Assembly: GCA_965215045.1 (NCBI GenBank)
Contig: OZ244031.1
Location: 1,386,626 to 1,450,625 of the forward strand
Length of the DNA: 64,000 bases
Source: Gammaproteobacteria bacterium
GTDB lineage: Bacteria; Pseudomonadota; Gammaproteobacteria; JABABF01
Reading direction: 5' to 3'
Below are positions 1 through 64,000 of the stretch, piece by piece. How positions within the stretch are numbered: position 1 is the first letter of the stretch; every line of letters starts with the position of its first letter. The notes under the pieces were generated by a model. The model was not told the DNA's origin. It ran no database searches and saw nothing but the letters and a program-made list of their open reading frames with translations. Made by a program: the position numbers and the translations under genes.

Positions 1-159
1 ATGGACCGCGGCACCGGCACAGGCGTCGACGAAAGGAGCGAGTTTCGCTTTCTTGTCGATGTGTATAAAGATGTCCGCCCACGGTGCCTGGATGGCGTCG
101 ACCAGTTTTCTCAACTGTTGCGGGCGGTCGTGTGCCAGCACCAGGTAGGCAATTTTCAT
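1..159 (-). CDS. GT14-family (core-2/I-branching) glycosyltransferase, 5' part only (tandem paralogue B, continues off-window)
   Basis: Minus-strand translation from ATG at 159-157 gives MKIAYLVLAHDRPQQLRKLVDAIQAPWADIFIHIDKKAKLAPFVDACAGA, nearly identical to the N-terminus of the downstream 156..1094 gene. Its start overlaps that gene's TGA (ATGA). Confidence 0.55.
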   Translation of the reverse strand, partial: MKIAYLVLAHDRPQQLRKLVDAIQAPWADIFIHIDKKAKLAPFVDACAGAAVH

Positions 160-1094
160 CTGCTGCCGCGGGCGTCGTTTGCGTCGTGAACACTGCCGGT
201 GGGCACCGGGTTCCCGGCGTTTTGCAGGCTTTCCAGGCGGGCGAGCGAGTGCTGATCAAACTTGCGCGCAAACAATAAATTTGCGCCCCCCAGTGCCCTC
301 TCCAGGTGTTCTCCTGTCAAATGCTCATGGTTTATGTGCAGGTGTTTTCTCTCGATGGGAAACCCGGAGTTGTACAGGATGGAGGGAATCATGTATTCGT
401 CGGCCGGCCGGGCATATTTGAAGTAGCGGAGCACGTCCGGACGCTCTGCCAGGAAGTCTAGCAGGTATTCGACGAAATCATGCCGCAGGCACGCCCACAT
501 CTCCGCGCCGTACACGGGCATGGGTCTTTTGCGCCTGGGAATTAATCGCTTGATCGGGGAGTCGCGGTAGAGGAGTGCGTAAAAAAGTCCCCAGTACAAG
601 ATTTGCACCGGGTGTCGCAGGAGGTAATAGAGCGGCCGGGTCCGGAAGCCCTGCTTGCGCAAAAAATTCTCTATGGGGATGAGATCCACGAAGTGCGGGT
701 AATCGATGGCGTTGTTTCTCTTTATCACGGGATCTCGCGTCCAGTACTCCATGAAACTTGCCTCGTTGCGTTCCAGGAATTCGCGGATCTGCTCCCGGCT
801 TTTGGTGGGATAGCAGCGACCGCTGAGTATCTTGTAGTACTTGTACTGCGGGGAGCGCATCGCCTCCAGCATGTCCAGTTGGATTTGCATCACCCCCCAA
901 CCGCTCCAGTGAATCTTGCGGCGCGGCTCATGAAAATGGACCGGGGCACCGGCGCAGGCGTCGACGAACGGGGCGAGTTTCGCTTTCTTGTCGATGTGTA
1001 TCAAGATGTCCGCCCACGGCGCCTGGATGGCGTCGACCAGTTTTCTCAACTGTTGCGGGCGGTCGTGTGCCAGGACCAGGTATGCGACTCTCAT
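156..1094 (-). CDS. Glycosyltransferase family 14 (core-2/I-branching beta-1,6-GlcNAc-transferase-like)
   Basis: 312 aa ORF MRVAYLVLAHDRPQQLRKLVDAIQAPWADILIHIDKKAKL...; the overall sequence pattern is recognisable as the Branch/GT14 family. Good GC3 codon bias. Confidence 0.6.
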   Translation of the reverse strand: MRVAYLVLAHDRPQQLRKLVDAIQAPWADILIHIDKKAKLAPFVDACAGAPVHFHEPRRKIHWSGWGVMQIQLDMLEAMRSPQYKYYKILSGRCYPTKSREQIREFLERNEASFMEYWTRDPVIKRNNAIDYPHFVDLIPIENFLRKQGFRTRPLYYLLRHPVQILYWGLFYALLYRDSPIKRLIPRRKRPMPVYGAEMWACLRHDFVEYLLDFLAERPDVLRYFKYARPADEYMIPSILYNSGFPIERKHLHINHEHLTGEHLERALGGANLLFARKFDQHSLARLESLQNAGNPVPTGSVHDANDARGSR

Positions 1095-1370
1095 CCCGTT
1101 GTTGTGTTTTTCTCGATGTATTCTGAGAGATGGTTGTAATTATAGACTGCTCGCAGGCTGTTCCCGGCAGCCTCGCAGCCGCGCTGTGCGGGTTCACGGT
1201 TCTTGTCAATGCGCAGGAAAATTCCCCCGCACACTCCCGGACGCCGGCGATTTTTGCAGTTTGTTTTTTAGTGTTTGCACCGCTGCCCGGCCGGCCGGAC
1301 ACCGGGTATCCAGGCCTTGAAGCCAGCAAGAAAAAACTTTTTAATTTTTATTTTTTTCTTGTTGTTACGC

Positions 1371-1399
1371 TTTACAAATGCGTGCAGTTTATGTATAAA
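1371..1399 (+). promoter_or_regulatory. Candidate sigma70 promoter (TTTACA -17 bp- TATAAA) for the H1/AlgP-like gene
   Basis: TTTACA at ~1371-1376 and TATAAA at ~1394-1399 with 17-bp spacing, inside an AT-rich divergent intergenic region. Confidence 0.35.
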
Positions 1400-1488
1400 T
1401 GCACGCGCTGCAGGGGGCAATGATTGTGCTGTGCTCCTTGCATTTATTTTTTATGCCGAATGACACTGCAACTACCAGGGGGAATATC

Positions 1489-2262
1489 ATGGCGATGAAG
1501 AGAACCAAGCCCGCGACCACCCGGCGCGTAAAAAAGAAAGGCAAAGGTCCGGCCAAGCGCAAAGCAGTGCGCAAGCCGGCGGCGAAAGTCGTCAAGACCG
1601 CCGCCGTCCTGGGTGCTGAGAAAACAGTTGCCAAGCTGGTACGCGAGTTGTCGGTTGCCGCCACCGCCACCGACGCCGCTCGCCGCAAGGCCGATGCGGC
1701 GCGCAAGACCGCACTTGCCAGGAAAACCGCGGGAGCCCGGCGCACGGCCCGGGCCGCTCGCAAGTCCGCCACTACGGTCGCCAGGCGTGCGACCACGATC
1801 CGGGCCCGCCTGGCCCAGTCGCGTCGCAAACTGGTCGATGCCCGGGCCCAGGCCCGGGTGCGGGCCCTGGAAGCGACCGGCAGGGCGAAGCTGGCACAGC
1901 GCAGGAACGAGATGAAGCGGGGCCTGGACGGCAGTTTGCGCAAGGCGGTTGCCGTGTTCAGCAAGAACTGGCGCAAGAAAAGCGAACACAAAATTGATGT
2001 CACGATCCGGCGCGCCGAACGCAAGCTGATGAAGCGGGTGAAGACCGCCGAACGCAAGCTGGAGAAAGCGACCGCCGCCCGCAAGACCGTGAAGGCCCGG
2101 AAAAAAGTGGTGCGCAAGACGGCGAGACGCAAGCCCGCCGCCAGGGCCCAGGCCCGCAAACCCGCAGCCGCCAAGAAAGTTGCGGCGCGCAAACCGGCGA
2201 GGAAAGCAGCCAGGAAAGTGGTGCGCAGAAAGACGGGGCACCGGGCAGCCGCCAGGAAATAA
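1489..2262 (+). CDS. Histone H1-like / AlgP-like lysine-alanine-rich basic DNA-binding protein
   Basis: ATG preceded by GGGGGA SD; extremely basic low-complexity product rich in KPAA/AARK/ARKA repeats (MAMKRTKPATTRRVKKKGKGPAKRKAVRKPAAK...). Followed by a rho-independent terminator. Confidence 0.6.
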   Translation: MAMKRTKPATTRRVKKKGKGPAKRKAVRKPAAKVVKTAAVLGAEKTVAKLVRELSVAATATDAARRKADAARKTALARKTAGARRTARAARKSATTVARRATTIRARLAQSRRKLVDARAQARVRALEATGRAKLAQRRNEMKRGLDGSLRKAVAVFSKNWRKKSEHKIDVTIRRAERKLMKRVKTAERKLEKATAARKTVKARKKVVRKTARRKPAARAQARKPAAAKKVAARKPARKAARKVVRRKTGHRAAARK

Positions 2263-2337
2263 AATCCCGCTGCATTTCCCATTTCGGGTTCCCTTCCGGG
2301 TCGCCCTGGCCCTGCATTCCAGGGGCTGGGGCAAGAA

Positions 2338-2376
2338 CAGCGGCGTCATGTCTGCATGACGCCGCTGTTTTTTTAA
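2338..2376 (+). terminator. Rho-independent terminator
   Basis: Perfect stem cagcggcgtcatg / catgacgccgctg followed by TTTTTTT. Confidence 0.7.
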
Positions 2377-2404
2377 AAAGACCGCGGAGACATGTTTCCC
2401 TGCA

Positions 2405-3106
2405 ATGCAATTGCTGGCTTTTGAGGCGGCCACGGAAGACTGTTCCGTGGCTTTCTTCGACTCGGGACGCATCCGTGAGCGCAACGCCCGGGCGCGCGCC
2501 GGAAGTGCCCAGGTCCTGCTGCCGATGGCCCGGGAGCTGCTCGCAGAATGCGGGGTTGAACTCCGCATGATGGACGTCCTGGCCTTCGGCCGGGGGCCGG
2601 GCTCTTTCACCGGTCTCAGGGTGTGCGCCGCCACCGTGCAGGGACTGGCCTATGGGGCGCAACTGCCGGTGCTGCCACTGGATGTCCTGGCGGTCCTGGC
2701 CCAGGGCATGCTGCGCACTGCCGGTGCCGCCGCCGGTGAACGGTTGGCACCGCTGCTGGATGCGCGAGTCGGACAGGTGTATTGCGGTCTCTACGAGGCG
2801 CAGGACGGCGTGGTTCGAGCCTTGGCGGAAGACCGGCTCTGCACCCCGGAACAGGCCCTGGCATTCCTGGAGGAGGCCGGGGGACCATGGCGGGCGGTGG
2901 GCGCAGACTGGCACACCGTGCCGGGCCTGGCGGCGCACCCGGGGCGGGACGCCGTGCCTCTTTTTCCCCGGGCATCGGACACGGCGACGCTGGCGGCGCA
3001 TGCGCTGCGCCGTGGAACCCGGCCCGTGGCACCGGAACAGGCCCTGCCCCTGTACCTGCGGGGTGCGGGGGCGTGGGAGAAGCGCGCCGGCAGCGAGGCG
3101 GGTTGA
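2405..3106 (+). CDS. tsaB: tRNA threonylcarbamoyladenosine biosynthesis protein TsaB (YeaZ)
   Basis: MQLLAFEAATEDCSVAF..GPGSFTGLRV motifs typical of TsaB/YeaZ; stop overlaps uppP start (TGATG). Confidence 0.75.
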   Translation: MQLLAFEAATEDCSVAFFDSGRIRERNARARAGSAQVLLPMARELLAECGVELRMMDVLAFGRGPGSFTGLRVCAATVQGLAYGAQLPVLPLDVLAVLAQGMLRTAGAAAGERLAPLLDARVGQVYCGLYEAQDGVVRALAEDRLCTPEQALAFLEEAGGPWRAVGADWHTVPGLAAHPGRDAVPLFPRASDTATLAAHALRRGTRPVAPEQALPLYLRGAGAWEKRAGSEAG

Positions 3107-3903
3107 TGGGAGATACCGCACAGACCGTCGTGCTGGCGATATTGCAGGGACTGACGGAGTTCCTGCCGATTTCCAGTTCCGCGCACCTGCTGTTGCCCGG
3201 TATATGGCTGGGCTGGCCCGAAAAAGGGCTGGCGTTTGACGTCGCCGTGCACGCCGGCACGCTGCTGGCCGTGGCGACTTATTTTCGCCGGGATTTGTGG
3301 GGCTTGTTCACGGCGTGGTGTGCCAGCGTAACGGGCCGGCACACCGCCCAGGGCCGCCTGGCCTGGCTGTTGATCCTGGCCACGCTGCCTGCTGCCGGCA
3401 CCGGCCTGTTGTTGCACGGCGTCATCGAGACCCACCTGCGCAGTGCCATCCTGATCGCCTGGACCACCGTGTTGTTCGCCCTGCTTTTATGGTATGCCGA
3501 CCGGCGGGGCGCACGGTGCGATGCAATGCACAGCCTGCGCTGGCGCGGGGCACTGCTGATCGGTTGTTTCCAGGCACTGGCCCTGGTTCCCGGGGTCTCG
3601 CGCGCCGGCATCTGTCTCAGTGCCGGCCTGTTGCTGGGTCTCAGGCGCACCGATGCGGCGCGTTTTTCCTTCTTGCTGGCACTGCCGATCATCGCCGCCG
3701 CTTCCGGCCTGGAATTCCTGGAATTGCGCCGCGCCCCGCAACCGGGCGCGTGGGAGGAATTGCTGCTGGGCTTTGTGTTGGCGGCATTGACCGCGCACCT
3801 GTGCATCGGTGTTTTCCTGCGCCTGGTCGAACGGATCGGTCTGCTGCCCTTCGTGATCTACCGCCTGGTGCTGGGCGCGGCCTTGTTTTTATCCCTGCCT
3901 TAG
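3106..3903 (+). CDS. uppP: Undecaprenyl-diphosphatase
   Basis: MGDTAQTVVLAILQGLTEFLPISSSAHLLL... is the classic BacA/UppP N-terminal motif; ~265 aa. The longer 2782 ORF start was rejected because it overlaps tsaB. Confidence 0.9.
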   Translation: MGDTAQTVVLAILQGLTEFLPISSSAHLLLPGIWLGWPEKGLAFDVAVHAGTLLAVATYFRRDLWGLFTAWCASVTGRHTAQGRLAWLLILATLPAAGTGLLLHGVIETHLRSAILIAWTTVLFALLLWYADRRGARCDAMHSLRWRGALLIGCFQALALVPGVSRAGICLSAGLLLGLRRTDAARFSFLLALPIIAAASGLEFLELRRAPQPGAWEELLLGFVLAALTAHLCIGVFLRLVERIGLLPFVIYRLVLGAALFLSLP

Positions 3904-4005
3904 TATTCCCCGCCCTGCAAGCACTGGAAACAGTCGCGCAAGTGCTGGAAACAGTCGCTGGAAACGGCCGCGCAAGCACTTCCCGGCGTCCCGTGCCGGC
4001 GCAGG

Positions 4006-4014
4006 TGGTACAAT
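4006..4014 (+). promoter_or_regulatory. Candidate extended -10 element (TGGTACAAT) upstream of trpS
   Basis: TGnTACAAT motif ~43 nt upstream of the trpS GTG start; no convincing -35. Confidence 0.3.
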
Positions 4015-4056
4015 GAAAAACAGCATGGAATTTCCTGCAGAGATACTATTTCAGTC

Positions 4057-5064
4057 GTGCACAAGCAGCGTGTTCTCACCGGTATTACCACGACCGGTGC
4101 CCCGCACCTGGGGAATTATGCCGGTGCCATTCGCCGCGCCGTCGACCTCAGCCGCGATGCTTCCATAGAATCTTTCTACTTCTTGGCCGACTACCACGCA
4201 CTGGCCAAATGTGATGACCCCGAGCGGGTTGCGCGCGCCACGCTGGAGGTCGCCGCCGGCTGGCTCGCCCTGGGCCTCGACGTGGAGCACGCGCTTTTTT
4301 ACCGGCAGTCGGATATCCCTGAAATTGCCGAGCTCACATGGCTCTTGCACTGCGTGGCGGCGAAGGGGCTCATGAACCGGGCGCATGCCTACAAGGCCGC
4401 GGTGTCTGAAAACACGGGGGCCGGGGAGGACCCCGACCGGGCGATCACCATGGCGCTGTTCTGTTACCCGGTGCTGATGGCGGCGGATATCTTGCTTTTC
4501 AAGGCGCATCGCGTCCCGGTGGGCAGTGACCAGAAGCAGCACGTGGAGATGACCCGCGACATCGCACAGCGTTTCAATCATCATTACGGGGAACGGTTCG
4601 TGCTGCCGGAGGCGGAGTTGCCGGAGGGTGGGGAGACGTTGCCGGGGTTGGATGGCCGGAAAATGAGCAAGAGTTACGACAACACGATTCCGCTGTTTGC
4701 CGAACGGAAAAACTTGCGCAAGCTGGTGATGAAAATCAAGACCAATTCCCAACCGCCCGAAGAGCCCAAGAACCCCGAGGGCTGCACCCTGTTCCAGCTC
4801 TACAATGCTTTTGCCGGCCGTGAACAGGGCGAGGAACTGCGCAATCTCTATGCCCGGGGCATCGCCTGGGGCGAGGTCAAGGAACGCTTGTTCGCACTGC
4901 TGGATGCGGAACTGGAAGAACCGCGCCGCAAGTACCAGGCCCTGTTGGCGGACAGCGCGCAACTGGAAGAGACTTTGCAGCAGGGTGCCCGGCGCGCGCG
5001 CGAGTTGAGCGGCCCGTTCATGCGTGAGTTGCGCCATGCGGTCGGCTTGCGCCCCCTGCACTGA
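4057..5064 (+). CDS. trpS: Tryptophan--tRNA ligase
   Basis: GTG start; class I aaRS motifs TGAPHLGNY (HIGH-like) and KMSKS present. Confidence 0.9.
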   Translation: MHKQRVLTGITTTGAPHLGNYAGAIRRAVDLSRDASIESFYFLADYHALAKCDDPERVARATLEVAAGWLALGLDVEHALFYRQSDIPEIAELTWLLHCVAAKGLMNRAHAYKAAVSENTGAGEDPDRAITMALFCYPVLMAADILLFKAHRVPVGSDQKQHVEMTRDIAQRFNHHYGERFVLPEAELPEGGETLPGLDGRKMSKSYDNTIPLFAERKNLRKLVMKIKTNSQPPEEPKNPEGCTLFQLYNAFAGREQGEELRNLYARGIAWGEVKERLFALLDAELEEPRRKYQALLADSAQLEETLQQGARRARELSGPFMRELRHAVGLRPLH

Positions 5065-5065
5065 T

Positions 5066-5227
5066 CCGGGTTCTTGTTTTTTTATGCCGTGGAGGAATGC
5101 TTGCGATGAGTTGCGGGTTCTTGTTTTTTTGTGCCGTGGAGGAATGCTTGCGATGAGTCGCGGGTTCTTGTTTTTTTATGCCGTGGAGGAATGCTTGCGA
5201 TGAGTCGCGGGTTCTTGTTTTTTTCGC
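5066..5227 (+). repeat. Tandem direct repeat, ~47 bp x 3.4, duplicating the SD + start codon + first codons of the downstream MotA/ExbB-like gene
   Basis: Unit cgggttcttgtttttttatgccgtggaggaatgcttgcgatgagt repeated head-to-tail; copies differ at 1-2 positions. Confidence 0.85.
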
Positions 5228-6243
5228 TGGTATTGTTCAGCCTGATTTTTGCCAACCTGGGATACCTGCTGGGTCTCTCCCCGTGGCTGGGCCTGGCTCC
5301 CCCGCTGCTGTTGGTGCCGTCCTGGCTCCTGTTGCGCCGCACGGCGGACGGTGCGGGACGGGTCCGACTCGCACTCGTGCTCTGCAACCAATTGAGCCTG
5401 CTGCTGGTGGCACTGGCACTGGCCGGCCAGGCCTGGTTCGTGCTGGCCGAGACCGGCGTCTCCGTCAGGATCGGTCCTCTGCTGCCGCTGTTCGTGGCGG
5501 CACTCGCTCTCTACCTGTTGCACGTCTCCCTGTCCCGCCTGCGCGCCCGGGACGTGCCCGGCATGCCGCATTTCCTGCAACTGCTGACCGGGCCGGCACT
5601 GTTGCCCACCGTGTGCACGGGCCTGATCCTCACCGCCTTTGCCCTGGTGCTGCTCGACTGGCTGCAAACGGATCTCGGCATTTTGCAGAGTGTCTCGGTG
5701 CGTTTCCTGGAGCGCGGCCTCATCCCGCCGCTGACCCTGCTGTTGTTTTTTTGCGGGCTCCTGATCCTGGTCAGCAAGTGGGGAGCAAACTGGTACCTGT
5801 ACCAGGTGCTGGCCGGCCGGCTCGGCACGGAAACCGCCATGCGCATCGCTGCGACTATCGCCGCCCTGGGTTCGCCGCGGCGCGAAATCCTGGAAGACCA
5901 ATTGCAGTTGATCCGCTATCGTTCCGAGGAGTCCTACCTGATCCCGCGTTATATCAGCTGGGCGGTGCCGATTCTCGGTTTTATCGGCACGGTGCTCGGC
6001 ATCTCCCTGGCGGCGGACGGCATCCGCCGTATCGTCAGTTCGCAAGAGGGGCTCACCGGGCTTTCCAGTGACCTGGGACAGGCGATCGCCCCGCTGGGGA
6101 TCGCCTTTGACACCACCCTGATCGCCCTGTCGCTGAGCGTGGTCCTGACCCTGATCCTGACCCTGGTGCAGCGCGGCGAGGAGCGGGTGCTCTCCGGCCT
6201 GGAGGAGCGGCTGCGGGGAGCGAGCAGTGGCACCTCGCACTGA
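5200..6243 (+). CDS. MotA/TolQ/ExbB-family proton-channel protein, long form (~347 aa) with a polytopic N-terminal extension
   Basis: ATG at 5200 preceded by GGAGGA; C-terminal region AVPILGFIGTVLGISLA...LGQAIAPLGIAFDTTLIALSLSVVLTLIL matches the MotA/TolQ/ExbB channel signature. An in-frame upstream GTG at 5131 lies within the repeat. Confidence 0.6.
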   Translation: MSRGFLFFSLVLFSLIFANLGYLLGLSPWLGLAPPLLLVPSWLLLRRTADGAGRVRLALVLCNQLSLLLVALALAGQAWFVLAETGVSVRIGPLLPLFVAALALYLLHVSLSRLRARDVPGMPHFLQLLTGPALLPTVCTGLILTAFALVLLDWLQTDLGILQSVSVRFLERGLIPPLTLLLFFCGLLILVSKWGANWYLYQVLAGRLGTETAMRIAATIAALGSPRREILEDQLQLIRYRSEESYLIPRYISWAVPILGFIGTVLGISLAADGIRRIVSSQEGLTGLSSDLGQAIAPLGIAFDTTLIALSLSVVLTLILTLVQRGEERVLSGLEERLRGASSGTSH

Positions 6244-6769
6244 GTCCAGGGGGCCGGGAGGTGCCGCCCGGGGCCTGCGCCGGCAGGAGGAAAACAATGC
6301 GCCGCTGCTGGCACTGTTTGGCGGCATTTTCGCCCTGCTGCTGGTGTTCTTGCTGCTGGTCAACCTGCTGTTTGAAGAATCCCTGCGAGAACGCCTGGAG
6401 CAGGCGGAGGAGAAGGGGCTCTACCGTATCCAGTCCGAGTACGGCGGCGAGGGTTTCGTGGTGATCACCTTCCCGGAGACCCTGCGCATCGTCGAGACCG
6501 GGGAAGGCGTGCAGCGGGGCCGTATATGCGAGGAGAGCAGTGTCTTCGTCCAGTACGCCCGGCGCGTCTACAGCAAGGACCGCAAACAACTGGTCTTTGC
6601 GCTTTTAGAGGGCAGCGTGTCGACCATGGCCGAAGCCCGGGGGTGTATTCGCCAGTTGATGCCCAACCGGCCGCTGAACATCGGCTGGATCATGGCGGAC
6701 AATGAATTGCTGAAGTCGGTGTCGCTGGACGATATCCCCCCGTACATCCGCGATTTTGCTGAACCCTGA
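6227..6769 (+). CDS. ExbD/TolR-like single-pass membrane protein (putative)
   Basis: GTG start overlapping the upstream stop; Arg-rich N-terminus then TM NNAPLLALFGGIFALLLVFLLLVNLL resembling the ExbD NxTPxxDVxLVLLIIF anchor, followed by a ~110 aa periplasmic domain. Good codon bias. Confidence 0.45.
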   Translation: MAPRTESRGPGGAARGLRRQEENNAPLLALFGGIFALLLVFLLLVNLLFEESLRERLEQAEEKGLYRIQSEYGGEGFVVITFPETLRIVETGEGVQRGRICEESSVFVQYARRVYSKDRKQLVFALLEGSVSTMAEARGCIRQLMPNRPLNIGWIMADNELLKSVSLDDIPPYIRDFAEP

Positions 6770-6801
6770 GTGATGCGGGAGAGAATGTCTGCATCGGGTG
6801 G

Positions 6802-8727
6802 TTGCGAGGCGCACATCGCCGCCGCTCGCCACCGCACCCGGGCCCCGTGAGACAGCGTCTGCCCGATTTCGCCGGCGTCGCGCTGGTCGATATCCTCGCC
6901 AACGGCGTCGGGATGCTGATTATCATCATTGTGCTCAGCATCTCCGCGCGCTTTGCCCAGGAGGAAAAGCAGTTGGAGCAGGTCGACGATGTCTCGGTGG
7001 TGTTGAGTCGCCAACTGGCGACTTCCATCGTGCTGAACACGCTGTCTGCCGCCCCGCCGGCGCGCCTGCACGATTACGAGAAGTCGCCGCTGGACCAGAA
7101 CCTGGATTTCCAGCGCATTCCCATCCTCGAACTGCACCGGGAATTCGTCCGTGATTATTACAGCGGCCGGGTCTTTTTACGCAAGGAATTGCTGCTGGAA
7201 CAAAATCGTCTCGACGAGTTTGTCGCCGCCTTCAGCCCGCTCCAGAAACGGGGTATCCGGGTGGACATCTATGATATTCGACAGTTTTACCTGGCGATGT
7301 CTATTCTGCGCACCCACGGCATCGACCCGCGGCACTGGCACTTTCTCAGCGGCGGTGGCATGGGCGTGCAGGATGCCGGTTTTTGTCCGGGCGGCACGCC
7401 GGGCAGCGAGTGTACCGGCATCGGCGGCGGTGCCGGTGCCGAGGTCCTGGCACAGCGGGACCTGGACCGGCTGTTTGCCGATGGTTCCGATGCCCGTGGG
7501 GAAGAGGAGGGCGATGCAGAGGACGGGGAGGGTTCCGGCACCGGGGGGGAAGGGCAGGAGGAGGCACCGGCCGTGGCGGCCGGGGGAGGGGCCGGGGGAG
7601 GCGAAGGAGAAGAGGGGGGCGAAGACGCAGAGGAGACCGGTGCCCAGTGGTTGCCCGGTGAATCGGACTTGTCAAACATCGCCCAGGGCTCGGCCGCAAG
7701 CCTGGTGCGGTTTCCCGCCAGCGGTGCCATTCCGCAGAGTGCAGATGCCCCGGGTGCCGGTAGCGCAGATTCGATGGCGGGCCAGCCATTGGACAGTTCC
7801 CACCAGGACCTGATGCAGAGCATCGGCAGAAGCAGTACCTTGCAGGACAACGGCCAGGGCAGTGCAGTGCGCCCGCAAAAGGCGCGCTTTCGCCGGGCGG
7901 TGCCGGAAGAGAATGAGCGGCAGCGAAACCGGAGGAATAACGGCTCCCCCGGCGAGCAGACCCGCAGGCTCGACACACTGCCGCCCCTGCGTGATATCCT
8001 GGCGATCCTGCTGGGCTACATGCGCGAAGTGCAGGAACTGCTGGACCGGGGTCAGTCCCCGCTGCCCTTGTTGCAGGGTTTCAGCGACAGCATGGAGGAG
8101 CAGTTGCAGAACCCGCCGCCCGTGCGCGCCGCAGACGAGGAGCTGATTCTCCCCCTGGTCGAACATTTCATCGCCTACTGGCCCGATGATTCGGCACCGG
8201 ACGTTCGACAGGAATTGCGCCCGCAATTGTCTTCGGCGGCACTGATTTTGCCACCCAATACCGGGGTGGAGGAACTGGTACTGGGCGGGAACGAGTACCA
8301 GGAAAAACTGCCGGAGCTGCCGTCACCCAAGCCGGTGCGGGTGCGTATCAACCTGTATCCCAGCGTGTTTCGCGGGCTGTTGCAGAACCTGGAACTTCAC
8401 AGCGTACTGCTGATGCCCCCCGAACAGCAGGACCCGGGACAGTTCCGCTGGCGGGCGGTAACCTACATTTCACCGGCCTTTGATGATTATGTCTTCGGCT
8501 TTGTCTACGCGGCCCTGGATGCGGACGGCGAACTTCTGGTGCAGGCCGATGCCAACCGCGTGCAGGTGGGTCAGCACTTCACCCGTACCGTCGCCCCTCC
8601 CAGGGAGTTTGACGTGCGCGACTGGATGACGCTCTTCTATGCGCTGCTGGTCGGCGCCCTGCTGTTGTTCCTGGTGCCGGCACTCGCCTACTGGTGGCGG
8701 GTGCGCCGTCCCGTGCCGGCGCACTGA
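6802..8727 (+). CDS. Large membrane protein with ExbD/TolR-like N-terminal anchor, acidic Gly/Glu-rich disordered linker, globular C-terminal domain and C-terminal TM helix
   Basis: TTG start (alternative GTG ~6847). N-terminal TM VALVDILANGVGMLIIIIVLSI is ExbD-like; residues ~200-290 are GGGxGEGEEGGED low-complexity; ends with TM WMTLFYALLVGALLLFLVPALAYWW. Confidence 0.5.
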   Translation: MRGAHRRRSPPHPGPVRQRLPDFAGVALVDILANGVGMLIIIIVLSISARFAQEEKQLEQVDDVSVVLSRQLATSIVLNTLSAAPPARLHDYEKSPLDQNLDFQRIPILELHREFVRDYYSGRVFLRKELLLEQNRLDEFVAAFSPLQKRGIRVDIYDIRQFYLAMSILRTHGIDPRHWHFLSGGGMGVQDAGFCPGGTPGSECTGIGGGAGAEVLAQRDLDRLFADGSDARGEEEGDAEDGEGSGTGGEGQEEAPAVAAGGGAGGGEGEEGGEDAEETGAQWLPGESDLSNIAQGSAASLVRFPASGAIPQSADAPGAGSADSMAGQPLDSSHQDLMQSIGRSSTLQDNGQGSAVRPQKARFRRAVPEENERQRNRRNNGSPGEQTRRLDTLPPLRDILAILLGYMREVQELLDRGQSPLPLLQGFSDSMEEQLQNPPPVRAADEELILPLVEHFIAYWPDDSAPDVRQELRPQLSSAALILPPNTGVEELVLGGNEYQEKLPELPSPKPVRVRINLYPSVFRGLLQNLELHSVLLMPPEQQDPGQFRWRAVTYISPAFDDYVFGFVYAALDADGELLVQADANRVQVGQHFTRTVAPPREFDVRDWMTLFYALLVGALLLFLVPALAYWWRVRRPVPAH

Positions 8728-8730
8728 GCG

Positions 8731-10326
8731 ATGCGCGGACAAATCCCCGTCCTGTCGCTGGTGCTGCTGCTGGTGCTGCTGCTGGCACTGGCGGCGGTCA
8801 CCCGTCTGCGCCTGCCCTCTGCCCAACTCGGCACGGTGCCGGTTCTCATGGAGGCGAGTGCTGCGTCGAGTGCCCGGGGACGCGCGGTCGATGCGCTGCT
8901 GTTGCCGCACCTGGCAGAGCTGGGCCGTGACCCGCAACTGGCCGGGGCACTGGATGCGCCGCAAAAAATGGTCGAACTGCGCGGTTTCTGGGTCGATGCC
9001 TGCGAGGTGCGCCAGGGGGATTACGAGCGCTTCCTGTTGTGGTTGGAAAAAAATCCGCGGCGCCTCCCATCACTGGCCGCGCCGGGACAACCCTACAATT
9101 GGCGCTATGACACGAGTTCCCGCGGGCACCGCCTGGCCGGACGCCTGCAGTCGCCGGCCAGCGGCGTCAGTTATTTCGACGCCTACGCGTACTGCCGCGC
9201 CGCGCGCGGGCGTCTGCCCTTCAGCGAGGAGTGGCAGGCCTTGGCCGGCGGCGAGGAGGGGCGGCTCTACCCCTGGGGAGATGATTTTCGCCAATCCCCC
9301 TGGCCCTACCTGGAAGCCGATCTCAACGCCTCGCAACTGTGTGGCCTGCACCCGGATACCAGCACCCCGGAAGGCGTGCACGACCTGGCGGGCGGGGTCA
9401 TGGAATGGACGCAGGGACAGCGTATCCAGGCACCGCAGGAGAGACGGGCCGCACTGCACGGGGCACCGCCCGAGCGCAAGCCGCCCCAGGGTGTGCACGC
9501 ACTGAACGTGGTACAGCGTCCGATGACGCCCAGGCACCGCAGCCATCATGTCGGTTTCCGTTGCATTTACAACAATCGGCCCAGGCGCCAGCTGCCCTGG
9601 GGAGTGCGCCCGAAGCGGGTGCGCATCCCCGGCGGGCGCTACCGCACCGGTATGCCGCCGGATGCGCGACTGCCCAGGCTCGCCGCCCTGTTGCCGCCGG
9701 AGCGGCTGGGCAAGCTCGCCGCCCTGCTCCAGGGGGGCGAGCGCAAAGCGCGCACCATCCGCTTCGGCCGCTGCGAGGTCAGTCGTGCCCATTACCGCGT
9801 GTTCCTGGGCGACCCGATGGTGCGCCTGGGCCTGTTCGGTAACGAGAACGAGCCCCCGGACGTGAATTACACGCCCCTGGATTGGACCCAGCAGCAACGG
9901 CAGCCGGCACTGCCGGTGACAGGCGTGGATTGGTGGTCGGCGGACGCTTTTGCGCGCTGGGCCGGCGGCCGGCTGCCCAGTGCCGACGAATGGGATATTG
10001 CCGCCGCCGGTCCCGGGGCCACACGCTACCCGTGGGGAGATGAATACGACCCGGAGCGGGCGATGACCGGCGACCTGCCGCAGGCGACCCCGGCGGCCTG
10101 CGGCATCCGGGAACAAGACCTGAGTGCCGCCGGTCTGCACGACCTGGCGGGCAATGTCTCGGAGTGGACCCGCAGCATCACGGTGGAAAAACGGGGTTAC
10201 GCCATGCTGGTCAAGGGGGGCAGCTACCTGTTGCCGGGTGAGGCCAGCGCGCGCAACGGCTTTGCCCGGGCGGCACCGCTGAATCATCGCACGGCAGATA
10301 TCGGTTTTCGCGTTGTGTTTGATTGA
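8731..10326 (+). CDS. Secreted/membrane-anchored protein with two formylglycine-generating-enzyme (FGE/SUMF1, DUF323) domains
   Basis: N-terminal signal/TM (VLSLVLLLVLLLALAAV); two copies of the FGE-sulfatase fold signature (GFRxV..., xxDxAxAYCxWAGxRLPxxxEW, HDLxGNVxEWT, LVKGGSY). Confidence 0.65.
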   Translation: MRGQIPVLSLVLLLVLLLALAAVTRLRLPSAQLGTVPVLMEASAASSARGRAVDALLLPHLAELGRDPQLAGALDAPQKMVELRGFWVDACEVRQGDYERFLLWLEKNPRRLPSLAAPGQPYNWRYDTSSRGHRLAGRLQSPASGVSYFDAYAYCRAARGRLPFSEEWQALAGGEEGRLYPWGDDFRQSPWPYLEADLNASQLCGLHPDTSTPEGVHDLAGGVMEWTQGQRIQAPQERRAALHGAPPERKPPQGVHALNVVQRPMTPRHRSHHVGFRCIYNNRPRRQLPWGVRPKRVRIPGGRYRTGMPPDARLPRLAALLPPERLGKLAALLQGGERKARTIRFGRCEVSRAHYRVFLGDPMVRLGLFGNENEPPDVNYTPLDWTQQQRQPALPVTGVDWWSADAFARWAGGRLPSADEWDIAAAGPGATRYPWGDEYDPERAMTGDLPQATPAACGIREQDLSAAGLHDLAGNVSEWTRSITVEKRGYAMLVKGGSYLLPGEASARNGFARAAPLNHRTADIGFRVVFD

Positions 10327-10455
10327 GAGGGGCCGGGCGGCGGCCACCGGTTTTGGCCTTGTGTTTGATTGAGAGGGGCCGGGCGGCGGCCACCGGTTTT
10401 GGCCTTGTGTTGGACTGGGCGGGGGCGCGCAGCGGCCACCGGTTTTGGCCTTGTG
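10310..10455 (+). repeat. Tandem direct repeat ~46 bp x 3 spanning the stop codon of the FGE gene
   Basis: ttgtgtttgattgagaggggccgggcggcggccaccggttttggcc x2 plus a diverged third copy; abuts the 3' end of tRNA-Leu. Confidence 0.85.
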
Positions 10456-10477
10456 TTCACCCCGGCGGCTCCGGGCC

Positions 10478-10565
10478 CTGGTACCAGAGGCCGGACTCGA
10501 ACCGGCACGCTCTTGCGAGCAATGGATTTTGAGTCCACCGTGTCTACCAATTTCACCACTCTGGC
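10478..10565 (-). tRNA. tRNA-Leu (anticodon CAA)
   Basis: Reverse complement GCCAGAGTGGTGAAATTGGTAGACAC...ACTCAAAATCC...GGTTCGAGTCCGGCCTCTGGTACCA: type II tRNA with long variable arm, anticodon loop CUCAAAA, encoded CCA. Confidence 0.8.
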
Positions 10566-10609
10566 AGCGCAATTTTGGCGATTGGCATAATGATAACAGG
10601 ATTTTTCCG

Positions 10610-12758
<2,149 letters not shown>

Positions 12759-12826
12759 AGAAGCCGCGTGTTTGTGCCTTGTCAAATGCTGCGGATATAC
12801 TGAACCGGGGCCGGGAGAACCGAGAC

Positions 12827-13456
12827 GTGAAACTGCTGTGCTTCAGTGACATCCACAACAGCGATACGGCGCTCCAGGCAATCCTGGAACGCGCAGCAGG
12901 GGTCGACCTGGTGATCGGCGCCGGCGACTTTTGTACGCTGCACCATGGATTGCAGGAGACGATTGAGAAACTGGGTGCGCTCTGCACCCCCGCCCTGTTC
13001 GTGCCGGGCAACAATGAATCGCTGGAGGAGTTGCAAGGCTGCTGCCGCCCCCACGCACAATTGCAGGTGTTGCACGGCAATGCCACCGTGCGCGGCGGCT
13101 TTACTTTTTACGGCCTGGGTGGCGGCATTCCGGTCACCCCCTTCGGCAGCTGGAGTTGGGATTTCGATGAACAGCAGGCCGATGCGCTGCTGGCGGACTG
13201 CCCGGCCGGGGCGGTGCTGATCAGCCACTCGCCGCCGCAGGGCTGCCTGGACCGCACCTCTTCGGGCATGCGGGTCGGCAGTGTGAGCGTGCGCCGGCAC
13301 ATTGTCGAGAAAAAACCCCTGCTCGTGGTCTGCGGTCATATTCACGAGAGTGCCGGCAGGATGGAGGCGTGCGCCGGTGTGCCGGTGATCAATGCCGGCC
13401 CGGACTGCATGGAGTTCGTGCTCGGGGACGACCCCTCTTCTGCGGGCCTCCACTGA
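12827..13456 (+). CDS. Calcineurin-like metallophosphoesterase (YfcE/MJ0936-like)
   Basis: VKLLCFSDIHN...GAGDF...VPGNNE...CGHIHE metal-binding motifs; GTG start chosen to avoid overlap with tgt. Confidence 0.6.
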   Translation: MKLLCFSDIHNSDTALQAILERAAGVDLVIGAGDFCTLHHGLQETIEKLGALCTPALFVPGNNESLEELQGCCRPHAQLQVLHGNATVRGGFTFYGLGGGIPVTPFGSWSWDFDEQQADALLADCPAGAVLISHSPPQGCLDRTSSGMRVGSVSVRRHIVEKKPLLVVCGHIHESAGRMEACAGVPVINAGPDCMEFVLGDDPSSAGLH

Positions 13457-13806
13457 TGTTCAAGATTTGTTTTTATGTGCCCGTGACTCATGTGGAGACG
13501 GTGAAGGAGGCACTGTTTGCCGCCGGTGCCGGGCGTATCGGCGCGTACGAATGCTGCAGCTGGGAGGTCCTGGGCACGGGCCAGTTCCGTCCGGGCGCAC
13601 CCAGCGACCCTTTCCTGGGTCGTCGGGGCGAGCTCGAGCGGGTGGAGGAATACCAGGTGGAAATGGTGTGCGAGGATGCCTGCATCGACCGCGCGCTGGC
13701 CGCACTGTGCGAGGCGCACCCGTACGAGGAACCGGCCTACCAGGCGTGGCGCCTGGCGGAGCGGGAACCCGCCGCTGCTTCCGCTGTGCTGCCGGACCGG
13801 GACTGA
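13456..13806 (+). CDS. Small protein resembling the PII-like insert domain of NIF3/YqfO (COG3323-like)
   Basis: MFKICFYVPVTHVETVKEALFAAGAGRIGAYECCSWEVLGTGQFRP...HPYEEPAYQAW; ATG overlaps the upstream TGA. Confidence 0.45.
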   Translation: MFKICFYVPVTHVETVKEALFAAGAGRIGAYECCSWEVLGTGQFRPGAPSDPFLGRRGELERVEEYQVEMVCEDACIDRALAALCEAHPYEEPAYQAWRLAEREPAAASAVLPDRD

Positions 13807-13810
13807 GCGC

Positions 13811-14425
13811 ATGCTGGAAACCCTGCGCAGCCGTTTTGCCCGTTATTCTGAACCCCTGGAAGGCGGCGAAGAGCAATCGGCGATCCTGGCACCGATTACC
13901 GATGACCGCAGCACCCGGCTGGTGTTGACCCGGCGTTCCAAGTGCCTGCGCCGTCACGCCGGCGAAGTGGCGTTCCCGGGTGGGGCCCGCGAACAGGCAC
14001 TGGGGGAACCGCCGCTGCAGGCCGCCCTGCGTGAAAGCCGGGAAGAGATCGCCCTGCCCAGTGAGAAGGTGGAGATCCTGGGACGCATGCCGCGCATGCA
14101 CACGCGCTTCGACCTGTGGGTCGCCCCCTTTGTCGGCCTGATTCCCGCCGCCCAGCCCCTGTGCGCCGACCCGCGGGAGACCGAGAGCATTTTTCTGGTG
14201 CCGCTGGATTTTTTCTGCGAGCAAAACCTGTTGGCCGATGAATACCCCATCCGGGGAACAATGCGCCGGATTCCGCGTTTCGTGTACGGGGAATACGATA
14301 TCTGGGGTTTTACCGCCCAGGTGATCGTCGAACTGTGCCGCATCGGTGCCGGCATCGAACTGGATGCCGGCCGGGTCGCTCCTTCCCGGGTGCGCCGCCT
14401 GTCGCTGGACAAGAGCCGCTCATGA
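13811..14425 (+). CDS. nudL: CoA pyrophosphatase (Nudix hydrolase NudL/YeaB-like)
   Basis: Nudix box GGAREQALGEPPLQAALRESREEIAL; typical NudL context next to mazG. Confidence 0.7.
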   Translation: MLETLRSRFARYSEPLEGGEEQSAILAPITDDRSTRLVLTRRSKCLRRHAGEVAFPGGAREQALGEPPLQAALRESREEIALPSEKVEILGRMPRMHTRFDLWVAPFVGLIPAAQPLCADPRETESIFLVPLDFFCEQNLLADEYPIRGTMRRIPRFVYGEYDIWGFTAQVIVELCRIGAGIELDAGRVAPSRVRRLSLDKSRS

Positions 14426-15240
14426 ACCGGCGTTACGGTATGGAGGAGGCACTGCAAGTCATGGCGCAACTGCGGCATCCAGAGGGCGGTTGTCCCTGGG
14501 ACCTGGAGCAGGATTTTCATTCCCTGGTGCGCTACACCATCGAGGAGACCTGTGAACTGATCGATGCCATCGAGACCGAGGACTTCGACAACCTGCGCGA
14601 GGAACTGGGGGACCTGTTGTTGCAGGTCGTGTTTTATGCGCGGCTGGCCGAGGAGGCCGGACACTTCGATTTTGCCGCGGTGGTCACCACGCTGGTGGAA
14701 AAACTGCTGCGCCGTCACCCGCATGTTTTCCCGGATGGCACGCTGGAGAGTGCGAACCAGCAGGCTTCCGGGCTCGATGTCGAAGAAGTCTGGCAGCACT
14801 GGAACCAGGCCAAGGAGGCCGAACAGGGCGGTGCTCCCGACGCCTCCGCAAGCCGCATGCACAAGCTGCCGCGCTCCCTGTCGGCACTGGGTTCCGCTGC
14901 CGAGATCCAGCGCCGCGCGGCCGCGATCGGCTTTGACTGGGACGATGCCCGGGGTCCCTTGCGCACAGTGCGCGCAGAACTCGACGAATTGCAACAGGAC
15001 GATGCGGACCAGGAGGCGGAACTGGGGGACCTGCTGTTTTCCTGCGTCAACGCCGCCCGGTGGCTGGGGCTGGACGCCGAGCGGGCCCTGCGCGAGGCGA
15101 ACCGGCGTTTCGTGCGCCGTTTCCGCCTGCTGGAAGAGGAACTGGCTGCCCGCGACATCGCGCCCTCGGCGGCCGACTCTGCCCTGCTCGAGGAGCTGTG
15201 GGCGGCGGCCAAGAAGAAAGATCGGCGTATGCCGCCCTGA
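14422..15240 (+). CDS. mazG: Nucleoside triphosphate pyrophosphohydrolase MazG
   Basis: Tandem MazG domains: HPEGGCPWDLEQDFHSLVRYTIEETCELIDAI...EELGDLLLQVVFYARLAEE and second EAELGDLLFSCVNAARWLGLDAE; ATGA overlap with nudL. Confidence 0.85.
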   Translation: MNRRYGMEEALQVMAQLRHPEGGCPWDLEQDFHSLVRYTIEETCELIDAIETEDFDNLREELGDLLLQVVFYARLAEEAGHFDFAAVVTTLVEKLLRRHPHVFPDGTLESANQQASGLDVEEVWQHWNQAKEAEQGGAPDASASRMHKLPRSLSALGSAAEIQRRAAAIGFDWDDARGPLRTVRAELDELQQDDADQEAELGDLLFSCVNAARWLGLDAERALREANRRFVRRFRLLEEELAARDIAPSAADSALLEELWAAAKKKDRRMPP

Positions 15241-15285
15241 AGCCGGCCTTAGCGTTTTTCACCGTCCGCTACTGGATGCATCCCC

Positions 15286-16485
15286 GTGGGCATTGCACTC
15301 TGCCTCGGCACCCAGGACATTCGCAAGCCGCGCTTCGGCGGCCAGCGCAGCCTCCACGGCAGCCTGTGCGCCCTGGCCCGGGCCGGCGAACAACTGTGGT
15401 ACTGCACGCCGCAGGCGCGAGAGTTTGCGCTCGAGGCGGCGCCGGGCTTGCACTTGAGATCGGTGGCCTCCGCCCCGGGCGAAGGTCCCGCGGCACTGTG
15501 GCGCAGCCTGCGTTTCGGCCTGCCCTACAAGTTCGGCAAGTACTTCTCGCACCGGTTTACGGCCGCTGCGCTGTCCCTGGCGCGCGAGGTCCGCGCGGAC
15601 TGGATTTTTTTGCACGGTGCGCACCTGGGACATGCCGCGCTCGAGCTCAAGCGCGCCCTGGGGCTTCCCCTGCTGCTGCGCGAGCACAATATCGAGTACG
15701 AACTGGTGCGGCAGTACGCCGCGCATTGTCCCCCGTACCTGCGTCCTGCGGTGCGTTGGCAGGAAAGTCGCACCCGGCGTTCCGAGCAGCAGCTGTGGCG
15801 GGAGTGCGACCGCACGCTGCTGATCTCCGACAGCGATTTTGAGCAGGCGCGCACCGAGGGCAGCGGCAATTTCATGCGCGTCTACGATGGCGTGACGATC
15901 GCCGATGCCGCCGGCTACAGCGCGGAAAAAAGCGGCGATTTCCTGCTGGGCGGCGGCATGGATGCCATGCAGAACCGGACCTCCGTGCGCTGGTTCCTGC
16001 ACCGGGTCTGGCGGCCCTTTGCCCGGCGCACCGCCGCCGCCGGGGTGCGCCTTGCGGTTAGCGGTGTCAGCACCGCCGAGCTTTTGCAGGGCGGCGGTTT
16101 GCGCCGCCGGGACCTGGAGGCCTGGCGTATCGACCCGCTGGGCATCACCCCGGATTTCTCCGCCACGGTGCGCCGGCACCGCTATTTCATCTCGCCGGCA
16201 CTGCTGGGCTCCGGCTATCGCGTCAAGGTGGCGGAGGCGGGTGCCTGTGGTGCCTGCGTGTTCCTGGGCCCGGTCGACCTGCGTTCCCTGGCCTTCCTGC
16301 GCGCCGGCGAAAACTGCGTGCAGTTTTCCCGGCTGGAGGATTTTTACACCGCCTACGAGGAACTGCGCGCCGCCCCGGAACGCGCCCGGCAACTGGGCAC
16401 CGCCCTGCAGCGGGACCTGGGGCGCGAGTTGCGCTGGGAACAACACGCGGCCCAGGTGCTGGGGGCACTGCGGGAGCTGCGATGA
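15286..16485 (+). CDS. Glycosyltransferase family 4 (GT-B fold)
   Basis: C-terminal GT1/GT4 domain with EX7E-like motif (KVAEAGACGACVFLGP); GTG start uncertain. Confidence 0.55.
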   Translation: MGIALCLGTQDIRKPRFGGQRSLHGSLCALARAGEQLWYCTPQAREFALEAAPGLHLRSVASAPGEGPAALWRSLRFGLPYKFGKYFSHRFTAAALSLAREVRADWIFLHGAHLGHAALELKRALGLPLLLREHNIEYELVRQYAAHCPPYLRPAVRWQESRTRRSEQQLWRECDRTLLISDSDFEQARTEGSGNFMRVYDGVTIADAAGYSAEKSGDFLLGGGMDAMQNRTSVRWFLHRVWRPFARRTAAAGVRLAVSGVSTAELLQGGGLRRRDLEAWRIDPLGITPDFSATVRRHRYFISPALLGSGYRVKVAEAGACGACVFLGPVDLRSLAFLRAGENCVQFSRLEDFYTAYEELRAAPERARQLGTALQRDLGRELRWEQHAAQVLGALRELR

Positions 16486-17300
16486 ACACCAGGCACCCCC
16501 CGGGTTCTGCAGCCGCTGCGCAAGCCGCCGGGCAGACGCCCCTGGTCTCCATCATCATGCCGAATCGCAATTACGCGGAATTCCTGCCGCAGGCCATCGC
16601 ATCGGTGCAGGCGCAGGGGCTCTCCGCCTGGGAACTGCTGGTGGTCGACGACTGCTCTACCGATGCTTCGCAGGAGGTGGTTGCCGCCTGCGCCGCGCGG
16701 GACCCGCGGATTCAGCTGCTGCCACTGCCGCGCAACCTGGGCCCCCGTCATGCGCGCAACATCGGCACCCTGAGGGCGCGCGGACGCTACATCGCCTTCT
16801 TAGACAGCGATGATTACTGGATGCCGCAGAAACTGGAACTGCAGTTTGCCTTCATGCATCGCCACGGTGCCGCGGTCTCCGCCACCGCCTACGAGCGCTA
16901 CCATGGTGAGGGCCTGCCCAGGCAGAGAGTGCGCGTGCCGTTGCGCATCGACCACCGGCAGTTGCTGTTGCGCAACATGATGAACACGGACACGGTGATC
17001 TATGATCGCACGATGATCGGCAGGCGTTTCAACCTGCATCCCATTGCCCAGGATGATTACAGCCTGTGGCTGGACATCCTGCGCGAGGGACATGTGTGTT
17101 ACGGACTGGACGAGGTGCTGGCCGGGTACCGCATCCACAAGCACTCGCACTCGGCGAACAAGTTCGTCAACCTGGGTCGCCGCCTGGTCGCCTACCGTAC
17201 GGTCGAACGCATGGGTTGGCTGCGCGCCGCCTGGTATTCCCTGGTCTACGCCGTGATCGCCGTATGGTGGCGCAAGGTGCAGGCGCGCCCTCAGAGCTGA
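16482..17300 (+). CDS. Glycosyltransferase family 2
   Basis: VSIIMPNRNYAEFLPQAIASV...VVDDCSTD...FLDSDDYW are GT2 signatures (DxD). Confidence 0.75.
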   Translation: MNTRHPPGSAAAAQAAGQTPLVSIIMPNRNYAEFLPQAIASVQAQGLSAWELLVVDDCSTDASQEVVAACAARDPRIQLLPLPRNLGPRHARNIGTLRARGRYIAFLDSDDYWMPQKLELQFAFMHRHGAAVSATAYERYHGEGLPRQRVRVPLRIDHRQLLLRNMMNTDTVIYDRTMIGRRFNLHPIAQDDYSLWLDILREGHVCYGLDEVLAGYRIHKHSHSANKFVNLGRRLVAYRTVERMGWLRAAWYSLVYAVIAVWWRKVQARPQS

Positions 17301-20281
17301 TATTCTTCGGCCTGCAGCTGCGGCGGCAGTTCGGCATCGCGCGGTACGATCACGGCGGTGCTGGCATTTTCCGGCCGCAGCCAGGCGGTGCCGACGCGCT
17401 GTAAATCCTCCATGCGCGTGTTCAGCACCGCCTTGCGGAATGCGCGGCGGTATTGCGGCCCCCTGCCGAACAGCCGGCCGTGGAAATCCGCCTGCGCCTC
17501 GCCCGCCGGGGAACCGGGCTTGTCCAGGGCGGCGATGACGCTCAGGATCGCCTCTTCCAGTTGCAGCGGCTGATGCCGGGTCTGCTGCAGCCAGTCCAGG
17601 GCGCGGTCAAAATCTTCCAGGGTCGCAGCCAGGCGCGGGTCGCGATAGGAAAAGCAGCAGAAGGCGGCGTGGTCGCCGCTGTAGCGGGCACCGCCCCCGT
17701 ACGCGCCGCCCTGTTCGCGAATCGCGGGGTGCAGGTAGCCGTGGCGCAGGAACTCGGCGAGTACGCAAAGCGGTGCGGCATCGGCATGTGTCGGCGGAAC
17801 CGCGGGCCAGGCCCGGGCGCAGAAATGCACCTGCGTGTCCAGGCGCCACACCTGGGATATGCGCTCTCGCACCGGCGGCAGGGGCAGCAGTGCCTCGCCG
17901 GGTGCCCGTGCGGGGGCCGCACCCGGCCACTGTGCGGCGAGTTCCTGTGTGCACGCCGCCAGTGCCTCCTCTTCGGCGATGAGCAGGGCCTGCAACGGCA
18001 TATCGCGCAATGCACCATGGATCGCGGCCAGCTGTCCGGCCAGCCCTTGCAGGGCGTCGCTCTCCGCGGCATCCCGGTCCAACTGCTTGAGACGCCGCAC
18101 CCCCTCCAGGCCGCTGCATTGATGTGCGAGCACCGCGCCGGGACTCATGCCGGACAGGGCGGCACCCATTGCCAGGCGATGCCCGTGGTCGGTGAGCAGT
18201 TCTTCGCTGCGCGCGCGCGCCTGTGCCAGCAACTCGCGCAGACGCGGCAATTCATCGAAACGCACTTCGTCCAGGGTCTGGCGCAACAGGGCACTGAGCG
18301 CCGCATGATTGCGGAGCAGGGCGTGCGAGGACAGCACGAAGCGCGCCTGCACGCGCTGCGGGTCCGCCACCGTGCCGCGCTGCAGGACGGCGGCACTCAC
18401 CCCGCTGCAGATTGCCGCCTGGCGTTTTTGCACGGACAGGTAGTCCTGTTCGCCGACGCCCAGCTCCCCGAGGAAACGCGCGTACAAGGGCAACAGGAAT
18501 TGCTGTTCTCGCGGCAGTTCCGGCAGATCGAACACCAGTTGCTGGTAGGCGATGCCGTTGCTGCCGCAGGCGTAATACCTAAGCGGCAGGGTGCCGGCGC
18601 TGCCGTGTGCGGGCTGTAATTCCTCGATGTCCGCTGGCGCATCGTGCAGGCGCAGGCGCGGCAGCACCTCGGGGTCGTCCTTGTGTTTCTGCCGCTGTTC
18701 CAGGGCCCGGCCCTTCTCTACCAGTTCTTGACAATCTTCCGCCGACAGCGTGCTGCGCACTGCCGCCAGGCGTTCTTGCACCTGCTGTTCGCGCTCGCTG
18801 CGCAGCCCGGGGTCCGGTTTCATCACCAGGCGCAGGCGGTGTGGATTGTCGAGCAATTGTTCGCGCACCAGCCGCGGGACAAACTGCGGGTCGCCGATGT
18901 CATCGCGCAATTGCTGCAGCACCGGCTCCAGGTTCAGCACCGCCAGCGGGTCGCCGTGATGAATGGCGGCGGGCAGGCATTGCATCATCAGCTGCAGGCC
19001 GTAGGGGAAGCCGTCGCCGCCGATCTCCCGGTGCTGCAGTTCAAATTGGTGCAACACCGCCTCCGTCATCTCCTGTGGCACGCCTTTCTCCGCCGTCTCA
19101 GACAGGGTGTCCAGCACCTCCTGCTCCAGCGCGCCGGCGTGCTCCGGTTCACTGCCTTCGATGCCGCATACCAGGCACAATTCGCGCTGCCCGTCTTCCA
19201 GGCCGCACAGGGAGGAGGGCGCGTTGCCGAGCCGGGTGGTCTCCAGCAGCTGCCGCAGCGGCGAGGCACTGTTGTCCAGCAGGATCCCGTGCAACAGGTT
19301 GGCGCGGGCGATCTGCTCCAGGGAACTGGCGTCGCCCAGGAGCCAGGCGAGCAGGATATGGGTGCGTCCCTTGAGCGCATCGGCACCGTTCCCCGCCTCG
19401 CTCAGCATGTAGCGTTCCTGCGCACACAGCGGTGCCTGGAACCGGGTCTCCAGCGGCACCTGGAACTGTTCCGCCGGTGCGGAGAAATGCTGCAGCACAT
19501 GTTCCTCCAAGTGCGCCTGGTGCTCCGCTGCGGGAATATTGCCGTACGTCATGAACGTGGCATTGCCCGGATGGTAATGACGGCGATGAAAATCGACCAG
19601 GGCTGTGTGCTGCAGTGCGGGGATCTCCAGGGGGTCGCCGCCGCTGTTGTAGCGGTACGTGGTGTCCGGATGCAGGTGACGACACAGGGCCTGCCAGAGT
19701 TGCGCCGGCGTCGAACTCATGGCTCCCAGCATCTCGTTGTAGACCACGCCCCGGTACACCAGCGGGGTGTCCGGGTTGTCGAGCTGCTCGAATTCCATGC
19801 GGTGGCCTTCCTGGGCGAAGTCCAGTGCGTCCAGTTTGGGGAAGAACACCGCATCCAGGTAGACCTGCAGCAGGTTGTCAAAATCCCGCCGGTTGCGGGT
19901 GGCAAAAGGGTAGGCGGTCCAATCGCTGGAGGTGAACGCGTTCATGAACGTGGAGAGCGAGCGCCGCAACATCATGAAGAAGGGATCGCGCACCGGGTAG
20001 CGTTGGCTGCCGCACAGGGCAGTGTGTTCCAGGATGTGGGCGACCCCGGTCGAATCATCGGGGGCGGTGCGCAGGCCGACCAGGAATGCATTTTCCATGC
20101 TGTCTGCGGCGAGATGCAGGTGCAGGGCACCGGTGGCCTGGTGACGGTACTCTTCGATGCACAGGCGCAGTGCGGGAATTTCCTGCCGGCGCCCGGGCGT
20201 GAAACCGGAACCGGGCGCAGCACCCGGCGATGCGGGAGAACTCGCGGGCGTGCCGCGGCGCCCGCCGTGTTGGGCAATCAT
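17291..20281 (-). CDS. M16C-family zinc metallopeptidase (presequence-protease/PreP-like insulinase)
   Basis: Start placed at the internal Met (MIAQHGG...) because the longer ORF overlaps mnmC; HxxEH zinc motif in GVAHILEHTALCGSQRYP plus downstream M16C regions; ~996 aa. Confidence 0.75.
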   Translation of the reverse strand: MIAQHGGRRGTPASSPASPGAAPGSGFTPGRRQEIPALRLCIEEYRHQATGALHLHLAADSMENAFLVGLRTAPDDSTGVAHILEHTALCGSQRYPVRDPFFMMLRRSLSTFMNAFTSSDWTAYPFATRNRRDFDNLLQVYLDAVFFPKLDALDFAQEGHRMEFEQLDNPDTPLVYRGVVYNEMLGAMSSTPAQLWQALCRHLHPDTTYRYNSGGDPLEIPALQHTALVDFHRRHYHPGNATFMTYGNIPAAEHQAHLEEHVLQHFSAPAEQFQVPLETRFQAPLCAQERYMLSEAGNGADALKGRTHILLAWLLGDASSLEQIARANLLHGILLDNSASPLRQLLETTRLGNAPSSLCGLEDGQRELCLVCGIEGSEPEHAGALEQEVLDTLSETAEKGVPQEMTEAVLHQFELQHREIGGDGFPYGLQLMMQCLPAAIHHGDPLAVLNLEPVLQQLRDDIGDPQFVPRLVREQLLDNPHRLRLVMKPDPGLRSEREQQVQERLAAVRSTLSAEDCQELVEKGRALEQRQKHKDDPEVLPRLRLHDAPADIEELQPAHGSAGTLPLRYYACGSNGIAYQQLVFDLPELPREQQFLLPLYARFLGELGVGEQDYLSVQKRQAAICSGVSAAVLQRGTVADPQRVQARFVLSSHALLRNHAALSALLRQTLDEVRFDELPRLRELLAQARARSEELLTDHGHRLAMGAALSGMSPGAVLAHQCSGLEGVRRLKQLDRDAAESDALQGLAGQLAAIHGALRDMPLQALLIAEEEALAACTQELAAQWPGAAPARAPGEALLPLPPVRERISQVWRLDTQVHFCARAWPAVPPTHADAAPLCVLAEFLRHGYLHPAIREQGGAYGGGARYSGDHAAFCCFSYRDPRLAATLEDFDRALDWLQQTRHQPLQLEEAILSVIAALDKPGSPAGEAQADFHGRLFGRGPQYRRAFRKAVLNTRMEDLQRVGTAWLRPENASTAVIVPRDAELPPQLQAEEYQL

Positions 20282-20313
20282 GGAAATGTAAATGTCTCGG
20301 GTCCGGGCGGGAA

Positions 20314-22371
20314 TTATATCGCCGCTGCCGGGGGTGCGGCGTAGGCCAGCAGTTCCGCTTCCACGGGCGGCATCTCGGCACCGGCGGCAGCGGCGATGAT
20401 TTCGGCGCACAGCGGAACCAGGCACAGGCCGCGCCCGCCGTGTGCCAGGTTGAGATAGAGCCCGGGCACCCCGGGCACTTCCCCGGCCAGCGGTGCCCGC
20501 CCGACGCGCGTGCAGCGCACCCCGACCGTCCCCCGGCATTCCGCCGCTGCCGGTGTCTGTGCAAACAGCGCGGGAACGTGCCGGGCCAGCGTGCGCAGGT
20601 TGCGCAGGTCGCTGTCGGTCCTGGGTCCCGCCTGCGGCAGTGGCGGCTCGTGGGTTGCGCCCAGCACGTGGCACTGGTCGCCTGCGGCACCCAGGGCGGG
20701 GCTGATGTATCCCTGGTGACAGAGCACGACGCGCAGGCACCGGCTCTGTTCCGTGGCGGGGACCGCAGTGCTCTGCCCGCGCACCGCCTGCAAACCGGGG
20801 TCGTATTGCGGCAGCAGGGCATGGGCGGCATGCCCGGCGGCGACCACCGCCACATCGGCGCGCGCCAGCACCGCACCGCGCGCATCCCGCGCCACCCAGC
20901 CGGGCCGGCGGCGGCCGCCGTCTGCGCCTTCCGGTGCGAGTCGCTGTACCCACTGCCCCAGGCCCAACTCGACCCGCGCATCCGTCACCAGCGCAGTGCA
21001 CAATGCGCTGGCGCAGAGCCAACCGGCTGCGGGGTGGAACAGGCCGCCGTGACGCTGCGGGATGCCGCTCAGGGCACCCGCTTCGTCGGCGTCCACCAGG
21101 CGCAGCAATTCCGGGCAGGCCGCGTATATTTCGGCCAGCTTGTACTGCCGGCGCCGCAGCCGTTCGTTACAGCCCAGTTGCAACATGCCGCAGAATGCGC
21201 CGTCTTCCCCGGTGCTGAGCAGGCCCCGGTCGAACAGGGCGCGGTAGCTGCGCACGGCGCAGTGGTAGGCGGCCAGGCTGAAGCGCGCAGCGGGCGTGCC
21301 GGCCGGGGACAGCCCGGGATAGAGGATGCTGCAGGGTTGCGCCGATGCCTCCTGTGCGATGGCGGCATTTTTTTCCAGCAGCGTGACATCCAGGCCGCGC
21401 CGGGCCAGGGCGGCGGCAGTGGCGCAGCCTGCGAGCCCGCCGCCGATGACCAGCGCGCTGCCCGGGCGCCGGTGCCCGAACACCGGTGCTGCCGGCGGTG
21501 TGGCTACCGGTGCTGCCGGCGTTGCTGCCGACGGTGCTGCCACCGGTGCTGCCGGCGGTGTGGCCAGGGCACCGCAGAGTATGTGTTTCTTGTCGCCGTG
21601 TCCCGGTGCCTTGCGCACGCGAAAGCCGCTCTGCTCCAGCTCCAGGCGCACCCGGCTCGCGGCGGTGTAGCTGGCAAAAGTGCAGTCTGCGGTGCTGAGC
21701 TGGTGCATGCTCCGGAACAGGGACGGGGTCCACATCGCGCGATTGCGCGCCGGGGCGAAACCGTCCAGGAACCAGGCGTTGACCCGCGGTGCCGGCACCG
21801 CTGCGCGCAGTGCCTGCAGCCCCCTGGCGGCCTCATCGATCAGCAGGCTGAGCCTGGGGGCGGTGCCGTCCTGTCCCGCGGGCGGTGCGAGTTCCATGCA
21901 ATGCCAGCCCGGTGTCGGACAGCACCAGGCGCGCAGCAGGCACCGGGCCAGCGGGGCGAGTGCGGGATGGGCGTCCAGGATGCGCCGCATCTGTTCTTCA
22001 TGCAGGGGCCAGTATTCCAGGCCGATGTAATGCAGGCGCAGGGCGGGGGCACTTTGTAACTGCAGGTGCCAGGCGTTGAGAAAATTCAGGCCGCTGCCAA
22101 AACCGAGTTCGGCGATCGTGAATTCCTGTTGTGCGCCGGCCGCGTTTTGCGCCTGCCAGCGCCGGGCCAGCCGGTTGCCGTCCAGGAACACGTGCGCGCT
22201 CTCTTCCAGGGCACCGGCGCGTGAAAAATAACGATCCCGAAAGTCTGCGGAGTGCGGCATGCCGTCGGCGTCCCAGTAGAGCCTGGCGAAGCGCGGGCTG
22301 CGCCTGCCGGCACTGCGGGGGGCGACTTCTACGCCCGCCGCAGCGGATGCGTCGCCGGGCGGGCGGCCCAT
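20314..22371 (-). CDS. mnmC: Bifunctional tRNA 5-methylaminomethyl-2-thiouridine biosynthesis protein MnmC
   Basis: N-terminal SAM-MTase-like (FTIAELGFGSGLNFL) and C-terminal FAD oxidase (LVIGGGLAGCATAAALARRG) halves. Confidence 0.8.
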   Translation of the reverse strand: MGRPPGDASAAAGVEVAPRSAGRRSPRFARLYWDADGMPHSADFRDRYFSRAGALEESAHVFLDGNRLARRWQAQNAAGAQQEFTIAELGFGSGLNFLNAWHLQLQSAPALRLHYIGLEYWPLHEEQMRRILDAHPALAPLARCLLRAWCCPTPGWHCMELAPPAGQDGTAPRLSLLIDEAARGLQALRAAVPAPRVNAWFLDGFAPARNRAMWTPSLFRSMHQLSTADCTFASYTAASRVRLELEQSGFRVRKAPGHGDKKHILCGALATPPAAPVAAPSAATPAAPVATPPAAPVFGHRRPGSALVIGGGLAGCATAAALARRGLDVTLLEKNAAIAQEASAQPCSILYPGLSPAGTPAARFSLAAYHCAVRSYRALFDRGLLSTGEDGAFCGMLQLGCNERLRRRQYKLAEIYAACPELLRLVDADEAGALSGIPQRHGGLFHPAAGWLCASALCTALVTDARVELGLGQWVQRLAPEGADGGRRRPGWVARDARGAVLARADVAVVAAGHAAHALLPQYDPGLQAVRGQSTAVPATEQSRCLRVVLCHQGYISPALGAAGDQCHVLGATHEPPLPQAGPRTDSDLRNLRTLARHVPALFAQTPAAAECRGTVGVRCTRVGRAPLAGEVPGVPGLYLNLAHGGRGLCLVPLCAEIIAAAAGAEMPPVEAELLAYAAPPAAAI

Positions 22372-23309
22372 CAGGCGAGCAGCACGGAGGGAGAGAAGGA
22401 TTTCCCGGGGTTCTCCATCACCCCGGGTTGGCAGTCCACCCAGCGCAGGGTGTCCTCCAGGGTGGTTTCAGGCTTGTGCATACCGTCCTCGTACATGCGG
22501 CGTATGCACCGGTGCAGGCCTTCGCGCGGGGTCGGCGCATCTTGCACGATGTCCAGGTAGCGTCGGGTCATTGCCAGTGACATCTGCCCGGAGGCGATGG
22601 CACCCACGGAGGAATGGGTGGGATAGGCGTACACGGCGACAGAGCCCAGGGATGCGGCCATGATGCGACTCAGCGGCCCGTGCCGGCCCATGCCCATCAG
22701 GATCCAGGTGCGCGGTGTTTTCTCCTTTTTCCTGGGCTGCAGTATTCTCATCAAGTGCGCCACGATGTCCAGGGTCGGCGCCGGCATCACCGTCTTGCAC
22801 ACGCGGCTCTTTCTCCAGATGTCCGTGCGCGCGTACAGGCGTCGCGTTTCCAGTGGCAATTCAAAGATTATTTTCTTGTTGTAATTGACCGCCGGAAGAT
22901 CTTCTTCCGTGTAGTGATCGGAGATGATCATGCCCTTGTGGTGTTTCAGTGCCAGGTCGCTGGCATCATCGAGAAACTTCGCGCGCAGCTCCATATCGAT
23001 GCCATCGACCAGGGGCGTGATCTCCTGGTACAGTTCCAGGCGCTGCTCCTCGCTGCCGCGCCAGTATCCGAACTGATCGCGCATGCGAATGGTGCCCAGC
23101 AGCGGGACGTCCGGCAACCGTTCGCGCATGCGCTGAATATATTCCACCACCGCCCGGGGCCGGAGGTCCTCCAGCGTGTCCAGGCGCAGTTCAGCGATGT
23201 CCATATCCCGGTCCGGCAGGGTTTGATCCGCCCCGCTGATACTGACGATGATCTTGGGCGAGGTGTTCCTGCTGAGGTCCACTCTTCCGATATTTGGCAT
23301 GGTATGCAC
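22371..23309 (-). CDS. aroD: Type I 3-dehydroquinate dehydratase-like protein
   Basis: KIIVSISGADQT...IAELRLDTLEDL...and C-terminal ILMGMGRHGPLSRIMAASLGSVAVYA match DHQase-I (ILMGELGxxSRIL) motifs; unusually long (312 aa). Confidence 0.55.
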   Translation of the reverse strand: MHTMPNIGRVDLSRNTSPKIIVSISGADQTLPDRDMDIAELRLDTLEDLRPRAVVEYIQRMRERLPDVPLLGTIRMRDQFGYWRGSEEQRLELYQEITPLVDGIDMELRAKFLDDASDLALKHHKGMIISDHYTEEDLPAVNYNKKIIFELPLETRRLYARTDIWRKSRVCKTVMPAPTLDIVAHLMRILQPRKKEKTPRTWILMGMGRHGPLSRIMAASLGSVAVYAYPTHSSVGAIASGQMSLAMTRRYLDIVQDAPTPREGLHRCIRRMYEDGMHKPETTLEDTLRWVDCQPGVMENPGKSFSPSVLLA

Positions 23310-23365
23310 TCCCTTGGGTCAGAACTCTGATGAGTTATTTTTATCATAGCACAGCCCGCACGCAG

Positions 23366-23524
23366 CCCCGCATTCGCCGGGTGGTATCGGGCCGGGGAGC
23401 GGGTCTGGGGCCTGGGTGGTGCTGTCGGGGAGCGGGTCTGGGGCCTGGGTGGTGCTGTCGGGGGAGCGGGTCTGGGGCTTGGGTGGCACCCCGCATTCGC
23501 GGGATGGTATCGGGCCGGGGAGCA
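23366..23524 (+). repeat. Composite repeat: 33-bp unit x3 bracketed by a 32-bp direct repeat
   Basis: ccccgcattcgccgggtggtatcgggccgggg [gggagcgggtctggggcctgggtggtgctgtcg]x3 ccccgcattcgcgggatggtatcgggccgggg. Confidence 0.8.
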
Positions 23525-23605
23525 GTTTTTCAGTTGGGTCGTTTCCCGCATCCGCGGGGTGCATCCCGCTGAATAGACTAAAATGTGCCGGTCTCGCGAC
23601 GCCCG

Positions 23606-23680
23606 GGGTGGTTAGCTCAGCGGGAGAGCATCTGCTTTACAAGCAGAAGGTCGGCGGTTCAATCCCGTCACCACCCACCA
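23606..23680 (+). tRNA. tRNA-Val (anticodon TAC)
   Basis: GGGTGGTTAGCTCAGCGGGAGAGCATCTGCTTTACAAGCAGAAGGTCGGCGGTTCAATCCCGTCACCACCCACCA, near-identical in architecture to E. coli tRNA-Val(UAC). Confidence 0.85.
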
Positions 23681-23692
23681 CCAGGCAACTGC

Positions 23693-23769
23693 GGACCGGT
23701 AGTTCAGTTGGTTAGAATGCCGGCCTGTCACGCCGGAGGTCGCGGGTTCGAGTCCCGTCCGGTCCGCCA
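23693..23769 (+). tRNA. tRNA-Asp (anticodon GTC)
   Basis: GGACCGGTAGTTCAGTTGGTTAGAATGCCGGCCTGTCACGCCGGAGGTCGCGGGTTCGAGTCCCGTCCGGTCCGCCA. Confidence 0.85.
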
Positions 23770-23787
23770 GTTTTCCCGGATATTCGT

Positions 23788-24642
23788 ATGGCATCTATCT
23801 TTAAAACCATCGGTTTGCTGGGTCGTGAAGACAATTCCCGGGTGATGGAAACCCTGGCCAGCACCCGCGATTTCCTGGAACAACGCGGGGTGGAGGTCTT
23901 CAGTGCCCCGGATGCGAAAACCCTGCTGGCACAGCACTCCTGCGACCTGGTGGTGGTGGTCGGCGGCGACGGCAGCCTGCTGGGGGCCTCCCGCACCCTG
24001 GCGCGGCGCGGCGTGCCGGTGCTGGGTGTCAACCGCGGACGCTTCGGGTTTTTGACCGACCTGCTGCCCAAGAAGATGAGCGCATTGTTCAGCGAAATCC
24101 TGGAAGGCAATTACTCCGTCGAAAAGCGTTTTCTGCTGGGTGCTGAACTGGTGCGTGACGGCAAGAAACAAGGTGCCGGCGATGCCTTGAATGACGTGGT
24201 CGTCAGTTCCGGTGCCTCGGCACAGATGGTGGAGTTTGAGTTGCATATCAACGACAGTTTTGTCTACAGTCAACGTTCCGATGGCATCATCATTTCCACG
24301 CCGACCGGCTCCACTGCCTATTCCCTGTCCGCCGGCGGTCCGATCATGCATCCCCAGTTGAACGCGGTGCTGCTGGTGCCGATGTTCCCGCACACCCTGA
24401 GCGGTCGTCCGCTGATCGTGCACGGCGACAGCGAGTTGCGCATCGTGGTCGGTGAACACAACGAGTTGAAGCCGCAGCTGTTCTGCGACGGACAGGTGGA
24501 GTTGAATGTCATCGCCGGTGACGAGGTCCGAGTGAAAAAAAAGAAAAAGACCCTGCACCTGATCCATCCGCAAAACCAGGATTTTTACGCTTCCTGCCGT
24601 GACAAGCTGGGCTGGGGCAAACGACCGGACGAACAGGGCTGA
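23788..24642 (+). CDS. nadK: NAD kinase
   Basis: GGDGSLLGASRTLARRGVPVLGVNRGRFGFLTD and NDVV..TPTGSTAYSLSAGGP motifs. Confidence 0.85.
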   Translation: MASIFKTIGLLGREDNSRVMETLASTRDFLEQRGVEVFSAPDAKTLLAQHSCDLVVVVGGDGSLLGASRTLARRGVPVLGVNRGRFGFLTDLLPKKMSALFSEILEGNYSVEKRFLLGAELVRDGKKQGAGDALNDVVVSSGASAQMVEFELHINDSFVYSQRSDGIIISTPTGSTAYSLSAGGPIMHPQLNAVLLVPMFPHTLSGRPLIVHGDSELRIVVGEHNELKPQLFCDGQVELNVIAGDEVRVKKKKKTLHLIHPQNQDFYASCRDKLGWGKRPDEQG

Positions 24643-24647
24643 GCGCA

Positions 24648-25424
24648 ATGCGAAGGCAGAAGAAAAAAAACAATGAGGCGGCGAGGGCATCCCCCCCCCC
24701 CCCCCCCCCCGATCCGAGAGTCGACAGGGGGCATTCCCCGCCACCGATCAAACTGCGGCGGATTCCCGCTGAATTGATCGCCGTGTCTTCCGAGTTCCCC
24801 TGGAAAAAAATACTGCGCCGTTTCCCGGTCTGCGCCCTGTTTTTTGCGCTCTGCCTGGTCGGTGCCCTGCTGGTGCGGATGGCACAGGAATACCCGTTAT
24901 GGATTGCGCCGTGGACTTTTCCCGGCTATGCAGACCCCGTGCTTGGCCTGGCGGTGGATTTCCGGCAATTCTGGCGCCTGCTGACGCCGGCTTTTTTGCA
25001 TTTTGGCATCGCCCATCTCGCATTCAACCTGCTGGGCCTGTGGATCTTCGGTGCTCCCATCGAGGGCGGACGCGGCAGCCTGCGTTTTGCGCTGCTGCTG
25101 GTCGTCAGTGCGGTGTGCAGTCACCTGGCGCAATTCCAGGCCACGGCGGCGACCAATTTCGGCGGGCTGTCCGGTGCCGTGTATGGCCTGGTCGGCTACC
25201 TGCTGATCTGGAACCTGGGCAATGCGCACCGGGGTTTGATCGTGCATTACCCGCTGTTGGGCCTGATGCTGGTCTGGATGCTACTGGGCTTTAGCGGTTT
25301 GCTCGACCTGTTGCTGGGAATACGCATGGCGAACTTCGCCCACCTGGGCGGTTTTCTCGCCGGCGTCGCACTGGCCTTCCTGGACCGTTTCACCGATTAC
25401 CTGTCCCCACGGTTTGCGCGGTGA
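24648..25424 (+). CDS. Rhomboid-family intramembrane serine protease
   Basis: Catalytic GGLSGAVYGL (GxSG) and AHLGGFLAGV (His) motifs within 6 predicted TMs. The true start may lie downstream of the poly-C tract (e.g. GTG in ..ELIAVSSEF..). Confidence 0.65.
   Translation: MRRQKKKNNEAARASPPPPPPDPRVDRGHSPPPIKLRRIPAELIAVSSEFPWKKILRRFPVCALFFALCLVGALLVRMAQEYPLWIAPWTFPGYADPVLGLAVDFRQFWRLLTPAFLHFGIAHLAFNLLGLWIFGAPIEGGRGSLRFALLLVVSAVCSHLAQFQATAATNFGGLSGAVYGLVGYLLIWNLGNAHRGLIVHYPLLGLMLVWMLLGFSGLLDLLLGIRMANFAHLGGFLAGVALAFLDRFTDYLSPRFAR
24691..24710 (+). repeat. Homopolymeric C20 tract
   Basis: 20 consecutive cytosines; read in the 24648 frame they encode SPPPPPP. Confidence 0.9.
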
Positions 25425-26272
25425 ATCTTCTGGGCACAGACCGCCTGCGCAAGATGGAGGCGGAATACACCGACGCCGAAGTGCGTTATTTCCTGTCGCT
25501 GGATACGCGGCGGGTAGCACTGGAAACCTTGCTGGGATGCGCCTTGCGCTTGCGCCATACCGGCGCAATTTTCTGCATCGCCTGCGGCAGAAAAACCTCC
25601 CGCAGTTTTAACCAGGGCTACTGTTTTCCCTGCTTTCGCCGGCTCGCCCGCTGTGATCTCTGCGTCGTGCGTCCCGATCGCTGTCATTATCACCTGGGCA
25701 CCTGCCGGGAACCGGAATGGGGCGATGCACACTGCATGATCCCGCACTGCGTCTATCTCGCCAACACCTCGGGTCTCAAGGTCGGCCTGACACGGCGCAA
25801 CCGGGGGCCGATGCGCTGGATCGACCAGGGAGCGGTGCAGGCACTGCCGGTTATCGAGACCGACACCCGCCAGCAGGCCGGTTTCGTGGAAGTCTTGTTC
25901 AGCGAGTACGGCATTTCCGATCGCACCAACTGGCGTCGCATGCTGGCACAGCAGCCGCCCGAGCTCGATTTGCCCGCCGAGCGGGACGTTTTGTTGGCAC
26001 GGCTCATGCCGGACGTCGAAGCCCTGTGTGAACGCTTCGGCAGTGGCAGCATCCGCGCCCTGGACCGGGAGCAGACGCTGGAATTTGACTATCCCGTGCA
26101 GCATTATCCGCGCAAGGTGCGGAGCCTGAACCCGGGCAAGAAACCCGTGATCGAGGGGCGCCTGCTGGGCGTCAAGGGACAATATCTGATCCTGGATGTC
26201 GGGGTGTTGAACGTGGCCAGCTATGCCGGCTACGAGATGGAATGGAGTGCTGCGGATCAGGTGGGCTTGTAA
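25421..26272 (+). CDS. Cys-rich DUF2797-like hypothetical protein
   Basis: GTG start overlapping the rhomboid stop; conserved cysteine cluster CIACGRKT...YCFPCF...CDLCVVRPDRC typical of the DUF2797 family. Confidence 0.45.
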   Translation: MNLLGTDRLRKMEAEYTDAEVRYFLSLDTRRVALETLLGCALRLRHTGAIFCIACGRKTSRSFNQGYCFPCFRRLARCDLCVVRPDRCHYHLGTCREPEWGDAHCMIPHCVYLANTSGLKVGLTRRNRGPMRWIDQGAVQALPVIETDTRQQAGFVEVLFSEYGISDRTNWRRMLAQQPPELDLPAERDVLLARLMPDVEALCERFGSGSIRALDREQTLEFDYPVQHYPRKVRSLNPGKKPVIEGRLLGVKGQYLILDVGVLNVASYAGYEMEWSAADQVGL

Positions 26273-28098
26273 AGGGGGGGCAGGGACGCATTCCGCCGCT
26301 GAAACAGCCTGAAGCGCTTGCGCCCGGGTGCCGGCGCCCGGTGCAATGCGCGCAGTGCGGCATGCAGTCGCTCGCTTTCCCAGTCGTGAATCTCCTCCTG
26401 GTACAGACGCTGGTTCATTTCTTCCAGGGCTTGTTCCAGGTCCGGCGTCTCTGCCCGTCGGCATAGTTCGCGCAGGGTGTGCGGGGGGTTTTCGCTCCAG
26501 CGCCGGCGTCCCCAGACTAAAAGTGCATCGCGCAACTCGCGCGGGTCGCGGCGTCGGCAGGCGGCCAGGGCGTGCTCCAGGGCCTTGCGCTCCGAGTGCA
26601 GTGCCTCCAGGTGCGCCTGCTGTTGCCGTTGCCGGGCCCGCGCGTGTGTCCGATGCTCGCGCCACCAGAGCGCGGTTGACAGGAACCAGAGACCGGCCAG
26701 TGCCAGCATCAGTCCCAGCCAGGGCAGCGACGGCAGCCGGGGTCTTGCTGCGGCATCCGGTACCGGTGTTGCATCCAGTGCCAGGCGATCCACTTCACCG
26801 GCGGCGGTAATGATGCTGCTGACGCCGCCTTCCCCGGTCTGCAGCGCGGCACCCCGGGCCGGGACGACCTCCAGGCTGCGCGCCGGGAGTACCGCGGTTT
26901 GCAGTCGCTCCTCCTTCAGGTCCCACCAGGGAATGCGAATTTCCGGCAATTCAATTTTGCCCGGGCGGGTGGGAATCAGCACCACGGTGTCTTCCCGCAC
27001 GCCGATCATGCCCCGGTCTTTTTTGCGACTCTTGAAGCGCGGTTTTTCCGGGTAGATTTTCGCCCCCGGAATCTCGGCCAACGGCGGTGCCGGCAGTTGT
27101 TCGCCCAACAGGTATTCCGCCTCCATCTTGATTTTTCTCGTAATGGGCTGTCCGACTTCCAGGCCCGAGGCCAAGGTCTCACTCCATTGTTCCTGCAGGT
27201 TGAACTTTTCCGCCGGCAGCCAGATGCCGCCGGGCAGCCCTGCGGGAATCGGCAGCACCGTGACTTGCAGGGACTTGTTCCTGATCTGGATTCTCCTGCG
27301 GTTATCCGCGCGCCGGGCATTCAGCCGGGCGGAGGGAATTTTCAAGGCACCGCTCTGCTGCGGGAAAATCGCGTATTTCCACTCGTAGACCGTGTAACGC
27401 CGGCCTTCCCGTGTCCGGTGATAGTTGCGTTCGGCGATCTTGCGTACCGGGATGCTCTTGTTGAACGCCGGCTCCGTGACCCTGCCGGAAATATTAACCG
27501 CGGTGAACACCTGCACGGTATGAATCAACTGCGCCTGCACCGGCACGGTTTCCCGGTCCACCTTGCCCTCCATGAAGACATCGGGCAGCGATTTTGCCGG
27601 TGGTTTCGGCTTGGGAGCGGGCCGGGCGGCGGGGCGCTGCGCTTTCTTGGCCGGTTGCGCCGGCTGTTGCGCCGTCTGTTGCGTCGTCTGTTGCGTCGGC
27701 TGCGCCGCCGCGGGCTCGCGCACCGTGACCCGTAACGGGGCAGTGCTTTTGCCGTCGACCCTGAGCCCGGGAATCTGCAGAACGCCGCTGCGCCGGGGTT
27801 CCAGCCGGTAGCGCCAACTGCGTTGCGCCCGGCGAACGCCGTTCTGGTAGAACTGCCGGGTAGACAATGCCTGCGACAACACCTGGAAATTCCGCTCCAG
27901 CGGGCGGATATCCGGCGTCCCGGCGGGCAGGGTGTCGCCGATACTCTGCACCAGCAATTCCACGTTCTGGCGCAGTTCCAGCGTGTTGCGGTCGACGCTG
28001 GCCTGGAGTTCAAACGCCGCTTGGGCCCGCAGTGCCGGCAGCAGCCCCAACAGCAGTGCCAACAGCAGCCCCCACAGCGGGGGAAAATACCGTCGCAT
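26257..28098 (-). CDS. batD: BatD-family aerotolerance-operon protein
   Basis: Start set at MRRYFPPLWGLLLALLLG signal peptide (ATG overlaps batBC stop as ATGA); large secreted protein with C-terminal TM. Last gene of the moxR-DUF58-batABCD operon. Confidence 0.65.
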   Translation of the reverse strand: MRRYFPPLWGLLLALLLGLLPALRAQAAFELQASVDRNTLELRQNVELLVQSIGDTLPAGTPDIRPLERNFQVLSQALSTRQFYQNGVRRAQRSWRYRLEPRRSGVLQIPGLRVDGKSTAPLRVTVREPAAAQPTQQTTQQTAQQPAQPAKKAQRPAARPAPKPKPPAKSLPDVFMEGKVDRETVPVQAQLIHTVQVFTAVNISGRVTEPAFNKSIPVRKIAERNYHRTREGRRYTVYEWKYAIFPQQSGALKIPSARLNARRADNRRRIQIRNKSLQVTVLPIPAGLPGGIWLPAEKFNLQEQWSETLASGLEVGQPITRKIKMEAEYLLGEQLPAPPLAEIPGAKIYPEKPRFKSRKKDRGMIGVREDTVVLIPTRPGKIELPEIRIPWWDLKEERLQTAVLPARSLEVVPARGAALQTGEGGVSSIITAAGEVDRLALDATPVPDAAARPRLPSLPWLGLMLALAGLWFLSTALWWREHRTHARARQRQQQAHLEALHSERKALEHALAACRRRDPRELRDALLVWGRRRWSENPPHTLRELCRRAETPDLEQALEEMNQRLYQEEIHDWESERLHAALRALHRAPAPGRKRFRLFQRRNASLPPLYKPT

Positions 28099-28099
28099 C

Positions 28100-29968
28100 T
28101 CAGAGCCCCGGGTCATTCTTGTTCGCCCGCGACTCTCCCTGCTGCTCCCGGAGCCGGTGCTGGTAGAGCAGCTTGTTGCCCAGCAGGCCCGCGGGATTTT
28201 CCGAGACGCGCCGCAGCCAGATCTCGGTGGTGTGCTCCTGTTCCCCGGCGGGTGACAGGCTGCCCATGTCTTCCAGCAGGCTGCTGAGGTCGCGGTTGTC
28301 CGGTTCGTTCTGCTCTCCCTCCTGTTCCCCGTCCTCTGCGCTCTCCGCTTGCTCATCGCCGCGCCGGGCCATCTCCTGTCGTGCTTTTTCCCGGGCATCC
28401 CCGCCCTGTTCCCGCGCCATCTGCTCCAGGAACCGCCGCTCCTGCTCCTGCTCGCCCGCCGCGGCTTCGGACGCCTGTTCACCTTCCTGTTCCCCGGACT
28501 GCGCCTGCTGCTGCCGCTCCCCGGGACCTTGTTCACCCCGCTGTCCTTCTCCGGACTGCTGCTCGCCCGCCTCACCCGGCTGTTGCTGACCGGACTGTTG
28601 TGAAGCCTGTTCCAGGGCGGCGAGTAACAGCTCCAGGTTGTGCTGCGCATCTTCCAGTTCCGGGTCGATTTCCAGCGCGGTGCGGTACGCCTTGATCGCT
28701 TCCATGATGCGCCCGGCATGCGCCAGGGCATTGCCGCGATTGTAATGATGCACGGCGTTGTCTTCCACGTTCCAGGATTGCATCGCCCGTTCGTACTCCC
28801 CGGTGCGATACAGGGCGACGCCGCGCCAGGTCGGGTGGGCAAACAGTTCCGCCGCCCGCGCGGAGTCGCCTTCCTCCAGCGCGCGTGTCGCCTGCTGGTC
28901 CCGGTTCAACCACAGGCCCTGCCAATCGAAGGCCCTGGCCGGTGTCGCGACGCCCAGTGCGACAAACAGGCCCAGCAGCAGCAGCCAGCCGCGCCGAAAA
29001 CCGATGGCGGCCAGGGGCAGGAGCACCAGCAACAGCCAGGGTCCTTCCTCCCGCCACAGGTCGAATCGCCTCTCGGTCTCCCGCGTCTGCTCGTAGTGCA
29101 GGAAACTTTCATCCATGAGGTAATCGATGTCGCTGTCGTCGATCGACAGGGAATGATAACGACCGCCGTTTTGCGCGGCCAGTCGTCGCAGCGGGGCGGG
29201 GTCGAAGGCGGCGATCACCGGGGCACCGCCGCTGTCGCGCAAAAAGCCGCCCGCCGGCAGCGGCACCGGGGCACCGTTGCGGGTGCCGACGCCCAGGATT
29301 AGCAGCGGCAGCTCTTCGTCCTCCAGGATGCGTGTCAGCTGCTGGGCCTCGCGGGTGCGAATGCCGTCGGTGATGAACAGCAAGCGGCCTTGCAGACGCT
29401 GGCCGCCGCTGTTTTCCAGCAGTTGCAGGGCGTCTGCGACGGCGGCGGCGGCGTTGCTGCCCTGTACCGGCAACAGCTTGGGCGACAGGGAGCGCAGCAG
29501 GTTGCCGATCGCCTCGGTGTCGTCGGTCAGCGGGGTGATGGTGAAGGAGTCGCCGCCGTAGGCGACCAGCGCCGTCAATCCCTCCCGGCGCCGCTGCAGG
29601 ATGTCATTGACCTTGTTGTGCACCCGCTCCATGCGCGACGGCAGGATGTCCTGGGCGTACATGGAGGGACTGAGGTCCAGCATCAGCACCAGTGCATCGG
29701 CGCGCTGCTCCGTCGGCTGCTGCAGTTTCTGCCAGCTGGGGCCGGCCAGGGCCAGGATCGTCAGCAGCCAGGCGCACAGCAGCAGCACCAGCGGCAGACG
29801 ATTGCCGCCCTGGCGTTGCAGCAGGTGTTCGCGCAACTCGGCGCCCATGAAACGCTCCCATTCCGGTGCGTCCTTGCGGTGCGTCCAGCACAGCCAGCTG
29901 AGAAACAGCATCGGCAGCAACGCCAGGAACCATAGCGGTCGGACAAAATGCAGGGCGGAGAACTCCAC
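28100..29968 (-). CDS. BatB/BatC fusion: VWA domain + TPR repeats with acidic Q/E-rich tail
   Basis: N-terminal TMs, VWA MIDAS region (ALVLMLDLSPSM..), TPR repeats (YNRGNALAHAGRIMEAIKAYRTALEIDP), then low-complexity SGQQQPGEAGEQQSGEGQRGEQG tail. Confidence 0.7.
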   Translation of the reverse strand: MEFSALHFVRPLWFLALLPMLFLSWLCWTHRKDAPEWERFMGAELREHLLQRQGGNRLPLVLLLCAWLLTILALAGPSWQKLQQPTEQRADALVLMLDLSPSMYAQDILPSRMERVHNKVNDILQRRREGLTALVAYGGDSFTITPLTDDTEAIGNLLRSLSPKLLPVQGSNAAAAVADALQLLENSGGQRLQGRLLFITDGIRTREAQQLTRILEDEELPLLILGVGTRNGAPVPLPAGGFLRDSGGAPVIAAFDPAPLRRLAAQNGGRYHSLSIDDSDIDYLMDESFLHYEQTRETERRFDLWREEGPWLLLVLLPLAAIGFRRGWLLLLGLFVALGVATPARAFDWQGLWLNRDQQATRALEEGDSARAAELFAHPTWRGVALYRTGEYERAMQSWNVEDNAVHHYNRGNALAHAGRIMEAIKAYRTALEIDPELEDAQHNLELLLAALEQASQQSGQQQPGEAGEQQSGEGQRGEQGPGERQQQAQSGEQEGEQASEAAAGEQEQERRFLEQMAREQGGDAREKARQEMARRGDEQAESAEDGEQEGEQNEPDNRDLSSLLEDMGSLSPAGEQEHTTEIWLRRVSENPAGLLGNKLLYQHRLREQQGESRANKNDPGL

Positions 29969-29973
29969 GGCGA

Positions 29974-31164
29974 TTATCTCCGGGCGCCCGGGTCGAAGGC
30001 GGTTTTCGTCGGGTGGTGCTCATCTTCCGCTGGTGCATCCGGTGTCGCAGACGGGCCCAGGAGCGCGTACAGCCGCAGCGTGTGCGCGCGCAGGGTGGCC
30101 AGTGCCGGGTACAGTGCCAACAGGAAACTGAGCAGCAGGGCGGCGCCCAGCGGCCAGTGGTAGAGGCTGGTGTGCGGACGGTAGATTTCCTCTTCCTGTG
30201 GCAGGGGCTCCAGCGCATCCAGTTCGCGGTAGATCTGCTTGAGTTGTTGCGGGTTGCGCGCGCGGAAATAACGCCCGCCGCCGATCTCGGAAATCTCGCG
30301 CAGTGTTTTTTCATCCAGCTCCCGGTTCCTGATCAGGCTGCGTGCAAAGCCGCGGTACGGCACGCGGTCGGCACCGATGCCGATGGTGTGAATGCGCAGT
30401 CCCTCCGTCGCCGCCAGTTGTGCCGCCTGCCGGGGTTCAAATTCGCCGGAGGTGTTGCTGCCATCGGTGAGCAGGATCAGCACGCGGTTCTCCGCCGGTC
30501 GATCGCGCAGTCTCTTGACGGCCAGCGCAATGGCATCGCCGATAGCGGTTTGTTGTCCGGCAAAACCCAGTTGCGCCTCCGACAGCAGGATCTCCAGTGT
30601 TTTGAGGTCGAAACTCAAGGGCATCTGCAGGTAGGGCCGACTGCCGAACAGGATCAGGCCCATGCGGTCCCCCTGGCGCCGGGCGATGAATTCGCGTGCC
30701 ACCGCCTTGACCGCGAAGATACGCGACACCGGGCGGTTATTGATCAGCATGTCCCGGGTTTGCATGCTGCCGGAGATGTCGACCGCCAGCATCATCTCCC
30801 GACCCTCGGTCTGCAACTGGACCGCTTCGCCCAGCCATACCGGTCGCGCGGTGCTGACCAGCAGCAGCAGCCAGATCAGCACCACGCCGGCGGTGAGCAG
30901 CGGATTGCCCAGGCGGATCCTGCCGCTGGCGGCGAGCTCCCGCAGCGGTTCAAAAAAATGCACGTGCAGTGCGGCGTGCCAGTTCCGGGCCTCCGGCAAC
31001 AGGCGCGCCAGGAGCGGCAGCGGTGCCAGCAGCAGCACGGCGGGCCATTCCAGCGTGATGGCACCACCGGCGGTGTCGAAGACGCCGAGCCATGCATTGA
31101 CCGTGTCGCCGAAACCCTGCAACAGCAGGGCGACGGTTTCCCGCAGGGTCTCGAGCCGGTTCAT
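29974..31164 (-). CDS. batA: BatA-like VWA-domain membrane protein
   Basis: TM helices followed by VWA domain (MMLAVDISGSM...ILLTDGSNT). Confidence 0.7.
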   Translation of the reverse strand: MNRLETLRETVALLLQGFGDTVNAWLGVFDTAGGAITLEWPAVLLLAPLPLLARLLPEARNWHAALHVHFFEPLRELAASGRIRLGNPLLTAGVVLIWLLLLVSTARPVWLGEAVQLQTEGREMMLAVDISGSMQTRDMLINNRPVSRIFAVKAVAREFIARRQGDRMGLILFGSRPYLQMPLSFDLKTLEILLSEAQLGFAGQQTAIGDAIALAVKRLRDRPAENRVLILLTDGSNTSGEFEPRQAAQLAATEGLRIHTIGIGADRVPYRGFARSLIRNRELDEKTLREISEIGGGRYFRARNPQQLKQIYRELDALEPLPQEEEIYRPHTSLYHWPLGAALLLSFLLALYPALATLRAHTLRLYALLGPSATPDAPAEDEHHPTKTAFDPGARR

Positions 31165-31676
31165 CGGCCGTCCCCGCGGTACCCGGGGGTGTAACGCACA
31201 CGGTGCCGGCGCACCCAGCGGCAGGCGAGATCATGCACCGCCTGCCCGCCGGCGCGCGGCTCGGGGCGATACATTTCCCGTGCCAGGCAGCGTCCGACAC
31301 CCTGGCGGAACCCCTGCATGTCGGCACTGCGGTCCAGGAGTTCCAGCCATGCGCGCCCGGTGAAAGCGGCCGCGTGTTGTCCCGGCCAGGCGCACTGCGC
31401 AGTGCGGCGCAACACGGCGTTGATCGCAAGCAGCCAGTCGCCCAGGCTTTCCCGCCGGCCGGCAAAGCCGCGGTGCAGCACCTCGAGTTCGCGCAGCGCG
31501 GCGCGGCGGTATCCCAGGGAGCGCAGCCACGGGAACAGGCGATACAGGCCCCAGGCCGCCGCCAGCAGCACCAGCAGGGCGAGGAACCACCAACCCGGTG
31601 CCGGGGGCCACCAGGAAACCGGAGCCGGGGCGTGAATGTCGCGCAACTGGCTGAGCAGTGCCTGCAGGCCGTTCAT
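31161..31676 (-). CDS. DUF4381-like membrane protein of the Bat operon
   Basis: Small protein with N-terminal TM (WWFLALLVLLAAAWGLY), positioned as in canonical Bat operons. Confidence 0.5.
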   Translation of the reverse strand: MNGLQALLSQLRDIHAPAPVSWWPPAPGWWFLALLVLLAAAWGLYRLFPWLRSLGYRRAALRELEVLHRGFAGRRESLGDWLLAINAVLRRTAQCAWPGQHAAAFTGRAWLELLDRSADMQGFRQGVGRCLAREMYRPEPRAGGQAVHDLACRWVRRHRVRYTPGYRGDGR

Positions 31677-32604
31677 GATGCCGCCGCCTGTATTCTCTGC
31701 GGTTCGCGCAGCACCGTCAGCGGGTCGTCCGCAGTGTCCACGCGCACCAGGGTCAGTCGCAGCCCGCGCAGGTGGTCGTTCAACGTCTGCACGGTGGCCC
31801 CGGCTTTCTCCTGCCAGGCACTGCGCAGCTGCCGGTTCGGCCGCAGGCGCAATTGCCGCTCGCCGTCGGTGAAATGAAACAGGCGGTTGCCGGCGGGCAG
31901 TTCCCGCTCCAGCGGGTCGTTGACCTGCAGGACCGTGAGCTGGCAGTGCCGGGTCAGGTGGTGCAGGTGGGGAATGCTGCCGCCCAGGTCATGACAATCG
32001 CTGACCAGGAACAGCAGGCTGCCGGGATGGATGGCGCGCCGCAGTTCCAGCAGTGCCTGCGCCATGCTGATACCTTGCGCTGCGGTGCCCAGGCGCAGTT
32101 TCCCGTTGTGCTGGTGGATCTCCCGCAGCAGGTGCAACACGGTGTGATGGCTGCGCTTGGGGCGGATTTCACTGTGCCCGTTCTCACCCAGCACCATGCC
32201 GCCCACCTGGTCGCCGCGCTCCAGGCAGGTCCAGGCCAGCAGTGCCGCCAGGTGCGCCGCCTGCACCGACTTGCAACACAGGCGGCTGCCGAAGAACATG
32301 CGTTGGCGCTGGTCCACGACGATGAAGGCCGGCCGTTCGCGCTCCTCGTGGAAAATCTTGGTGTGCGGCTTGGAAGTGCGTGCCGTCACCCGCCAGTCGA
32401 TGGTGCGCACGTCGTCGCCGGCCTGGTAGGCGCGCACCTCCTCGAAGTCGATGCCGCGCCCGCGCCAGCGCGACTGCCGCAAGCCGGCACTTTCATTGCG
32501 CACGCGCAACAGCGGCGCGAGACTGAGTCCGCGCGCGGCAAAACGAAGGTTGATCAGATCGCGCAGCTCGGTATAGGCACCGCGGGGCGCCTCGCCGATA
32601 CGAT

Positions 32605-32608
<4 letters not shown>
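31673..32608 (-). CDS. DUF58-domain protein (MoxR-partner)
   Basis: Start at MNRIGEAPRG...; DUF58 signature GIDFEEVRAYQAGDDVRTIDWRVTART. Confidence 0.7.
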
Positions 32609-33615
<1,007 letters not shown>

Positions 33616-33740
33616 GTTGGCGACGACGGGGTGTATCGAGGGTACGGGTACAATACCCGCTGCTCCCTGTTGCGTATGAGACAGTGAGCGGGCTCCGGGA
33701 ATTTTACACTGACTTCAGGTCCCCGCACACCACGCCGTCC

Positions 33741-34775
33741 TTGGATTTTTACAAAGTTTTACGCAACGCACTGTTTTGTCTGCCGCCGGAATTCTCCCAT
33801 CTGTGCGGACTGGGTGCCATCCAGCTCGCGCATCGCACCGGCTGCAGCGGGCTATTGGCGGCGCATCCGGAGCCGGCACCGGTAGAGGCGATGGGTTTGC
33901 GCTTTGCACATCCGGTCGGCTTGGCGGCGGGACTGGACAAGGACGCCCGCTGCGTGTCCGGGCTGTTGTCCCTGGGTTTTTCCTTTATCGAAGTCGGCAC
34001 GGTGACGCCGGCACCGCAGCCCGGCAACCCGCGTCCGCGCCTGTTTCGCCTGCCGCGACAGCAGGCACTGATTAATCGCATGGGTTTTAACAGCTGCGGC
34101 CTGGAACGTATGCGGCCCCGTCTGCTGGCACCGCACCCGGGCATTGTCGGCGTCAACCTGGGACTGAACCGGGATACCGCCGCCGACCAGGCACCCCAGG
34201 CGTACCGCACGGGGATGCGCGCGGTCTGCGAAGGTGCTGACTACATCGCCATTAATCTCTCCTCGCCGAACACCCCGGGCCTGCGCGAATGGCAGCGCGC
34301 CGATCGCCTGGAACCCCTGCTGGAAGCCCTGCTGGAAGAACGTGAACAACTCGCCGCCGCCGGCAAACGCACACCGCTGGCGATCAAGCTGTCGCCCGAC
34401 CTGGAAGACGAACCACTGCGCGCATCGGCGCAGCTGCTGCGACGCATGGGAGTCGATGCGGTGATCGCCGGCAACACCACCGTCCAGCGCCCCGGCCTGG
34501 AGCACGAAGCGCGCGCCACGGAGGCGGGCGGGTTGAGCGGTGCCCCGCTGCGGCAGCGCGGACTCGAAATGACACGCATCCTGGCCGCAGAGCTGGGCCC
34601 CGGGATACCGATCATCGCCACCGGCGGTATCGCCGACGCCCGGGCCGCTGCCGAGCGCATCGAAGCCGGTGCCCGCCTGGTGCAGTTGTACACTGGTTTT
34701 ATTTACGGCGGCCCGGCATTGATCACCGCCTCAGCCGCCGCGATCGCGGCATTGCAACGAGACACCCGGCCATGA
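33741..34775 (+). CDS. pyrD: Dihydroorotate dehydrogenase (quinone)
   Basis: GLAAGLDKD, IEVGTVTPAPQPGNPRPRLFRL, NRMGFNS, INLSSPNTPGLR, AGNTT, LSGAPL motifs. TTG start at 33741 chosen by alignment to the E. coli N-terminus; alternative GTG at 33684. Confidence 0.8.
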   Translation: MDFYKVLRNALFCLPPEFSHLCGLGAIQLAHRTGCSGLLAAHPEPAPVEAMGLRFAHPVGLAAGLDKDARCVSGLLSLGFSFIEVGTVTPAPQPGNPRPRLFRLPRQQALINRMGFNSCGLERMRPRLLAPHPGIVGVNLGLNRDTAADQAPQAYRTGMRAVCEGADYIAINLSSPNTPGLREWQRADRLEPLLEALLEEREQLAAAGKRTPLAIKLSPDLEDEPLRASAQLLRRMGVDAVIAGNTTVQRPGLEHEARATEAGGLSGAPLRQRGLEMTRILAAELGPGIPIIATGGIADARAAAERIEAGARLVQLYTGFIYGGPALITASAAAIAALQRDTRP

Positions 34776-35485
34776 AAAACCATTCACCTGTGCGCAAGAT
34801 CCTGATTGTCGATGATGAAGCGGCAGTGCGGCGCATGATTCGTACGACCCTGGAAATGCGCAAAGAATTCACCTGCCTGGAAGCACCGGACACGATGCAG
34901 GCCAGGAAGCTACTCCACGAAGAACAACCCGACCTGATGTTGCTCGACTGGATGTTGTCCGGCATCAGCGGCATCGAACTGCTGCGCCAGCTGCGCAGCC
35001 AGGAAGAGAACCGGGACCTGCCCGTGATCATGCTCACGGCGAAGGACACCGAGCGCAGCATGGTGCGCGGCCTGGAACAGGGTGCCGACGATTACATCAC
35101 CAAGCCTTTCTCGCCGCGCGAACTCGTGGCGCGGATTCATGCGGTCCTGCGCCGCCGGGGAGAACACCGGGAAGACGCCGTGTTATCGGCGGGCCCCCTG
35201 ACCCTGGACCCCGTGCAGCACCACGTCAGCTGTGCCGGCCAGCCGGTGCACTTGCGGCCCATGGAATTTCGCCTGCTGCATTTTTTCATGTCGCACCCGG
35301 GCAGGACTTACAGCCGCGGCGCGCTGTTGAACCAGGTCTGGGGTGCGAACGCCTACCTGGAAGAGCGCACCCTGGACGTGCACATCAGCCGCTTGCGCCG
35401 CGTACTCAAGGGCTGCGGTGACTGCAGTCGCTGGGTGGACACGGTAGTCGGTTTCGGGTATCGCTTCACACCGCCGACATCGTGA
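34772..35485 (+). CDS. phoB: Phosphate regulon response regulator PhoB
   Basis: OmpR-family RR (ILIVDDE...DLMLLDWMLSGISGIEL...YITKPFSPRELVARI) directly upstream of phoR and pstSCAB-phoU. Confidence 0.8.
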   Translation: MKNHSPVRKILIVDDEAAVRRMIRTTLEMRKEFTCLEAPDTMQARKLLHEEQPDLMLLDWMLSGISGIELLRQLRSQEENRDLPVIMLTAKDTERSMVRGLEQGADDYITKPFSPRELVARIHAVLRRRGEHREDAVLSAGPLTLDPVQHHVSCAGQPVHLRPMEFRLLHFFMSHPGRTYSRGALLNQVWGANAYLEERTLDVHISRLRRVLKGCGDCSRWVDTVVGFGYRFTPPTS

Positions 35486-36762
35486 AACAGCAGCTGCAGC
35501 CCCTGTTCCGCATGCTGCGGGAACTGCTGCTGTTTTGTATCGCCGGTCTTTTGCCGGGGGCACTGCTGGGCGTCCCGCTGCAGGGATTGGGCGTCGGCGT
35601 CGGCACCTGGCTGCTCTGGAACCTGGTCCAACCGCTGCGCCTCTGGCAGTGGTTGCAGCGGGAGACGACGAGCCCGCCGCCCAGGAGCCTGGGTCTGTGG
35701 CAGTCGATCTTCACAAGCCTGGGTCGCCGCCAGGCCGAGCAGGCCGCCTCGGCGGAAGCGGTGGCACCTTTGCGCGAGTTATTCCAGAATTTCAACAGCG
35801 CGGTGATCCTGCTGGATGCCGACGGACGCATCGCCTGGTGCAACCAGGCTGCGACCTCGCTGCTGGGAGTGCGCTTTCCCGAAGACCGACGCCGTCACCT
35901 GGGCAACCTGCTGCGCACCCCGGAACTGTTGCATTTCCTGCAGCAGATGCCAGAGCAGACACCGCTGGAATGCGCATCGCCCGGCGATGCCTCGCGACAC
36001 CTGCGTTTCGGCTGTGCGCGCCTGCCGGAGGGCAGGGGTATTGTCTTTGTCCAGGATATTACCCAGCCGCACCGGCTGGAGAAGATGCGCCGGGACTTTA
36101 TTGCCAATGTCTCGCACGAATTGCGCACCCCGCTGACCGTGATCATCGGCAGCCTGGAACTCATGGACGAGCCGCTGCCGCCTGCCAAGCTGCGTGAAAT
36201 GCAGGAAGACATGCGCCACCAGGCCGGGCGCATGTCAGACCTGGTGCAAAGCCTGTTGCGCCTGGCGCAGCTCGAGAGTATGACCGAGCCCGCCGCCCGC
36301 GAACACATCCCACTGCGCCTGCTGCTGGCAGAAGTCTGTGACAGTATGAAAGCCAAGGCAGGTGAAGGGCGGCGCCTGGAATCGCACTGTCCGGATGCGC
36401 TGGTACTGCTGGGTTCCCGGGGCGAGTTGCAGAGCGTTTTCCTCAACCTGCTGGACAACGCCGTGCGCCACACCGACGCCCGGGAAGGCGTGGTGCAGGT
36501 AGAGGCCGAAGGCAGTGCCGAAGGTATCCGCGTGAAGGTGAAGGATAACGGTGCCGGCATCGAACGCCGACACCTGCCCCGGTTGACCGAGCGTTTTTAT
36601 CGCGTCGACGAAGGCCGGAATTCCGCCCAGGCGGGCACCGGCCTGGGACTGGCCATCGTCAAGCACGCCCTGGAACGACACCAGGGCGAGTTGCAAATTC
36701 ACAGCCGACCGGGGGAGGGCAGCGAGTTCGTGTGCTGCTTCCCGCCGGAGCGCAGCGGCTGA
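35482..36762 (+). CDS. phoR: Phosphate regulon sensor histidine kinase PhoR
   Basis: N-terminal TMs, PAS, H-box VSHELRTPLT, ATPase G-boxes (DNGAGI...GTGLGLAIV). Confidence 0.8.
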   Translation: MKQQLQPLFRMLRELLLFCIAGLLPGALLGVPLQGLGVGVGTWLLWNLVQPLRLWQWLQRETTSPPPRSLGLWQSIFTSLGRRQAEQAASAEAVAPLRELFQNFNSAVILLDADGRIAWCNQAATSLLGVRFPEDRRRHLGNLLRTPELLHFLQQMPEQTPLECASPGDASRHLRFGCARLPEGRGIVFVQDITQPHRLEKMRRDFIANVSHELRTPLTVIIGSLELMDEPLPPAKLREMQEDMRHQAGRMSDLVQSLLRLAQLESMTEPAAREHIPLRLLLAEVCDSMKAKAGEGRRLESHCPDALVLLGSRGELQSVFLNLLDNAVRHTDAREGVVQVEAEGSAEGIRVKVKDNGAGIERRHLPRLTERFYRVDEGRNSAQAGTGLGLAIVKHALERHQGELQIHSRPGEGSEFVCCFPPERSG

Positions 36763-36960
36763 ACCCCTCCCGCACATCGTCTGAACTCCTCCCGCACATC
36801 GCCGGGCCCCCTCCCAAACATCGCCTGACCCCTTCCCGCATAGCACCTGAACTCCTCCCGCGCACCGCCTGAACTCCTCCCGCGCATCGTTTGGCCTCCT
36901 CCCGCACATCGTCTGAACCCTTCCCGCACAGCACCTGAACTCCTCCCGCACAGCACCAGT
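36763..36960 (+). repeat. Array of ~9 degenerate 22-bp direct repeats (CTGAACTCCTCCCGCACATCGT-like) with no spacers
   Basis: Units begin immediately after the phoR stop and continue contiguously; they differ at 2-5 positions each. Confidence 0.8.
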
Positions 36961-37031
36961 TTCAACAATGCCGCATATTTTTGTCACATCGGCTGCGGAC
37001 AATAGGCTGTGTTTCCGATGAGGTCAATGTT

Positions 37032-38093
37032 ATGAGAGTCAATCGGCTTTTTAGTGCTTCCGTTCTTTTCAGTGCCACGGCGGTCGCTGCCCTGTCCCTG
37101 GGTGCTTCGCCGGCCATGGCGCGCGACAATATCCACATTGTCGGTTCTTCCACGGTCTACCCGTTTGCCACGGTAATTGCCGAGCGTTTCGGGCGTTCCT
37201 TCCGCTACAAGACGCCCACCGTGGAGTCCACGGGTTCCGGGGGCGGGCTGAAATTATTCTGTACCGGCGTCGGCGTCAATACGCCCGATATCACCAATTC
37301 TTCCCGGCGCATCAAGAAAACCGAGTATGACACCTGCCAGAAAAATGGCGTGCGCGACATCATCGAAGTCAAGATCGGGTATGACGGCATCGTGCTGGCG
37401 AATTCCGTGGATGCCGAGCGCATGCAACTGAGCCGGCGCGATATCTTCTTAGCCCTGGCGAAGGATGTGCCCGATCCCCGGGGTAGGGAGCGTTTCGTGT
37501 CCAACCCGTATCGCACCTGGAAAGACGTCAACCCCAAATTGCCGAACAAGAAAATCCGGGTGCTGGGGCCGCCGCCGACTTCTGGCACGCGCGACGCCTT
37601 CGTCGAGTTGGCCCTGGAGGGTGGTTGCAAGACTTTCCAGTGGGTCAAGGAGCTTAAGAAAAGAAACAAGCAGGCCTACAAGAGACGGTGTCACACGGTG
37701 CGTGAGGACGGTGCCTACGTGGAAGCGGGCGAAAATGACAACCTGATCGTGCAGAAGCTCAACGCCGACAAGGATTCCTTTGGCGTGTTTGGCTTCAGCT
37801 TCCTGAAAGAGAATAGCGACAAGGTGCAGGGTTCGGTGATCGAGGGCCGGGAACCCGCCTTTGCAGCCATTGCTTCGGGTGCCTACCCGGTGTCCCGTTC
37901 GCTGTACTTTTATGTCAAGAAAGCACATATCGGCCAGATTCGCGGTATCGAGCGCTACTTGCGCCTGTTTGTCAGCTCCCGTTCCATCGGCCCCCGCGGC
38001 CTCCTGGTGGAACGGGGCCTGATCCCGCTGCCAGCGACTGAATTGCGCAGCATGCAGAAAAGCGTCCACGGCCTCGCCAGCCTCCAGCTCTGA
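37032..38093 (+). CDS. pstS: Phosphate ABC transporter substrate-binding protein (PstS family)
   Basis: ATG with GAGG SD; signal peptide then HIVGSSTVYPF...GSGGG...SRSLYFYV PBP signatures. Confidence 0.75.
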   Translation: MRVNRLFSASVLFSATAVAALSLGASPAMARDNIHIVGSSTVYPFATVIAERFGRSFRYKTPTVESTGSGGGLKLFCTGVGVNTPDITNSSRRIKKTEYDTCQKNGVRDIIEVKIGYDGIVLANSVDAERMQLSRRDIFLALAKDVPDPRGRERFVSNPYRTWKDVNPKLPNKKIRVLGPPPTSGTRDAFVELALEGGCKTFQWVKELKKRNKQAYKRRCHTVREDGAYVEAGENDNLIVQKLNADKDSFGVFGFSFLKENSDKVQGSVIEGREPAFAAIASGAYPVSRSLYFYVKKAHIGQIRGIERYLRLFVSSRSIGPRGLLVERGLIPLPATELRSMQKSVHGLASLQL

Positions 38094-38149
38094 GACGCTG
38101 TATTCACTGCTGCCGGCAAACAGAATAGAGATACAGGGGGCGGTTTTTC

Positions 38150-39523
38150 TTGGGGTCTGCAGCTCTTTTCCTGCTCTTGTTACTGGCCGCTGCGGCCGTA
38201 TTCCAGTTCAGTTACTTGCGTTCCCGCCGCCAGGGATTGGCCCTGGGCGGCATCCGGAATCTTCATTCCCTGCCGACGCATTATGCACTGCACGCCGCCC
38301 TGTGGTGTGTGATTCCCTCTGTCTGCCTGCTGGTCGTCTGGATGGCATTCCAGGAACAGCTGATCGGCTATCTTTTATTGCGTGAATTTTCCGAGCTGGT
38401 TTCTTCCGCGGCCGAGCGCAAGCTGTTTCTGAACACGGTGCGCAACCTGGCGGTCGACTTCGCAGACGCGCAGCAGGGGTACCAGCCCGCGGTCGATCGT
38501 TTCATAGAGCTGCAGAACCGCTTCCAGGATTTGCGCAACCTGGCGGTGCTGGCACTGGCGGTTGCGGGTGCGGTATGGGGCATTGCCAAGGTCCGCCCCC
38601 GCTACGGTGCCCGGCAGGTGACGGAAAAAGCACTGCAGGTTTTCTTCCTGCTCAGTGCCTGCGTGGCGGTGTTTTGCACGCTGGGCATCGTGCTGTCGGT
38701 GCTGTTTGAGGCCCTGCGTTTTTTCAGCGTGGTGCCGGTTACGGAATTCCTGTTCGGCACGCACTGGAGCCCGCAATTGGCCGTGCGCGCCGACCAGGTC
38801 GGCTCTTCCGGTGCTTTCGGTGCCGTGCCGTTGATCACCGGCACCCTGCTGATCGCCGCGGTGGCCATGTCGGTCGCCGTGCCGGTGGGCCTGATGTCGG
38901 CGATCTACCTGGCCGAGTACGCCAACCATCGCGTGCGCTCCATCGCCAAGCCGACCCTGGAGATCCTGGCGGGCATTCCCACCGTGGTCTACGGCTTCTT
39001 TGCCGCCCTGACCCTGGCACCGATGGTGCGCGATGCGGGAGCCGCCCTGGGCCTGTCGGTGTCTTCGGAGAGTGCCCTGGCGGCGGGCCTGGTCATGGGC
39101 GTGATGACCATTCCCTTTGTCTCCTCGCTGTCGGATGATGTGATCAAGGCGGTGCCGCAGTCGTTGCGAGAAGGCGCGTACGGTCTCGGTGCAACACCCT
39201 CGGAAATGGTGCGCCAAGTGGTGTTGCCGGCGGCATTGCCCGGGCTGGTGGGCGGCATTCTGCTGGCGGTCTCGCGTGCGATCGGCGAAACCATGATCGT
39301 GGTGATGGCCGCCGGGCTGGCCGCCAAGCTGACGGCAAACCCCTTGGAATCGGTGACCACGATCACCGTGCAGATCGTGACCCTGCTGGTCGGCGACCAG
39401 GAATTTGACAGTCCCAAAACGCTGGCGGCCTTTGCCCTGGGACTGTTGCTGTTTTTCATTACCCTGGGGCTGAACGTGATCGCCCTGGTCGTGGTGCGAC
39501 GCTACCGGGAACGTTATGAATAA
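38150..39523 (+). CDS. pstC: Phosphate ABC transporter permease PstC (long form)
   Basis: Polytopic membrane protein with the ABC permease EAA-like region (SRAIGETMIVVMAAG). Confidence 0.8.
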   Translation: MGSAALFLLLLLAAAAVFQFSYLRSRRQGLALGGIRNLHSLPTHYALHAALWCVIPSVCLLVVWMAFQEQLIGYLLLREFSELVSSAAERKLFLNTVRNLAVDFADAQQGYQPAVDRFIELQNRFQDLRNLAVLALAVAGAVWGIAKVRPRYGARQVTEKALQVFFLLSACVAVFCTLGIVLSVLFEALRFFSVVPVTEFLFGTHWSPQLAVRADQVGSSGAFGAVPLITGTLLIAAVAMSVAVPVGLMSAIYLAEYANHRVRSIAKPTLEILAGIPTVVYGFFAALTLAPMVRDAGAALGLSVSSESALAAGLVMGVMTIPFVSSLSDDVIKAVPQSLREGAYGLGATPSEMVRQVVLPAALPGLVGGILLAVSRAIGETMIVVMAAGLAAKLTANPLESVTTITVQIVTLLVGDQEFDSPKTLAAFALGLLLFFITLGLNVIALVVVRRYRERYE

Positions 39524-40811
39524 GCAATCTCCCACTGCACAGAACGGGCTGCGGCAGCGTGTCGAACAGGGCCTGGGGCGGCGTTATCGCCGTGAACGCC
39601 GCTTTCGTCTCTACGGCATATTGTCCCTGGGCTTTGCCCTGGCGGCACTGTGTTTCCTGTTTTACGACATCATCAACCGCGGCACTGGCGCGTTTACGAA
39701 ATATGAAATTCGCCTGGAACTGCAATACGACGCCGAAGAGATGGGGATTTTTGACCCGGGAGACATCGAAGAGCTCGAGTTCGCCGATTTCCGACTCCCC
39801 CTGGACCAGGCCCTGAACCGAATTTTCCCGGGGGTGCAAGCCTTCGCCGAACAGGGTTTGTTGTATTCCCTGCTCAGCGGCGATGCCGAGTTCGAAATCC
39901 AGCGCCGCATCATGCAAAACCCCGCGGGGCTGCTGGGCAGTGCGGAGGAATTGTGGGTGACCGCATCCAGGACGCTGAAGCATCACCTGAAGGGTGCGCC
40001 GCCCGCCCGGGCGGGAGCGGGTTGGCAGCGCAAGAGAGAATGGGCGCAGGCATTGCAGGAGCAGGGACGGTTGCGCAGAAGTTTTAACGACACCTTTTTC
40101 TCGGCGGCGGATTCCCGCGATGCGGAATCCGCGGGCATTCGCGGGGCACTGATCGGTTCCCTGCTGACGCTCCTGGTCTGCTTCCTGTTCTCTTTCCCGG
40201 TCGGCGTCGCAGCGGCCGTCTACCTGGAAGAGTTTGCACCGCGCAATCGCTGGGTCGATATGCTGGAAGTCAATGTCAACAACCTGGCGGCGGTACCCTC
40301 GGTGATTTTTGGATTGCTGGGCCTGGTGGTGTTTCTCAATGTCTTGCACATGCCGCGCTCGGTGCCGCTGGTCGGCGGCCTGGTGCTGGCACTGATGACG
40401 TTGCCGACCATCATTATTTCCAGCCGCGTTGCCATCCAGTCGATCCCCGGTTCGATTCGCGAGGCGGCCCTGGGGCTGGGTGCCTCGCACATGCAACTGG
40501 TATTCGGCCACGTGATTCCACTGGCAATGCCCAGCATGCTGACCGGTGCGATCATCGGCATGGCGCGTGCCCTGGGCGAGAGTGCGCCGCTGTTGATGAT
40601 CGGCATGGTCGCCTTCATCGTCGATATTCCTTCCGGTTTCTTTGATCCCTCCACGGTCCTGCCCGTGCAAATTTACCTGTGGGCGGACAGTCCGGAACGC
40701 GCTTTCGTGGAATTGACAGCCGGTGCAATAATGGTATTGTTGGCATTCTTAATCACGATGAATGGACTAGCCGCATTTTTGCGTCACCGCCTGGAGCGGG
40801 ATTACCAATGA
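39516..40811 (+). CDS. pstA: Phosphate ABC transporter permease PstA
   Basis: Overlaps pstC end and pstB start; ABC permease signature [18 protein letters not shown]. Confidence 0.8.
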
Positions 40812-41743
40812 CAGACAATGCATTTTCGGAGAACCCGTCGACGATACCCAAGTCGGTTGCCGCGCGGGAGTCGCCCCCGGCATCGGAACCCGCCACGGTG
40901 CGGGAGCCGGCGTTGACGCCGAAACCGATGGCGGCGCAGGAACCGGACACGGCACCGGAACCGGCAGCGGGCCGGCCTTTCCTGGAGGACCAGGTGCGTT
41001 TCCGGGTGCGCGACCTGGACGTGTTTTACGCCGACAAGCAGGCGATTTACGCGAACAGCCTGGACATCGGTGCCAACCAGGTGATCGCGATGATCGGCCC
41101 CTCGGGTTGCGGCAAGTCCACGTTCCTGCGCTGCCTGAACCGGATGAACGATATCATTCCCGACTGTCGGGTCACGGGAGAGATCTTCTTGGACGGCGAG
41201 GACATTTCCCAGGATATGGACCCGGTCATTCTGCGCGCCCGGGTCGGCATCGTGTTTCAAAAACCCAATCCCTTCCCGAAATCGATCTACGATAACGTGG
41301 CCTACGGCCCGCGGATCCACGGACTGTTCGACCATCGGGACGAGCTCGATGGCATCGTCGAGACCAGTCTCAAACGCGCCGGCCTGTGGCGGGAAGTCAG
41401 CGATCGCCTGCACCAGCCGGGCACCAGCCTTTCGGGCGGTCAGCAGCAGCGGCTGTGCATTGCCCGCACCATCGCCGTCAACCCCGAAGTGGTGCTCATG
41501 GATGAACCGTGCTCGTCACTGGACCCGATCGCCACCAGTCACATCGAAGACCTGATCGGTGAACTCAGCCAGAAATACACCATCGTGATTGTCACGCACT
41601 CCATGCAGCAGGCTTCGCGCGTCTCGCAGCGCACCGCGTATTTTCACTTGGGACGTCTGATCGAAGTGGACTCCACCGACAAGGTGTTCACCAACCCGAC
41701 CCACCGGTTGACCGAAGATTACATTACCGGCCGCGTCGGTTGA
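40808..41743 (+). CDS. pstB: Phosphate ABC transporter ATP-binding protein PstB
   Basis: Start set at ATG overlapping the pstA stop; Walker [10 protein letters not shown], signature LSGGQQQR, Walker B VVLMDEP. Confidence 0.85.
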
Positions 41744-41769
41744 ACGCCGCCGGCAGAGGAGACAGAACC

Positions 41770-42486
41770 ATGATCGAACCGCAACCGCATATTTCCGTGC
41801 AGTTTGACGAGGAGTTGAACAAAGTGCAACAGCGTTTCCTGGAGATGGGCGGGCTGGCGGAAGAACAGCTGGGCAGTGCGATCAACGCGCTGACCCTGTT
41901 GGACCCCGATGCCGCAAGCCGGGTCGAGGAGATCGAAAAAAAGATGAACCAGATGGAAGTGGATGTCTCCGAGGGATGCGCGCTGCTCTTTGTCAAGCGC
42001 CAGCCTGCCGCGGGCGACCTGCGCCTGGTGTTGTCGGTCTACCGCGGCCTTTTCGATCTCGAGCGGATCGGGGATGAAGCCTGTCGCATCGCGCGTATCG
42101 TCACCCCGCTCAGCGAAGAGAAAAAAAGTTCTCACATCCAGGAAATCGGCGACATCGGTGCCATTGTCCTGGACATGCTGCACCAGTCGCTGGATGCCTT
42201 CGTGCGCCGCGATGCGCATACCGCCTACGAAGCCGCGCGGCGCGACCGAGAAGTGGACGATCAATACAACAGCCTGATGCTGAAGCTGATCAGCGATATG
42301 AGCACGACTCCCAAGAAGATCCCGGTCAGCGTCAACCTGTTGTGGGTGTTGCGCGCCCTGGAGCGGGCCGGCGATCACGTCTGCAATATTTGTGAACACG
42401 TGGTCTACCTGGTCGGCGGCCGGGATGTGCGCCACCAGGGTCTGAAAAGGATGAAGAAGGCGGCCGAGGCCCAGGCGAAGGGATAA
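41770..42486 (+). CDS. phoU: Phosphate signaling regulator PhoU
   Basis: ATG after GGAGACAG SD; two PhoU repeats (DxxxDxxE-like: ALTLLDPDAASRVEEIEKKMNQMEVDV...). Confidence 0.85.
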   Translation: MIEPQPHISVQFDEELNKVQQRFLEMGGLAEEQLGSAINALTLLDPDAASRVEEIEKKMNQMEVDVSEGCALLFVKRQPAAGDLRLVLSVYRGLFDLERIGDEACRIARIVTPLSEEKKSSHIQEIGDIGAIVLDMLHQSLDAFVRRDAHTAYEAARRDREVDDQYNSLMLKLISDMSTTPKKIPVSVNLLWVLRALERAGDHVCNICEHVVYLVGGRDVRHQGLKRMKKAAEAQAKG

Positions 42487-42570
42487 CAGACCGCCCGTTT
42501 TGCGGGCATCGCCGCCGTCCCGGGCGGCGCATTGATTCAAGGTGACGGCCGGCGGAACTCGAGCGCGGGC

Positions 42571-44523
42571 TTATTCAAAGCGGTAGTCGGCGGGGTCCGG
42601 GTGGCGCGTCCATTTCCAGTAATCCGCCAGTCGCCAGGGAGAGGTGGCGGTGACCCTGCCGGCACTGTTCTTGTACCAGTTGTCCGTGGGCAGCGACCAG
42701 ATCATCTTTTCCAGGGTCTTTTCCAACTTGCGGTTGAATGCATCGTTGACCTCGGTCTTGCATTCCAGGGCGCGTTTCCCATCGCCGATCACCAGGCCCA
42801 GGCATTCCAGGATATACCGCACCTGGCACTCGGAATGAAAAATAATGCTGCCGGCATGGGCCAGGTTCGTGCCCGGGCCATAGAGGCAGAACAGGTTGGG
42901 AAAGTCCGGCACCGTGATGCCCAGGTAGGCCTTGGGGTCCTCCCCCCAGAGTTCCTCCAGGCTGACGCCGCCCCGCCCCCGGACTTCCATCGGCCAGAGA
43001 AAACGGCTGGCGTGAAAACCGGTGGCAAAGACGATGACATCGACCTCGTAGGAATTGCCCTCGGCGTCGACGACCGCATTGGGTTGCACTTCTTTCAGGC
43101 CGCTGCAGACCAGCTGCACGTTCTCCCGCTGCAGTGTCTTGAGCCACGTGCCGTTGTCCTGCAGGATGCGTTTGCAGAAGGGCGGGTAATCGGGCACCAC
43201 CTTTTTCAGCAGTTCTTTATCGCCGTCTATCTGTTGCGTCATCCAGTCGGTGAAGATGATGCGCATGTCCTCGTTGGCCTGGTTGATGGAGCGTTGGTCG
43301 TGCGATTGGTACCAGTCCTCGTCCATCACCAGCGAGGGCAGCAGGGCATCGGAGCCGGGCCAGAACAACAGGAAACGGTACCAGCGCGCGTAGTAGGGCA
43401 GGTGTTCCAGCAGCCACTTCATACCCTCGCCGACCGCTTCGTGATACACCGGGTTGGGGAAGATCCACGGCGGGGAGCGCTGCAGCACGTACAGTTTCTG
43501 CGCCTGCTTGGCCACCTCCGGCACCAACTGGAAGGCGCTGGCACCGCTGCCGATGACCGCCACCCGCTTGCCCTGCAAGTCGATGTCGTGACGCCACTCC
43601 GCCGAGTGAAAATAGCTTCCCGCAAAATTCTCCAGGCCGGGGAAGTCCGGGATTTTCGGCCGGTTGAGTTGGCCGACGGCACTGATGATCGCATTGACCT
43701 GTACGGTTTCCTCTGCTCCCTGCGCCGTGCGTACCCTGAGTTCCCAGAGACACTCCTGTTCGTCGTAACGGGCACTCAACACCTCGGTGTTAAAACGGAT
43801 CTGCTCCCGGATTCCAAAACGGTCCACGCAGTCCTCGAAATACTGCAGCAATTCCCCCTGTTGCGCATAAAACTCCGACCAGCGATGGTTGGGGGCAAAC
43901 GAGTAACAGTAGAAATGATTGGCGACATCGACCCGGCAGCCCGGGTACGTGTTTTCGTACCAGGTGCCGCCCACGGCGGAATTCTTTTCAAACACCACGC
44001 AGGGGATGCCCGCTTCCTGCAGACGGATGGCCGAGAGAATGCCCGACATGCCGGCACCGATCACCGCCGTCTTGAAGTTCTGTTTCTGCTCCGGGCTGAC
44101 CGTGTCCTGCCAGTGCGTGAGCCGGGCGTCCCCGCCGTCGAGGCGCATTTCCTCCAACATCATCGGCACGTACTCCGGCGGCACTTCCGCACCGACCATG
44201 AAATTCATCATGCGCTGCACGGTTTCCGGTGGCGGTGGCGGCAGCACCGGGCAACCCTGGTCCCGGTAGCGGCCGATGATTTCCAGGGCCCGGGCGCGCA
44301 CCTCTGCCTGCTGCTCCGGGGGGAGAAATCCCTGCACTTCCCCCAGCGTGGGGGCGGCGGGGCGAATCGCGCCGTCCAGGATATCCGTGTCGCCGCTGAT
44401 GTGCACCAGCGACATCATCAGCGTGGGAATGCTGGCCTCTTCCAGGGCAGTGCGAATAAACTCGTCGTCTTCGGTGATGCGCGTACCCGTGCAATCAGCG
44501 GGGTCGACGTGCGTGTCCATCAA
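42571..44523 (-). CDS. Flavin-dependent monooxygenase (FMO/Baeyer-Villiger type) with ~120 aa N-terminal extension
   Basis: FAD site VIGAGMSG, second Rossmann VIGSGASAF, ATGF motif. Confidence 0.6.
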   Translation of the reverse strand: MMDTHVDPADCTGTRITEDDEFIRTALEEASIPTLMMSLVHISGDTDILDGAIRPAAPTLGEVQGFLPPEQQAEVRARALEIIGRYRDQGCPVLPPPPPETVQRMMNFMVGAEVPPEYVPMMLEEMRLDGGDARLTHWQDTVSPEQKQNFKTAVIGAGMSGILSAIRLQEAGIPCVVFEKNSAVGGTWYENTYPGCRVDVANHFYCYSFAPNHRWSEFYAQQGELLQYFEDCVDRFGIREQIRFNTEVLSARYDEQECLWELRVRTAQGAEETVQVNAIISAVGQLNRPKIPDFPGLENFAGSYFHSAEWRHDIDLQGKRVAVIGSGASAFQLVPEVAKQAQKLYVLQRSPPWIFPNPVYHEAVGEGMKWLLEHLPYYARWYRFLLFWPGSDALLPSLVMDEDWYQSHDQRSINQANEDMRIIFTDWMTQQIDGDKELLKKVVPDYPPFCKRILQDNGTWLKTLQRENVQLVCSGLKEVQPNAVVDAEGNSYEVDVIVFATGFHASRFLWPMEVRGRGGVSLEELWGEDPKAYLGITVPDFPNLFCLYGPGTNLAHAGSIIFHSECQVRYILECLGLVIGDGKRALECKTEVNDAFNRKLEKTLEKMIWSLPTDNWYKNSAGRVTATSPWRLADYWKWTRHPDPADYRFE

Positions 44524-44537
44524 AACGCTCCCGCCCC

Positions 44538-45350
44538 TTACTTGATCTTGACAAACTTCAGTGTGAAGCGGTCGCTCTCACCGATGGCCTGGTATTTCTC
44601 CCGGTCCTGGTCTCCCAGGCGCATGACGGGGGGCAGGGTCCACACCCCCGCGGGATAGTTCTTTTCATCCCTGGGATTGGCGTTGATCTCGGAGCGGCCG
44701 ACCAGGCGAAATCCCGCCGACTCGATCAGCTGTATTGCGTATTCCTCCGGCACATAACCGGAACTCGCCATGTCCTCCACGCTCATACCGGGAAAGCCCC
44801 GGTGTTCGACCACGCCGAAGATGCCGCCCGGCTTGAGTGAGTGCCATGCCGCATCGAACACTTCTGAAATATAGCCCTCGCTGATCCAGTTGTGCAGGTT
44901 GCGGAAGGTCAGCACCATGTCGGCACTTTCCTCCGGGGCGATGTCATAGTTTCCGCGTCCCAGGGAAGTGATTTTGACCGCGGAGAATGCTGGATTGTCC
45001 CGGATCGCCTCCTCGTATTTCTGCCGGAACCTGCGCCGGTACTCCGGCGTGGGGTCGGGCGGAAAATGCGCGGCATACAGGGTGCCTTTTTTTTGCAGGT
45101 AGGGAGCGAGAATGCGGCTGTACCAGCCGGAGCCGGGCCACAACTCCACCACCGTCATATCCCGTTCAATACCAAGGAATTGCAGCGTCTCCACCGGGTG
45201 CCGGTAGATATCCCGCGCCTGTTCCTCCGCCGGACGCTCCGGCGAAGCCGTGGCGCGCTCCAGGGCCCGGCGTTCCCCGCAGGCCCCCAGGGTCAGGAGC
45301 AGCAGGGCGCACGGTACGGCAAGGCGAATAAAGTTCAGGCTGGGGTGCAT
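44538..45350 (-). CDS. Class I SAM-dependent methyltransferase, predicted lipoprotein
   Basis: Lipobox LLTLGAC; MTase motif VVELWPGSGWYSRIL. Confidence 0.55.
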   Translation of the reverse strand: MHPSLNFIRLAVPCALLLLTLGACGERRALERATASPERPAEEQARDIYRHPVETLQFLGIERDMTVVELWPGSGWYSRILAPYLQKKGTLYAAHFPPDPTPEYRRRFRQKYEEAIRDNPAFSAVKITSLGRGNYDIAPEESADMVLTFRNLHNWISEGYISEVFDAAWHSLKPGGIFGVVEHRGFPGMSVEDMASSGYVPEEYAIQLIESAGFRLVGRSEINANPRDEKNYPAGVWTLPPVMRLGDQDREKYQAIGESDRFTLKFVKIK

Positions 45351-45420
45351 GGCGGGAGGGCTCCTCGTTGATAACTCTGCACACCGGTCTCAAGGTCGGG
45401 ATGTGCGGCGGGGCAACAGT

Positions 45421-46911
45421 CTAAACCATATTGCCCCTGTGGTTTGAAATCCAGCCACCCGTCCCACCGGGATGCAGAAGTCTTCCGGGTTCATCGTTCT
45501 TCTGCAGAAGTTCGGGTGAAAGCATTTCCAGTAGTTCAATGGAATACCAGAATTTATTACCTACTGGTGGTCGTGCAACACCTCTCCACCACGTCTCATG
45601 CTGATTTAGAACTTCCTCAGCATGCTTTTTTTGTTCCGGGGCAGCACCGCTGCCATCTCTACGCATTTTCTCGTAATATTTCTGTAATTGTAATAGCCGA
45701 TCATACTGCTCCACACTTAAATTCTCCGCTATATCCTCGGCCGCTACTATCATTGCGGCTTCAAACCAGCACCCCTCTACCTCCTGTCGTAACCTTGCCA
45801 GGGCTTCCGAGCCAGGATTTTCAAACACTGCATCGACGACTTCCTTGTCCGATGCATTTCTAGTGATAAATCGGTAATACATATCTTGATTGATGGTTTT
45901 TAAGATAAGCATTGCAGTGATCTCTGAAATGAATGATTTGTCGTCATTGGGTAATAGTGCCAACATCGCCCTCATCTGGTGGAGGGCCTGGGCGATATCT
46001 CGAGCACTGAGTTGGCTCGCTGCAAAAAATTTTTGAAAACGATCTCTACTACAAAACAGCTCAGAAGGATTCTTGGTAAACCATCTATTGACATCAACAG
46101 ACCTGAGCATTGTTTCAACAAAGTCTTTTAGTGGCGGGTAGGGAAGCCTGAACGGCAGGTCGAAGAAGCGCAGCAGGTATTTCTCTGCATCGAATTCATT
46201 GCCGTACAGGGCCCGCACCGAATGCGCCAGCTGTTCCCGGTTTACCGCCAACACGAACACGATGTTGTCGACGGCGAACAGGTGCTTGGCGGTTTCCAGG
46301 AATTCTACGGCGTAGCTGGGTCTGCAGCGGTCCAGTTCATCGATGATCACCACCAATGGTTTGTCGCGTTTTTTTCTCAATGCTTCTGCCGACTCCTCCA
46401 GGGTGCTTCTGAAGTCTGTGATCAAGTCGCGGTTTTTTGAGTACTCGGACAATTGTGGCTTGCCGAAGAAGCTGAGTATTTTGTCAATATTGATCCAGCC
46501 TCCTGTTTTATATCGTATGGCGTCTGAAAAAACTTGTATTAATACTTTTTTCCCTGTTTTCTTCAGGCTGGCGATTGTTTCTGACGGTACCTCCCCCGGG
46601 TAATATTTTTGCAGACGGTCGGTCAGTTCAGAGGATAGGGCGATAAAAGGGACCTTCGTAAAATCCGTCTTCCAAGCATTGAACTTTACCACCGGAAACT
46701 TCTCGTTGCGCAGGTATTGCATCCACATCCTGAGAAACGTGGTCTTGCCTGCCCCCCATGGTGCATCGACCGACAACACGCACGGTCCGGTGATGGAGTT
46801 GATGACGTCGGTCAGGATTTTTGCCGCCTCCTCACGCTTGAACAGGTCATTTGCAAAGGGGTTACCTTCAGGTGCTTCCACCTCCAGCGGCTGAATACGC
46901 ATTTTTGCCAT
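45421..46911 (-). CDS. KAP-family P-loop NTPase
   Basis: Walker A DAPWGAGKTTFL and KAP-type Walker B VVIIDELDRCRP; markedly lower GC than surroundings. Confidence 0.7.
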   Translation of the reverse strand: MAKMRIQPLEVEAPEGNPFANDLFKREEAAKILTDVINSITGPCVLSVDAPWGAGKTTFLRMWMQYLRNEKFPVVKFNAWKTDFTKVPFIALSSELTDRLQKYYPGEVPSETIASLKKTGKKVLIQVFSDAIRYKTGGWINIDKILSFFGKPQLSEYSKNRDLITDFRSTLEESAEALRKKRDKPLVVIIDELDRCRPSYAVEFLETAKHLFAVDNIVFVLAVNREQLAHSVRALYGNEFDAEKYLLRFFDLPFRLPYPPLKDFVETMLRSVDVNRWFTKNPSELFCSRDRFQKFFAASQLSARDIAQALHQMRAMLALLPNDDKSFISEITAMLILKTINQDMYYRFITRNASDKEVVDAVFENPGSEALARLRQEVEGCWFEAAMIVAAEDIAENLSVEQYDRLLQLQKYYEKMRRDGSGAAPEQKKHAEEVLNQHETWWRGVARPPVGNKFWYSIELLEMLSPELLQKNDEPGRLLHPGGTGGWISNHRGNMV

Positions 46912-47224
46912 GAGAATTTTCCTCTGTGCAGCAACAAAATATTAATGCGGCGTTTTGCAGCCCCCATCTTACACAACTGTTTTGCCTTTACTTTAGCAAC
47001 CCCAGGGCAGGCGTTCTCCGGCCCGATTCGGCCGGCGTCTATAATTGCCGCAGTCGCGGACGCTTGCGCCCGCCGTCCGGCGGGACTGGATTTCACCGTC
47101 GCACGACGACGCACGATGTATCGCCGCCGGTGCTCCGCCTCCGGGTGCCCCGCACAATGCAGCGGTAGATGCCGGCATGTTGTTTTCAGCCGCCGCGACC
47201 TGATTTTTTGTATATACCTGGTTC

Positions 47225-48466
47225 ATGCTCCCCGCTCCCACCACTATCCTGGACCGCCAACTGACGCGCACGGTTCTGTTCTTTGCCCCGCTGTGTTCGC
47301 TGCTGGTCAACTTGGGGCAGTCGGTGCTGTTTGCGACCATGCCGGTGCTGGGCCGCATCCTGGGTTTTCACGAGGTGCAGATCACCGCCCTGGTCTCCCT
47401 GTCGGCACTGACTTTTTTCCTGGTCAGTCCAATATGGGGTCGTTACAGCGATGTGCTGGGACGCAAGAGAACCATGCTGATCGGCCTGTCCGCCTATTCC
47501 CTGGGCGCCCTGTTGTTCAACGGCATTGTCGAACTGGCCTTCGCCGGTTTCCTGGGGGGCTGGGTGCTGTACATGCTGCTGCTGCCCTATCGCGTGGCGC
47601 ACACGGGCATGATGGCGGCGGTGCACCCCGCCAGCGGTGCCTACGTCGCCGATGTCACCTCGGTGCAGGAGCGCACGGCGGGCATGAGCCAACTGGCGGC
47701 GGCGGTGGCACTGGGTGCGATCCTGGGTCCGCCCCTGGTGTATTTCAGTCGCTACGGCATTCTGACCCCGCTCTACATCAGTGCCCTGATCTCCCTGTGC
47801 GGCACCCTGTGGTTGTGGCTTTCCATGCCGGATTACCGGGTGCCCAAGGAGGATGAAAATGCACCGCCGGTGCGCCTCAGTTATTTTGACCCGCGTTACC
47901 GCACCTTCCTGCTTATCGGCCTGGTCATGTACAGCGCCATGTCCGCGGCCCAGCAAACCCTGGGTTTTTACCTGCAGGACCGCTTCGGTTTTGACAATGA
48001 CCAGACCATCCGCAATTTCGCCATCGCCAACATGGTGTCTTCTGCGGCGATGATGTTCGCCCAACTGGTGCTGGTGCGGCGCATGGGCTGGGATGCCAGC
48101 ACACTGCTGCACATCGGCCTGCCGCTGGCCTGCTTGGGGTACTTCGGCCTGGCGGCGGTCGGCATTTTTTACGTGGACCTGGACACCGCACTCCGCTTCC
48201 TCTTCTTGTGTGCGGCAATGCTGGTCTTCGGCCTGGGCATGGGTCTGGCCGGACCCGGTTATACCGCCAGTGCCAGCCTGCGCGTAGGATCGCAAGAGCA
48301 GGGTGCCCTGGCGGGCCTCTCGGCCTCCATTCCCGGCCTGGGCTTTGTCATCGGCCCGATTGTCGGCGGCGTGCTCTACAGCGTGAACAGCTTCTACCCG
48401 TACCTGCTGTCGGGGGCGTTGTTGCTGGCCCTGACCGTGTTTGTCTGGCGTTCCCTGAAAGTCTAG
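47225..48466 (+). CDS. MFS transporter
   Basis: 12-TM protein with MFS motif GRYSDVLGRKR. Confidence 0.7.
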   Translation: MLPAPTTILDRQLTRTVLFFAPLCSLLVNLGQSVLFATMPVLGRILGFHEVQITALVSLSALTFFLVSPIWGRYSDVLGRKRTMLIGLSAYSLGALLFNGIVELAFAGFLGGWVLYMLLLPYRVAHTGMMAAVHPASGAYVADVTSVQERTAGMSQLAAAVALGAILGPPLVYFSRYGILTPLYISALISLCGTLWLWLSMPDYRVPKEDENAPPVRLSYFDPRYRTFLLIGLVMYSAMSAAQQTLGFYLQDRFGFDNDQTIRNFAIANMVSSAAMMFAQLVLVRRMGWDASTLLHIGLPLACLGYFGLAAVGIFYVDLDTALRFLFLCAAMLVFGLGMGLAGPGYTASASLRVGSQEQGALAGLSASIPGLGFVIGPIVGGVLYSVNSFYPYLLSGALLLALTVFVWRSLKV

Positions 48467-48510
48467 GGTGCTATACTTTTGCGCCTTGTACCGCGCCTGA
48501 CAACGACGGC

Positions 48511-49698
48511 ATGAAGATAGCATTCAACAGCGAACAACTGGCCCTGCGCGACAAGATTCGCGGCTACCTGGCGGAGTTGATGACGCCGAAACTGCGCACG
48601 GAACTGGACGAATCCGGGGCCGGCGAGGGCGGTGGTCCCGAGTTTCGCAAGGCCCTGCAGCAGATGGGGACGGACGGCTGGATCGGCATGGGTTGGCCCG
48701 AGGAACTGGGCGGCGACGGCATGACCCCCTTGGAACAATACATTTTTACCGAGGAAGTGATGCGGCTGCGCTTCCCCTATCCGTTCCTGACCACCGACGG
48801 CATCGGCCCGGTGCTGGCCGAACACGGCAGCGATGCAATGAAGGATACCGTGGTCAAGGACATCCGCGCCGGCAAGGCGATTTTCGCCATTGGTTATTCC
48901 GAGCCGAATGCCGGCACGGACCTCGCTTCGCTGCGCACCCGCGCCGTGCCCGACGGCGACGGCTGGATAATCAACGGCCAGAAAATCTGGACCAGCCTCG
49001 CCAACTTCGCCGACTATATATGGCTTGCGGCGCGCACCGACGAAGACCCGCGCAAACGGCACAAGGGCCTGTCGATGTTCGTCGTGCCGACCGCAGACAA
49101 GGGATATTCCTGCACGCCCATTCAAACGCTGGGCGGCGTGCGCACCAACGCCACCTATTACCAGGACATTCGCGTTCCCTCCCAGAACCTGGTCGGGGAA
49201 GTCAACGGCGGCTGGAAACTGATCACCAGCCAGTTGAACATCGAACGGCTGTCCCTGGTCAACCAGGGCTACACCGAGGAGGCGGCACTCGAGCTGTTCC
49301 GCTGGGCGACACAACAGCGTCTGCCCGACGGCCGGCGGGTGATCGAGCAGCCCTGGGTGCAGCAGAACATCGCCAAGATTCACGCCGGCTTGGAAGTCTT
49401 GCGGCTGATTTGCTGGAAACAGGCGTGGTCGATGACTTATGAGAAATTGCCGATGGCGGATGCCTCGGCGGCCAAGGTCTACGGCACCGAATTTTTTATC
49501 GAGACCTACCGCATGATGATGGAGATCATGGGGCAGTGCAGCACACTGGTGGGCGGGACCCCCGGGGTGGTCATGGAAGGGCAGGTCGAAAGAATGTACC
49601 GCACCGGTTCGATCCTGACCTTCGGTGGCGGTGCCAACGAGATTCAACGCGACATTATTTCCGCGGCCGGATTGCTGATGCCGCGCGCGAGCCGCTGA
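48511..49698 (+). CDS. Acyl-CoA dehydrogenase family protein
   Basis: ATG at 48511 (the longer ORF overlaps the MFS gene); ACAD signatures AIGYSEPNAGTDLASL, GQKIWTS, TFGGGANEIQRDII. Confidence 0.75.
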   Translation: MKIAFNSEQLALRDKIRGYLAELMTPKLRTELDESGAGEGGGPEFRKALQQMGTDGWIGMGWPEELGGDGMTPLEQYIFTEEVMRLRFPYPFLTTDGIGPVLAEHGSDAMKDTVVKDIRAGKAIFAIGYSEPNAGTDLASLRTRAVPDGDGWIINGQKIWTSLANFADYIWLAARTDEDPRKRHKGLSMFVVPTADKGYSCTPIQTLGGVRTNATYYQDIRVPSQNLVGEVNGGWKLITSQLNIERLSLVNQGYTEEAALELFRWATQQRLPDGRRVIEQPWVQQNIAKIHAGLEVLRLICWKQAWSMTYEKLPMADASAAKVYGTEFFIETYRMMMEIMGQCSTLVGGTPGVVMEGQVERMYRTGSILTFGGGANEIQRDIISAAGLLMPRASR

Positions 49699-49722
49699 AC
49701 GGGACGGCCGGGGGAGAAGACC

Positions 49723-50850
49723 ATGGATTTTGCATTGCGTGAAGAACAACAGGAAGTGCGCGCCCTGGCACAGCGCATCCTGGGAGACCACACCGCTAAC
49801 GAACAGCTGCGCGCCATCGAACAGCAGGAGGATCGCTATGATCCCGGGCTGTGGCAGACGCTGGCCGAAGCCGGGTTGCTGGGCGTGGCCGTCGAAGAGG
49901 CCCACGGCGGCATGGGTTTCGGTTTTGAGACCCTGTGCCTGCTGGTCGAAGAGGCCGGTGCCACCCTGGCACCCGTGCCGATCCTGCCCGCCCTGGTCGA
50001 GGCGGCACTGCCCATCGCCCGCTTCGGGGATGCCGAGGCCCGGGAGCTTCTGCCGCGCCTGGTCAAGGGGGAAATCCTCTTGAGTGCCGCCTGGGCGGAG
50101 CCGGGCAATGACGATGCCTTGCATCCCGCCTGTCGCGCCGTACAGGGCGAGGACGGCTGGACCTTGCAGGGCGTCAAGCACTGCGTGCCCTACGCGGCCC
50201 TGGCCGAGCGCGTGCTGGTCAGTGCCGCCACGGAGCAGGGTGCCGGCCTGTTTTTAGTTGACCCCAAGGGTGCCGGTGTCAGCCTGCAGCGCCAAGTGGT
50301 GACCTCCGGTGAACCGCAGTTCCTGTTGCAGATGGACGGGGCGCCGGTCACGAATGTGCTGGCGCATGGCAGTGAAGGGGAGGAGGCCCTGGGCTGGGCG
50401 GTGCAGCGCGCCACTGCCGGCTGTTGCGCCCTGGCACTGGGTATCGCCGAGAAAATGACGCGCATTACCGCCGAATACACTTCCGAGCGCGAGCAGTTCG
50501 GCGTCAAGATCGCGACCTTCCAGGCGGTCGGCCATCGCGCCGCCAACTGCTTTATCGACGTGCAATGCCTGCGCCTGGCGGTGCAGCAGGCGGTCTCACT
50601 GCTGGACCAGGAAGAGAGTGCGGGCACCTCGGTGCAGGTGGCGAAAATCTGGGCCGGCGATGTCTCCCACCGCGTCAGCTACGCGGCACAGCACCTGCAC
50701 GGCGGCATGGGCGTCGACCGCGATTACCACCTGTTTCGCTATTGCCTGTGGGCCAAGCACGTGGAGATGATGCTGGGTTCCAGTGCCGCCACGCTGGCGC
50801 AACTGGGCGAGGAACTGGCCGGACGATATATTGCCGAGGCGGAGGCCTGA
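49723..50850 (+). CDS. Acyl-CoA dehydrogenase family protein (second, paralogous)
   Basis: ACAD fold motifs (AAWAEPGNDDA, EREQFGVKIATFQAV, QHLHGGMGVDRDY). Confidence 0.75.
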   Translation: MDFALREEQQEVRALAQRILGDHTANEQLRAIEQQEDRYDPGLWQTLAEAGLLGVAVEEAHGGMGFGFETLCLLVEEAGATLAPVPILPALVEAALPIARFGDAEARELLPRLVKGEILLSAAWAEPGNDDALHPACRAVQGEDGWTLQGVKHCVPYAALAERVLVSAATEQGAGLFLVDPKGAGVSLQRQVVTSGEPQFLLQMDGAPVTNVLAHGSEGEEALGWAVQRATAGCCALALGIAEKMTRITAEYTSEREQFGVKIATFQAVGHRAANCFIDVQCLRLAVQQAVSLLDQEESAGTSVQVAKIWAGDVSHRVSYAAQHLHGGMGVDRDYHLFRYCLWAKHVEMMLGSSAATLAQLGEELAGRYIAEAEA

Positions 50851-50900
50851 AGGCGTCGAACTTCTAAGACCGCGCGGACGCCGGTCAGCAGAACCGCAAA

Positions 50901-51344
50901 TCAGGAAGCCGATTTGGGCGGCGGATCCTGGTTTGCGAAAGTGCGGATGCCCTCCCCGAACGGGTGCCCCCAGGGCGGATGGGAGTCGGTCCAGACATGC
51001 ATCTGCGGGTGAATCCAATCGTCTTCATCGAAGCACGGGGCCCAGACAAACACGTACTCCATGGAACCGTTGCTGCAACCGTACAGCGGTGAACCGCATT
51101 GCGGACAGAAGTTTCTCTGCACCTCGCCACCGCTGTCGCCCTGCACGGAATGGGAGGCGGTTTCCCCTTGCAACACCGTGAATTGTGCACCGGGAATCAC
51201 CACGCAGGTGCTGACCGCAGCTCCCGTGCTGTGCTGGCAATCCCGGCAGGAGCAGTGCGCCGCCCGCATGTTCTCATCCACTTCACAGCGAAAGCGAAAC
51301 TGCCCGCACAGGCAGCCGCCCTCGACTTGGCGCTTGGCATTCAT
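50901..51344 (-). CDS. GFA-family (glutathione-dependent formaldehyde-activating/CENP-V-like) protein
   Basis: Zn-binding Cys pattern GGCLCGQFRF...CSCRDCQ...CPQCGSPL. Confidence 0.7.
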   Translation of the reverse strand: MNAKRQVEGGCLCGQFRFRCEVDENMRAAHCSCRDCQHSTGAAVSTCVVIPGAQFTVLQGETASHSVQGDSGGEVQRNFCPQCGSPLYGCSNGSMEYVFVWAPCFDEDDWIHPQMHVWTDSHPPWGHPFGEGIRTFANQDPPPKSAS

Positions 51345-51523
51345 GACCGTCCCCCGGATGGTGATGCGGGATTGCCAGTATACAGCCGCCCCGGGCCTCC
51401 GCCATCTCTAATGGGGCGTTTTCGGCGTGCTCTTATAACCGTACATGCGGGTTGACTGATGGCGTTTATCAGTGCCAGACTGGAGATGAAAAGCGCGGTC
51501 TGAGCCTTTGCGGAGGAGACAAC

Positions 51524-51769
51524 ATGAGCCTCGAAATGTTTCGTGAATTTCTCGGTTGGAGTGCCTTGCTTAACATCGCCCTGGTGCTCTGGTGGTTTTC
51601 GTGGATTGTTTTTTTCCACGACTTCCTCTACCGCATACACAGCCGCTGGTTCAAGTTCTCCTCCGTTGAGAGCTTCGACACCATCCACTATGTGGGCATC
51701 GCTTTTTACGAAATCGTGGTCTGGGCATTTTTCATCATTCCCTGGATTGCCCTGCACATCGTCAGCTGA
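51524..51769 (+). CDS. Small (81 aa) two-TM membrane protein, paralogue 1
   Basis: ATG after GGAGGAG SD; MSLEMFREFLGWSALLNIALVLWWFSW...AFFIIPWIALHIVS. Confidence 0.45.
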   Translation: MSLEMFREFLGWSALLNIALVLWWFSWIVFFHDFLYRIHSRWFKFSSVESFDTIHYVGIAFYEIVVWAFFIIPWIALHIVS

Positions 51770-51824
51770 AGCCGGCGTCGGTTTGCAGACCGGGAATTGA
51801 TCGAGGGCTGAACGAGGAGAAACC

Positions 51825-52070
51825 ATGATGAGTCTTGAAATTTTGCGCGCCGTCCTGGGCTGGTCTGCACTGCTGCAGCTGGGCCTGTTGTTCTCGTGGT
51901 GGCTGCTTTTCCTGCGTGTGCACGATGCGGTCTACCAAACGTGCAGCCGCTGGTTCAAACTCACCCCGGAGGGCTTTGATACCGCCAACTACGCGGCCAT
52001 CGGCTTCTACAAGGTCCTGGTCTGGGCGTTTTTCATCATTCCCTGGCTCGTCCTGCACATCATCGCCTGA
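51825..52070 (+). CDS. Small (81 aa) two-TM membrane protein, paralogue 2
   Basis: ATG after GAGGAG SD; MMSLEILRAVLGWSALLQLGLLFSWW...AFFIIPWLVLHIIA, ~50% identical to paralogue 1. Confidence 0.45.
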   Translation: MMSLEILRAVLGWSALLQLGLLFSWWLLFLRVHDAVYQTCSRWFKLTPEGFDTANYAAIGFYKVLVWAFFIIPWLVLHIIA

Positions 52071-52106
52071 GCAGCGGCCGGCCTCCCGCCTTCCAGGCGG
52101 CGGTTC

Positions 52107-53087
52107 TCAGGGAGTGCGGCTTTCGTAAATCAATTTTTTTAAAGTATCGAGATCGTCACTGGCGATCATATCCAGATGAACCCCGAGTGTGTCTGAGACA
52201 CATCGTGCTTGCGCCTTTTCTTCTGCCTGCCATTTCCTGATAAAGGAGAGATCATATTTTTTGTGGTCCCTGTTTTGCAGATTATCGCGAATCATCTCCG
52301 CATTTCCCTGCAGCAGGATCAGACGATCGGGTTTCATAGTGCGAAACACTGCCACATCCACGGGCTCAATCTTTCCTTCTTGATTTAGAAGCGTGAAATG
52401 CCCGGTGATTAACAACCGTCGATGTCGTGTCTGAATACGTCGGATTTCCTCGAGTAATACGTCTTGATTGCCTTTAATATCCTGCACCCGTTTTTCCGCC
52501 TTCGTCATTTTTTTTCTGCGCGCAGAAATTAAATCACCGGCATTAAAGTGTTGGTATCCCATCAACTTGGGCATTTCCTCGGCGAGCGTGCTTTTGCCGA
52601 CACCATGAACACCTCCCATGAAAAGCAATGAGTTGCGAACGGTAGGGTCCACGGATTTACGTTCAGAGATCAGTTTCATGTCTGCATCATCCAGGTAACG
52701 AAAAGATTGCGGGGGAACCGGGCAAGCGGACAGGGCGGATAAAGCGAGGGGAGTTTCCATCTCGTAGATATCACCCAGGATAAAGACGATCGCCGTGCTG
52801 CATCCCGCATAATACTCGCGGAATATGCGTCGCGAAATACCGGCACCGATTGCGGTTTTGTCCCAAATTCTCGTCGGGGGCTCCGCCAGGAGCCGCAGAA
52901 CCTCGGCGATGGCGACGATTTTTTGCGTGGGTGCACTGCAATAGAATGCAAGCTGTGAAATTTCATGCCGGGGGAGAGCTTTACGGTATTCAAAAATTTT
53001 CTTCCCCGATAGAATATTATCGATATGCTCGCGGTAGATAGAAACCAGGGCTGCCTTTTTCATTGAGCCGCTCTTGAATGAAAGCAT
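52107..53087 (-). CDS. ASCH (PUA-like) domain fused to a P-loop kinase-like NTPase
   Basis: N-terminal ASCH-like beta-barrel region (ILSGKKIFEYRK...); C-terminal Walker A LFMGGVHGVGKSTLAEE plus Walker B-like LITGHF; low-GC, overlaps the upstream gene by ~28 nt. Confidence 0.5.
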   Translation of the reverse strand: MLSFKSGSMKKAALVSIYREHIDNILSGKKIFEYRKALPRHEISQLAFYCSAPTQKIVAIAEVLRLLAEPPTRIWDKTAIGAGISRRIFREYYAGCSTAIVFILGDIYEMETPLALSALSACPVPPQSFRYLDDADMKLISERKSVDPTVRNSLLFMGGVHGVGKSTLAEEMPKLMGYQHFNAGDLISARRKKMTKAEKRVQDIKGNQDVLLEEIRRIQTRHRRLLITGHFTLLNQEGKIEPVDVAVFRTMKPDRLILLQGNAEMIRDNLQNRDHKKYDLSFIRKWQAEEKAQARCVSDTLGVHLDMIASDDLDTLKKLIYESRTP

Positions 53088-54538
53088 TTTTTATACCCAT
53101 CATGGTCGATTTCCCGTATGCTTTGAATTTGGCCTCTTACCCCGGCCTGCTTGAGTTCTGCGAGGCCAACGGGATCAATTTCTCGCATGAAGCGAAAAAG
53201 AATCACCAGGGTTTCTTTTTTCAACCACTCTTTGACTCGCACTTTTGCATAGACGGTTCGTTTGGACACCAGGGGCAGTACATCATTGATTTTATTCCCG
53301 CGATAAACACGCTCCACCACCCCGATGCACCGTATATCCCGGCAGTCTCCTGACCGGTAAAACAACAATAAACTGCCCGGGTCAATTTTTTTAGTCTTGG
53401 AGTGACAGATATAAGCGTTTTTGATGGTATTGGTTTCAGGTGTGTACTGGCTGGGGTCATCTGCGAACCGGCCGCGATGAATTTCCGCATCGGGGAAGAG
53501 ATCTCGATGATACTTGGGCTGAACCGGGACAATAAATTTTTTAATAGAACGCTCATCGGAATATAACGGGTAGTATCTGGTTGCGTATTCCAGGGGGCTG
53601 AGTGCGGTATCCGGTGATGTTAGAGGGCGCATGGTTTTCACATACGCCTTGTCTCTTTCTTTGTATGTCCCGCAATCTTGGAAACCAAAGTTCTCACACA
53701 GTGATACCAATGCTTCCCGCTCCTCGCCAAATATGTGTAGGTAGACGTACGGAATCTTTTTTTCTGCGGCATAGTGGAAGGCGGTATAGAGTAATCTTTC
53801 GCCGGTTTTCCGTCCGCGTATGTTTTCTCCCACTTTGAATGTGCATAGTTTTAATGCCGTTCCGTCCAGCTTGTCCCCCGCATCATTAATGACGGGATTT
53901 TCCTCCTGCTGGTAAATGCAAATTGCCTGCACCGTGTCGTTGTCCGTAATACACCATGCTTGTCCTCCCTTGTGCGCCATTTTTTCAAACCATTGCTCGT
54001 ATCCTTCGGAACCCTGACGCAAGGAATCAAAGAACGGTTGTCGGACATCCAATTCATGCAAAAAGCGTCTTTCAACACTACCGGGAGGACTGAATTCTTC
54101 TTCGTTTAAAGTTTCCAGGTGACTGTAAAATTGCACAACACGGTGTACTCTCTCCTCGACTCCAGCCTTTTTGGCCTTTTTATAGATTTCCCGGTCTTCG
54201 GTGACGAAATAGTCGACGGCTCCCCGGCACAGGGCGTGAAGCAATAGATTATCTGTATGCTCCTTCTCGTTGCCCTGTCGCCACCCGTAGCGTTTCAATT
54301 CCTCTTCGGTCAGTTCGGGAAGGGGTTCGATTTGCGGGTACCGGGCCATCCTGGATAACAGTATTTCTTGTCTTTTTTCATTTTTATCCCGTTCAATTTC
54401 CCGCCCTTGGTCGGGCCGGGTATATAAGATATATCCCTGTTGTGCACACCACCTGAGCATTTCTGCGAGCTTGGGGTCCAGCTCCACATCCGGCTCTTCC
54501 ACCTGAATGATGATGTTGGTGTCGATGAGTACCCGCAT
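53060..54538 (-). CDS. Three-domain protein: N-terminal PIN nuclease, central GNAT acetyltransferase, C-terminal ASCH/EVE (PUA-like) domain
   Basis: PIN acidic residues MRVLIDTNIII...FVTEDRE; GNAT core ...HIFGEEREALVSLCENFGFQDCG with RGRKTGERLL (acetyl-CoA P-loop-like Q/RxxGxG/A); C-terminal barrel-like region. Low GC. Confidence 0.5.
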   Translation of the reverse strand: MRVLIDTNIIIQVEEPDVELDPKLAEMLRWCAQQGYILYTRPDQGREIERDKNEKRQEILLSRMARYPQIEPLPELTEEELKRYGWRQGNEKEHTDNLLLHALCRGAVDYFVTEDREIYKKAKKAGVEERVHRVVQFYSHLETLNEEEFSPPGSVERRFLHELDVRQPFFDSLRQGSEGYEQWFEKMAHKGGQAWCITDNDTVQAICIYQQEENPVINDAGDKLDGTALKLCTFKVGENIRGRKTGERLLYTAFHYAAEKKIPYVYLHIFGEEREALVSLCENFGFQDCGTYKERDKAYVKTMRPLTSPDTALSPLEYATRYYPLYSDERSIKKFIVPVQPKYHRDLFPDAEIHRGRFADDPSQYTPETNTIKNAYICHSKTKKIDPGSLLLFYRSGDCRDIRCIGVVERVYRGNKINDVLPLVSKRTVYAKVRVKEWLKKETLVILFRFMREIDPVGLAELKQAGVRGQIQSIREIDHDGYKKCFHSRAAQ

Positions 54539-54744
54539 GTTTTGTTACCCGCCAGGTCCTTGTAATTGAGCCATCTTTGCCAGCCTTGTTTTCCTGTGCA
54601 AAGCCTTTGCCTGCGCTGCCCGGGAAATCAGTCAGTCGCAGACGAGCGGGCTGGCAAAAGTCGATGCCCCCATTATAAACGGCTTATTCTGTGCGACCCG
54701 GTGCCCTGAGAACTGGGCGGATATACACGGCTTCCAAACGCTAT

Positions 54745-55479
54745 TCAGACGGGCTCAGGCAGTTGTGAGCCCCAGGTTTCAGGGCTGATCTCAGCCCAGT
54801 GCCAGGGGTCCTCGGGGCCGGGCAGGGCGCGGGCCCGCTGCAGGCGCTGCAGGAACTCCTGGCGGGGGATGGTCTCTGCTCCCAGGGTGGCCAGGTGCGG
54901 GCTGTGCAGCTGGCAGTCGATCAGCGCAAAGCCCCGGGCATGCAGTTGGGCGCAGAGGTGGGCCAGGGCGATCTTGGAGGCATCGGGCCGCAGTGCGAAC
55001 ATGGACTCGCCGGCAAAATAACGGCCCAGGGCGAGGCCGTAGAGGCCGCCGGCCAGCGTATCGCCCTCCCAGACTTCCACGCTGTGTGCGATACCCTTCC
55101 GGTGCAGGATGCAAAAGCTTTTTTGCAGGGCGTGGCTGATCCAGGTTCCCTCGCGCCGGGTCTCGGCGCAGGCATCGATGACCCGGTCGAAGGCGGTATC
55201 GACGCTGACCCGGTAATCATCGCGGCGCAAGCGTCGGCGCAGGGAGTGCGAGATGTGCATCTTGGCGGTGAACAGGACGCTGCGCGGGTCGGGGCACCAC
55301 CACAGGTTCAGATTGCGATCATCGCTCCACGGGAAAATGCCCCGCTCGTAGGCGGCGACCAGGGTTTGCGGTTCCAGGTCGGCTCCGATCGCCAGCAGGC
55401 CGTTGGGAACCTGCAGCGCATTTTCTGCCGGTGGGAAGTTGCGTTCGCCCGGGGCGAGCCGTACGACAATCCCGGACAT
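54745..55479 (-). CDS. aat: Leucyl/phenylalanyl-tRNA--protein transferase
   Basis: Start at the internal Met (MSGIVV...) giving 244 aa; conserved Aat motifs (GIFPWS, LWWCPDPR, GESMF). Confidence 0.8.
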   Translation of the reverse strand: MSGIVVRLAPGERNFPPAENALQVPNGLLAIGADLEPQTLVAAYERGIFPWSDDRNLNLWWCPDPRSVLFTAKMHISHSLRRRLRRDDYRVSVDTAFDRVIDACAETRREGTWISHALQKSFCILHRKGIAHSVEVWEGDTLAGGLYGLALGRYFAGESMFALRPDASKIALAHLCAQLHARGFALIDCQLHSPHLATLGAETIPRQEFLQRLQRARALPGPEDPWHWAEISPETWGSQLPEPV

Positions 55480-55507
55480 GCTGGACGCCCCGGCCGCTGC
55501 GGCTCTC

Positions 55508-56791
<1,284 letters not shown>

Positions 56792-57056
56792 GAGCGAAGA
56801 ACCGGTTGCCTGTGTTGTCTTGGTCTGGCGGGGTACTGCCCGCACTGCTGGAGAGCAATTAATCGGCGGACCAGTATAGCAGATTGCCGGATTTGCCCGA
56901 CTTTCCGGGGCGGCCCCGGGAGTGCCTTCTATCCGTCATATCACGGCGGGGGACGGGGGCGGACCCGTGCTCCGCCGTATGCAGACGGCGGGCGACAACC
57001 CACCCACTTTGCGCCGCCCGGGAGCGGCCGGCACCGGGCCTTGACAACAGCGCGGT

Positions 57057-57764
57057 TTAGCGGATTTCCCCGGTCACCCGGACGCGCTTGGCACCGGCTG
57101 CAGGAAGAGGCGCGCGCCTGGCTTCAAGGATTTTCTCGATGCGCAGGTTCAGCAGGCGGTGCAGGGCGATCAGCAGGCCGGTAAAAATAAAGGCTCCGGG
57201 CGGCAGTACCGCAACCAGCACCGGCTGGTAGTCTGCCATGAGCACCCAGTGCCAGTCGCGCGCGGCCTCGCCGAACAGCAGGTGCATGTTGCTGAACAAT
57301 GCACCGCTGCCCGTCAGTTCGCGCAGGGCACCCAGCAGCACCAGCACCGCCAGGAAGCCCAGGCCGGTGAACAGTCCATCGGTGGCGGAGGCCAGCACGT
57401 CATTGCGCCGCGCAAAGGCCTCGGCGCGCCCTAAGATCACGCAGTTGGTGACGATGATCGGAATAAAAATCCCCAGCACCTGGTAGAGCCGGTAGGTGTA
57501 CGCCTGCATGAGCAGTTCGATGCAGGTGGTGAAGGCGGCGATAATCATCACGAAGGCGGGCAGGCGGATGGTCTCCGGGACCTGCCGGCGCACCAGGGAG
57601 ACGCTGATGTTGGACATCGTCAGCACGGCGACGGTGGCCAGCCCCAGTCCCAGGGCGTTGACCACGGAATTGCTAACGCCCAGCAGCGGGCACAGTCCCA
57701 GCAGCTGCACCAGTGCCGGGTTGTTCTTCCACAGTGCGTTGAGGCTGATTTCGCGGTATTTCAT
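57057..57764 (-). CDS. rnfE: Ion-translocating oxidoreductase complex subunit E
   Basis: Polytopic RnfE/RsxE membrane protein (LGLCPLLGVSNSV...); last gene of the rnf operon. Confidence 0.85.
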   Translation of the reverse strand: MKYREISLNALWKNNPALVQLLGLCPLLGVSNSVVNALGLGLATVAVLTMSNISVSLVRRQVPETIRLPAFVMIIAAFTTCIELLMQAYTYRLYQVLGIFIPIIVTNCVILGRAEAFARRNDVLASATDGLFTGLGFLAVLVLLGALRELTGSGALFSNMHLLFGEAARDWHWVLMADYQPVLVAVLPPGAFIFTGLLIALHRLLNLRIEKILEARRAPLPAAGAKRVRVTGEIR

Positions 57765-58480
57765 GGTTGTGCCTGGCGGTGCTCTGCCGCCTCTTCGCTG
57801 AACAGGCTGCGGTGGTTCTGCCGGGTGTATTCCAGTGCGCGCCGCACGGCGGCCACCACCGCCCGGGGCGTGATCGTCGCCCCGGTGAACTGGTCAAACA
57901 CGCCGCCATCTCGCCGCACCCGCCATTGTTCCGGTGCCGGGTCCCGCAGCGACTTGCCGTTGAAGTCCAGCACCCACGGCGATTTTTGCAGTTCCAACTG
58001 GTCACCCAGCCCGGGCGTCTCGCGGTGTGCGATCACCCGCACCCCGCTGATACGGCCGTCCCGGGCGACGCCGATCAACATATCGATGGCACCAGTATAG
58101 CCATCCGGTGCCCGCAGCGGAAGAATGACCGCAGCGATACGTTCGTCCCGGCGGGCGATAAAGGCGGTGCGGGGCTCGGCGTAGCCCAGCACCCCGGCGT
58201 CGCCGGGCGGCGTGAAGGCCTCATCCAGCATGTCATTGTCGTGTTGTTCGCGCGGGATGATCGCGAGCAGTGCGGCATTGCGCAACAGGCGTTTTTGTTC
58301 CAGGATGCGCTCGCGGGTGTTCAACTGGATGCCGACCACCAGCGCGGTGCAGAATGCGGCCAGCAGTGCCAGCAGGACGCTGTTTTTGCCGATCGTGGAG
58401 ACCATACCCGGTGCTGCATCCCGGGTCTCTTCGGGGGTCTCTTCGGGAGAGTGCCCCGGTTCCTCGTTCTCAGTGTTCAT
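57761..58480 (-). CDS. rnfG: Ion-translocating oxidoreductase complex subunit G
   Basis: N-terminal TM followed by FMN-binding domain (TGATITPRAVV covalent-FMN Thr motif). Confidence 0.8.
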   Translation of the reverse strand: MNTENEEPGHSPEETPEETRDAAPGMVSTIGKNSVLLALLAAFCTALVVGIQLNTRERILEQKRLLRNAALLAIIPREQHDNDMLDEAFTPPGDAGVLGYAEPRTAFIARRDERIAAVILPLRAPDGYTGAIDMLIGVARDGRISGVRVIAHRETPGLGDQLELQKSPWVLDFNGKSLRDPAPEQWRVRRDGGVFDQFTGATITPRAVVAAVRRALEYTRQNHRSLFSEEAAEHRQAQP

Positions 58481-59507
58481 GTCCGTAAACCCTGGGGATG
58501 GTGTAGCGGTCGATCAGCGGCGCGCAAAAATTCATCAGCAGCACGCAGAAGGCGATGGCGTCCGGGTAGTTGCTCCAGCCGCGCATCACGAACAGCAGGA
58601 TGCCGGCGCCGATGCCGAACACCAGGCGTCCGGGCTTGCTGGTTGCCGAACTGACCGGGTCGGTGAGAATGAAAAAAGCACCCAGCATCGTCGCCCCGGA
58701 GAACAGGTGAAACAGCGGCGAGCCCAGGCTGTTGGAGGCACCGCCGGCGTAAAACAGCACGGAGAGCAGCAGCAGGGTACCCAGCATGCCCGCCGGTGCA
58801 TGCCAGCTGAAAATGCCGCGGTAGAGCAGGTACAGGCCGCCCAGCAGGAAGGCGGCGTTGATCCATTCCCAGCCCAGGCCGCCCCAGGTGCCGAATTGCG
58901 GGTAGGCCGCCCACAGTTCGACGTTGGTCATCCCGTCATCGTTGGCGAACAGGTCCAGGGGGGTCGCCATGGTGAAGCCGTCCAGGGCCGCTGCGTTGCC
59001 CAACTTGAATTGCAGTGCCGGCAATGGCCCGGGCGGGACGTATTCCGGCGTCACCCCGCGCGGTGCTCCCCACGTGGTCATCTCCACCGGGAAGGAAATC
59101 AGCAACACGACGTAGCCGACCATCGCCGGGTTGAAGGGGTTGTAGCCCAGGCCGCCGTAGACATGCTTGCCCAGCAGTACCGCGCACAGCGTGCCGCTGA
59201 CCGGGATCCACCACGGGCAGTCGGGTGGCAGTGCCACGCCCAGCAACACGGCGGTGACCAGGATGCTGCAGTCGCGCAGGTAAAAACCCAGTGGGCGCCC
59301 GCGCAGGCGGAGAGCGGCGATTTCGCCCAGCACGGCACTGAGGGTGCACAGCAGCAGGTTGTACAGGATGCCGGGGCCGAAGAACCAGGCCAGCACCAGG
59401 GTGCCCGGGACGGCGGCGAATAATACCTGGCGCATCACGCCCGCCGTATCCGCCTTGTCGTGCGTGTACGGGGAGGTCGACAGGGGCTGTGCGAACGGGT
59501 TATTCAT
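58470..59507 (-). CDS. rnfD: Ion-translocating oxidoreductase complex subunit D
   Basis: Start at MNNPFAQPL overlapping rnfC stop; NqrB/RnfD family polytopic protein with FMN-attachment region (SGATMLGAFFILTDPVSSATS). Confidence 0.8.
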   Translation of the reverse strand: MNNPFAQPLSTSPYTHDKADTAGVMRQVLFAAVPGTLVLAWFFGPGILYNLLLCTLSAVLGEIAALRLRGRPLGFYLRDCSILVTAVLLGVALPPDCPWWIPVSGTLCAVLLGKHVYGGLGYNPFNPAMVGYVVLLISFPVEMTTWGAPRGVTPEYVPPGPLPALQFKLGNAAALDGFTMATPLDLFANDDGMTNVELWAAYPQFGTWGGLGWEWINAAFLLGGLYLLYRGIFSWHAPAGMLGTLLLLSVLFYAGGASNSLGSPLFHLFSGATMLGAFFILTDPVSSATSKPGRLVFGIGAGILLFVMRGWSNYPDAIAFCVLLMNFCAPLIDRYTIPRVYGHEH

Positions 59508-61044
59508 CCGTTTCGGGTTCATCTTCCCGGGTGCGCACCCGTTCCAGGGCCTCCTGGATGGCATCTGCCTCTGCCTTGGATTGTGCCTGTGCCCGCCTGG
59601 CCCGGCGTGCGGCCTCCTGTTCGCGCCGCTCCCGCGCAAGGCGCTGTTCGCGGAATTCAAAACGCTGCTTGGCGATCTCGGCCTGTGCCCGCTCGGTGTT
59701 CTGCCGGTTGATCTCCCCCTTGGCGGAACGGTAGTACTGCACCAGCGGAATATGGCTGGGGCAGACCCAGGCGCAGGCCCCGCATTCGATGCAGTCGAAC
59801 AGGTGATGTTCTTCCAGCTGTTCGTGGTCACCCGCCTGGGCGTACCAGTACAGCTGCTGGGGCAGCAGTTTTGCCGGGCAGACCTCGTCACACATCCCGC
59901 AGCGGATGCAGGGCTGGGCGGGTGGCGGCGGCGGGACTTCCCGCACGGTGGCGGCGAGCAGGCAGTTGGTGCTTTTCACCACGGGTGTCTCCAGGGAGGG
60001 CAGGGCGAAGCCCATCATTGGCCCGCCCATGATCAGCTGTGAGAGCTGTTCTTCCTGCAAACCGCTCTGCTGCAGCAGGTGCGAGGCCGGTGTGCCGAGC
60101 AGTGCCTCGTAATTCTGCGGGCGGCGCACGGCACCGCCGGTGACGGTGGTGACGCGGTGGATCAGCGGCTCGCCCTTCTCCAGTGCGCGGTGGATGCTCG
60201 CCGCGGTGGCGACGTTCTGGCACACCACGCCGACATCGGCGGGCAACTGGCCGCTGGGCACCTCGCGTCCCAGCAGCATCTGCACCAACTGGCGCTCGCC
60301 GCCGGAGGGGTAGTGCGTCGGCGTGGGCATGACTTTGAAACCGCTGCCCTGTGCCGCCGCCTGCAGTGCGGCGATCGCCTCCGGTTTATTGTCTTCGACT
60401 GCCAGCAGCACTTCCCTGGGTTCCAGCAGGTGGGCGATGATCTGCGTGCCGGCGATGATTTCGTCTGCGCGCTCGCGCATGAGCACGTCATCGGCGGTGA
60501 TGTACGGCTCGCACTCCACGCCGTTGAGGATCAGGGTGTGAATCGTTCTCTGTGCGCCCGGGTCCAGCTTGACCGCGGTCGGAAAACTGGCACCGCCCAG
60601 GCCGGTGATGCCGGCGTCCCGGATATGCTCCAGCACCTCCGCGGGCGGCAGTTCCTGCCAGCGCCCGGGAATCTCGCGCTCCACCCATTGTTCGGCACCG
60701 TCGGGTGCGATGATCATGCACGGTGCCAACAACCCCGAGGGGTGCGGCACCGGACGCTCTTCGATCGTCAGCACTTTGCCGGAACTCGGTGCGTGCACGG
60801 AGGCGCTGATGTGGACGGAACTGCGGGCAATGGGCTGTCCCTTGAGCACCTTGTCACCGGGACGCAGCAGGGGCTCGGCGGGTTGCCCCGCATGCTGGGT
60901 GAGCGGCAGCACCAGGTGCTGGGGCAGGCCCGCCGGCACGATGCCGGCGGACTGGGAGTGCCGCTTGTGTCCCGTCAATACCAGGCCCGGCGGGAGACTG
61001 CCGGGAACGCGCGTCTTGTGGGATACGGAGCGGTTGCCGTACAT
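59500..61044 (-). CDS. rnfC: Ion-translocating oxidoreductase complex subunit C
   Basis: NADH-binding GITGLGGASFPT and two 4Fe-4S clusters (CIRCGMCDEVCP, CIECGACAWVCP); charged C-terminal tail. Confidence 0.85.
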   Translation of the reverse strand: MYGNRSVSHKTRVPGSLPPGLVLTGHKRHSQSAGIVPAGLPQHLVLPLTQHAGQPAEPLLRPGDKVLKGQPIARSSVHISASVHAPSSGKVLTIEERPVPHPSGLLAPCMIIAPDGAEQWVEREIPGRWQELPPAEVLEHIRDAGITGLGGASFPTAVKLDPGAQRTIHTLILNGVECEPYITADDVLMRERADEIIAGTQIIAHLLEPREVLLAVEDNKPEAIAALQAAAQGSGFKVMPTPTHYPSGGERQLVQMLLGREVPSGQLPADVGVVCQNVATAASIHRALEKGEPLIHRVTTVTGGAVRRPQNYEALLGTPASHLLQQSGLQEEQLSQLIMGGPMMGFALPSLETPVVKSTNCLLAATVREVPPPPPAQPCIRCGMCDEVCPAKLLPQQLYWYAQAGDHEQLEEHHLFDCIECGACAWVCPSHIPLVQYYRSAKGEINRQNTERAQAEIAKQRFEFREQRLARERREQEAARRARRAQAQSKAEADAIQEALERVRTREDEPETDE

Positions 61045-61658
61045 CAGCGGCTCCCGTGTGCAGGCGGGGCGTCGGTGGCGATCAGGGCACCGGGTGCCGG
61101 CGCCGCGGGTTTTTCCCAGGTCCAGCTGCGGATATCAATTTCGATGGGATGCATTTCGATGCAGTCCACCGGGCAGGGTTCCACGCACAGGTCGCAGCCG
61201 GTGCACTCTTCGACAATCACCGTGTGCATGAGCTTGGCCGCCCCGATGATGGCGTCCACCGGGCAGGCCTGGATGCACTTGGTGCAGCCGATGCAGTCCT
61301 CCTCGCGAATCCACGCCACCTCCTTGGGTTTTTCCTCCCCGTGCTCGGCATCCAGCGGCAGGGGTTCCACATCGAGCAGGTCGGCCAGTGCCACGATACC
61401 CGCTTCCCCGCCCGGCGGGCAGCGATTGATCTGCGCAGCTCCCTGGGCGATGGCCTCGGCGTACGGACGGCAACCGGGGTAGCCGCACTGTCCGCACTGG
61501 GTCTGCGGCAGGATGGCATTGATCTTGTCGACCAGGGGGCTGCCCTTGGGACGGAAGCGCACGGCGGCAAAGCCCAGCAGGGCACCGAAGCCTGCGCCCA
61601 GCAACACCAGCGTGCAGACTGCGGCGAGCAGGGGATGGTTTGCGAGAAACCCGTACAT
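61044..61658 (-). CDS. rnfB: Ion-translocating oxidoreductase complex subunit B
   Basis: Start at MYGFLANHP; N-terminal [11 protein letters not shown] and two ferredoxin clusters [12 protein letters not shown] / [12 protein letters not shown]. Confidence 0.8.
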
Positions 61659-61672
61659 CGTCGGCGGCCCTT

Positions 61673-62251
61673 TCAGCCCAGCCCGACAAAACCCATGAAG
61701 GCCAGCGAGGCGAGACCGGCGGTGACCATGGCGGCGGCGGGCCCCTGGAAGGGTGTCGGCACATCTGCCGCCGCCAGCCGCTCGCGCATCGCCGTGAAGC
61801 AGATCAGCACCAGGGAGAAGCCGGCCGCGGCACCGAAGCCGTAGAGTGCCGATTCCACGAAATTGTGACTCTTGTTGACGTTGAGCAGGGCGACGCCCAG
61901 CACCGCGCAATTGGTGGTGATCAGGGGCAGGAAGATGCCCAGGATGCGGTGCAGCAGCGGGCTGGTCTTGCGCACCAGCATCTCGGTGAACTGCACCACG
62001 GCGGCGATGACCAGGATAAAACTGATCAGTCGCAGGTATTCCAGTCCCATGGGTTGCAGCAGCCAGCGGAAGATCAGGTAGCTGCAGATCGAGGCCAGGG
62101 TCAGCACGAAGGTAGTGGCCGCCGCCATGCCCATGGCACTTTCCAGCTTGGTCGATACCCCCATGAACGGGCACAGTCCCAGGAACTGCACCAGGACAAA
62201 ATTATTGACCAGCACGGCACTGAGCAACAGGAGAGAATATTCGGCGATCAT
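61673..62251 (-). CDS. rnfA: Ion-translocating oxidoreductase complex subunit A
   Basis: RnfA/NqrE-family 6-TM protein ([18 protein letters not shown]...). Confidence 0.85.
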
Positions 62252-62490
62252 CGGGCCTGGGAAGAAGGCGGGTGGGCGGCGTCAAAATGCGCGGCGCGCT
62301 ATTTTACTGCACCGCAGCGGTGCGCCTTATGCAGTTCGTGGTGGTTGCTTATGCATTTTTCTTTCACCGCCGTCGCCGCAGACGCCCGCTACCCGGCTGC
62401 CGGACTGGTGCGAAGTTTGTGTTTAGGGCGGTGTGCTGCTAGATTGAGCGGCACTTTTTTATACAGAGAACCTGCAAAGGAGACCCGACA

Positions 62491-63363
62491 ATGCGTTTTG
62501 CCTATACAGAGAGCATGTGCGACCCGCTTCAGTACGCCCCCCTGGCGCGGGAGGCGGAGGCATGCGGTTTCGAGACCTTCCTGGTGCCGGACAGCATCTG
62601 CTACCCGGAAGTGTCCGACAGCAAGTATCCCTACACGGTCGATGGCGGTCGCGAATTCCTGGAGGACAAGCCCTTTCTCGACCCGTTCGTGCAGATTGCC
62701 GCCATGGCCCAGGTCACCAGCAAGCTCGAGTTCCTGACCTTCGTGCTGAAGACGCCGATTCGTCATCCGGTGCTGCTGGCCAAGCAGGTTGCCTCCCTGT
62801 CGGTGATATCGCAGAACCGTTTCCTGCTGGGCATGGGACTGAGCCCCTGGCCCGACGACTACGAGGTGTGTGGCGAGCGCTGGGAGGGTCGGCGCGAACG
62901 TTTTGATGAAATGATCCAGATCATGGCGGAACTGCTCAAGGGCGATTACTACGGTATCGACAGCGAGTTTTACAAGATTCCGCGCATCAAGATCTGTCCC
63001 GTGCCAGACCGGATGACGCCGTTCTACATCGGCGGGCACGCCGACAGTGCCCTGCAGCGTGCCGCGCGTCTGGCCGACGGCTGGGTGCACGCCGGCTCCG
63101 GCGGCAGGGATGACTTGGAAGACCTGCGCAAGATGGTCGCCCGCCTGCTGGAACTGCGCGCCGAGTACGGACGGGACGGGGAATTTCGCATTCTCGCGGT
63201 GAGCGGGCACGCCTACACGGAGGAGGGCCTGAAAATGCTGGAGGACATGGGCGTCACGGATGTCGGCATCGCCTTTCGCGACTTTTATCGCGAGGCCGAC
63301 ACCCAGTCCCTGGAGCAGAAAATTGAATTGATGCAGAACTACGCGAAGCAGTTCATCGGCTGA
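62491..63363 (+). CDS. LLM-class (luciferase-like) flavin/F420-dependent oxidoreductase
   Basis: TIM-barrel LLM signatures (ETFLVPD, RFLLGMGLSPWPDDYEV). Confidence 0.6.
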   Translation: MRFAYTESMCDPLQYAPLAREAEACGFETFLVPDSICYPEVSDSKYPYTVDGGREFLEDKPFLDPFVQIAAMAQVTSKLEFLTFVLKTPIRHPVLLAKQVASLSVISQNRFLLGMGLSPWPDDYEVCGERWEGRRERFDEMIQIMAELLKGDYYGIDSEFYKIPRIKICPVPDRMTPFYIGGHADSALQRAARLADGWVHAGSGGRDDLEDLRKMVARLLELRAEYGRDGEFRILAVSGHAYTEEGLKMLEDMGVTDVGIAFRDFYREADTQSLEQKIELMQNYAKQFIG

Positions 63364-63738
63364 TTTTGCCGGTGCTTGCGCGCCGGCTTTTTGTTACACG
63401 GGCTTGCGTTGCGGTTTGCGCTGTCGCCGCACACCGCTTGGCCTGCGTTTCTTGCGCTTGGCCCTGGGGTGCGAGCGATCGTAGTATCTTTTGCCGGTGC
63501 TTGCGCGCCGGCTTTTTGTTACACGGGCTTGCGTTGCGGTTTGCGCTGTCGCCGCACACCGCTTGGCCTGCGTTTCTTGCGCTTGGCCCTGGGGTGCGAG
63601 CGATCGTAGTATCTTTTGCCGGTGCTTGCGCGCCGGCTTTTTGTTACACGGGCTTGCGTTGCGGTTTGCGCTGTCGCCGCACACCGCTTGGCCTGCGTTT
63701 CTTGCGCTTGGCCCTGGGGTGCGAGCGATCGTAGCTCT
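63364..63738 (+). repeat. Tandem direct repeat 125 bp x 3 at the 3' end of xerC
   Basis: ttttgccggtgcttgcgcgccggctttttgttacacgggcttgcgttgcggtttgcgctgtcgccgcacaccgcttggcctgcgtttcttgcgcttggccctggggtgcgagcgatcgtagtatc repeated three times (last copy ...gtagctc). Confidence 0.9.
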
Positions 63739-64000
63739 GCGCCAGGTGCTGGAAGTCCAGGTGCGTGTAAATCTGTGTCGAGGAGATATCGCTGTGGCCC
63801 AGCATTTCCTGCACCATGCGCAGGTCGCCACTGGATTCCAGCAGGTGCGTGGCACAGGAGTGGCGCAGCGCATGCGGGTGCACGCGCTGCGGCAGGCCGT
63901 GCTTGCGCCCGTGCAGGGCCAGGCGTTCCTGCACGGTGCGCGGATGAATGCGCTGCCCGCGGCTGCTGAGAAACAGGGCCTGCTCCCCCGGGTTCGGACC
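63644..64000 (-). CDS. xerC: Tyrosine recombinase XerC (3' part; continues off-window)
   Basis: C-terminal catalytic region [59 protein letters not shown] matches the E. coli XerC C-terminus; the reading frame then runs ~20 extra basic codons into the repeat. Confidence 0.75.

Follow-up and report, generated by a model that had tools for sequence, protein, structure and literature searches.

Among described envelope machines, the Tol-Pal (TolQ-TolR) and Ton (ExbB-ExbD) systems combine a MotA/ExbB-family channel gene with genes for partner proteins that carry a single N-terminal membrane helix. One channel gene may also be accompanied by two TolR/ExbD-like partners, as in AglR-AglQ-AglS, the gliding motor of Myxococcus, and in exbB-exbD1-exbD2 operons. 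In type IX secretion, the GldLM/PorLM proton motor works with the FGE-fold proteins GldK/PorK and GldJ. The window analysed here, a stretch of 64,000 nucleotides, contains a cassette of four genes (g1 to g4) that shares features with each of these systems.

A conserved four-gene cassette

The four genes lie in the same direction between positions 5200 and 10326 (all cassette coordinates refer to the + strand) and, in keeping with the tight packing described in the initial annotation, they either overlap or are spaced by 3-32 nt. They encode proteins of 347 aa (g1, 5200-6243), 180 aa (g2, 6227-6769, single-pass), 641 or 626 aa (g3, two membrane anchors) and 531 aa (g4, 8731-10326). The g1 start is supported by an identical database protein (P0241). 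The g3 gene ends at 8727 and may start at 6802 (641 aa) or at the GTG at 6847 (626 aa), the latter being the start called in a public MAG. We recovered the identical gene order on one strand in approximately 70 of the 83 fetched loci, across unrelated genomic contexts, and the recurrence of this order is beyond chance. We found no fifth conserved neighbour gene across the loci surveyed (about 80), no extra ORF family inside the cassette and, in the literature searched, no published account of the four-gene system.

The overall anatomy proposed initially turned out to be right: a channel of the MotA/ExbB type, two proteins with ExbD/TolR-like anchors and a protein with two FGE domains. The first gene looks like a MotA/ExbB family member, the anchors are ExbD-like, and the joint conservation of the four genes in other genomes is strong.

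The four proteins and their described relatives

The g1 protein looks like a divergent MotA/TolQ/ExbB channel, with a profile match that is borderline but consistent. The protein from the window reached 22.6 bits against Pfam MotA_ExbB (PF01618, profile positions 28-123 of 127), which is 0.3 bits under the cut-off of 22.9. The profile was matched by 25 of 26 members of the family at E<0.01 (best 1.4e-6), in agreement with the channel signature noticed earlier, and some homologues already carry a precomputed PF01618 match and the NCBI name. Using alignment columns and motif positions, we placed the two-helix channel core at aa 228-332 (5881-6195). Two threonines, T264 (GFIGTVLGI) and T305 (AFDTTLIAL), are invariant in the alignment of 26 sequences. 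They correspond to the pore-lining T145/T178 of TolQ and T148/T181 of ExbB, as checked in the E. coli proteins, and hhalign paired the first g1 motif with TolQ. No PDB chains were found with the g1 profile. Unlike TolQ and ExbB, g1 has a short cytoplasmic loop and the polytopic N-terminal extension that had been annotated: hydropathy indicates six to seven hydrophobic segments before the core, corresponding to about five extra membrane helices and the equivalent of TM1.

Regarding g2 and g3, each has a single N-terminal membrane helix of TolR/ExbD type followed by a periplasmic domain predicted to have the TolR/ExbD fold. The g3 helix (6871-6939, motif ALVDILANG) contains D30 (codon 6889-6891), which is invariant in 120/120 sequences and has the same relative position as D23 of TolR and D25 of ExbD. 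The g2 helix lacks a conserved carboxylate, the residue equivalent to D30 being Ala in 85, Glu in 27 and Ser in 7 of 119 sequences. The predicted alpha/beta domain of g2 contains invariant C101 and C140; the conserved cysteine pairs of g2, g3 and g4 are compatible with a periplasmic location. In contrast to true TolR and ExbD, neither partner was detectable by ExbD profiles: Pfam ExbD (PF02472) had no match, even at E<=5, among 119 members of the g2 family and 21 of the g3 family, hhalign comparison with E. coli TolR was not significant, and no other sequence profile linked either protein to ExbD/TolR. MotB_plug gave a weak match in four of the 119 g2 members. Because PF02472 did not match, we base the assignment on fold, motif and gene position. 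The idea of two ExbD/TolR-like anchors thus stands as far as the single N-terminal helix, the fold and the Asp of g3 are concerned, but not for profile similarity or for an Asp in g2.

As AglRQS and the exbB-exbD1-exbD2 operons also have a single channel gene accompanied by two distinct partner genes of the TolR/ExbD type, this arrangement is not unusual. However, the partners in the cassette differ greatly in size (180 vs 641 aa), only one of them keeps the carboxylate, and the Glt-type partners of AglRQS are missing.

The g3 protein has more than 222 homologues, none of them named. Its AF2 model (pLDDT 76) displays two confident domains. The TolR-like periplasmic domain (aa ~100-200, 7099-7401) has many invariant polar residues, among them H90, H112, E110, R117, R153, D155 and H178-W-H-F181, and is followed by C195/C204. 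Beyond this point g3 departs from TolR and ExbD in having a disordered linker followed by a novel domain and by a second anchor in the membrane. The linker (aa 232-345, 7495-7836) is of low complexity, acidic and Gly-rich, has pLDDT values of 30-48, and varies in length and sequence between homologues, as seen from alignment gaps. The C-terminal domain (aa ~360-600, 7879-8601) is predicted to be beta-rich and periplasmic with pLDDT above 90; it had no match in Pfam or NCBIfam, no PDB sequence match and no Foldseek PDB match at E<=1e-3. The protein ends with a second membrane helix (8614-8706; residues 605-635 in the model and 611-629 by hydropathy) and a basic tail. Both the acidic disordered linker and the C-terminal membrane segment of the initial annotation were therefore recovered in the model, the latter also by hydropathy. 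Three g3-FGE fusion proteins are known. In one of them (P0115) the C-terminal helix of g3 is kept as an internal helix, and both membrane helices are present with a short basic loop between them, which agrees with the topology proposed for g3 and g4.

The fourth protein matched PF03781 (E 5.3e-56) in two stretches, as expected for the two FGE/SUMF1 domains annotated earlier, and the FGE-sulfatase folds span aa ~85-284 and 341-529. The best PDB sequence match of domain 1 was the inactive paralogue SUMF2 (1y4j, 1e-13). Like SUMF2 (pFGE) and further proteins with a non-catalytic FGE fold, g4 keeps structural cysteines (the only conserved ones being 91, 155, 204 and 278 in 100 % and 348 and 457 in 75 % of the 71 aligned sequences) but has lost the catalytic pair (C336/C341 in human FGE). 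The pair is absent from the corresponding segment of both domains in 71/71 sequences, and no conserved cysteine column is found there. For this reason, g4 is a pseudo-FGE module for binding or structure and not an effector in the sense of an enzyme. Neither a lipobox nor an obvious cleavage site is present in its N-terminal hydrophobic segment, which is therefore more probably a membrane anchor that stays uncleaved than the signal peptide of the initial annotation. Unlike SUMF2, g4 is a bacterial, membrane-anchored tandem double domain, and its gene shares an operon with a proton channel gene.

It had also been noted that no described system was known to pair a proton-motive-force stator with an FGE-domain protein. 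GldLM/PorLM with GldK/PorK and GldJ is such an analogue, and GldK-GldL-GldM-GldN (PorKLMN) is the sole described precedent for joining a proton-driven motor to a non-catalytic periplasmic FGE-fold protein. However, GldL and GldM are not sequence relatives of g1-g3 and the host phyla differ. Moreover, GldK is an outer-membrane lipoprotein that makes up a ring together with GldN, whereas g4 seems to be held by an inner-membrane helix and has two FGE domains.

Genomic flanks and distribution

Both ends of the cassette carry tandem repeats. The 5′ array (5067-5224, + strand) consists of 3.4 copies of a 47-bp unit with 97 % matches (TRF). Read from the sequence, each unit contains the ribosome-binding site (GGAGGA), start ATG and initial 8 codons of g1, and the upstream copies give rise to two mini-ORFs of 16 codons, each with a TGA that overlaps the following ATG. 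The repeat is confined to the locus (3 matches in the window), and a short-read contig with 99.7 % identity has two fewer units. The 3′ array (10302-10457, + strand; 46 bp x3.4, 91 % matches, TRF) duplicates the last 8 codons and TGA of g4 plus a short hairpin, GGCCACCGGTTTTGGCC. It is local to this site and has terminator-like hairpins, with no excess of RNA structure in the repeat region (z 0.04). The two unrelated repeats reported initially are thus present, the 3′ one with 3.4 instead of 3 copies. The cassette indeed abuts tRNA-Leu(CAA) (10479-10565, minus strand; ARAGORN and Rfam), a neighbour outside the system. Apart from the window, this adjacency was seen solely in the two relatives closest to it, in which the order trpS-cassette-tRNA-Leu-queA is kept and the proteins are just 48-69 % identical; it is lineage-specific synteny.

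The initial annotation had considered the cassette a possible mobile islet. Recent insertion at tRNA-Leu, bounded by the tandem repeats, would fit the directly adjoining tRNA gene, the repeats on both flanks and the clear movement of the cassette between phyla over evolutionary time. This reading is, however, largely refuted and we regard it as highly improbable. The repeats are unrelated to each other and each copies the adjacent gene end, three other strong tandem arrays occur elsewhere in the window, and no integrase or transposase was found inside the cassette. The GC content of 62-69 % resembles that of the flanks, we found no plasmid, phage or viral copies, and in the two relatives, where presence or absence next to tRNA-Leu had been proposed for comparison, the cassette occupies the same site. 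Given the unrelated repeats, the lack of an integrase, the non-deviant GC content and the shared site, the cassette was rejected as a tRNA-associated genomic island.

Exhaustive search with the g3 profile resulted in 161 clusters among 1.84 billion representatives. Almost every one of the 80 genome loci belonged to a sponge-symbiont MAG. All seven metagenome matches came from four sponge metagenomes and none from the paired seawater assembly accessions, although those assemblies may lie outside the scanned collection. In every collection searched, the cassette is nearly restricted to bacteria of marine sponges, which belong to several phyla, mainly Proteobacteria; as genomes and metagenomes were scanned with short peptide patterns, the restriction could be partly a search artefact. 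The near-exclusive occurrence in sponge symbionts had escaped the initial annotation. Copies labelled as Nitrospirales, Alphaproteobacteria and Myxococcota (MAG labels as given) are 70-85 % identical to the gammaproteobacterial ones, which implies horizontal transfer. Based on the near-restriction to sponge bacteria, the cassette may be an undescribed host-association machine.

Proposed machine and alternative readings

We think it rather probable that g1-g4 make up an operon that is complete in itself and encodes an inner-membrane machine powered by the proton motive force, a '5:2 stator' of the Tol/Ton/Mot kind, with an envelope function in sponge life. The g1 protein would form a proton channel and add a further belt of helices to it, and the membrane helices of g3 and g2 would be seated in it, if a 5:2 assembly and pairing of g2 with g3 are assumed. 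The carboxylate in the channel would be supplied by D30 of g3, as g2 conserves none. From there, g3 would extend via its long flexible linker to the novel periplasmic domain, which the second helix would tie back to the inner membrane beside the g4 anchor, and g4 would present its two catalytically dead, lectin-like FGE-fold domains in the periplasm. Proton flow past D30 of g3 and T264/T305 of g1 could then move, or change the conformation of, the module formed by the g3 C-terminal domain and g4, with energy passing in this direction, and the module would bind a periplasmic or envelope ligand. The near confinement to sponges over several phyla, together with horizontal movement, makes a sponge-specific envelope function the most likely output. 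Our searches found no link between the system and either the outer membrane or peptidoglycan.

The ExbB/TolQ-like and TolR-like parts might also belong to a specialised Ton/Tol-type energiser of an outer-membrane process, e.g. the TonB-dependent import of a nutrient derived from the sponge, in which g3 would be a TonB/TolA-like force transducer acting via its long linker. The long low-complexity spacer of g3 recalls those of TonB and TolA, and in one Pseudomonadales/Azotimanducaceae lineage (13 loci) g4 is followed on the same strand by genes for a TPR protein and a TonB-dependent receptor. We find this unlikely, since just 13 of about 80 loci have the receptor neighbour, which is missing from the window and most lineages, g3 terminates in a membrane helix and basic tail instead of a TonB/TolA C-terminal domain, and Pfam TonB_C and TolA were unmatched. 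Unlike Tol-Pal and Ton, the cassette contains no TolA/TonB, Pal or TolB, and its fourth component is the double pseudo-FGE protein. Anti-phage defence of the Zorya kind, in which a MotAB-like sensor of envelope damage would have novel periplasmic partners, is in our opinion quite doubtful. ZorA-ZorB is likewise a MotAB-like pair outside motility, the membrane parts being weakly similar by profile: the PADLOC ZorA profile weakly matched the g1 channel core (E 6e-4, 16.6 bits) and the ZorB membrane helix was the best PDB match of the g2 profile (E 0.11). The distribution is patchy with horizontal transfer, a DNA methyltransferase gene adjoins the cassette in two loci (L001 and L006) and lies nearby in a third (L002), and defence genes are enriched in sponge microbiomes (PMC5099237). 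However, the cassette has no cytoplasmic effector or nuclease, no ZorC/D/E and no long ZorA-type tail, as g1 ends ~25 aa past its last helix; all accessory domains face the periplasm, and PADLOC gave no match for g2, g3 or g4. The neighbours are mostly housekeeping genes with no recurrent defence gene, and confinement to a single host habitat would be unexpected for defence. Zorya membership was rejected on the weak ZorA matches, the unmatched g2-g4 and the missing tail.

A miniature relative of type IX secretion or gliding would share the logic of pairing a proton motor (GldLM) with non-catalytic FGE-fold proteins (the lipoproteins GldK and GldJ), and g4 gave sub-threshold NCBIfam matches to GldK and GldJ. 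The GldK match (TIGR03525), however, reached 50 bits, far under the 350-bit cut-off, g4 has no lipobox cysteine, and no homologues of GldL, GldM, GldN or SprA are present in or near the cassette, whose hosts are mainly Proteobacteria and not the phylum with type IX secretion. We therefore discarded core membership in this system, and the reading as a miniature relative seems very improbable. Sulfatases are reported to be abundant in some sponge symbionts, and the strong PF03781 match might suggest that g4 is an active FGE, assisted by the membrane proteins, which matures sulfatases for sulfated sponge polysaccharides. With both catalytic cysteines missing throughout the alignment, an inactive paralogue as the closest solved sequence and no sulfatase gene as a conserved neighbour, we give this explanation hardly any credence.

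Regarding the mechanics of the proton-driven machine that we prefer, the presence of a membrane anchor at each end of g3 is difficult to square with the continuous rotation of an axle.

Gene content and conservation of the cassette

The ORF reading of window 5200-10326 gave four genes on the + strand and left no space for any other. The first gene, g1 (5200-6243), encodes a MotA/ExbB/TolQ-like channel and is overlapped over 17 nt by g2 (6227-6769). This gene and g3 (6802-8727, with the start called at GTG 6847 in a public short-read MAG contig of 99.7% identity to the window) encode proteins with TolR-like anchors, and g4 (8731-10326) encodes a protein with two FGE-like domains. The cassette is preceded by trpS (4057-5064) and followed by tRNA-Leu(CAA) on the - strand (10479-10565), with queA and tgt beyond. 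Database proteins identical to g1, g2 and g4 come from a 2.08-Mb contig, and those identical to g1 and g2 also from a short-read MAG. The contig of a short-read assembly of the same organism, locus L084 (CAYGBU010000062.1), ends in the low-complexity linker of g3 at about window 7630; in short-read MAGs g3 will often be cut off or overlooked.

The initial annotation had treated the four genes as one unit, and this was borne out by their conservation in the same order and strand in about 70 of 83 loci, the exceptions being mostly truncated contigs. At three loci that were inspected, the four genes recurred together in genomic contexts unrelated to one another. Clustering of the flanking ORFs revealed no fifth conserved gene, only lineage-specific neighbours, the commonest family being present at 16 loci of one lineage. 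For g3 the word index gave more than 222 relatives, all of them unnamed, and HMMER run exhaustively against 1.84 billion representatives returned only 161 clusters at E<=1e-3, 151 of them at E<=1e-10. The g3 family is tight and rare and has no tail of remote relatives.

Regarding the lineage-specific neighbours, 13 loci of one Pseudomonadales/Azotimanducaceae lineage (including L016, L019, L020, L023, L029, L031, L036 and L040) carry genes for a TPR protein (429 aa) about 150 bp and a TonB-dependent receptor (1099 aa) about 1.7 kb 3' of g4, both read in the direction of the cassette. At 16 loci the cassette is preceded by a gene for a Ser/Thr protein kinase on the opposite strand. At locus L002, a methyltransferase gene (18861-19357) is located about 7.5 kb downstream of a fused g3-g4 gene.

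Channel, anchored partners and pseudo-FGE protein

The MotA/ExbB-like channel proposed from the sequence alone was upheld, with a borderline match for g1 itself: residues 228-332 align to positions 28-123 of the 127-position Pfam MotA_ExbB profile at 22.6 bits (cut-off 22.9), and of 26 family members 25 have a match at E<0.01. Both GFIGT264VLGI and AFDT305TLIAL are invariant motifs of the alignment, and the pore threonines T264 and T305 are the equivalents of T145/T178 in TolQ and T148/T181 in ExbB. Hydropathy places about six hydrophobic segments N-terminal of this core, about five beyond those of TolQ/ExbB, and the cytoplasmic loop is short. Since a sequence search of PDB chains with the g1 profile gave no significant match, g1 appears to be a divergent member of the MotA/ExbB family. 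Alignment of the families with single E. coli TolQ and TolR sequences by hhalign paired the correct motifs without reaching significance; canonical ExbB/ExbD genes in the loci were too few for a comparison profile.

Both g2 and g3 start with a short basic segment followed by one membrane helix resembling that of ExbD/TolR, and in g3 the stretch A27-L-V-D30-I-L-A-N-G35, with the membrane aspartate D30, is (nearly) invariant in 120 sequences. The position of the aspartate is taken in g2 by Ala (85 sequences), Glu (27) or Ser (7; n=119). The ExbD-like anchors of the initial annotation are supported by the predicted fold, the motif and the position of the genes, but sequence profiles do not recognise either protein: no member of the two families matched Pfam ExbD, and PDB searches with both alignments returned nothing significant. 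Profile hints came solely from g2, with a weak match to the membrane helix of ZorB (E 0.11) and, in 4 members, to MotB_plug.

The anchor of g3 is followed by a predicted TolR-like domain (window 7099-7401, aa 90-204) with invariant H90, E110, H112, R117, R153, D155 and H178-W-H-F, and by an invariant pair of cysteines (195, 204) C-terminal of the domain. Invariant His, Asp, Glu, Arg and Tyr residues, including Y157, Y163, H178 and H180, are unusually dense here, and such a pattern of polar residues would be more in keeping with the binding of a metal or ligand than with a structural role alone. The linker at residues 232-345 is acidic and Gly-rich, disordered (pLDDT 30-48) and variable in length. 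It leads to a beta-rich domain (about 360-600), hereafter g3C, which was modelled with confidence and had no match in Pfam, NCBIfam, PDB sequences or Foldseek; Foldseek of the whole g3 model against PDB gave nothing at E<=1e-3. The model and hydropathy place a membrane helix and a basic tail at the C-terminal end.

The double-FGE protein of the initial annotation was confirmed in its two FGE-sulfatase-fold domains, found by Pfam search, but not in its signal peptide, as the N-terminal hydrophobic segment of g4 has neither a lipobox nor a clear cleavage site. The fold alone might suggest an active formylglycine-generating enzyme. We rejected this possibility, because neither domain has a Cys in the segment of the catalytic pair of true FGEs. 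The cysteines conserved across 71 aligned homologues are only structural (91, 155, 204 and 278, with 348 and 457 in 75%), and the best solved sequence match of domain 1 is SUMF2, an inactive paralogue. Further information came from the g3-FGE fusion P0115, whose contig is labelled 5x and which alone could be an assembly error; two other fusions, P0476 and P0508, were found. In P0115 the N-terminal segment of g4 is retained as a helix inside the protein, and the short basic loop RRAFPDRLRSR lies between it and the C-terminal helix of g3. This arrangement fits a topology in which g3C and the FGE domains of g4 would both be periplasmic, on neighbouring inner-membrane anchors.

Distribution in sponge symbionts and candidate function

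A genome scan recovered 80 loci, nearly all in MAGs whose names or origins indicate marine sponges, such as Ca. Spongiihabitans, Poriferihabitaceae, Porisulfidus, Oxydemutator and the reef-sponge bins COS/STY/IRC/RHO/SB/PNG. We presume a sponge origin for some of the bin series and for Thioalkalivibrio sp. HK1. Several carrier taxa are tied to sponge metagenomes in published papers. A scan of 241 million metagenome records, seeded like the genome scan by short peptide patterns, gave seven loci, all in sponge assemblies, with matches from Aplysina aerophoba (MKWU), Sarcotragus foetidus (LXNI), Petrosia ficiformis (LXNJ) and Myxilla sp. (WASV). No match had the accession of LXNH or WASX, the seawater assemblies paired with them, which may both lie outside the scanned collection. 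Copies labelled Nitrospirales (on a closed chromosome), Alphaproteobacteria and Myxococcota, going by the MAG labels as given, share 70-85% identity with the copies of gammaproteobacterial sponge symbionts, and the window copy reaches only 50-64% with any other. These identities indicate that the cassette has probably been exchanged horizontally among sponge symbionts. Searches of plasmid, phage and viral collections, including IMG/VR, returned no copy.

The cassette is a real and conserved feature, probably a system of the 5:2-stator type, with a striking ecological distribution. Proton-driven 5:2 stators power flagella, Ton uptake, Tol-Pal, gliding/type IX secretion and Zorya defence, and each newly found output brings new biology. 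The stator is closest to TolQR/ExbBD, the layout of one channel with two partners to AglRQS or exbB-exbD1-exbD2, and the combination of proton motor and FGE-fold protein to GldKLMN, but all of these lack the architecture of g3 and a double pseudo-FGE partner. We found no description of the cassette in the searchable literature, including reviews of MotAB, ExbBD, TolQR, GldLM and ZorAB.

Among the alternatives, an energiser of Ton-like uptake is supported solely by the neighbouring receptor gene, which is confined to one lineage. A Zorya-like defence system is suggested by weak PADLOC matches to ZorA, but the cassette has no cytoplasmic effector and lies in housekeeping contexts, and Zorya membership was rejected on membership tests. 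A type IX-like apparatus failed every membership test and was also rejected. The evidence is best explained by a Tol/Ton-like machine of the inner membrane, driven by protons, whose stator would consist of g1 and g3, probably with g2, and whose working end would be a periplasmic g3C-g4 module combining a novel domain with two lectin-like pseudo-FGE domains.

The habitat restriction argues for a sponge-specific role in envelope or ligand handling. More tentatively, and with the balance somewhat against it, we propose a symbiosis machine: a horizontally shared proton motor with a heterodimeric TolR-like axle, one subunit proton-carrying and the other not, would drive the lectin-like pseudo-FGE module in recognising or remodelling an envelope or periplasmic ligand derived from the sponge, and would be required for persistence inside sponges. 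If true, 5:2 motors would gain a fifth or sixth functional class, and sponge symbiosis one of its few mechanistic determinants other than eukaryote-like proteins. The factors proposed so far are mostly repeat proteins or defence genes. Four features distinguish the cassette: its unusual channel subunit, the unequal pair of TolR-like partners, a domain without known fold and the double pseudo-FGE protein. As a rare, tight family that is nearly confined to sponge-associated bacteria from several phyla and apparently exchanged among them, it is a concrete, testable candidate for a bacterial function particular to the sponge niche.

Tandem repeats and residence in the genome

The initial annotation had also suggested a possible mobile islet at tRNA-Leu, bounded by two unrelated tandem repeats. 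Both arrays turned out to copy the ends of the cassette. Units of the 47-bp array (window 5067-5224) reproduce the ribosome-binding site of g1 together with its start codon and first eight codons, and form two 16-codon mini-ORFs upstream of g1 (ATG at 5106 and 5153), the TGA of each overlapping the following ATG. Every unit holds a hairpin containing the ATG, followed by a T-run. The array is two units shorter in L084 (2957-3025, on a 99.7%-identical short-read contig), which is either true variation or assembly collapse; translation control dependent on copy number is possible, as is collapse. Units of the 46-bp array (10302-10457) combine the final eight codons of g4 and its stop with a GGCCACCGGTTTTGGCC hairpin, and therefore three terminator-like hairpins lie between g4 and tRNA-Leu. 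RNA folding gave a z of -2.9 for the 47-bp array and 0.04, that is no excess structure, for the 46-bp array, and Rfam recognised no family except the tRNA in this region.

Neither unit has a copy elsewhere in the window, the GC content of the cassette equals that of its flanks, and no integrase was found at the cassette. Adjacency of the cassette to tRNA-Leu is limited to the window and the two relatives nearest to it, all of which share the trpS...queA synteny. On these grounds the islet was abandoned: the cassette is resident in this genome, yet at earlier times it passed from one lineage to another. The closest syntenic relative (L001 = L006) has the tRNA-Leu inverted and separated from g4 by a gene for an N6/N4 DNA methyltransferase (11455-12375).

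The genome seems prone to tandem duplication, with three further strong arrays at window 23393-23486 (33 bp x2.8), 36759-36952 (22 bp x8.8) and 63364-63734 (125 bp x3.0, 100% identity). Finally, an ORF at window 1399-2262 (+), overlapped by a long antisense ORF, would encode an extremely basic, Ala/Lys/Arg-rich protein of 287 aa with a histone-H1- or AlgP-like composition.

Follow-up and report, generated by a model that had tools for sequence, protein, structure and literature searches.

Ordinary intergenic minisatellites of bacteria (VNTRs) arise by slippage between short direct repeats. Among repeats with a more intimate relation to neighbouring genes are the mycobacterial MIRUs, which are described as tandem units of 40-100 bp located between the genes of operons and varying in copy number from strain to strain (Supply et al. 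1997; PMC3184786, PMC12548453). MIRUs form a dispersed family that occupies some 40-50 sites per genome and was apparently inserted by transposition (PMC3184786, PMC12548453), and a small ORF in the MIRU overlaps the downstream start at -4, an arrangement thought to minimise the impact of the element on the gene (PMC12548453). Haemophilus and Neisseria, too, possess repeats near gene starts in their SSR contingency loci, among them 7-bp repeats that precede hmw1A (PMC8262952) and repeats within 5'-UTRs (PMC12721329). The -4 overlap itself has a wider literature: gene pairs that overlap as ATGA are generally coupled by termination-reinitiation, usually more strongly when an SD lies within the upstream ORF (PMC6728339), and short upstream ORFs can serve solely for ribosome delivery (PMC12548453). 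Overlapping uORFs and upstream RBSs that have been tested act through coupling or, when very close, through occlusion (PMC13285730).

The locus described here lies in a 64-kb stretch of DNA, analysed as a whole and referred to below as the window, from a gammaproteobacterium-like lineage. A 47-bp array spans the start of a gene for a MotA/ExbB-like membrane protein of 347 aa, the first gene of a four-gene cassette downstream of trpS. The array is probably a recent, lineage-specific and local tandem amplification, that is, a minisatellite or VNTR, of the gene's own translation initiation region, and, its geometry leaving the protein unchanged, it has the look of an ordinary variable repeat that is tolerated rather than of a genetic switch.

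Architecture of the array

A first-pass annotation of this DNA had placed a 47-bp tandem repeat at 5066-5227 and described its unit as reiterating the SD, the ATG and the first eight codons of the gene. The repeat is real, with slightly different limits: TRF reports a single array here, at 5067-5224, with a period of 47, 3.4 copies, 97% matches and a score of 302. Read in register, it has the layout R-X-R-X-R-X-R, equal to 3.36 copies, in which R is an element of 17 nt and X an element of 30 nt (ATGCCGTGGAGGAATGCTTGCGATGAGTCG) that carries GGAGGA-N9-ATG (Table 1). Only two substitutions distinguish the copies, a T at 5112 where the others have C and a G at 5131 where the others have A. R matches four times and X three times, against 0.00 expected in 100 shuffles, which excludes a chance origin; as a head-to-tail series of units of at least 10 bp, beyond chance expectation, the array has the make-up of a VNTR or minisatellite. 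It starts 2 nt past the TGA stop of trpS (5062-5064) and ends 25 nt into the 347-aa gene. No copies of R or X occur outside the array in the 64-kb window, a scan of JGI metagenomes with the 47-bp unit gave no match, and Rfam gave none at E <= 1 over positions 4800-5500.

Table 1. Positions in the window of the 47-bp array, the genes on either side of it and the remaining tandem repeats.
Feature	Position	Strand	Basis or remark
trpS, tryptophanyl-tRNA synthetase	4057-5064	+	Pfam PF00579, E 1e-52; gene order same in relatives
47-bp tandem array, R-X-R-X-R-X-R, 3.36 copies	5067-5224	+	TRF; in-register copies; shuffles
R1, 17-nt CGGGTTCTTGTTTTTTT, non-coding copy	5067-5083	+	
X1, 30 nt; SD 5091-5096, ATG 5106, substitution 5112 T	5084-5113	+	
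R2	5114-5130	+	
X2; SD 5138-5143, ATG 5153, substitution 5131 G giving in-frame GTG	5131-5160	+	
R3	5161-5177	+	
X3, native translation initiation region; SD 5185-5190, ATG 5200	5178-5207	+	
R4, gene codons 3-9, ancestral copy	5208-5224	+	homologous coding T-run CTTTTTTCAGCTG kept in relatives
uORF1, 16 codons MSCGFLFFCAVEECLR; TGA 5154-5156 overlaps ATG 5153 as ATGA	5106-5156	+	
uORF2, 16 codons MSRGFLFFYAVEECLR; TGA 5201-5203 overlaps gene ATG 5200 as ATGA	5153-5203	+	
Weak hairpin GCTTGCGA-TGAG-TCGCGGGT, ATG in loop, then TCTTGTTTTTTT	5193-5212	+	terminator-like pattern
Further copies of the weak hairpin	5099-5118, 5146-5165	+	
MotA/ExbB-like membrane protein gene, 347 aa, first of cassette	5200-6243	+	PF01618, 22.6 bits against cut-off of 22.9
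Cassette gene B, about 156-180 aa, one N-terminal hydrophobic segment, no known family	6227-6769	+	
Cassette gene C, 641 aa, no known family	6802-8727	+	
Cassette gene D, two FGE-sulfatase domains	8731-10326	+	PF03781, E 5e-56, two stretches; PDB relatives SUMF/FGE
Second array, 46 bp x 3.4, at other end of cassette	10302-10457 (to about 10476)	+	TRF
33 bp x 2.8, G-rich	23393-23486		96% matches
22 bp x 8.8, unit CTGAACTCCTCCCGCACATCGC	36759-36952		77% matches, hence outside the count of four
125 bp x 3.0	63364-63738		100% identical

Start codons and chained mini-ORFs

The array holds three SD/ATG pairs, namely the native pair and two extra ones, where three additional pairs had been counted at first pass, and the spacer between SD and ATG is 9 nt, not 10 (GGAGGA 5185-5190 and ATG 5200 in the native pair). 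Some copies had been thought to lie in frame with the gene. Both SD-linked extra ATGs are out of frame, ATG 5106 in frame 2 and ATG 5153 in frame 1; the in-frame codon, GTG 5131, sits at a different position of the unit, is preceded only by a T-run and has no SD. A further ATG, at 5191, directly abuts the SD.

Assignment of the gene start to ATG 5200, and not to GTG 5131, is supported by the protein family. The N-termini of 120 homologues share the pattern M..R.xLxLYL...N..Y.LG..PW, and initiation at 5200 puts the query in register with it; the N-terminus of the nearest relatives reads MTLALLFSAALFLLIFPNLAHLFG, against MSRGFLFFSLVLFSLIFANLGYLLG in the window gene. The 347-aa form was also the choice of the gene callers in both assemblies that hold the protein. 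An N-terminal extension of 23 aa from GTG 5131, as had been proposed, was rejected: it has neither an SD nor a counterpart in the family, and the homologous N-termini and both gene calls fit 5200.

A feature absent from the first-pass annotation is the 16-codon ORF that runs from each extra ATG and ends at the TGA of the next ATGA. With a period of 47, one less than 3 x 16, and a gene that opens with ATGA, every extra ATG starts an ORF that stops in this way. The two mini-ORFs are chained, each possessing a complete GGAGGA-N9-ATG and each linked to its successor, ultimately the gene, by a 4-nt stop/start overlap. From 1.36 copies upwards, the last one retains the native SD, ATG and frame, and with this 3'-most start always intact no change in copy number can shift the frame of the gene or alter its product. 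The T7 run in the unit, proposed as an additional hotspot of slippage, shows no variation in length in a very small sample, with T7 in 6/6 R copies from two strains; relatives carry T6.

Folding places the native SD in a predicted pairing with the U-run. In synthetic alleles of 1.36-5.36 copies, partition-function calculations gave no clear trend in the accessibility of the last SD/ATG, and equilibrium folding predicted the SD to be paired in every one of them. Such pairing in all alleles, if these models hold, could make coupling matter more than the word 'neutral' implies.

The downstream gene and its cassette

The 347-aa protein has 565 homologues, some of which are named MotA, TolQ or ExbB at source or carry PF01618; it matches ZorA weakly (E 6e-4) and, in sequence comparison, no PDB entry. 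For proteins B and C, neither Pfam nor NCBIfam nor PDB yielded a relative, profile searches included. Identification of the cassette as a defence system was rejected, since that weak ZorA match is the only one and the other three proteins have none. The FGE protein gives partial matches to GldK/PorK (E 2.8e-13), and by analogy the idea arises that the cassette might be a proton-driven envelope machine loosely like GldKLMN. The literature searched holds no description of the four-gene cassette.

The cassette is conserved in about 60 fetched loci (L002-L084), mostly from MAGs with sponge-associated taxon names, which are assigned to Gammaproteobacteria, Nitrospirales, Myxococcota, Thermodesulfobacteriota and Alphaproteobacteria. 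Protein sizes across these loci are about 350 aa for the MotA/ExbB-like protein, 156 for B, 570-640 for C and 525 for the FGE protein. Within the 641-aa protein of the window, positions 7545-7633 encode a Gly/Glu-rich low-complexity stretch built of 12-nt and 18-nt repeats of the GGGGGAGGGGCC type.

Copy-number variation and origin of the repeat

An exact-protein look-up with the 347-aa protein retrieved a second assembly, a 7,660-bp contig of GCA_964348175.1 (designated L001). The flanks of the two sequences are about 99.8% identical and the encoded 347-aa protein is the same. In L001 the site reads TGATC-R-X-R-CGCTGG, or 1.36 copies against 3.36 in the window, its sole X being identical to X3, and the distance from the end of trpS to the ATG is 41 nt against 135 nt. 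Global alignment yields some 12 SNPs in 5.3 kb (0.23%), mostly synonymous, and one internal indel in about 5.4 kb, an exact segment of 94 bp, equal to two units. This pattern marks L001 as a distinct strain under purifying selection, which differs structurally from the window by two repeat units only. Copy number thus appears to vary between strains by whole units, as in a VNTR, in a sample of two consensus assemblies of which one is a short contig. The expectation that copy number could change is borne out by these alleles; the accompanying expectation of an altered N-terminus or reading frame is not, the last copy always being the native one. Nor does repeat number switch the gene on or off, as both alleles encode the identical 347-aa protein. 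The L001 contig ends within the low-complexity stretch at 7545-7633, where the last few differences between the assemblies cluster, and this stretch represents either another variable region or a break in the assembly. No additional alleles emerged: the protein database holds nothing between 100% and 58% identity, and contig L086 starts inside the gene.

The repeat arose locally. In the three nearest relatives (57-58% identity) the genes likewise run tsaB-uppP-trpS-cassette, with a plain spacer of 26-28 nt from trpS to the ATG and no repeat, and no array was found at the start of this gene among about 80 related loci. An array near this gene in L072 was considered as a recurrence and rejected, for it sits within an upstream coiled-coil gene. 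The coding sequence of the relatives retains the homologous T-run (ATGAC.CTTGCCCTGCTTTTTTCAGCTG), which identifies the R inside the gene as ancestral and the upstream R copies as derived. Comparison of filled and 'empty' sites gives no sign of a foreign insertion, since the empty sites of the relatives show that the unit is made up of SD, ATG and first codons taken from the gene itself; it is a duplication.

Even the minimal R-X-R allele contains a 17-nt copy of codons 3-9 right after the trpS stop (5067-5083 in the window, 2962-2978 in L001). Simple tandem duplication gives whole copies and cannot yield 1.36 of them, and none of the duplication-plus-deletion schemes tried by hand for the upstream R cleanly fits the junction TGATC|CGGG. 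As to age, the two extra copies bear two substitutions in 94 bp, against 0.21 expected at the divergence of the strains (P ~0.02). This excess raises the possibility that the array predates the strain split and was retained, L001 representing a contraction, an outcome that neutrality neither predicts nor forbids.

Other repeats in the window

By the criteria of a period of at least 20, at least 2.5 copies and at least 85% matches, the window contains four arrays, where the rate in about 1 Mb of loci from relatives predicts 0.45 per 64 kb (Poisson P = 0.0012); the density is about nine times that in those loci. With the 22-bp array included, the units of the five arrays are mutually unrelated, being no more alike than shuffles. 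Every array is located in a spacer or spans a gene end, and three begin at most 24 nt from a stop codon, a placement expected if only harmless duplications survive. The presence of several arrays with unrelated units in one 64-kb stretch points to a general mutational process, with a tendency to short tandem duplication, as their likely source. Exact-protein look-ups with the genes flanking the other arrays retrieved no further contig.

Each of these arrays has its own setting. The 46-bp unit repeats the last eight codons of gene D, its TGA and a GC hairpin, and the array abuts tRNA-Leu(caa) at 10479-10565 on the - strand. In build it resembles the 47-bp array, both having 3.4 copies with a partial unit of about 18 nt, and the unit sequences are unrelated. 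The 33-bp array occupies the spacer that separates tRNA-Val/tRNA-Asp (23606-23769) from a gene for a type I dehydroquinase (- strand, start ~23300). The 22-bp array lies between a gene for a phoR-like histidine kinase (35482-36762), on whose stop codon it starts, and one for a pstS-like phosphate-binding protein (37032-38093), which follows after about 80 nt; the array's periodicity of 2 x 11 nt ahead of a Pho-regulon gene suggests possible PhoB-type boxes. The 125-bp array starts immediately past the stop of a gene for a luciferase-like monooxygenase (62491-63363), each unit opening with a strong, bidirectional-looking terminator (GCCGGTGC-TTGC-GCGCCGGC followed by T5, -15.5 kcal/mol); the triplication appears to be very recent. 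A run of 20 C at 24691-24710, just after the NAD kinase gene, falls within the 5' part of, or immediately upstream of, a rhomboid-protease ORF (24648-25424) whose Pfam domain begins at residue 106. A homopolymer this long is a far more classical candidate for phase variation by slippage than the 47-bp array; its length could also be poorly resolved by long-read assembly.

A probably tolerated duplication and its alternatives

The observations suggest how a duplicated gene start could have survived. Gain and loss of copies would most likely involve the 17-nt R repeats on either side of the 30-nt X, by way of slipped-strand mispairing or unequal recombination. Every extra copy would then bring a self-contained SD, an ATG and a mini-ORF of 16 codons ending exactly at the start that follows, and ribosomes loading on it would terminate, reinitiate across the -4 overlap and pass from start to start until they reach the gene. 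Such a hand-over would preserve expression and so explain why the duplication is tolerated; on this geometry the array presumably persists because expression is kept, and the net effect of copy number would be small, a graded change at most and never an on/off switch. Other periods would have been less forgiving. With a unit of 48, each copy would have added 16 residues to a transmembrane N-terminus, and with one of 46, ribosomes would have run out of frame across the true start.

It is unlikely, though by no means fanciful, that copy number is instead selected to vary and that the array is a translational rheostat or contingency locus. Extra SD/ATG pairs would then be coupled entry sites whose traffic melts the structure around the SD and yields more protein or, in a variant of the same reading, would occlude the start so that more copies give less; upstream RBSs are known to act in either way (PMC13285730). 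A copy-number difference between near-identical strains is consistent with such a reading, as are a strong SD at optimal spacing in every unit, the exact chain of -4 overlaps, extra copies that look older than the strain split and a native SD whose predicted pairing with the U-run upstream translation could open. The first-pass proposal of a contingency locus nevertheless finds no support, since the frame cannot be shifted, the protein is identical in both alleles and the uORF geometry would buffer expression. An effect on frame or an on/off effect is impossible here, the unit is far longer than classical hypermutable repeats, the six T7 runs of the two strains are invariant, and folding gives no dependence of the last SD/ATG on copy number. 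Nothing similar occurs at this gene in some 80 relatives, and four other arrays with unrelated units at gene ends speak for a mutational process over selection at this locus. Copy number may still have some part in the tuning of translation. The hairpin in each unit invites a different reading, in which hairpin and U-run partly terminate read-through from trpS and successive copies progressively insulate the cassette. Weak folding (-8.7 to -11.2 kcal/mol, z -2.06, equalled by 8/200 shuffles, against -15.5 for the clear terminator in the 125-bp array) makes stacked attenuators quite improbable, even though the three unit hairpins fit the terminator pattern, with a stem followed by UGUUUUUUU, and no promoter-like site was found between trpS and the 347-aa gene, their co-transcription being implied by the short spacer of the relatives. 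The pattern scan finds four sites where 2.0 +/- 1.2 are expected, the relatives lack the hairpin, ribosomes translating the uORFs would melt it, and the last of the 'terminators', within the first 25 nt of the gene, would abort the gene's own mRNA.

Very little probability attaches to an assembly artefact, by which the extra copies in the window would be spurious, or the single copy in L001 a collapse, and the polymorphism unreal. Tandem repeats are prone to collapse, and the L001 contig is short and breaks off in low-complexity sequence, as is typical of assembly from short reads, its probable origin. Two substitutions, however, tell the window copies apart, and the length of the array is an exact multiple of the unit. 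Every 55-mer across the window array is unique, as reasoned from the sequence, so that the window allele would not collapse and the L001 allele has to be a different one, at least in its sequence. The mostly synonymous SNPs, moreover, mark L001 as a genuinely different strain, and the contig of the window contains four other clean arrays. There is scarcely any likelihood that the unit belongs to a mobile repeat family of the MIRU type that inserted at this start codon: size class, position within an operon and -4 coupling agree with accounts of MIRUs (PMC12548453, PMC3184786), but the unit is built from the SD, ATG and first codons of the gene itself, is confined to this one array within the 64 kb, is unrelated to the other arrays and has no match in the JGI metagenomes. 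A broader proposal is that tandem amplification at gene boundaries, affecting here a translation initiation region, there a stop with its hairpin, a full terminator or the 22-bp unit before the pstS-like gene, is a lineage-wide means of systematic, strain-variable dosage of expression signals, in which the 47-bp array would act as a 'ribosome-loading ladder' that sets the output of the cassette; this is improbable.

If local amplification with preserved expression is the correct account, the locus offers a clean natural example of why some duplications of gene starts survive, namely by combining a unit length of 2 mod 3 with a start that reads ATGA. It would open no new mechanism and, by itself, would have no bearing on a long-standing question. 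Of practical use is the array as a strain-typing marker for an uncultured sponge-associated bacterium, and it carries a warning for annotation, in that gene callers could choose GTG 5131 or a 297-aa out-of-frame ORF at 5178.

Comparison with known systems

Set beside ordinary VNTRs, the array shares the head-to-tail arrangement, high identity, whole-unit differences between strains and a location outside essential coding sequence; it departs from them in straddling a start codon, so that it repeats expression signals, and in belonging to an unusually array-rich region. Like the SSR contingency loci, it lies near a gene start, differs in copy number among close strains and could have a graded effect on expression. 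Those loci have highly mutable units of 1-9 bp that act by frameshift, promoter spacing or 5'-UTR processing, whereas the unit here is 47 bp, cannot shift the frame of the gene and is known as two alleles in two assemblies. The mini-ORFs resemble coupled uORFs in their 4-nt stop/start overlap, in the SD inside the upstream ORF and in having no likely function of their own beyond ribosome delivery; unlike known examples they are duplicates of the downstream start and form a chain of two, and it is their geometry that argues for coupling.

As in MIRUs, the 47-bp unit is placed between co-oriented genes, trpS and the cassette, and its ORF overlaps the next start at -4. Unlike them, it copies the gene's own initiation region, is unique in 64 kb and unrelated to neighbouring arrays, and forms no dispersed family at many loci within the 64-kb window or the JGI metagenomes; the host, too, is not a Mycobacterium but belongs to a gammaproteobacterium-like, sponge-associated MAG lineage. 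Judged by these features, the array is MIRU-like in its -4 coupling geometry and is not a member of the MIRU family. Should the account given here be correct, the same solution that mycobacteria found in MIRUs would have been reached at this locus through local duplication.

Follow-up and report, generated by a model that had tools for sequence, protein, structure and literature searches.

Runs of G or C of 8-9 nt or more are prone to slippage. In promoter-spacer switches such as those of Bordetella fim2/fim3 and Neisseria opc, a poly-C tract of 10-15 nt or longer lies upstream of the gene and gives graded expression. PMC3447861 also mentions opc. In 5' homopolymer phase variation (Neisseria pilC and lgt, Campylobacter poly-G, GAS mga poly-C), a long G/C run lies soon after the ATG, and a change of ±1 shifts the frame to early stops (PMC5084427 and PMC10330708). 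Long in-frame homopolymers are also found in endosymbionts, where they can be rescued by transcriptional slippage, as for the poly-A tracts of Buchnera, which are tolerated because heterogeneous mRNAs yield some in-frame product (cited in PMC2831843). Finally, neighbouring genes may be linked by termination-reinitiation coupling (PMC6728339; PMC10666635), which operates when stop and start are roughly -8 to +10 nt apart and is almost lost past ~20 nt (PMC10666635).

Here, we analyzed a long poly-C tract lying between nadK and the probable conserved start of a rhomboid protease gene. The window, i.e. the whole stretch of DNA that was analyzed, is 64 kb long, and the locus includes the following features, all on the plus strand:

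23788-24642, +, nadK, coding for an NAD kinase of 284 aa (NCBIfam NAD kinase, E=1e-111), with its stop TGA at 24640-24642
24638-24642, +, left copy of a 5-nt direct repeat, GCTGA, which contains the nadK stop (sequence)
24643-24772, +, putative 130-nt lineage-specific insertion, ending with the right GCTGA copy at 24768-24772 (junction comparison)
24648-24650, +, ATG opening a bridging ORF and the long 258-aa rhomboid form, 5 nt past the nadK stop (sequence, ORF list)
24663-24670, +, A8 run in the putative insertion, coding for KKK in the long ORF (base runs)
24673-24675, +, second upstream ATG, in another frame (frame model)
24691-24710, +, C20 homopolymer (base runs and contigs of another strain)
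24770-24777, +, TGA-A-TTG-A, comprising a frame-2 stop (24770-24772), the candidate ancestral start TTG (24774-24776) and a frame-1 stop (24775-24777) in a TTGA overlap (sequence)
24774-25424, +, conserved short-type rhomboid protease, 216 aa if read from the TTG (Pfam, alignment)
24783-24785, +, in-frame GTG, an alternative start giving 213 aa (ORF list, frame model)
25421-26272, +, DUF2797 gene (domain match), third gene of a conserved nadK-rhomboid-DUF2797 cluster, with a GTG start codon that shares bases with the stop of the rhomboid gene (GTGA)

The tract is an unbroken run of 20 C (G20 on the minus strand), as assembled in one, presumably long-read, assembly. It is the sole and extreme outlier among the homopolymers of the window: the longest other C run is 6 nt and the longest G run 7 nt, A and T runs reach 8 nt at most, and nothing else in the 64 kb exceeds 8 nt. 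From the base counts of the window (63.3% G+C, with C at 0.31), our own arithmetic gives ~3e-6 expected C runs of 20 nt or more by chance. Both the C20 and the 16 or more C/G found in the contig tail of another strain (see below) lie well within the range of hypermutable G/C homopolymers, and from established knowledge of such runs the tract should be hypermutable, in agreement with a preliminary description of this DNA made from its sequence. That description was also right in placing the run within the longest rhomboid ORF, which extends from ATG 24648 to 25424 (258 aa) and encodes S-PPPPPP-D across the tract, and in identifying both genes, nadK (E=1e-111) and the rhomboid (E=4e-28). However, it put the tract 6 nt after the nadK stop, whereas the tract begins 48 nt past this stop and it is the ATG at 24648 that sits 5 nt after it. 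Similarly, only one of the two A8 runs said to lie within 70 nt does so (24663-24670), the other (24535-24542) being 149 nt upstream of the tract, inside nadK. The tract is 3' of the nadK stop, so that it can alter neither NadK nor, as had also been suggested, read-through from nadK; the C-terminus of NadK aligns with its relatives through to its end. On the minus strand no credible gene lies at the tract: the ORFs found there (23728-24744 and others) run antisense to nadK and were treated as spurious. A GGGCAT(T)CCCC motif flanks the tract on both sides (24685-24694 and 24729-24739), and this hints that the C run may have grown from a short C4-type seed.

Concerning the reality of the tract, long-read consensus is unreliable on homopolymer length and the locus is complete in one assembly only, and the preliminary description had raised the possibility of an assembly artefact. 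With an assembly or sequencing artefact, the tract would be absent or much shorter. We compared the locus with three short-read contigs, L003 (ERZ21849000), and L004 and L005 (both GCA_964348175.1). An identical NadK protein is encoded on L003 and L004, and an identical DUF2797 protein on L005. The three contigs match the window with 99.1-99.9% identity, have SNPs in common, and represent one independent population, distinct from the window's assembly. Each is interrupted at the tract: L003 tracks the window up to 24688 and then runs into 85 nt of junk at 99% G+C, which includes a CG16 stretch corresponding to the reverse complement of 24695-24711 (tract plus flank); L004 terminates at 24657; and L005 opens at 24705 with CCCCCC, followed by downstream sequence identical to the window. 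By our own estimate, the probability that contigs of 2-3 kb break by chance inside these 50 nt is ~2%. At least two strains therefore carry a long C tract in their DNA, and an artefact is scarcely credible; the figure of 20 is that of one assembly and may be inexact.

The two strains show 0 substitutions in the spacer, a comparison that is uninformative on selection. A search with the flank pattern and a variable gap gave 0 matches in genome contigs, a search with both flanks gave 0 matches in metagenome contigs, and a protein-based locus search of GTDB genomes returned no confirmed relative. Among recorded proteins, the complete 258-aa sequence occurs once only. By exact look-up, none of 10 predicted products (short forms from the TTG or the GTG, and long forms for C14-C26) is present among 15 billion proteins, and public assemblies are therefore silent on length variants.

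The protein encoded downstream of the tract carries a Rhomboid domain (PF01694) at residues 106-245 (E=3.9e-28, Pfam, long-ORF numbering as below). It has the catalytic GxSG motif (S175), the TM6 histidine H232, and the TM2 HxxxN motif (H123..N127), with G172, G173, S175, G176, H232, H123 and N127 all invariant in the alignment with relatives, and neither of the N-terminal domains PF16733 and PF12122 was matched. These are the features expected of a short-type rhomboid intramembrane serine protease lacking the NRho domain.

Several lines of evidence make the poly-proline N-terminus of the long ORF doubtful. The nearest relatives (44-49% identity) are 204-211 aa long and, when aligned with the long ORF, start at its columns 38-46. 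The 45-residue extension has no counterpart among the 120 best relatives, and none of these contains a proline run longer than 2. In the 33 other short-type rhomboids found among the 120 best matches, 28-75 residues precede the WRxxTP motif (mode 62); here the figure is 108 for the long ORF, 66 from the TTG at 24774, and 63 from the GTG at 24783. The codon usage of the extension is also atypical, with a log-likelihood score of -0.08, which ranks at the 5th percentile among real in-frame windows (mean 0.40; core of the rhomboid 0.43), and AGG, AGA and CGA account for 5 of its 7 Arg codons, as compared to 10.6% in the genes of the window (binomial p=2.3e-4). Shine-Dalgarno energies at the four candidate starts are -3.1, -4.6, -5.0 and +0.4 kcal/mol (random mean -3.3); no candidate has a convincing Shine-Dalgarno, and the energies do not separate them. 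Because homologues, N-terminal length and codon usage, together with the reconstruction of the junction described below, all point the same way, the conserved rhomboid start is most likely TTG 24774 or GTG 24783, 3' of the tract, which would then lie in a leader.

The adjacency of nadK and rhomboid genes is found in all five relatives examined, and the three closest ones show a nadK-short rhomboid-DUF2797 synteny. A scan found no promoter- or terminator-like sites between nadK and the rhomboid gene, so that co-transcription is consistent with the sequence. The stop-to-start distances in the five relatives are short: -19 (L001), -4 with a GTGA overlap (L002), -4 with a TTGA overlap (L006), +4 (L007), and +1 in the form TAA-A-TTG (L008). 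In the window, the GCTGA that holds the nadK stop is repeated at 24768-24772 and is followed there by A-TTG. Removal of the 130 nt from 24643 to 24772 restores GGCTGA-A-TTG-ATC, a junction of the L008 type. Because this deletion rebuilds a family-type junction, the tract appears to lie in a lineage-specific insertion, and we propose with moderate confidence that 130 nt, including the C20, the A8 and the two upstream ATGs, split the ancestral nadK/rhomboid junction. When the spacer is shuffled, GCTGA turns up within its last 25 nt with a probability of 0.017, a post hoc test that is suggestive. The anatomy alone, that is a real tract within a lineage-specific insert 5' of the conserved start, is probable. 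No Rfam family matches the insertion, either by gathering score or with E up to 1, and the RNA fold of 24620-24800 is not significant (z = -1.15). We considered a repeated or mobile element and set it aside: the insertion has no second copy in the 64-kb window, and no terminal inverted repeats are visible by eye.

We then derived the consequences of tract length from a frame model based on sequence logic only. At lengths of 2 mod 3 (17, 20, 23), ATG 24648 is fused to the rhomboid and ATG 24673 stops early. At lengths of 0 mod 3 (18, 21), it is ATG 24673 that is fused, giving MRRRGH-Pn, and ATG 24648 that stops early, and at 1 mod 3 (19, 22) both upstream ATGs stop early. TTG 24774 and GTG 24783 are in the rhomboid frame at every tract length. 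The off-frame ORFs opened by ATG 24648 end after 41-43 codons, at stops that flank TTG 24774: TGA 24770-24772, 1 nt before it, and TGA 24775-24777, which overlaps it as TTGA. Both are most simply explained as parts of the duplicated ancestral junction. Since these stops lie within 1-4 nt of the TTG, frameshifted ribosomes would reach a restart codon and no dead end. An OFF state resulting from an out-of-frame tract is therefore doubtful, because of the in-frame TTG at the off-frame stops and because ATG 24673 rescues the 0 mod 3 class.

These data bear directly on the classic phase-variation architecture put forward in the preliminary description. A contingency locus requires its repeat, which varies in length between or within populations, to stand between a functional start and the functional protein, or in a promoter spacer. 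On this reading, ATG 24648 would be the sole functional start, the poly-proline tail would be part of the protein, and slippage by ±1 would toggle it between OFF and ON. The frame model does bear out the claim that a ±1 change cuts this ATG off from the rhomboid frame, and off-frame reading runs into stops; moreover, the C20 is in frame in the assembly, ATG 24648 keeps the closeness to the nadK stop that is typical of the family, and in some species homopolymers are enriched where genes begin, at their 5' ends (PMC2831843; PMC3315296). However, the 120 relatives, the N-terminal length, the codon usage and the junction place the conserved start 3' of the tract, the in-frame TTG and GTG stand right at the off-frame stops, and a second ATG rescues another frame class. 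Furthermore, contingency loci usually occur as a genome-wide set and target surface, host-interaction or restriction-modification functions, whereas here no such set is apparent in the 64 kb and a housekeeping-type nadK operon encodes a protease of the inner membrane. A literature search found no paper tying rhomboids to phase variation, nor one joining the two with homopolymers, and no length variant appears among the 10 predicted products looked up in the proteins on record. Such an ON/OFF switch is therefore improbable. With respect to the described 5' homopolymer systems, the locus differs in having the tract 5' of the conserved start with restart codons at the off-frame stops, in a tract that is longer than usual at 20 nt, and in its setting in an operon-embedded rhomboid gene of a free-living-type marine bacterium.

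The other described systems offer partial likenesses. As in the promoter-spacer switches, a poly-C tract lies 5' of a gene, but here it is internal to an operon and 3' of a stop codon, with no -35/-10-like hexamers flanking it in a sigma-70 scan. A switch of this kind was rejected on the basis of 0 promoter-like sites in 24300-25000 on both strands (sigma-70 consensus only). The Buchnera tracts share with the long ORF a long in-frame homopolymer, but they are poly-A tracts of an AT-rich reduced genome, whereas the present one is a poly-C tract in a genome of 63% G+C. A further likeness is to termination-reinitiation coupling, which fits the junctions of the relatives (-19 to +4 nt; GTGA, TTGA, TAA-A-TTG). 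In the window, distances compatible with such coupling are found between the nadK stop and ATG 24648 (+5), between TGA 24770 and the TTG (+1), within the TTGA overlap (-4), and at the rhomboid/DUF2797 GTGA overlap. Given the distance limit of reinitiation (PMC10666635), the 131-nt gap between the nadK stop and the TTG requires either a bridging ORF or independent initiation.

We therefore favor, tentatively and at somewhat less than an even chance for the whole, an explanation in which a leader brought by the insertion supports a relay of translation. A 130-nt insertion flanked by GCTGA would have split an ancestral GGCTGA-A-TTG junction, bringing with it the A8 and a poly-C of ~20 nt. Ribosomes ending nadK would restart at ATG 24648 and read through the tract. 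When the tract is in frame, they would continue into the rhomboid, giving it a tail of 45 residues that is basic and rich in proline; when it is off frame, they would stop at TGA 24770 or 24775 and reinitiate at the TTG, giving the short protein typical of the family. The outcome would be set by tract length through DNA slippage, and possibly by slippage of the transcript, so that the N-terminal form or the amount of the protease may change, the protease never being off. The sequence comparisons show how the locus is arranged, that it is specific to this lineage and that the tract is real; we infer that the tract slips, that ribosomes restart, and that expression may be affected. We know of no description of relay coupling through an ORF that contains a hypermutable tract, in this case a bridging ORF of 41-43 codons. 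Against a relay, the position of ATG 24648 at +5 also fits the junction pattern of the family, and the long ORF could be the sole product; moreover, it was only post hoc that we noticed the 5-nt repeat and where the stops lie.

A stronger version would be a selected three-state switch, whose states are a MRRQKKKNNEAARAS-Pn tail (from ATG 24648), an MRRRGH-Pn tail (from ATG 24673), or the short protein produced via TGA/TTG. If true, this would provide stochastic variation in the N-terminal isoform and dosage of an intramembrane protease that is never fully OFF, but we consider selection for such a switch decidedly improbable.

Alternatively, the insertion and its tract may be a neutral hypermutable spacer that is not translated, with the rhomboid initiated at TTG or GTG, the long ORF accidental, and no regulatory role. 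The unconserved extension and its atypical codon usage would fit with this, as would a spacer devoid of structure, RNA family or promoter signal. In addition, variable intergenic repeats abound in this genome, and the lack of any other long homopolymer in 64 kb gives no sign of a genome-wide contingency strategy. On the other hand, by a rough estimate of our own, an ATG at +5 that is open and in frame for 45 codons would arise by coincidence in ~1% of cases, and neither the TTG nor the GTG has a Shine-Dalgarno, while their distance of 131-140 nt from the stop of nadK puts both beyond direct coupling (PMC10666635). A fully neutral spacer is thus rather unlikely, but deserves consideration. Even under the relay that we favor, the tract may for the most part have come along with the insertion and simply be tolerated.

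The base composition of the leader brings up a further possibility, that of an attenuator. Poly(C) is the classic activator of Rho, PPP and PPD are strong stall motifs, and proline-codon leaders are known from mgtA and mgtCBR of Salmonella, to which such a reading can be likened. The C tract could accordingly act as a Rho-loading site, or its six prolines as an EF-P-dependent stall site, with leader translation gating the expression of the rhomboid and of DUF2797, and the 78 nt starting at 24691 indeed hold 40 C versus 18 G. However, once the tract is taken out (14 C removed) the spacer has C = G = 38, unlike an evolved rut region, and the segment containing the tract is not the C-richest of the 64-kb window. 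An evolved Rho rut site, that is ~70-80 nt of C-rich, G-poor and unstructured sequence, was rejected as C-richness is confined to the tract. Moreover, the leader is not conserved, and a hypermutable frame would make a poor sensor. We regard an attenuator as very unlikely.

If tract length does vary and alters the form or amount of the rhomboid, the locus would provide the first example of an intramembrane protease that is phase-variable, and, if the relay is true, a case of a hypermutable repeat within a translational relay that is unable to switch off fully. Beyond this, the locus illustrates how gene calling by the longest ORF across a homopolymer can create a spurious poly-proline N-terminus, how tracts of this sort fragment short-read MAGs, and how the comparison of junctions with distant relatives can date and delimit an insertion. 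It is a well-anchored curiosity of an uncultured marine gammaproteobacterium. The citrate synthase of this organism shares no more than 75% identity with any recorded sequence, and its best named matches (71-73%) are from relatives of Halieaceae, Endozoicomonas and Spongiibacter.

Homopolymers other than the C20 tract (24691-24710) crowd around this part of the window. Of the eight A runs of at least seven nucleotides in the whole window, three fall within the 276 nt surrounding the tract (24535-24810; Poisson p ~7e-6), in the following places:

A8, inside nadK, coding for KKKKK where relatives show KK
A8, inside the 130-nt lineage-specific insertion that holds the tract
A7, at the 5' end of the rhomboid protease gene

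Such clustering suggests that homopolymer expansion is locally elevated. The tract is also flanked on either side by the motif GGGCAT(T)CCCC (24685-24694 and 24729-24739), of which the 64 kb contain a single further copy, at 28393. This motif may have been the seed of the C-run expansion, or may be the remnant of an internal duplication.

Upstream of nadK, between an aroD-like gene and tRNA-Val, the region 23362-23524 carries a 124-nt segment that is missing from L003 and L004, two short-read contigs of another strain or population. The segment includes a 33-bp tandem repeat (23393-23486, 2.8 copies) and a 39-nt flank that is duplicated. Either the strains differ by a VNTR/indel here, or short-read assembly has collapsed the repeat. 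The genes for tRNA-Val(TAC) and tRNA-Asp(GTC) (23606-23769) directly precede nadK, leaving only 18 nt to its ATG, and nadK may therefore be transcribed together with them or right after them.

Downstream, differences from the same strain or population (contig L005) are concentrated in one gene:

26257-27727, minus strand, BatD-like gene

This gene holds 24 of the 26 differences, 14 of them non-synonymous. A single synonymous substitution separates the strains in the rhomboid gene, and another in the DUF2797 gene. From these sequence differences, the distribution points to BatD being under relaxed or diversifying selection.

Elsewhere in the window, a 641-aa ORF (6802-8727) has a coding-like GC3 and matched no family in Pfam; the gene that directly follows it (8731-10326) encodes an FGE-sulfatase domain protein.

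Finally, intergenic tandem repeats are abundant in this genome, with four examples within the window:

5067-5224, 47 bp in 3.4 copies, with a T7 run in every unit
10302-10476, 46 bp in 3.4 copies, adjoining tRNA-Leu
36759-36952, 22 bp in 8.8 copies, directly past a PhoR-like kinase gene
63364-63734, 125 bp in 3.0 copies, at 100% identity

Follow-up and report, generated by a model that had tools for sequence, protein, structure and literature searches.

The 64-kb stretch of DNA analysed here (the window) carries a compositionally foreign gene for a soluble KAP-family P-loop NTPase, which, from its profile matches, is a divergent new member of an already known kind of candidate, the PDC-S20 group of PADLOC. 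A single-gene defence candidate is the best reading of this gene. It occurs at one and the same site in two conspecific strains as two old, intact alleles that differ far more from each other than do the genes around them, the catalytic core being preserved in both.

The reading frame starts with ATG and encodes 496 residues, that is, a native length of 476 aa followed by a 20-aa read-through tail. An AGA at 45481-45483 replaces the TGA stop codon of the other allele, and translation continues to the TAG at 45421-45423; in the other strain the frame ends in E-P-G-TGA, and the tail in the window runs into the 3' UTR. The features of the locus are the following:

45421..46911, reverse strand: gene of the KAP-family P-loop NTPase, PADLOC PDC-S20 candidate member, 496 aa as read
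46921..46924, reverse strand: GAGG ribosome-binding site, 9 nt 5' of the ATG, kept in the other strain
46834..46911, reverse strand: N-terminal segment, residues 1-26, ahead of the Pfam domain
46021..46833, reverse strand: KAP P-loop NTPase domain (Pfam), residues 27-297
46738..46755, reverse strand: Walker A motif, G53-A-G-K-T-T58, preceded by A50-P-W52
46357..46626, reverse strand: soluble helical insert separating the two Walker motifs, residues 96-185
46324..46353, reverse strand: Walker B motif, V187-V-I-I-D-E-L-D-R-C196
45484..46020, reverse strand: all-helical C-terminal region, residues 298-476, variable between the alleles and across the family
45421..45483, reverse strand: read-through tail, residues 477-496, pLDDT about 30
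45454..46946, no strand: allelic hyper-divergent tract, about 80% nucleotide and 67% amino acid identity, with flanks at about 100%

An earlier note on this DNA, made from the letters alone, had assigned the protein to the KAP NTPases, and the Pfam search bears this out: KAP_NTPase (PF07693) matches residues 27-297 with an E-value of 5.9e-41 and 141.1 bits against a cut-off of 20. The PDC-S20 model PDLC04959 of PADLOC matches with an E-value of 1e-108, residues 4-411 aligning to profile positions 1-415 of 464, and three more PDC-S20 models in PADLOC-DB match at 1e-32 to 1e-42. An exhaustive profile search returned 5,862 clusters of PDC-S20-type relatives (clustered at 50% identity, E <= 1e-30). 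Nearly all of the best 150 of these are 455-515 aa long and are matched end to end, and we therefore regard them as a large family with a uniform architecture. PDC-S20 is a single-gene group, and no conserved partner gene was found in the nine chromosomal contexts of relatives described below or in the window. The exact protein is present in one record, its next relative is 67% identical and all others are at most 46% identical; together, the window allele and its 67% partner form a divergent PDC-S20 branch with about 44% identity to the rest. Phage-borne relatives also exist (phrog_8614, E 1.2e-64; 268 loci on viral contigs at 27-38% identity), and the search for close relatives on plasmids and phages yielded only proteins of 23-38% identity. 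PDC-S20 is named in no paper of the searchable literature, and the PDC candidates tested experimentally to date are others.

The earlier note had read the nucleotide-binding motifs as GxWGxGKT and hhhDELDRC. The second stands as given, while the leading glycine of the first is actually Ala50: the Walker A motif reads D-A-P-W-G-A-G-K-T-T, with W52, G53, G55, K56, T58 and Ala50 invariant among family members. Both consensus patterns, WGxGK[ST] for Walker A and hhhhDE-LDR for Walker B, fall at invariant family columns, and the whole P-loop core is conserved, with Walker A, Walker B and the DELDRCRPSY block intact. Ahead of the Pfam domain, about half of the positions of residues 1-26 reach 90% conservation or more across the family, and F19, D22 and R26 are invariant; over residues 1-20 the two alleles are only about 60% identical. 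The insert at residues 96-185 occupies the site where membrane KAPs carry two TM helices, a pair that is frequent, not universal, within the P-loop domain of the KAP family and that is absent here. Between residues 101 and 180 the alleles are only 45-50% identical, and residues 128-154 are modelled with low confidence. The insert and the C-terminal helices are the parts that vary most between the alleles and across the family, and neither contains a Pfam domain. No nuclease, TIR or pore domain was recognised in the protein.

Membrane anchoring was considered and rejected, the maximum Kyte-Doolittle mean over 19 residues being 1.34, below 1.6, with no TM helix. The validated KAP defences carry TM helices and this protein has none, a difference that speaks against a defence reading. 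An AlphaFold2 model built from 52 family sequences (mean pLDDT 80.6, pTM 0.71) predicts an alpha/beta P-loop core interrupted by a long helical stretch between the Walker motifs and followed by a C-terminal region made of helices only. The PDB search found no entry that is a sequence relative of the protein. With Foldseek, the model is closest to RdrA of the RADAR system (E about 5e-6, TM-score 0.34-0.41) and, after it, to AAA+ proteins of the ORC/Cdc6 type. This RdrA match would suggest an oligomeric, ring-type ATPase; TM-scores this low are themselves a point against the defence reading.

Both the low GC and the metabolic surroundings that had drawn attention to the gene are confirmed. Its GC is 0.484 and its GC3 0.55, against 0.60-0.66 and 0.72-0.81, respectively, in the flanking genes; across 555 background windows cut to the same length, GC averages 0.645 (sd 0.029, minimum 0.553), which puts the gene at z = -5.5. 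In the scan of the window, GC drops below 53% at the KAP gene and at one other island, 52.1-54.5 kb, and nowhere else. The gene is thus compositionally foreign. On one side lie a 270-aa protein with no Pfam match, a flavin monooxygenase (FMO) and pstA-pstB-phoU; on the other, genes for an MFS transporter, for two acyl-CoA dehydrogenases and for a protein of the GFA family. The only other defence candidate near the gene is PDC-M11, 5 kb away, and type I restriction-modification (R-M) genes (HsdM, HsdS, HsdR) gave zero matches across the 64 kb. This copy does not lie in a defence island in the strict sense, a point against the defence reading.

Scans of the locus for a sigma-70-like promoter or a terminator found none, and the borders of the island show no insertion scars, att-like sequences or flanking repeats above chance. 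The 313-bp gap upstream of the gene has no co-oriented ORF bearing a coding signature. Within this gap, a divergent patch at 47105-47190 was considered as a small partner ORF and discarded: no frame has a coding-like ratio of synonymous to non-synonymous changes, and a 1-nt indel lies immediately upstream of the patch in the other strain. A structured RNA was discarded as well, with 3 compensatory pairs only (from two sequences) and no Rfam match.

The earlier note had proposed to check presence or absence in related strains. The only other strain on record, MAG GCA_964348175.1, carries the 67% relative (P0002, 479 aa) at the identical site, in the order MFS, KAP, 270-aa protein, FMO, PhoU. 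The two alleles share 67.2% protein and 80.5% DNA identity, and the GC of the other allele is 0.483. By comparison, protein identity across ten flanking genes is 98.8-100%; their DNA identity never drops below 98.4%, and in nine of the ten not below 99.0%. The divergent tract consists of the ORF, about 35 bp upstream and 27 bp past the native stop. Inside the gene the divergence is mosaic: the stretch around Walker B (46179-46358) keeps 95-98% identity, whereas the insert and the C-terminal parts drop to 67-75%. Synonymous divergence (dS) is 0.37 in the KAP gene versus about 0.01 in the flanks, where genes differ at 0.5-2% of third-codon positions. The dN/dS ratio is 0.51 overall and 0.10-0.17 in the P-loop blocks; two 40-codon windows exceed 1, which we regard as non-significant. 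About 280 substitutions separate the alleles, both ORFs are complete and the indels are all in frame. When the observed number and type of substitutions were applied in neutral simulations, the ORF stayed open in 0 of 20,000, and the observed amino acid identity of 0.672 lies about 3 sd above the neutral expectation of 0.632. Since no simulation kept the frame open and the core is conserved, selection keeps both alleles intact and preserves the core; outside the catalytic core, it tolerates or favours change.

Because the low-GC island nearby shows 98-100% identity between the strains, the divergence is a peculiarity of the KAP gene and not of foreign DNA in general. It also did not originate in place since the strains split, because the synonymous divergence is 20-70 times that of the flanks. 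Relative to a family outgroup, the divergence is roughly symmetric (18 versus 26 sites), and the two alleles are each other's closest relatives among 5.8 billion clusters. For these two strains, the simplest account is that there was one ancestral acquisition at this site, that the copies diverged in separate lineages and that alleles were later exchanged by homologous recombination; the pair is possibly maintained by frequency-dependent selection. As far as the two strains go, the gene is neither strain-specific nor demonstrably a recent acquisition. Judged on the same two strains, it is also not a core gene whose GC resembles that of the host throughout its relatives, the picture that the earlier note had set against its own reading.

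Mutagenesis by a diversity-generating retroelement (DGR) was considered as a source of the divergence and rejected. The window holds no second copy of any KAP segment that could be a template repeat, the differences affect all four bases (15-24%) and not adenine in particular, and the sole YxDD within a long ORF maps, by coordinate conversion, to the PDC-M11B ORF, which has no reverse transcriptase domain. Further searches around the site brought no additional strain. A search with the adjacent 270-aa protein returned relatives of at most 58% identity, with no synteny and no KAP gene beside any of them (80); being so distant and without synteny, they are uninformative on the presence or absence of the KAP gene across species. 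A metagenome search anchored on the MFS protein found nothing closer than 45%, and the exact-sequence look-up of PhoU returned one other MAG and its source assembly only.

The relatives of the gene are found in a different kind of neighbourhood. We compared nine chromosomal loci of the clade with about 44% identity, and toxin-antitoxin (TA) or defence genes adjoin the KAP gene in all nine. In five of them an hsdS-like gene on the same strand ends 12-173 bp before the KAP start; four of these five are type I R-M loci that also carry hsdM, and in three the KAP gene lies between hsdM and hsdR. These hsdS-linked operons also carry TA pairs, Schlafen/AlbA, ThsB-TIR, reverse transcriptase and similar genes, and one hsdS-linked case consists of hsdS-DUF559 and the KAP gene alone between two ybeY fragments. 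The remaining four contexts are a DndB/helicase/PLD cluster, RelB/YafQ, HigB with a transposase, and an islet of MNT/HepT and RelB adjoining mutS. Three of the nine loci have flanks of host-like GC, and in all three the KAP gene is AT-richer than its surroundings. An HsdM_N domain is fused ahead of the KAP module in three proteins among the matches listed, about 46% identical to one another. No universal partner gene exists across the relatives. The absence of a partner noted earlier therefore applies to the locus in the window and does not extend to the nearest large clade, where the gene usually comes after hsdS (5 of 9). No literature linking KAP-family proteins to hsdS was found in the searchable literature, and the hyper-divergence of alleles at one locus, the recurrent hsdS-KAP order and the HsdM_N-KAP fusion all appear to be undescribed there.

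A role of KAP NTPases in biological conflict was predicted twenty years ago. Four single-gene KAP proteins, EF_KAP and three metagenomic ones, were shown in 2026 to block phages, and in these validated proteins a Walker B mutation or deletion of the C-terminal region abolishes protection (PMC13552941). The description of KAP NTPases as functionally uncharacterised is consequently outdated, with PifA, QatA, Tmn and these four now known. The idea of a single-gene defence acquisition survives in its first half: the PDC-S20 match and the nine of nine contexts argue for a defence role, whereas a strain-specific or recent gain is not supported. Abortive infection, which the earlier note had also suggested, finds no backing either, as EF_KAP, the one KAP protein examined for it, acts otherwise (PMC13552941).

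By analogy with these systems, the likely role of the protein is that of an ATP-dependent phage sensor. We lean modestly towards a composite view in which this soluble, self-contained PDC-S20 NTPase is a single-gene anti-phage protein that senses, switches and acts through its own NTP turnover. The variable helical surfaces of the insert and the C-terminal region would recognise a phage-derived trigger. Binding of the trigger would then switch the NTPase, which probably works as an oligomer in the manner of its closest matches in fold, the ring-forming RdrA and the ORC/Cdc6-like ATPases. Because a separate effector domain is absent, the output may be NTP hydrolysis itself, which could remodel or block a phage or host protein complex, or consume nucleotides. 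The allelic divergence would stem from selection on specificity, either diversifying or balancing, while homologous recombination passes alleles between strains.

The recurrent order of hsdS and KAP invites a different interpretation. The prrC gene lies between hsdS and hsdR of EcoprrI, its product is held latent by the R-M enzyme, and a phage anti-restriction factor releases it from that enzyme (PMC1484252, PMC2610378). On this precedent, PDC-S20 proteins could be an accessory or 'guard' family of type I R-M, the window copy being an orphan that serves an R-M system elsewhere or that has lost the link, and the HsdM_N-KAP fusions as well as the hsdM-KAP-hsdR arrangements point in this direction. 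We nevertheless consider it rather unlikely. Adjacency to hsdS alone is weak evidence, because unrelated defence genes are known to become embedded in type I R-M operons (bioRxiv 10.1101/2024.01.29.577857). Moreover, an hsd gene is nearby in four (five by the hsdS count above) of the nine chromosomal relatives and in none of 80 distant relatives borne on prophages or viral contigs (within 6 kb), the fusion is rare, and a PrrC-like nuclease domain is absent. A stronger version, which we think unlikely, would make the PDC-S20 NTPases a fourth component of type I R-M complexes and the window copy an orphan under balancing selection. The protein would then dock on the R-M enzyme through an interface that has become covalent in the fusions, its insert and C-terminal region would sense anti-restriction factors or stalled complexes and set off an ATP-driven response, and ancient alleles would be swapped between strains as phage triggers keep changing.

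It could also be argued that the gene is a former defence gene under relaxed selection in this species and now inert. The overall dN/dS and an amino acid identity only slightly above the neutral value would agree with this, as would the lost stop codon with its disordered 20-aa tail and the lack of a promoter motif. In addition, the protein departs from the family consensus at about 28 of 157 conserved positions, compared with a median of 4 in other members; together with the loss of the stop codon, this could indicate relaxed constraint. However, most of these departures are common to both alleles, which makes them features of the lineage and not signs of recent decay, all invariant catalytic residues are kept, and two frames that remain complete through so many substitutions, with low dN/dS in the P-loop blocks, render inertness quite improbable. 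A non-defence NTPase that merely travels with defence genes, such as a regulator of complex assembly for a mobile element or the host, appears very improbable. The first role proposed for KAP NTPases was the regulation of complex assembly (as cited in PMC13552941), and the metabolic neighbours and the missing effector domain would suit such a function. Against it, a conserved metabolic or mobile-element partner is absent in every context, none of the 80 distant relatives of the neighbouring 270-aa gene adjoins a KAP gene, and the association with PADLOC, TA and R-M genes is strong and is joined by an allelic hyper-divergence typical of immune genes.

The locus is a clean example of a soluble, effector-less form of KAP candidate (PDC-S20, with more than 5,800 clusters at 50% identity), the single-gene KAP phage defences validated so far being membrane-anchored forms. 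It is also a natural experiment, with two intact alleles that differ in 33% of their protein sequence in genomes otherwise 99-100% identical, and the differences, concentrated in the insert and C-terminal helices, mark out the places where specificity may reside. A hypothesis for how an effector-less NTPase might be wired into immunity comes, in turn, from the relatives with their hsdS adjacency and HsdM_N fusions. Were the gene inactive, it would be merely one more annotatable candidate defence gene.

PifA, encoded by the F plasmid, is responsible for T7 exclusion and has the KAP core in common with the protein described here. Only the first half of the 720-position PADLOC model aligns (E 1.7e-19, protein residues 42-358 on model positions 39-355); because this score is far below the PDC-S20 match, PifA is a sister family of which our protein is no member. 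QatA is a KAP-type defence NTPase too. Its PADLOC match is weak and partial (E 4.9e-17), the NCBIfam model gives 63 bits against a cut-off of 600, and the QatBCD neighbours are absent here. No match came from any model for Tmn, likewise a defence KAP NTPase, whose P-loop domain contains two TM helices. Of the two TM helices of EF_KAP, one is N-terminal and the other lies within the NTPase domain. The KAP protein has no TM helices, and this sets it apart from both Tmn and EF_KAP. RdrA (PDB 8hr8, 8fnu) is the best structural match, at an identity of 14-15%, and suggests for our protein a ring-type ATPase with a helical domain; RdrA is about 800-850 aa long and works with the deaminase RdrB, and no deaminase neighbour is found beside the KAP gene. 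The protein thus lies outside the PifA, QatA, RdrA and Tmn/EF_KAP-type membrane groups.

With PrrC the likeness is one of position, as the KAP gene of several relatives occupies the same slot (hsdM-hsdS-X-hsdR) as prrC; PrrC itself is no KAP protein, since it belongs to the ABC-type NTPases and carries an anticodon-nuclease domain, and the window has no hsd genes. EF_KAP and the three metagenomic KAPs, compared by their published description, are likewise one polypeptide with a KAP NTPase and an uncharacterised C-terminal region. Closest of all is PDC-S20: the window copy stands apart by its divergence and by having no hsdS or defence-island setting, and it shares with the group the size class of about 480 aa, the single-gene organisation and the KAP P-loop core joined to a helical C-terminal region.

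In the KAP-family P-loop NTPase gene of the window, the stop codon found in the other strain (MAG GCA_964348175.1) has been lost: AGA stands here (45481-45483) versus TGA in that strain. As a result of this loss, translation reads into the 3' UTR, adding 20 disordered residues to the protein (45421..45483).

The gene adjoining KAP encodes a protein of 270 aa:

44538..45350, (-), 270-aa gene adjoining KAP, with an N-terminal hydrophobic stretch resembling a signal peptide

A Pfam search with this protein returned no match. Its relatives, at 45-58% identity, occur in many MAGs of Steroidobacteraceae, Woeseiaceae, myxobacteria and others, in unrelated genomic contexts; it is a widespread protein without an assigned family.

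On the other side of KAP, the two strains differ at 20 of 85 positions in a non-coding patch (47105..47190) located 35-120 nt 5' of the start of the MFS gene. Identity is ~99-100% in the 120 bp that flank the patch towards KAP and in the coding sequence of MFS. We found no coding signature in this patch, and the search for RNA structure gave only three compensatory pairs and no Rfam match. The patch may represent a second tract of mosaic recombination.

The window also holds a second low-GC island at 52107..54538 (-), with a GC content of 0.484 and two overlapping genes:

53060..54538, (-), PDC-M11A gene, first of the island, 492 aa, with a GNAT match (PADLOC PDC-M11A, E 1.6e-124)
52107..53087, (-), PDC-M11B gene, second of the island, 326 aa (PADLOC PDC-M11B, E 4e-29)

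The PDC-M11B protein combines an ASCH-like N-terminus with a kinase-like P-loop AAA_17. The island is a candidate two-gene defence system, 5 kb away from KAP; where the contig of the other strain covers it (as far as 53029), the two strains are 98-100% identical. Between the island and the GFA gene lie two small DUF6868 genes in tandem (51452..52070; 105 and 81 aa as read), which are predicted to encode membrane proteins and are both present in the other strain; the first has a lower GC (0.50).

Among the chromosomal relatives of KAP, three have a long hsdS-like gene directly 5' of the KAP gene (coordinates are locus-internal):

L087, 5715..7955, hsdS-like gene
L091, 5772..7976, hsdS-like gene
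L092, 6005..7975, hsdS-like gene

At 656-746 aa, their products are of unusual length, and they end in the C-terminal nuclease-like domains DUF559 and MTES_1575; the same two domains occur at L094 in a giant helicase encoded 3.6 kb away from KAP. At L092 (5482..10081), two YbeY-domain ORFs (109 and 116 aa) enclose the hsdS-DUF559/MTES_1575 gene, the KAP gene and an ORF of 55 aa, and neither hsdM nor hsdR is found nearby. This arrangement resembles the insertion, in or at ybeY, of a 3.9-kb cassette of two genes, hsdS-DUF559/MTES_1575 and KAP. Finally, three proteins recovered by the family profile search (P0144, P0161 and P0271; mutual identity ~46%) carry a full KAP module with HsdM_N (PF12161) fused at the N-terminus.

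Follow-up and report, generated by a model that had tools for sequence, protein, structure and literature searches.

A stand-alone copy of the PDC-M11 candidate defence module, (PIN)-GNAT-EVE with ASCH, in a gammaproteobacterial genome

Operons consisting of a (PIN)-GNAT-EVE gene and an ASCH gene, with or without an AAA_17 component, were described as nested in type I restriction-modification (R-M) loci by Bell, Wolf & Koonin 2020 (PMC7641849). Matelska et al. 2017 (PMC5499597) reported the same operon type, under PIN_15/PIN_17 as 'PIN-GNAT-PUA', and likewise found it nested in type I R-M loci. Both papers cite Iyer et al. 2013 for the operon, and that work enters here as these two papers present it. 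In PADLOC, whose PDCs are candidate systems, the family is catalogued as the anti-phage candidate PDC-M11 (Payne et al. 2024). A defence context was concluded independently by Bell et al. 2020 (PMC7641849) and Payne et al. 2024; according to the former, none of the modules had been characterised, and in the literature that we searched we found no published toxicity or phage-defence evidence for any family member. A PIN-less relative in the lambdoid Escherichia phage PhiR47_2 (PV340567.1) lies just after cI and consists of a GNAT-EVE 'GevT toxin' and an ASCH 'GevA antitoxin'; these labels are record annotations for which we found no supporting paper. The interest of the family lies in its occurrence in both bacteria and archaea, usually inside type I R-M operons, and in its union of an RNase, an acetyltransferase and two domains of the modified-base-reader type.

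Here, we analysed a stretch of 64 kb of gammaproteobacterial DNA (the window), in which two overlapping genes had been predicted. Both open reading frames are present on the minus strand, and we refer to them as gene A and gene B. The original prediction treated the pair as a candidate for a new system, with an architecture that it did not recognise, and proposed a PADLOC search as a check. In this search, gene A matched the PDC-M11A profile almost from end to end (E 1.6e-124, residues 1-483 on positions 1-478 of 486), and gene B matched PDC-M11B (E 4e-29, residues 13-137 on positions 3-127 of 132). The pair is a stand-alone copy of the (PIN)-GNAT-EVE/ASCH module catalogued as PDC-M11; it is not a new system, and its operon had already been described. 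The features of the locus are as follows.

54539 to 54744, minus strand: intergenic region of 206 nt between aat and gene A, presumed promoter region (sequence read)
53060 to 54538 (including stop), minus strand: gene A, PIN-GNAT-EVE, 492 aa (open reading frame, full-length match to PADLOC PDC-M11A, homologues, structure model)
54095 to 54538, minus strand: PIN domain of A, aa 1-148 (Pfam PIN_3, invariant columns, weak PDB matches)
53624 to 54076, minus strand: GNAT domain of A, about aa 155-305 (conserved beta4-alpha3 loop R241-G242-R243-K244-x-G246-E247-R248)
53078 to 53581, minus strand: EVE (PUA-like) domain of A, about aa 320-487 (Pfam EVE in the family, Foldseek)
53060 to 53063, minus strand: ATGA junction, with the ATG of B lying over the TGA stop of A (sequence read, homologue alignment, public gene call)
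52107 to 53063 (including stop), minus strand: gene B, fusion of ASCH and an adenylate-kinase-like domain, 318 aa (PADLOC PDC-M11B for the N-terminal part, homologues, structure model)
52653 to 53063, minus strand: ASCH domain of B, aa 1-137 (motifs GxKxxExR, G20-R27; Y41; PPQSF, 117-121)
52110 to 52637, minus strand: adenylate-kinase-like P-loop domain of B, aa 143-318 (Walker A GGVHGVGKS, 150-158, intact)
52086 to 52100, no strand assigned: short GC hairpin CCGCC-TGGAA-GGCGG, possible shared terminator (sequence read)

The two genes form an islet of 2.4 kb (52107-54538) with a GC content of 0.484, compared to 0.641 ± 0.032 for non-overlapping stretches of the window (z = -4.9). This is the lowest value of all 2.4-kb stretches in the window (rank 1 of 616). 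Similarly, the GC3 of the islet is 0.52, whereas the genes on either side (aat, gltA, acyl-CoA dehydrogenase, and GFA) have values of 0.74-0.82. By base composition, the pair is of foreign origin, as had been proposed when the AT-rich segment was read as a horizontal acquisition.

Upstream of gene A lies aat, and a consensus scan of the intergenic region between the two genes found no sigma-70-like site. At the opposite end, the GC hairpin is located where gene B and a DUF6868 gene converge, in the 36 nt that separate their stop codons. Its stem comprises only 5 bp, with no T-run, and it was not called by the terminator scan; the promoter and terminator scans gave nothing usable near the operon. 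We found no integrase, flanking direct repeats, or phage gene around the pair, and the nearest tRNAs are more than 28 kb away. No homologues of HsdR, HsdM, or HsdS were detected among the open reading frames of the 64-kb window, and the copy is an orphan in that it stands alone, without R-M genes in 64 kb.

Gene A has 872 homologues of approximately 490 aa each, and the structure model of its product reached a pLDDT of 78. Pfam scans of individual family members were taken as decisive for the PIN and EVE assignments, with weak profile matches to PDB sequences serving as supporting leads. Of 24 family members, 19 matched PIN_3, the best of them at E 2.8e-7; the window copy itself aligned at E 0.03 over profile positions 1-114 of 115, and the top PDB matches of its PIN segment were weak (1O4W, E 0.22; 3IX7). 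The acidic residues D6 (LIDTN), E14, D51, D96 (TDN), and D115 (VTED) are conserved in A and, together with the PIN_3 matches in the family, support the PIN nuclease that had been predicted.

The beta4-alpha3 loop of the GNAT domain varies little or not at all among family members. Within it, R243-K-T-G246-E-R248 matches two of the three positions of the canonical motif A (R/Q-x-x-G-x-G/A), and Matelska et al. 2017 (PMC5499597) described the PIN-associated GNAT as lacking motif A and possibly inactive. Judged from residue conservation, the PIN acidic residues and the GNAT loop look like active sites that have been maintained. The predicted GNAT fold was recovered. Although the original prediction pointed to GNATs of the AtaT/TacT type, the best structural matches in Foldseek were N-alpha-acetyltransferases in general, with TacT1 only at rank 35.

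The C-terminal domain of A had been predicted as ASCH/EVE and PUA-like. It is indeed PUA-like, but not ASCH, as Pfam places it in EVE (22 of 24 family members, best E 2e-5). Gene A encodes the EVE signature motifs NTIK(K>N)AY (370-376), LLLFYRS (390-396), and KRTVY (426-430), and the window copy is the sole member of the 24 for which the Pfam scan gave no EVE match at E <= 1. Using the structure model, the top Foldseek match of this PUA-like domain was ZmASCH 5Y6B (E 2e-7, target TM-score 0.73). The profile search against PDB sequences gave a weak match to the EVE protein 1ZCE (E 0.75), and hhalign aligned the EVE domain of A with the ASCH domain of B at E 8e-4 (probability 25%).

The longest open reading frame for gene B spans 52107..53087. 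However, its true start is almost certainly the ATG at 53063, giving a protein of 318 aa, because all homologues begin there and the public gene call is likewise 318 aa. The genes overlap as expected, but the overlap is an ATGA rather than 28 nt; this arrangement, read from the sequence, indicates translational coupling of A and B. Gene B has 21 full-length fusion homologues, and the model of its product has a pLDDT of 88.5 and a pTM of 0.81. The predicted anatomy of a second PUA-like (ASCH) domain followed by a P-loop kinase was confirmed, with a ZmASCH-like ASCH domain and a C-terminal match to Pfam AAA_17 (E 9.5e-18). Pfam assignment, one of the checks suggested for the pair, supported PIN_3 and EVE in family members as well as AAA_17. 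A YqfB-type amidohydrolase was rejected as the identity of the ASCH domain, since the search recovers only ZmASCH; 1TE7 gave no match to this domain at E <= 1. An AAA+ ATPase was rejected for the C-terminus, where the fold is adenylate-kinase-like.

In the kinase domain of B, D220 is replaced by T (LLITGHF) and the LID residue R261 by N, positions that are kept in 32 of 32 and 31 of 32 homologues, respectively. The adenylate/NMP kinase set of Walker A, the catalytic Asp of D-G-x, and the LID arginines is incomplete in B, and in the subclade to which genes A and B belong the domain is probably catalytically dead. Because the catalytic Asp and the LID Arg were lost while gene B stayed open, this pattern argues that kinase activity is dispensable.

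Comparison with relatives placed the pair in a broader context. Of 80 bacterial and archaeal loci (Proteobacteria, Chlorobi, Bacteroidales, Verrucomicrobia, methanogens, Thermoplasmata, and Altiarchaea), 77 have an ASCH gene directly 3' of A, and the order of A followed by ASCH is strict across both domains. The kinase is missing from 59 loci, whereas 15 carry it fused to ASCH and 3 as an additional third gene; it is an accessory of the module. Pfam-confirmed genes for HsdS, HsdM, or HsdR occur at 36 of the 80 loci, and at 25 of the 43 that have at least 4 kb on both sides. In R-M-embedded loci the typical order is M-S-A-B-R, and Acidithiobacillus ferrivorans carries hsdM-hsdS-A-B-(two small ORFs)-RhuM/Fic-hsdR-mazEF. 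Conserved co-location had been put forward as a further check and is evident from these counts; the frequent A-ASCH pairing and the association with type I R-M genes give good support to the view of the pair as a toxin/defence candidate.

The family is distributed very patchily: among 185,579 species representatives, at least 177 carry it, and these are scattered over phyla that are unrelated and belong to both domains. Copies of the full-length PIN form are found mostly on chromosomes, within R-M loci. In addition, the family occurs in 33 plasmid records, 11 of them conjugative; PIN-less GNAT-EVE and ASCH pairs are present in lambdoid and Lactobacillus prophages, and a full-length PIN-GNAT-EVE is present in an 'inserted fragment' of the archaeal prophage psiM100.

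This distribution bears on two alternative explanations. Conceivably, the module could serve housekeeping or stress-related RNA metabolism, such as tRNA modification or repair, without any role in conflict. RNA modification and repair are known to involve PUA-like domains, GNATs, and P-loop kinases, with the tRNA acetyltransferase TmcA as a GNAT precedent, and gene A adjoins aat, which uses aminoacyl-tRNA. Nevertheless, the patchy distribution, the foreign composition, the presence of the pair inside R-M operons, plasmids, and prophages, and the finding that the kinase and even the PIN domain are dispensable in relatives make such a role very improbable. The second explanation, a counter-defence or addiction module derived from a mobile element or phage and working to the advantage of the element rather than of its host, was raised for PIN-less forms by Bell et al. 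(PMC7641849). The plasmid records and the prophage-borne pairs, including the full-length form in psiM100, would fit with this. On the other hand, neither an integrase or phage gene nor a tRNA or flanking repeat was found around the window copy, the full-length form resides mainly in chromosomal R-M loci, and the site after cI in lambdoid phages, where lambda carries rexAB, is a typical place of prophage-borne host-defence cargo. We consider a benefit to the element alone to be highly unlikely.

The window copy itself has diverged from its relatives. Across 71 homologues, 72 columns are conserved to at least 95%, and gene A departs from the conserved residue at 10 of these. The substitutions include H41R, Y177S, R192G, and K374N (in the EVE signature), at positions where 71 of 71 homologues agree, and also K210Q among others. 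This copy of PDC-M11 is somewhat degenerate and may be impaired. A sister lineage carries the same pair at the same site downstream of aat (A 76%, B approximately 85%, and aat 90% identical), and its gene B has the same kinase substitutions; given this level of identity, the pair has been kept open over substantial divergence. A genome 98.8% identical to that of the window copy differs almost only in the EVE-coding segment, as a block, which points to the EVE domain as a putative specificity module.

Could the pair be a decaying orphan remnant that once arrived together with an R-M locus, or to serve one, and has since lost its function in whole or in part? The absence of hsd genes in 64 kb, the deviating columns of A, the kinase without D220 and R261, and the missing Pfam EVE match would all be in line with decay. 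Yet both open reading frames are full length with the ATGA coupling intact, the PIN acidic residues, GNAT loop, ASCH motifs, and Walker A are all retained, and the sister lineage keeps the pair open at the same aat site. Taken together, a mere remnant appears rather unlikely.

We lean towards the interpretation that the module is a toxin-antitoxin-like candidate abortive-infection system, usually nested in type I R-M operons. Here, A would be the effector, with its EVE domain docking on an RNA, in all likelihood a tRNA, at a modified nucleotide. The GNAT domain would use acetyl-CoA to acetylate this substrate, at a base or, in the manner of TacT/AtaT, at the aminoacyl amine, and the PIN domain would cleave the RNA; acetylation or cleavage could each stop translation. 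Protein B, made in step with A, would keep A silent. For this it would use its ZmASCH-like domain for single-strand nucleic-acid binding, which could bind A itself or else occupy or process the substrate of A, and the adenylate-kinase-like domain would act as a dispensable nucleotide-dependent accessory. Phage infection would then release A, and the infection would be aborted. By analogy with PrrC-EcoprrI, copies embedded in R-M loci may be triggered when the R-M complex is interfered with. Several observations speak against the toxin-antitoxin-like reading: the large 'toxin' comes first and the 'antitoxin' second, unlike in classical type II toxin-antitoxin pairs; the GNAT domain, with its partial motif A, may be inactive as suggested by Matelska et al. 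(PMC5499597); there are no R-M genes within the 64-kb window; and the toxin and antitoxin labels of GevT/GevA are database annotations.

A different function was proposed by Iyer et al. 2013, as summarised in PMC7641849 and PMC5499597, namely an epigenetic base-acetylation system. In this proposal, the GNAT domain acetylates a DNA base, perhaps in an RNA-guided or RNA-primed manner, and the EVE and ASCH domains read the mark, adding a self/non-self layer to type I R-M. The two PUA-like domains of modified-base-reader type and the tight embedding of the module between hsdS and hsdR are consistent with this, as are the fusions of ASCH to HsdS in Methanohalophilus and to HTH in alpha-proteobacteria (PMC7641849), which suggest DNA binding. 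Furthermore, the ASCH protein YqfB is an N4-acetylcytidine amidohydrolase, making a GNAT/ASCH writer/eraser pairing conceivable. However, a conserved and apparently catalytic PIN RNase is hard to reconcile with DNA marking, the closest solved relative of the ASCH domain of B is the ssRNA-cleaving ZmASCH and not YqfB, a PIN-less relative is annotated as a toxin, and the module persists in the window without R-M genes. DNA base acetylation seems unlikely on this evidence. A more speculative combination, which we regard as distinctly improbable, is a writer-eraser toxin-antitoxin pair that guards type I R-M. In such a pair, an EVE-guided GNAT would write an acetyl mark, for example N4-acetylcytosine-like, with tRNA or else nucleic acid of the phage or host as its target, the PIN domain would cleave the marked RNA, and ASCH would erase or compete for the mark in a DarT/DarG-like manner; the block swap in EVE could then be a target-specificity switch, comparable to the target-recognition domains of HsdS.

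The pair adds one more, rather atypical, copy to the module known from comparative-genomics papers and PADLOC. As handles on the family, it offers a pair that persists without neighbouring R-M genes, a kinase without the catalytic Asp and LID Arg in an open gene, and near-identical genomes that differ almost only at the EVE-coding segment.

Among known systems, PrrC/RloC may offer an analogy in genomic position, as a latent RNA-targeting effector nested between hsd genes, for which the R-M-embedded relatives of the pair show the order M-S-A-B-R; PrrC is almost exclusively embedded in type I R-M systems (Payne et al. 2024). There is no sequence or domain relationship, however, since PrrC is of the ABC-ATPase type with its own nuclease domain. 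With VapBC, gene A shares a VapC-like PIN fold with conserved acidic residues. In A, however, PIN is one domain of a 492-aa protein, and upstream there is no VapB-type DNA-binding antitoxin but a 206-nt gap followed by aat; identity with VapBC was rejected owing to wrong size, order, and partner. TacT/AtaT/ItaT have the GNAT fold in common with A (TacT1, 7AK8, Foldseek E 6.6e-6), and translation arrest by aminoacyl-tRNA acetylation is a plausible model by analogy. These toxins are single-domain proteins of approximately 170 aa with an upstream RHH/DUF1778 antitoxin, whereas A has three domains in 492 aa, a non-canonical motif A, and a downstream ASCH-kinase protein as partner. A TacAT-type toxin-antitoxin pair was likewise rejected by size, order, and partner.

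The ASCH domain of B resembles ZmASCH of Zymomonas mobilis (PDB 5GUQ/5GUS), which binds single-stranded nucleic acid and cleaves ssRNA in vitro. The key residues Y47 and S128 of ZmASCH are conserved in B as Y41 and S120, whereas K53 aligns with Q47 of B, with K48 adjacent, and ZmASCH is a stand-alone protein of approximately 149 aa. Another close system is the GevT/GevA pair, which belongs to the same PADLOC family and shows the same gene order and overlap. GevT is homologous to A over aa 141-398 (28% identity, E 1e-21, BLASTP), and GevA, an ASCH protein of 125 aa, is homologous to B over aa 6-124 (35% identity, E 1e-23, BLASTP); the phage pair differs in that GevT lacks the PIN domain, GevA lacks the kinase, and both genes are prophage cargo next to cI. 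Compared to PDC-M11 as described, the window copy is an orphan without R-M genes in 64 kb, its ASCH and P-loop domains are fused although the PADLOC B models cover ASCH only, its kinase lacks D220 and R261, and its gene A carries unusual substitutions such as K374N. In common with PDC-M11, the pair has the same three-domain A, an ASCH gene directly downstream, and an AAA_17 P-loop partner, and its relatives show the same phyletic spread and the same embedding in type I R-M loci.

Two adjacent genes on the minus strand make up the AT-rich segment, gene A encoding a PIN-GNAT-EVE protein and gene B a fusion of an ASCH domain to an adenylate-kinase-like P-loop domain:

53060..54538, minus strand: gene A, open reading frame of 492 aa
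52107..53087, minus strand: gene B, longest open reading frame; start revised to 53063

The homologue alignment placed the start of all B homologues at the ninth codon of this longest frame, and the public annotation gives a protein of 318 aa; the start of B was therefore set to 53063. In the sequence, the ATG of B overlaps the TGA of A in an ATGA junction, an arrangement typical of translationally coupled partners. With a GC content of 0.484, the 2,432-bp segment ranked lowest among 616 equal-length stretches of the window (z = -4.9 against non-overlapping stretches, mean 0.641 ± 0.032). Third-position GC was 0.52 in each of A and B versus 0.74-0.82 in neighbouring genes. The segment is thus of foreign origin. 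The original prediction of two overlapping genes at this place, in AT-richer and horizontally acquired DNA, was confirmed as an observation.

Ordinary chromosomal genes surround A-B. Those upstream, in the same orientation, are aat (Leu/Phe-tRNA protein transferase), citrate synthase and rnf genes; the far side of B has two DUF6868 genes in tandem, together with a GFA-family gene and acyl-CoA dehydrogenases. We looked for a tRNA, an integrase and a flanking repeat, none of which marks the islet borders, and a promoter and terminator scan at A-B returned neither a consensus promoter nor a consensus terminator. Further features nearby include:

51452..51769 and 51825..52070, plus strand: DUF6868 gene pair (Pfam E 4.5e-28 and 2.9e-25)
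45421..46911, minus strand: second low-GC islet, ~5 kb from A-B (GC 0.484, GC3 0.547), encoding a KAP-family P-loop NTPase (Pfam E 5.9e-41)
44538..45350, minus strand: open reading frame adjoining the KAP gene, 270 aa, without a Pfam match

The DUF6868 genes encode small membrane proteins and are tandem paralogues convergent with gene B; the repeats share 74-77% nucleotide identity and have intermediate GC (0.50-0.58) with host-like GC3. In PADLOC, the KAP NTPase matched PDC-S20 (E 1e-108) and, more weakly, PifA and QatA. With two defence candidates inside a stretch of ~9 kb, the host region is mildly defence-island-like.

Judging from profile matches, the N-terminal 148 residues of A are a PIN domain at family level. 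Pfam PIN_3 was matched by 19 of 24 diverse members (best E 2.8e-7), and residues D6, E14, D51, D96 and D115 vary little or not at all in the family alignment; A from the window matched the profile at E 0.03 only, in an alignment spanning positions 1-114 of 115. The C-terminal ~185 residues correspond to an EVE domain, with a Pfam match in 22 of the 24 members, the window protein itself being unmatched. Pfam thus supported these assignments, as anticipated, through the family. A Foldseek search with the whole A model returned as best match the PUA-like ASCH protein of Zymomonas mobilis, ZmASCH (E 2e-7, target TM-score 0.73). Comparing A's EVE domain with B's ASCH domain by hhalign showed only a distant relationship (E 8e-4, probability 25%).

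Between these two domains, the GNAT beta4-alpha3 loop (R241-G-R243-K-T-G246-E-R248) is almost invariant and agrees with the canonical motif A at two of its three positions. Encoded at 53789..53821 (A residues 240-250), the pattern R-G-R-K-x-G-E-R is invariant or nearly so in a 20-sequence alignment and fits the R-x-x-G of the motif. The PIN-associated GNAT was previously described as having lost motif A and as probably inactive (Matelska et al. 2017, PMC5499597). Strong conservation of the loop suggests that the acetyl-CoA pocket of A may still be used, and the inactivity claim deserves a test. Acetylation of nucleic acids was proposed by Iyer et al. 2013, as credited by Bell 2020 (PMC7641849) and Matelska 2017 (PMC5499597), and A-B might accordingly be a system that marks DNA or RNA by base acetylation; this is one of two main rival readings, and we consider it improbable.

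At least 872 homologues of A of ~490 aa were found, and when each species was scanned for a sequence pattern through a single genome, relatives were confirmed in 177 genomes, drawn from Proteobacteria, Chlorobi, Bacteroidales, Verrucomicrobia, Lentisphaerae, Spirochaetes, Actinobacteria and many archaea. An ASCH gene adjoins A in 77 of 80 fetched loci (co-directional in 74, mostly with an overlap, and convergent in 3), the remaining three being truncated or without room. In 15 loci ASCH and the kinase domain form one protein, in 3 the kinase has a third gene of its own, and in 59 it is missing; a large protein database held just 21 ASCH-kinase fusions. Clustering of neighbouring ORFs, confirmed with Pfam, showed HsdS, HsdM and HsdR to be the most frequent neighbours of A-B. 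These type I restriction-modification (R-M) genes surround the pair in 36/80 loci, and in 25/43 of those with 4 kb or more of sequence to either side, usually in the order M-S-A-B-R. Schlafen/AlbA_2, HNH, Fic, AAA_21 and YhcG-PDDEXK genes also recurred near the pair. The Acidithiobacillus ferrivorans locus reads hsdM-hsdS-A-B-(two small ORFs)-RhuM/Fic-hsdR-mazEF. Both the co-occurrence of the pair and its defence context, raised as checks by the original prediction, are hence recurrent.

RhuM/Fic genes lie 3' of the A-B pair in loci L010, L034, L039 and L081. In a Bacteroidaceae MAG (L057, 3300..4763, plus strand), a 487-aa ASCH-RhuM/Fic fusion directly follows A, matching the B N-terminus at E 5e-22 and, at E 3e-60, the RhuM/Fic protein. 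A Fic-type domain can thus take the place of the kinase on the ASCH partner. The pair has a prophage context as well. ORFD of the Methanothermobacter prophage psiM100 (L085, 4001..5479), inside the 'inserted fragment IFa', was the sole full-length PIN-GNAT-EVE match among the phages searched, aligning with 98% of A at 28% identity; ORF5, of 129 aa, overlaps its end and occupies the expected ASCH position.

The copy studied here is an orphan, as no hsd homologues occur across the 64-kb window. Its closest A relative is 76% identical and all others are at most 55% identical, which places the pair in a divergent subclade. A has a different residue at 10 of the 72 columns in which at least 95% of 71 homologues agree; these changes include H41R, Y177S, R192G and, inside the NTIKKAY signature, K374N. 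B carries S176G, D220T and R261N in its kinase domain, at columns where 31-32 of 32 homologues agree. T220 replaces an Asp kept in 32/32 homologues (LLLDGHF to LLITGHF, 52395..52409), N261 replaces a LID Arg kept in 31/32 (52266..52289), and G176 stands where homologues have Ser.

Such substitutions in an orphan copy could reflect functional decay, the other main rival reading, to which we give little weight. The kinase changes are common to the window and to the locus of the 76% relative (L086), suggesting that the domain is catalytically inactive and kept for another reason; it is probably a maintained pseudo-kinase. L086 also has the same aat gene directly 5' (proteins 90% identical) and low GC (A 0.49, B 0.53). 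In both lineages the islet lies directly downstream of aat (L086, 1..795; window, 54745..55461), and the insertion therefore predates their divergence and has been kept open. The islet evolves much faster than aat (76% identity for A versus 90%), without drift toward host GC.

A second comparison was provided by a MAG contig (L087), 98.83% identical to window positions 60204..53030 with 84 mismatches. Forty-nine of these fall in A codons 285-458 (EVE and linker; 53160..53690), as 26 non-synonymous and 16 synonymous codon changes, versus one amino-acid change in codons 1-284. At position 374 the L087 EVE allele keeps the consensus Lys (K374), and it is similar to P0002, the relative with 76% identity; the EVE module looks like an allele exchanged in a recombination tract. 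Another 12 mismatches cluster within 250 nt of the rnf region (58250..58499), so patchy recombination is not confined to gene A.

Taken together, we lean slightly towards a toxin-antitoxin-like defence role for A-B; any single biochemical step is far less certain. A would be the effector, its EVE domain targeting a modified nucleotide, and acetylation by GNAT and/or RNA cleavage by PIN would stop translation. The ASCH domain of B may neutralise A, with the kinase domain as a dispensable regulator. Infection might then release A, possibly through interference with an R-M complex, by analogy with PrrC.

The original prediction further took the pair for a candidate new system of unrecognised architecture. 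While its functional interpretation was partly supported, the claim of novelty was refuted by a condition that the prediction itself had set, a match of the pair to a named system: in PADLOC both proteins matched PDC-M11A/B, models of one of 145 'phage defence candidates' compiled from genes nested within loci of the BREX, DISARM and type I R-M kinds (Payne et al. 2024). The operon was described as '(PIN)-GNAT-EVE', with an ASCH protein in almost all cases, often an AAA_17 protein, and with the PIN form closely linked to type I R-M; none of these modules was characterised according to the same authors (Bell, Wolf & Koonin 2020, PMC7641849). In Matelska et al. 2017 (PMC5499597) it appears as PIN_15/PIN_17 'PIN-GNAT-PUA'. 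Our literature search found no experimental study of the (PIN)-GNAT-EVE/ASCH module and no publication on GevT/GevA, labels that come from record annotation. In the GenBank record of Escherichia phage PhiR47_2, GNAT-EVE and ASCH genes just 3' of cI are labelled 'GevT toxin' and 'GevA antitoxin'; GevT is homologous to A (E 1e-21) and GevA to B (E 1e-23), and they match the same PADLOC models. A-B is therefore one more member of a known, experimentally uncharacterised system, and of modest interest.
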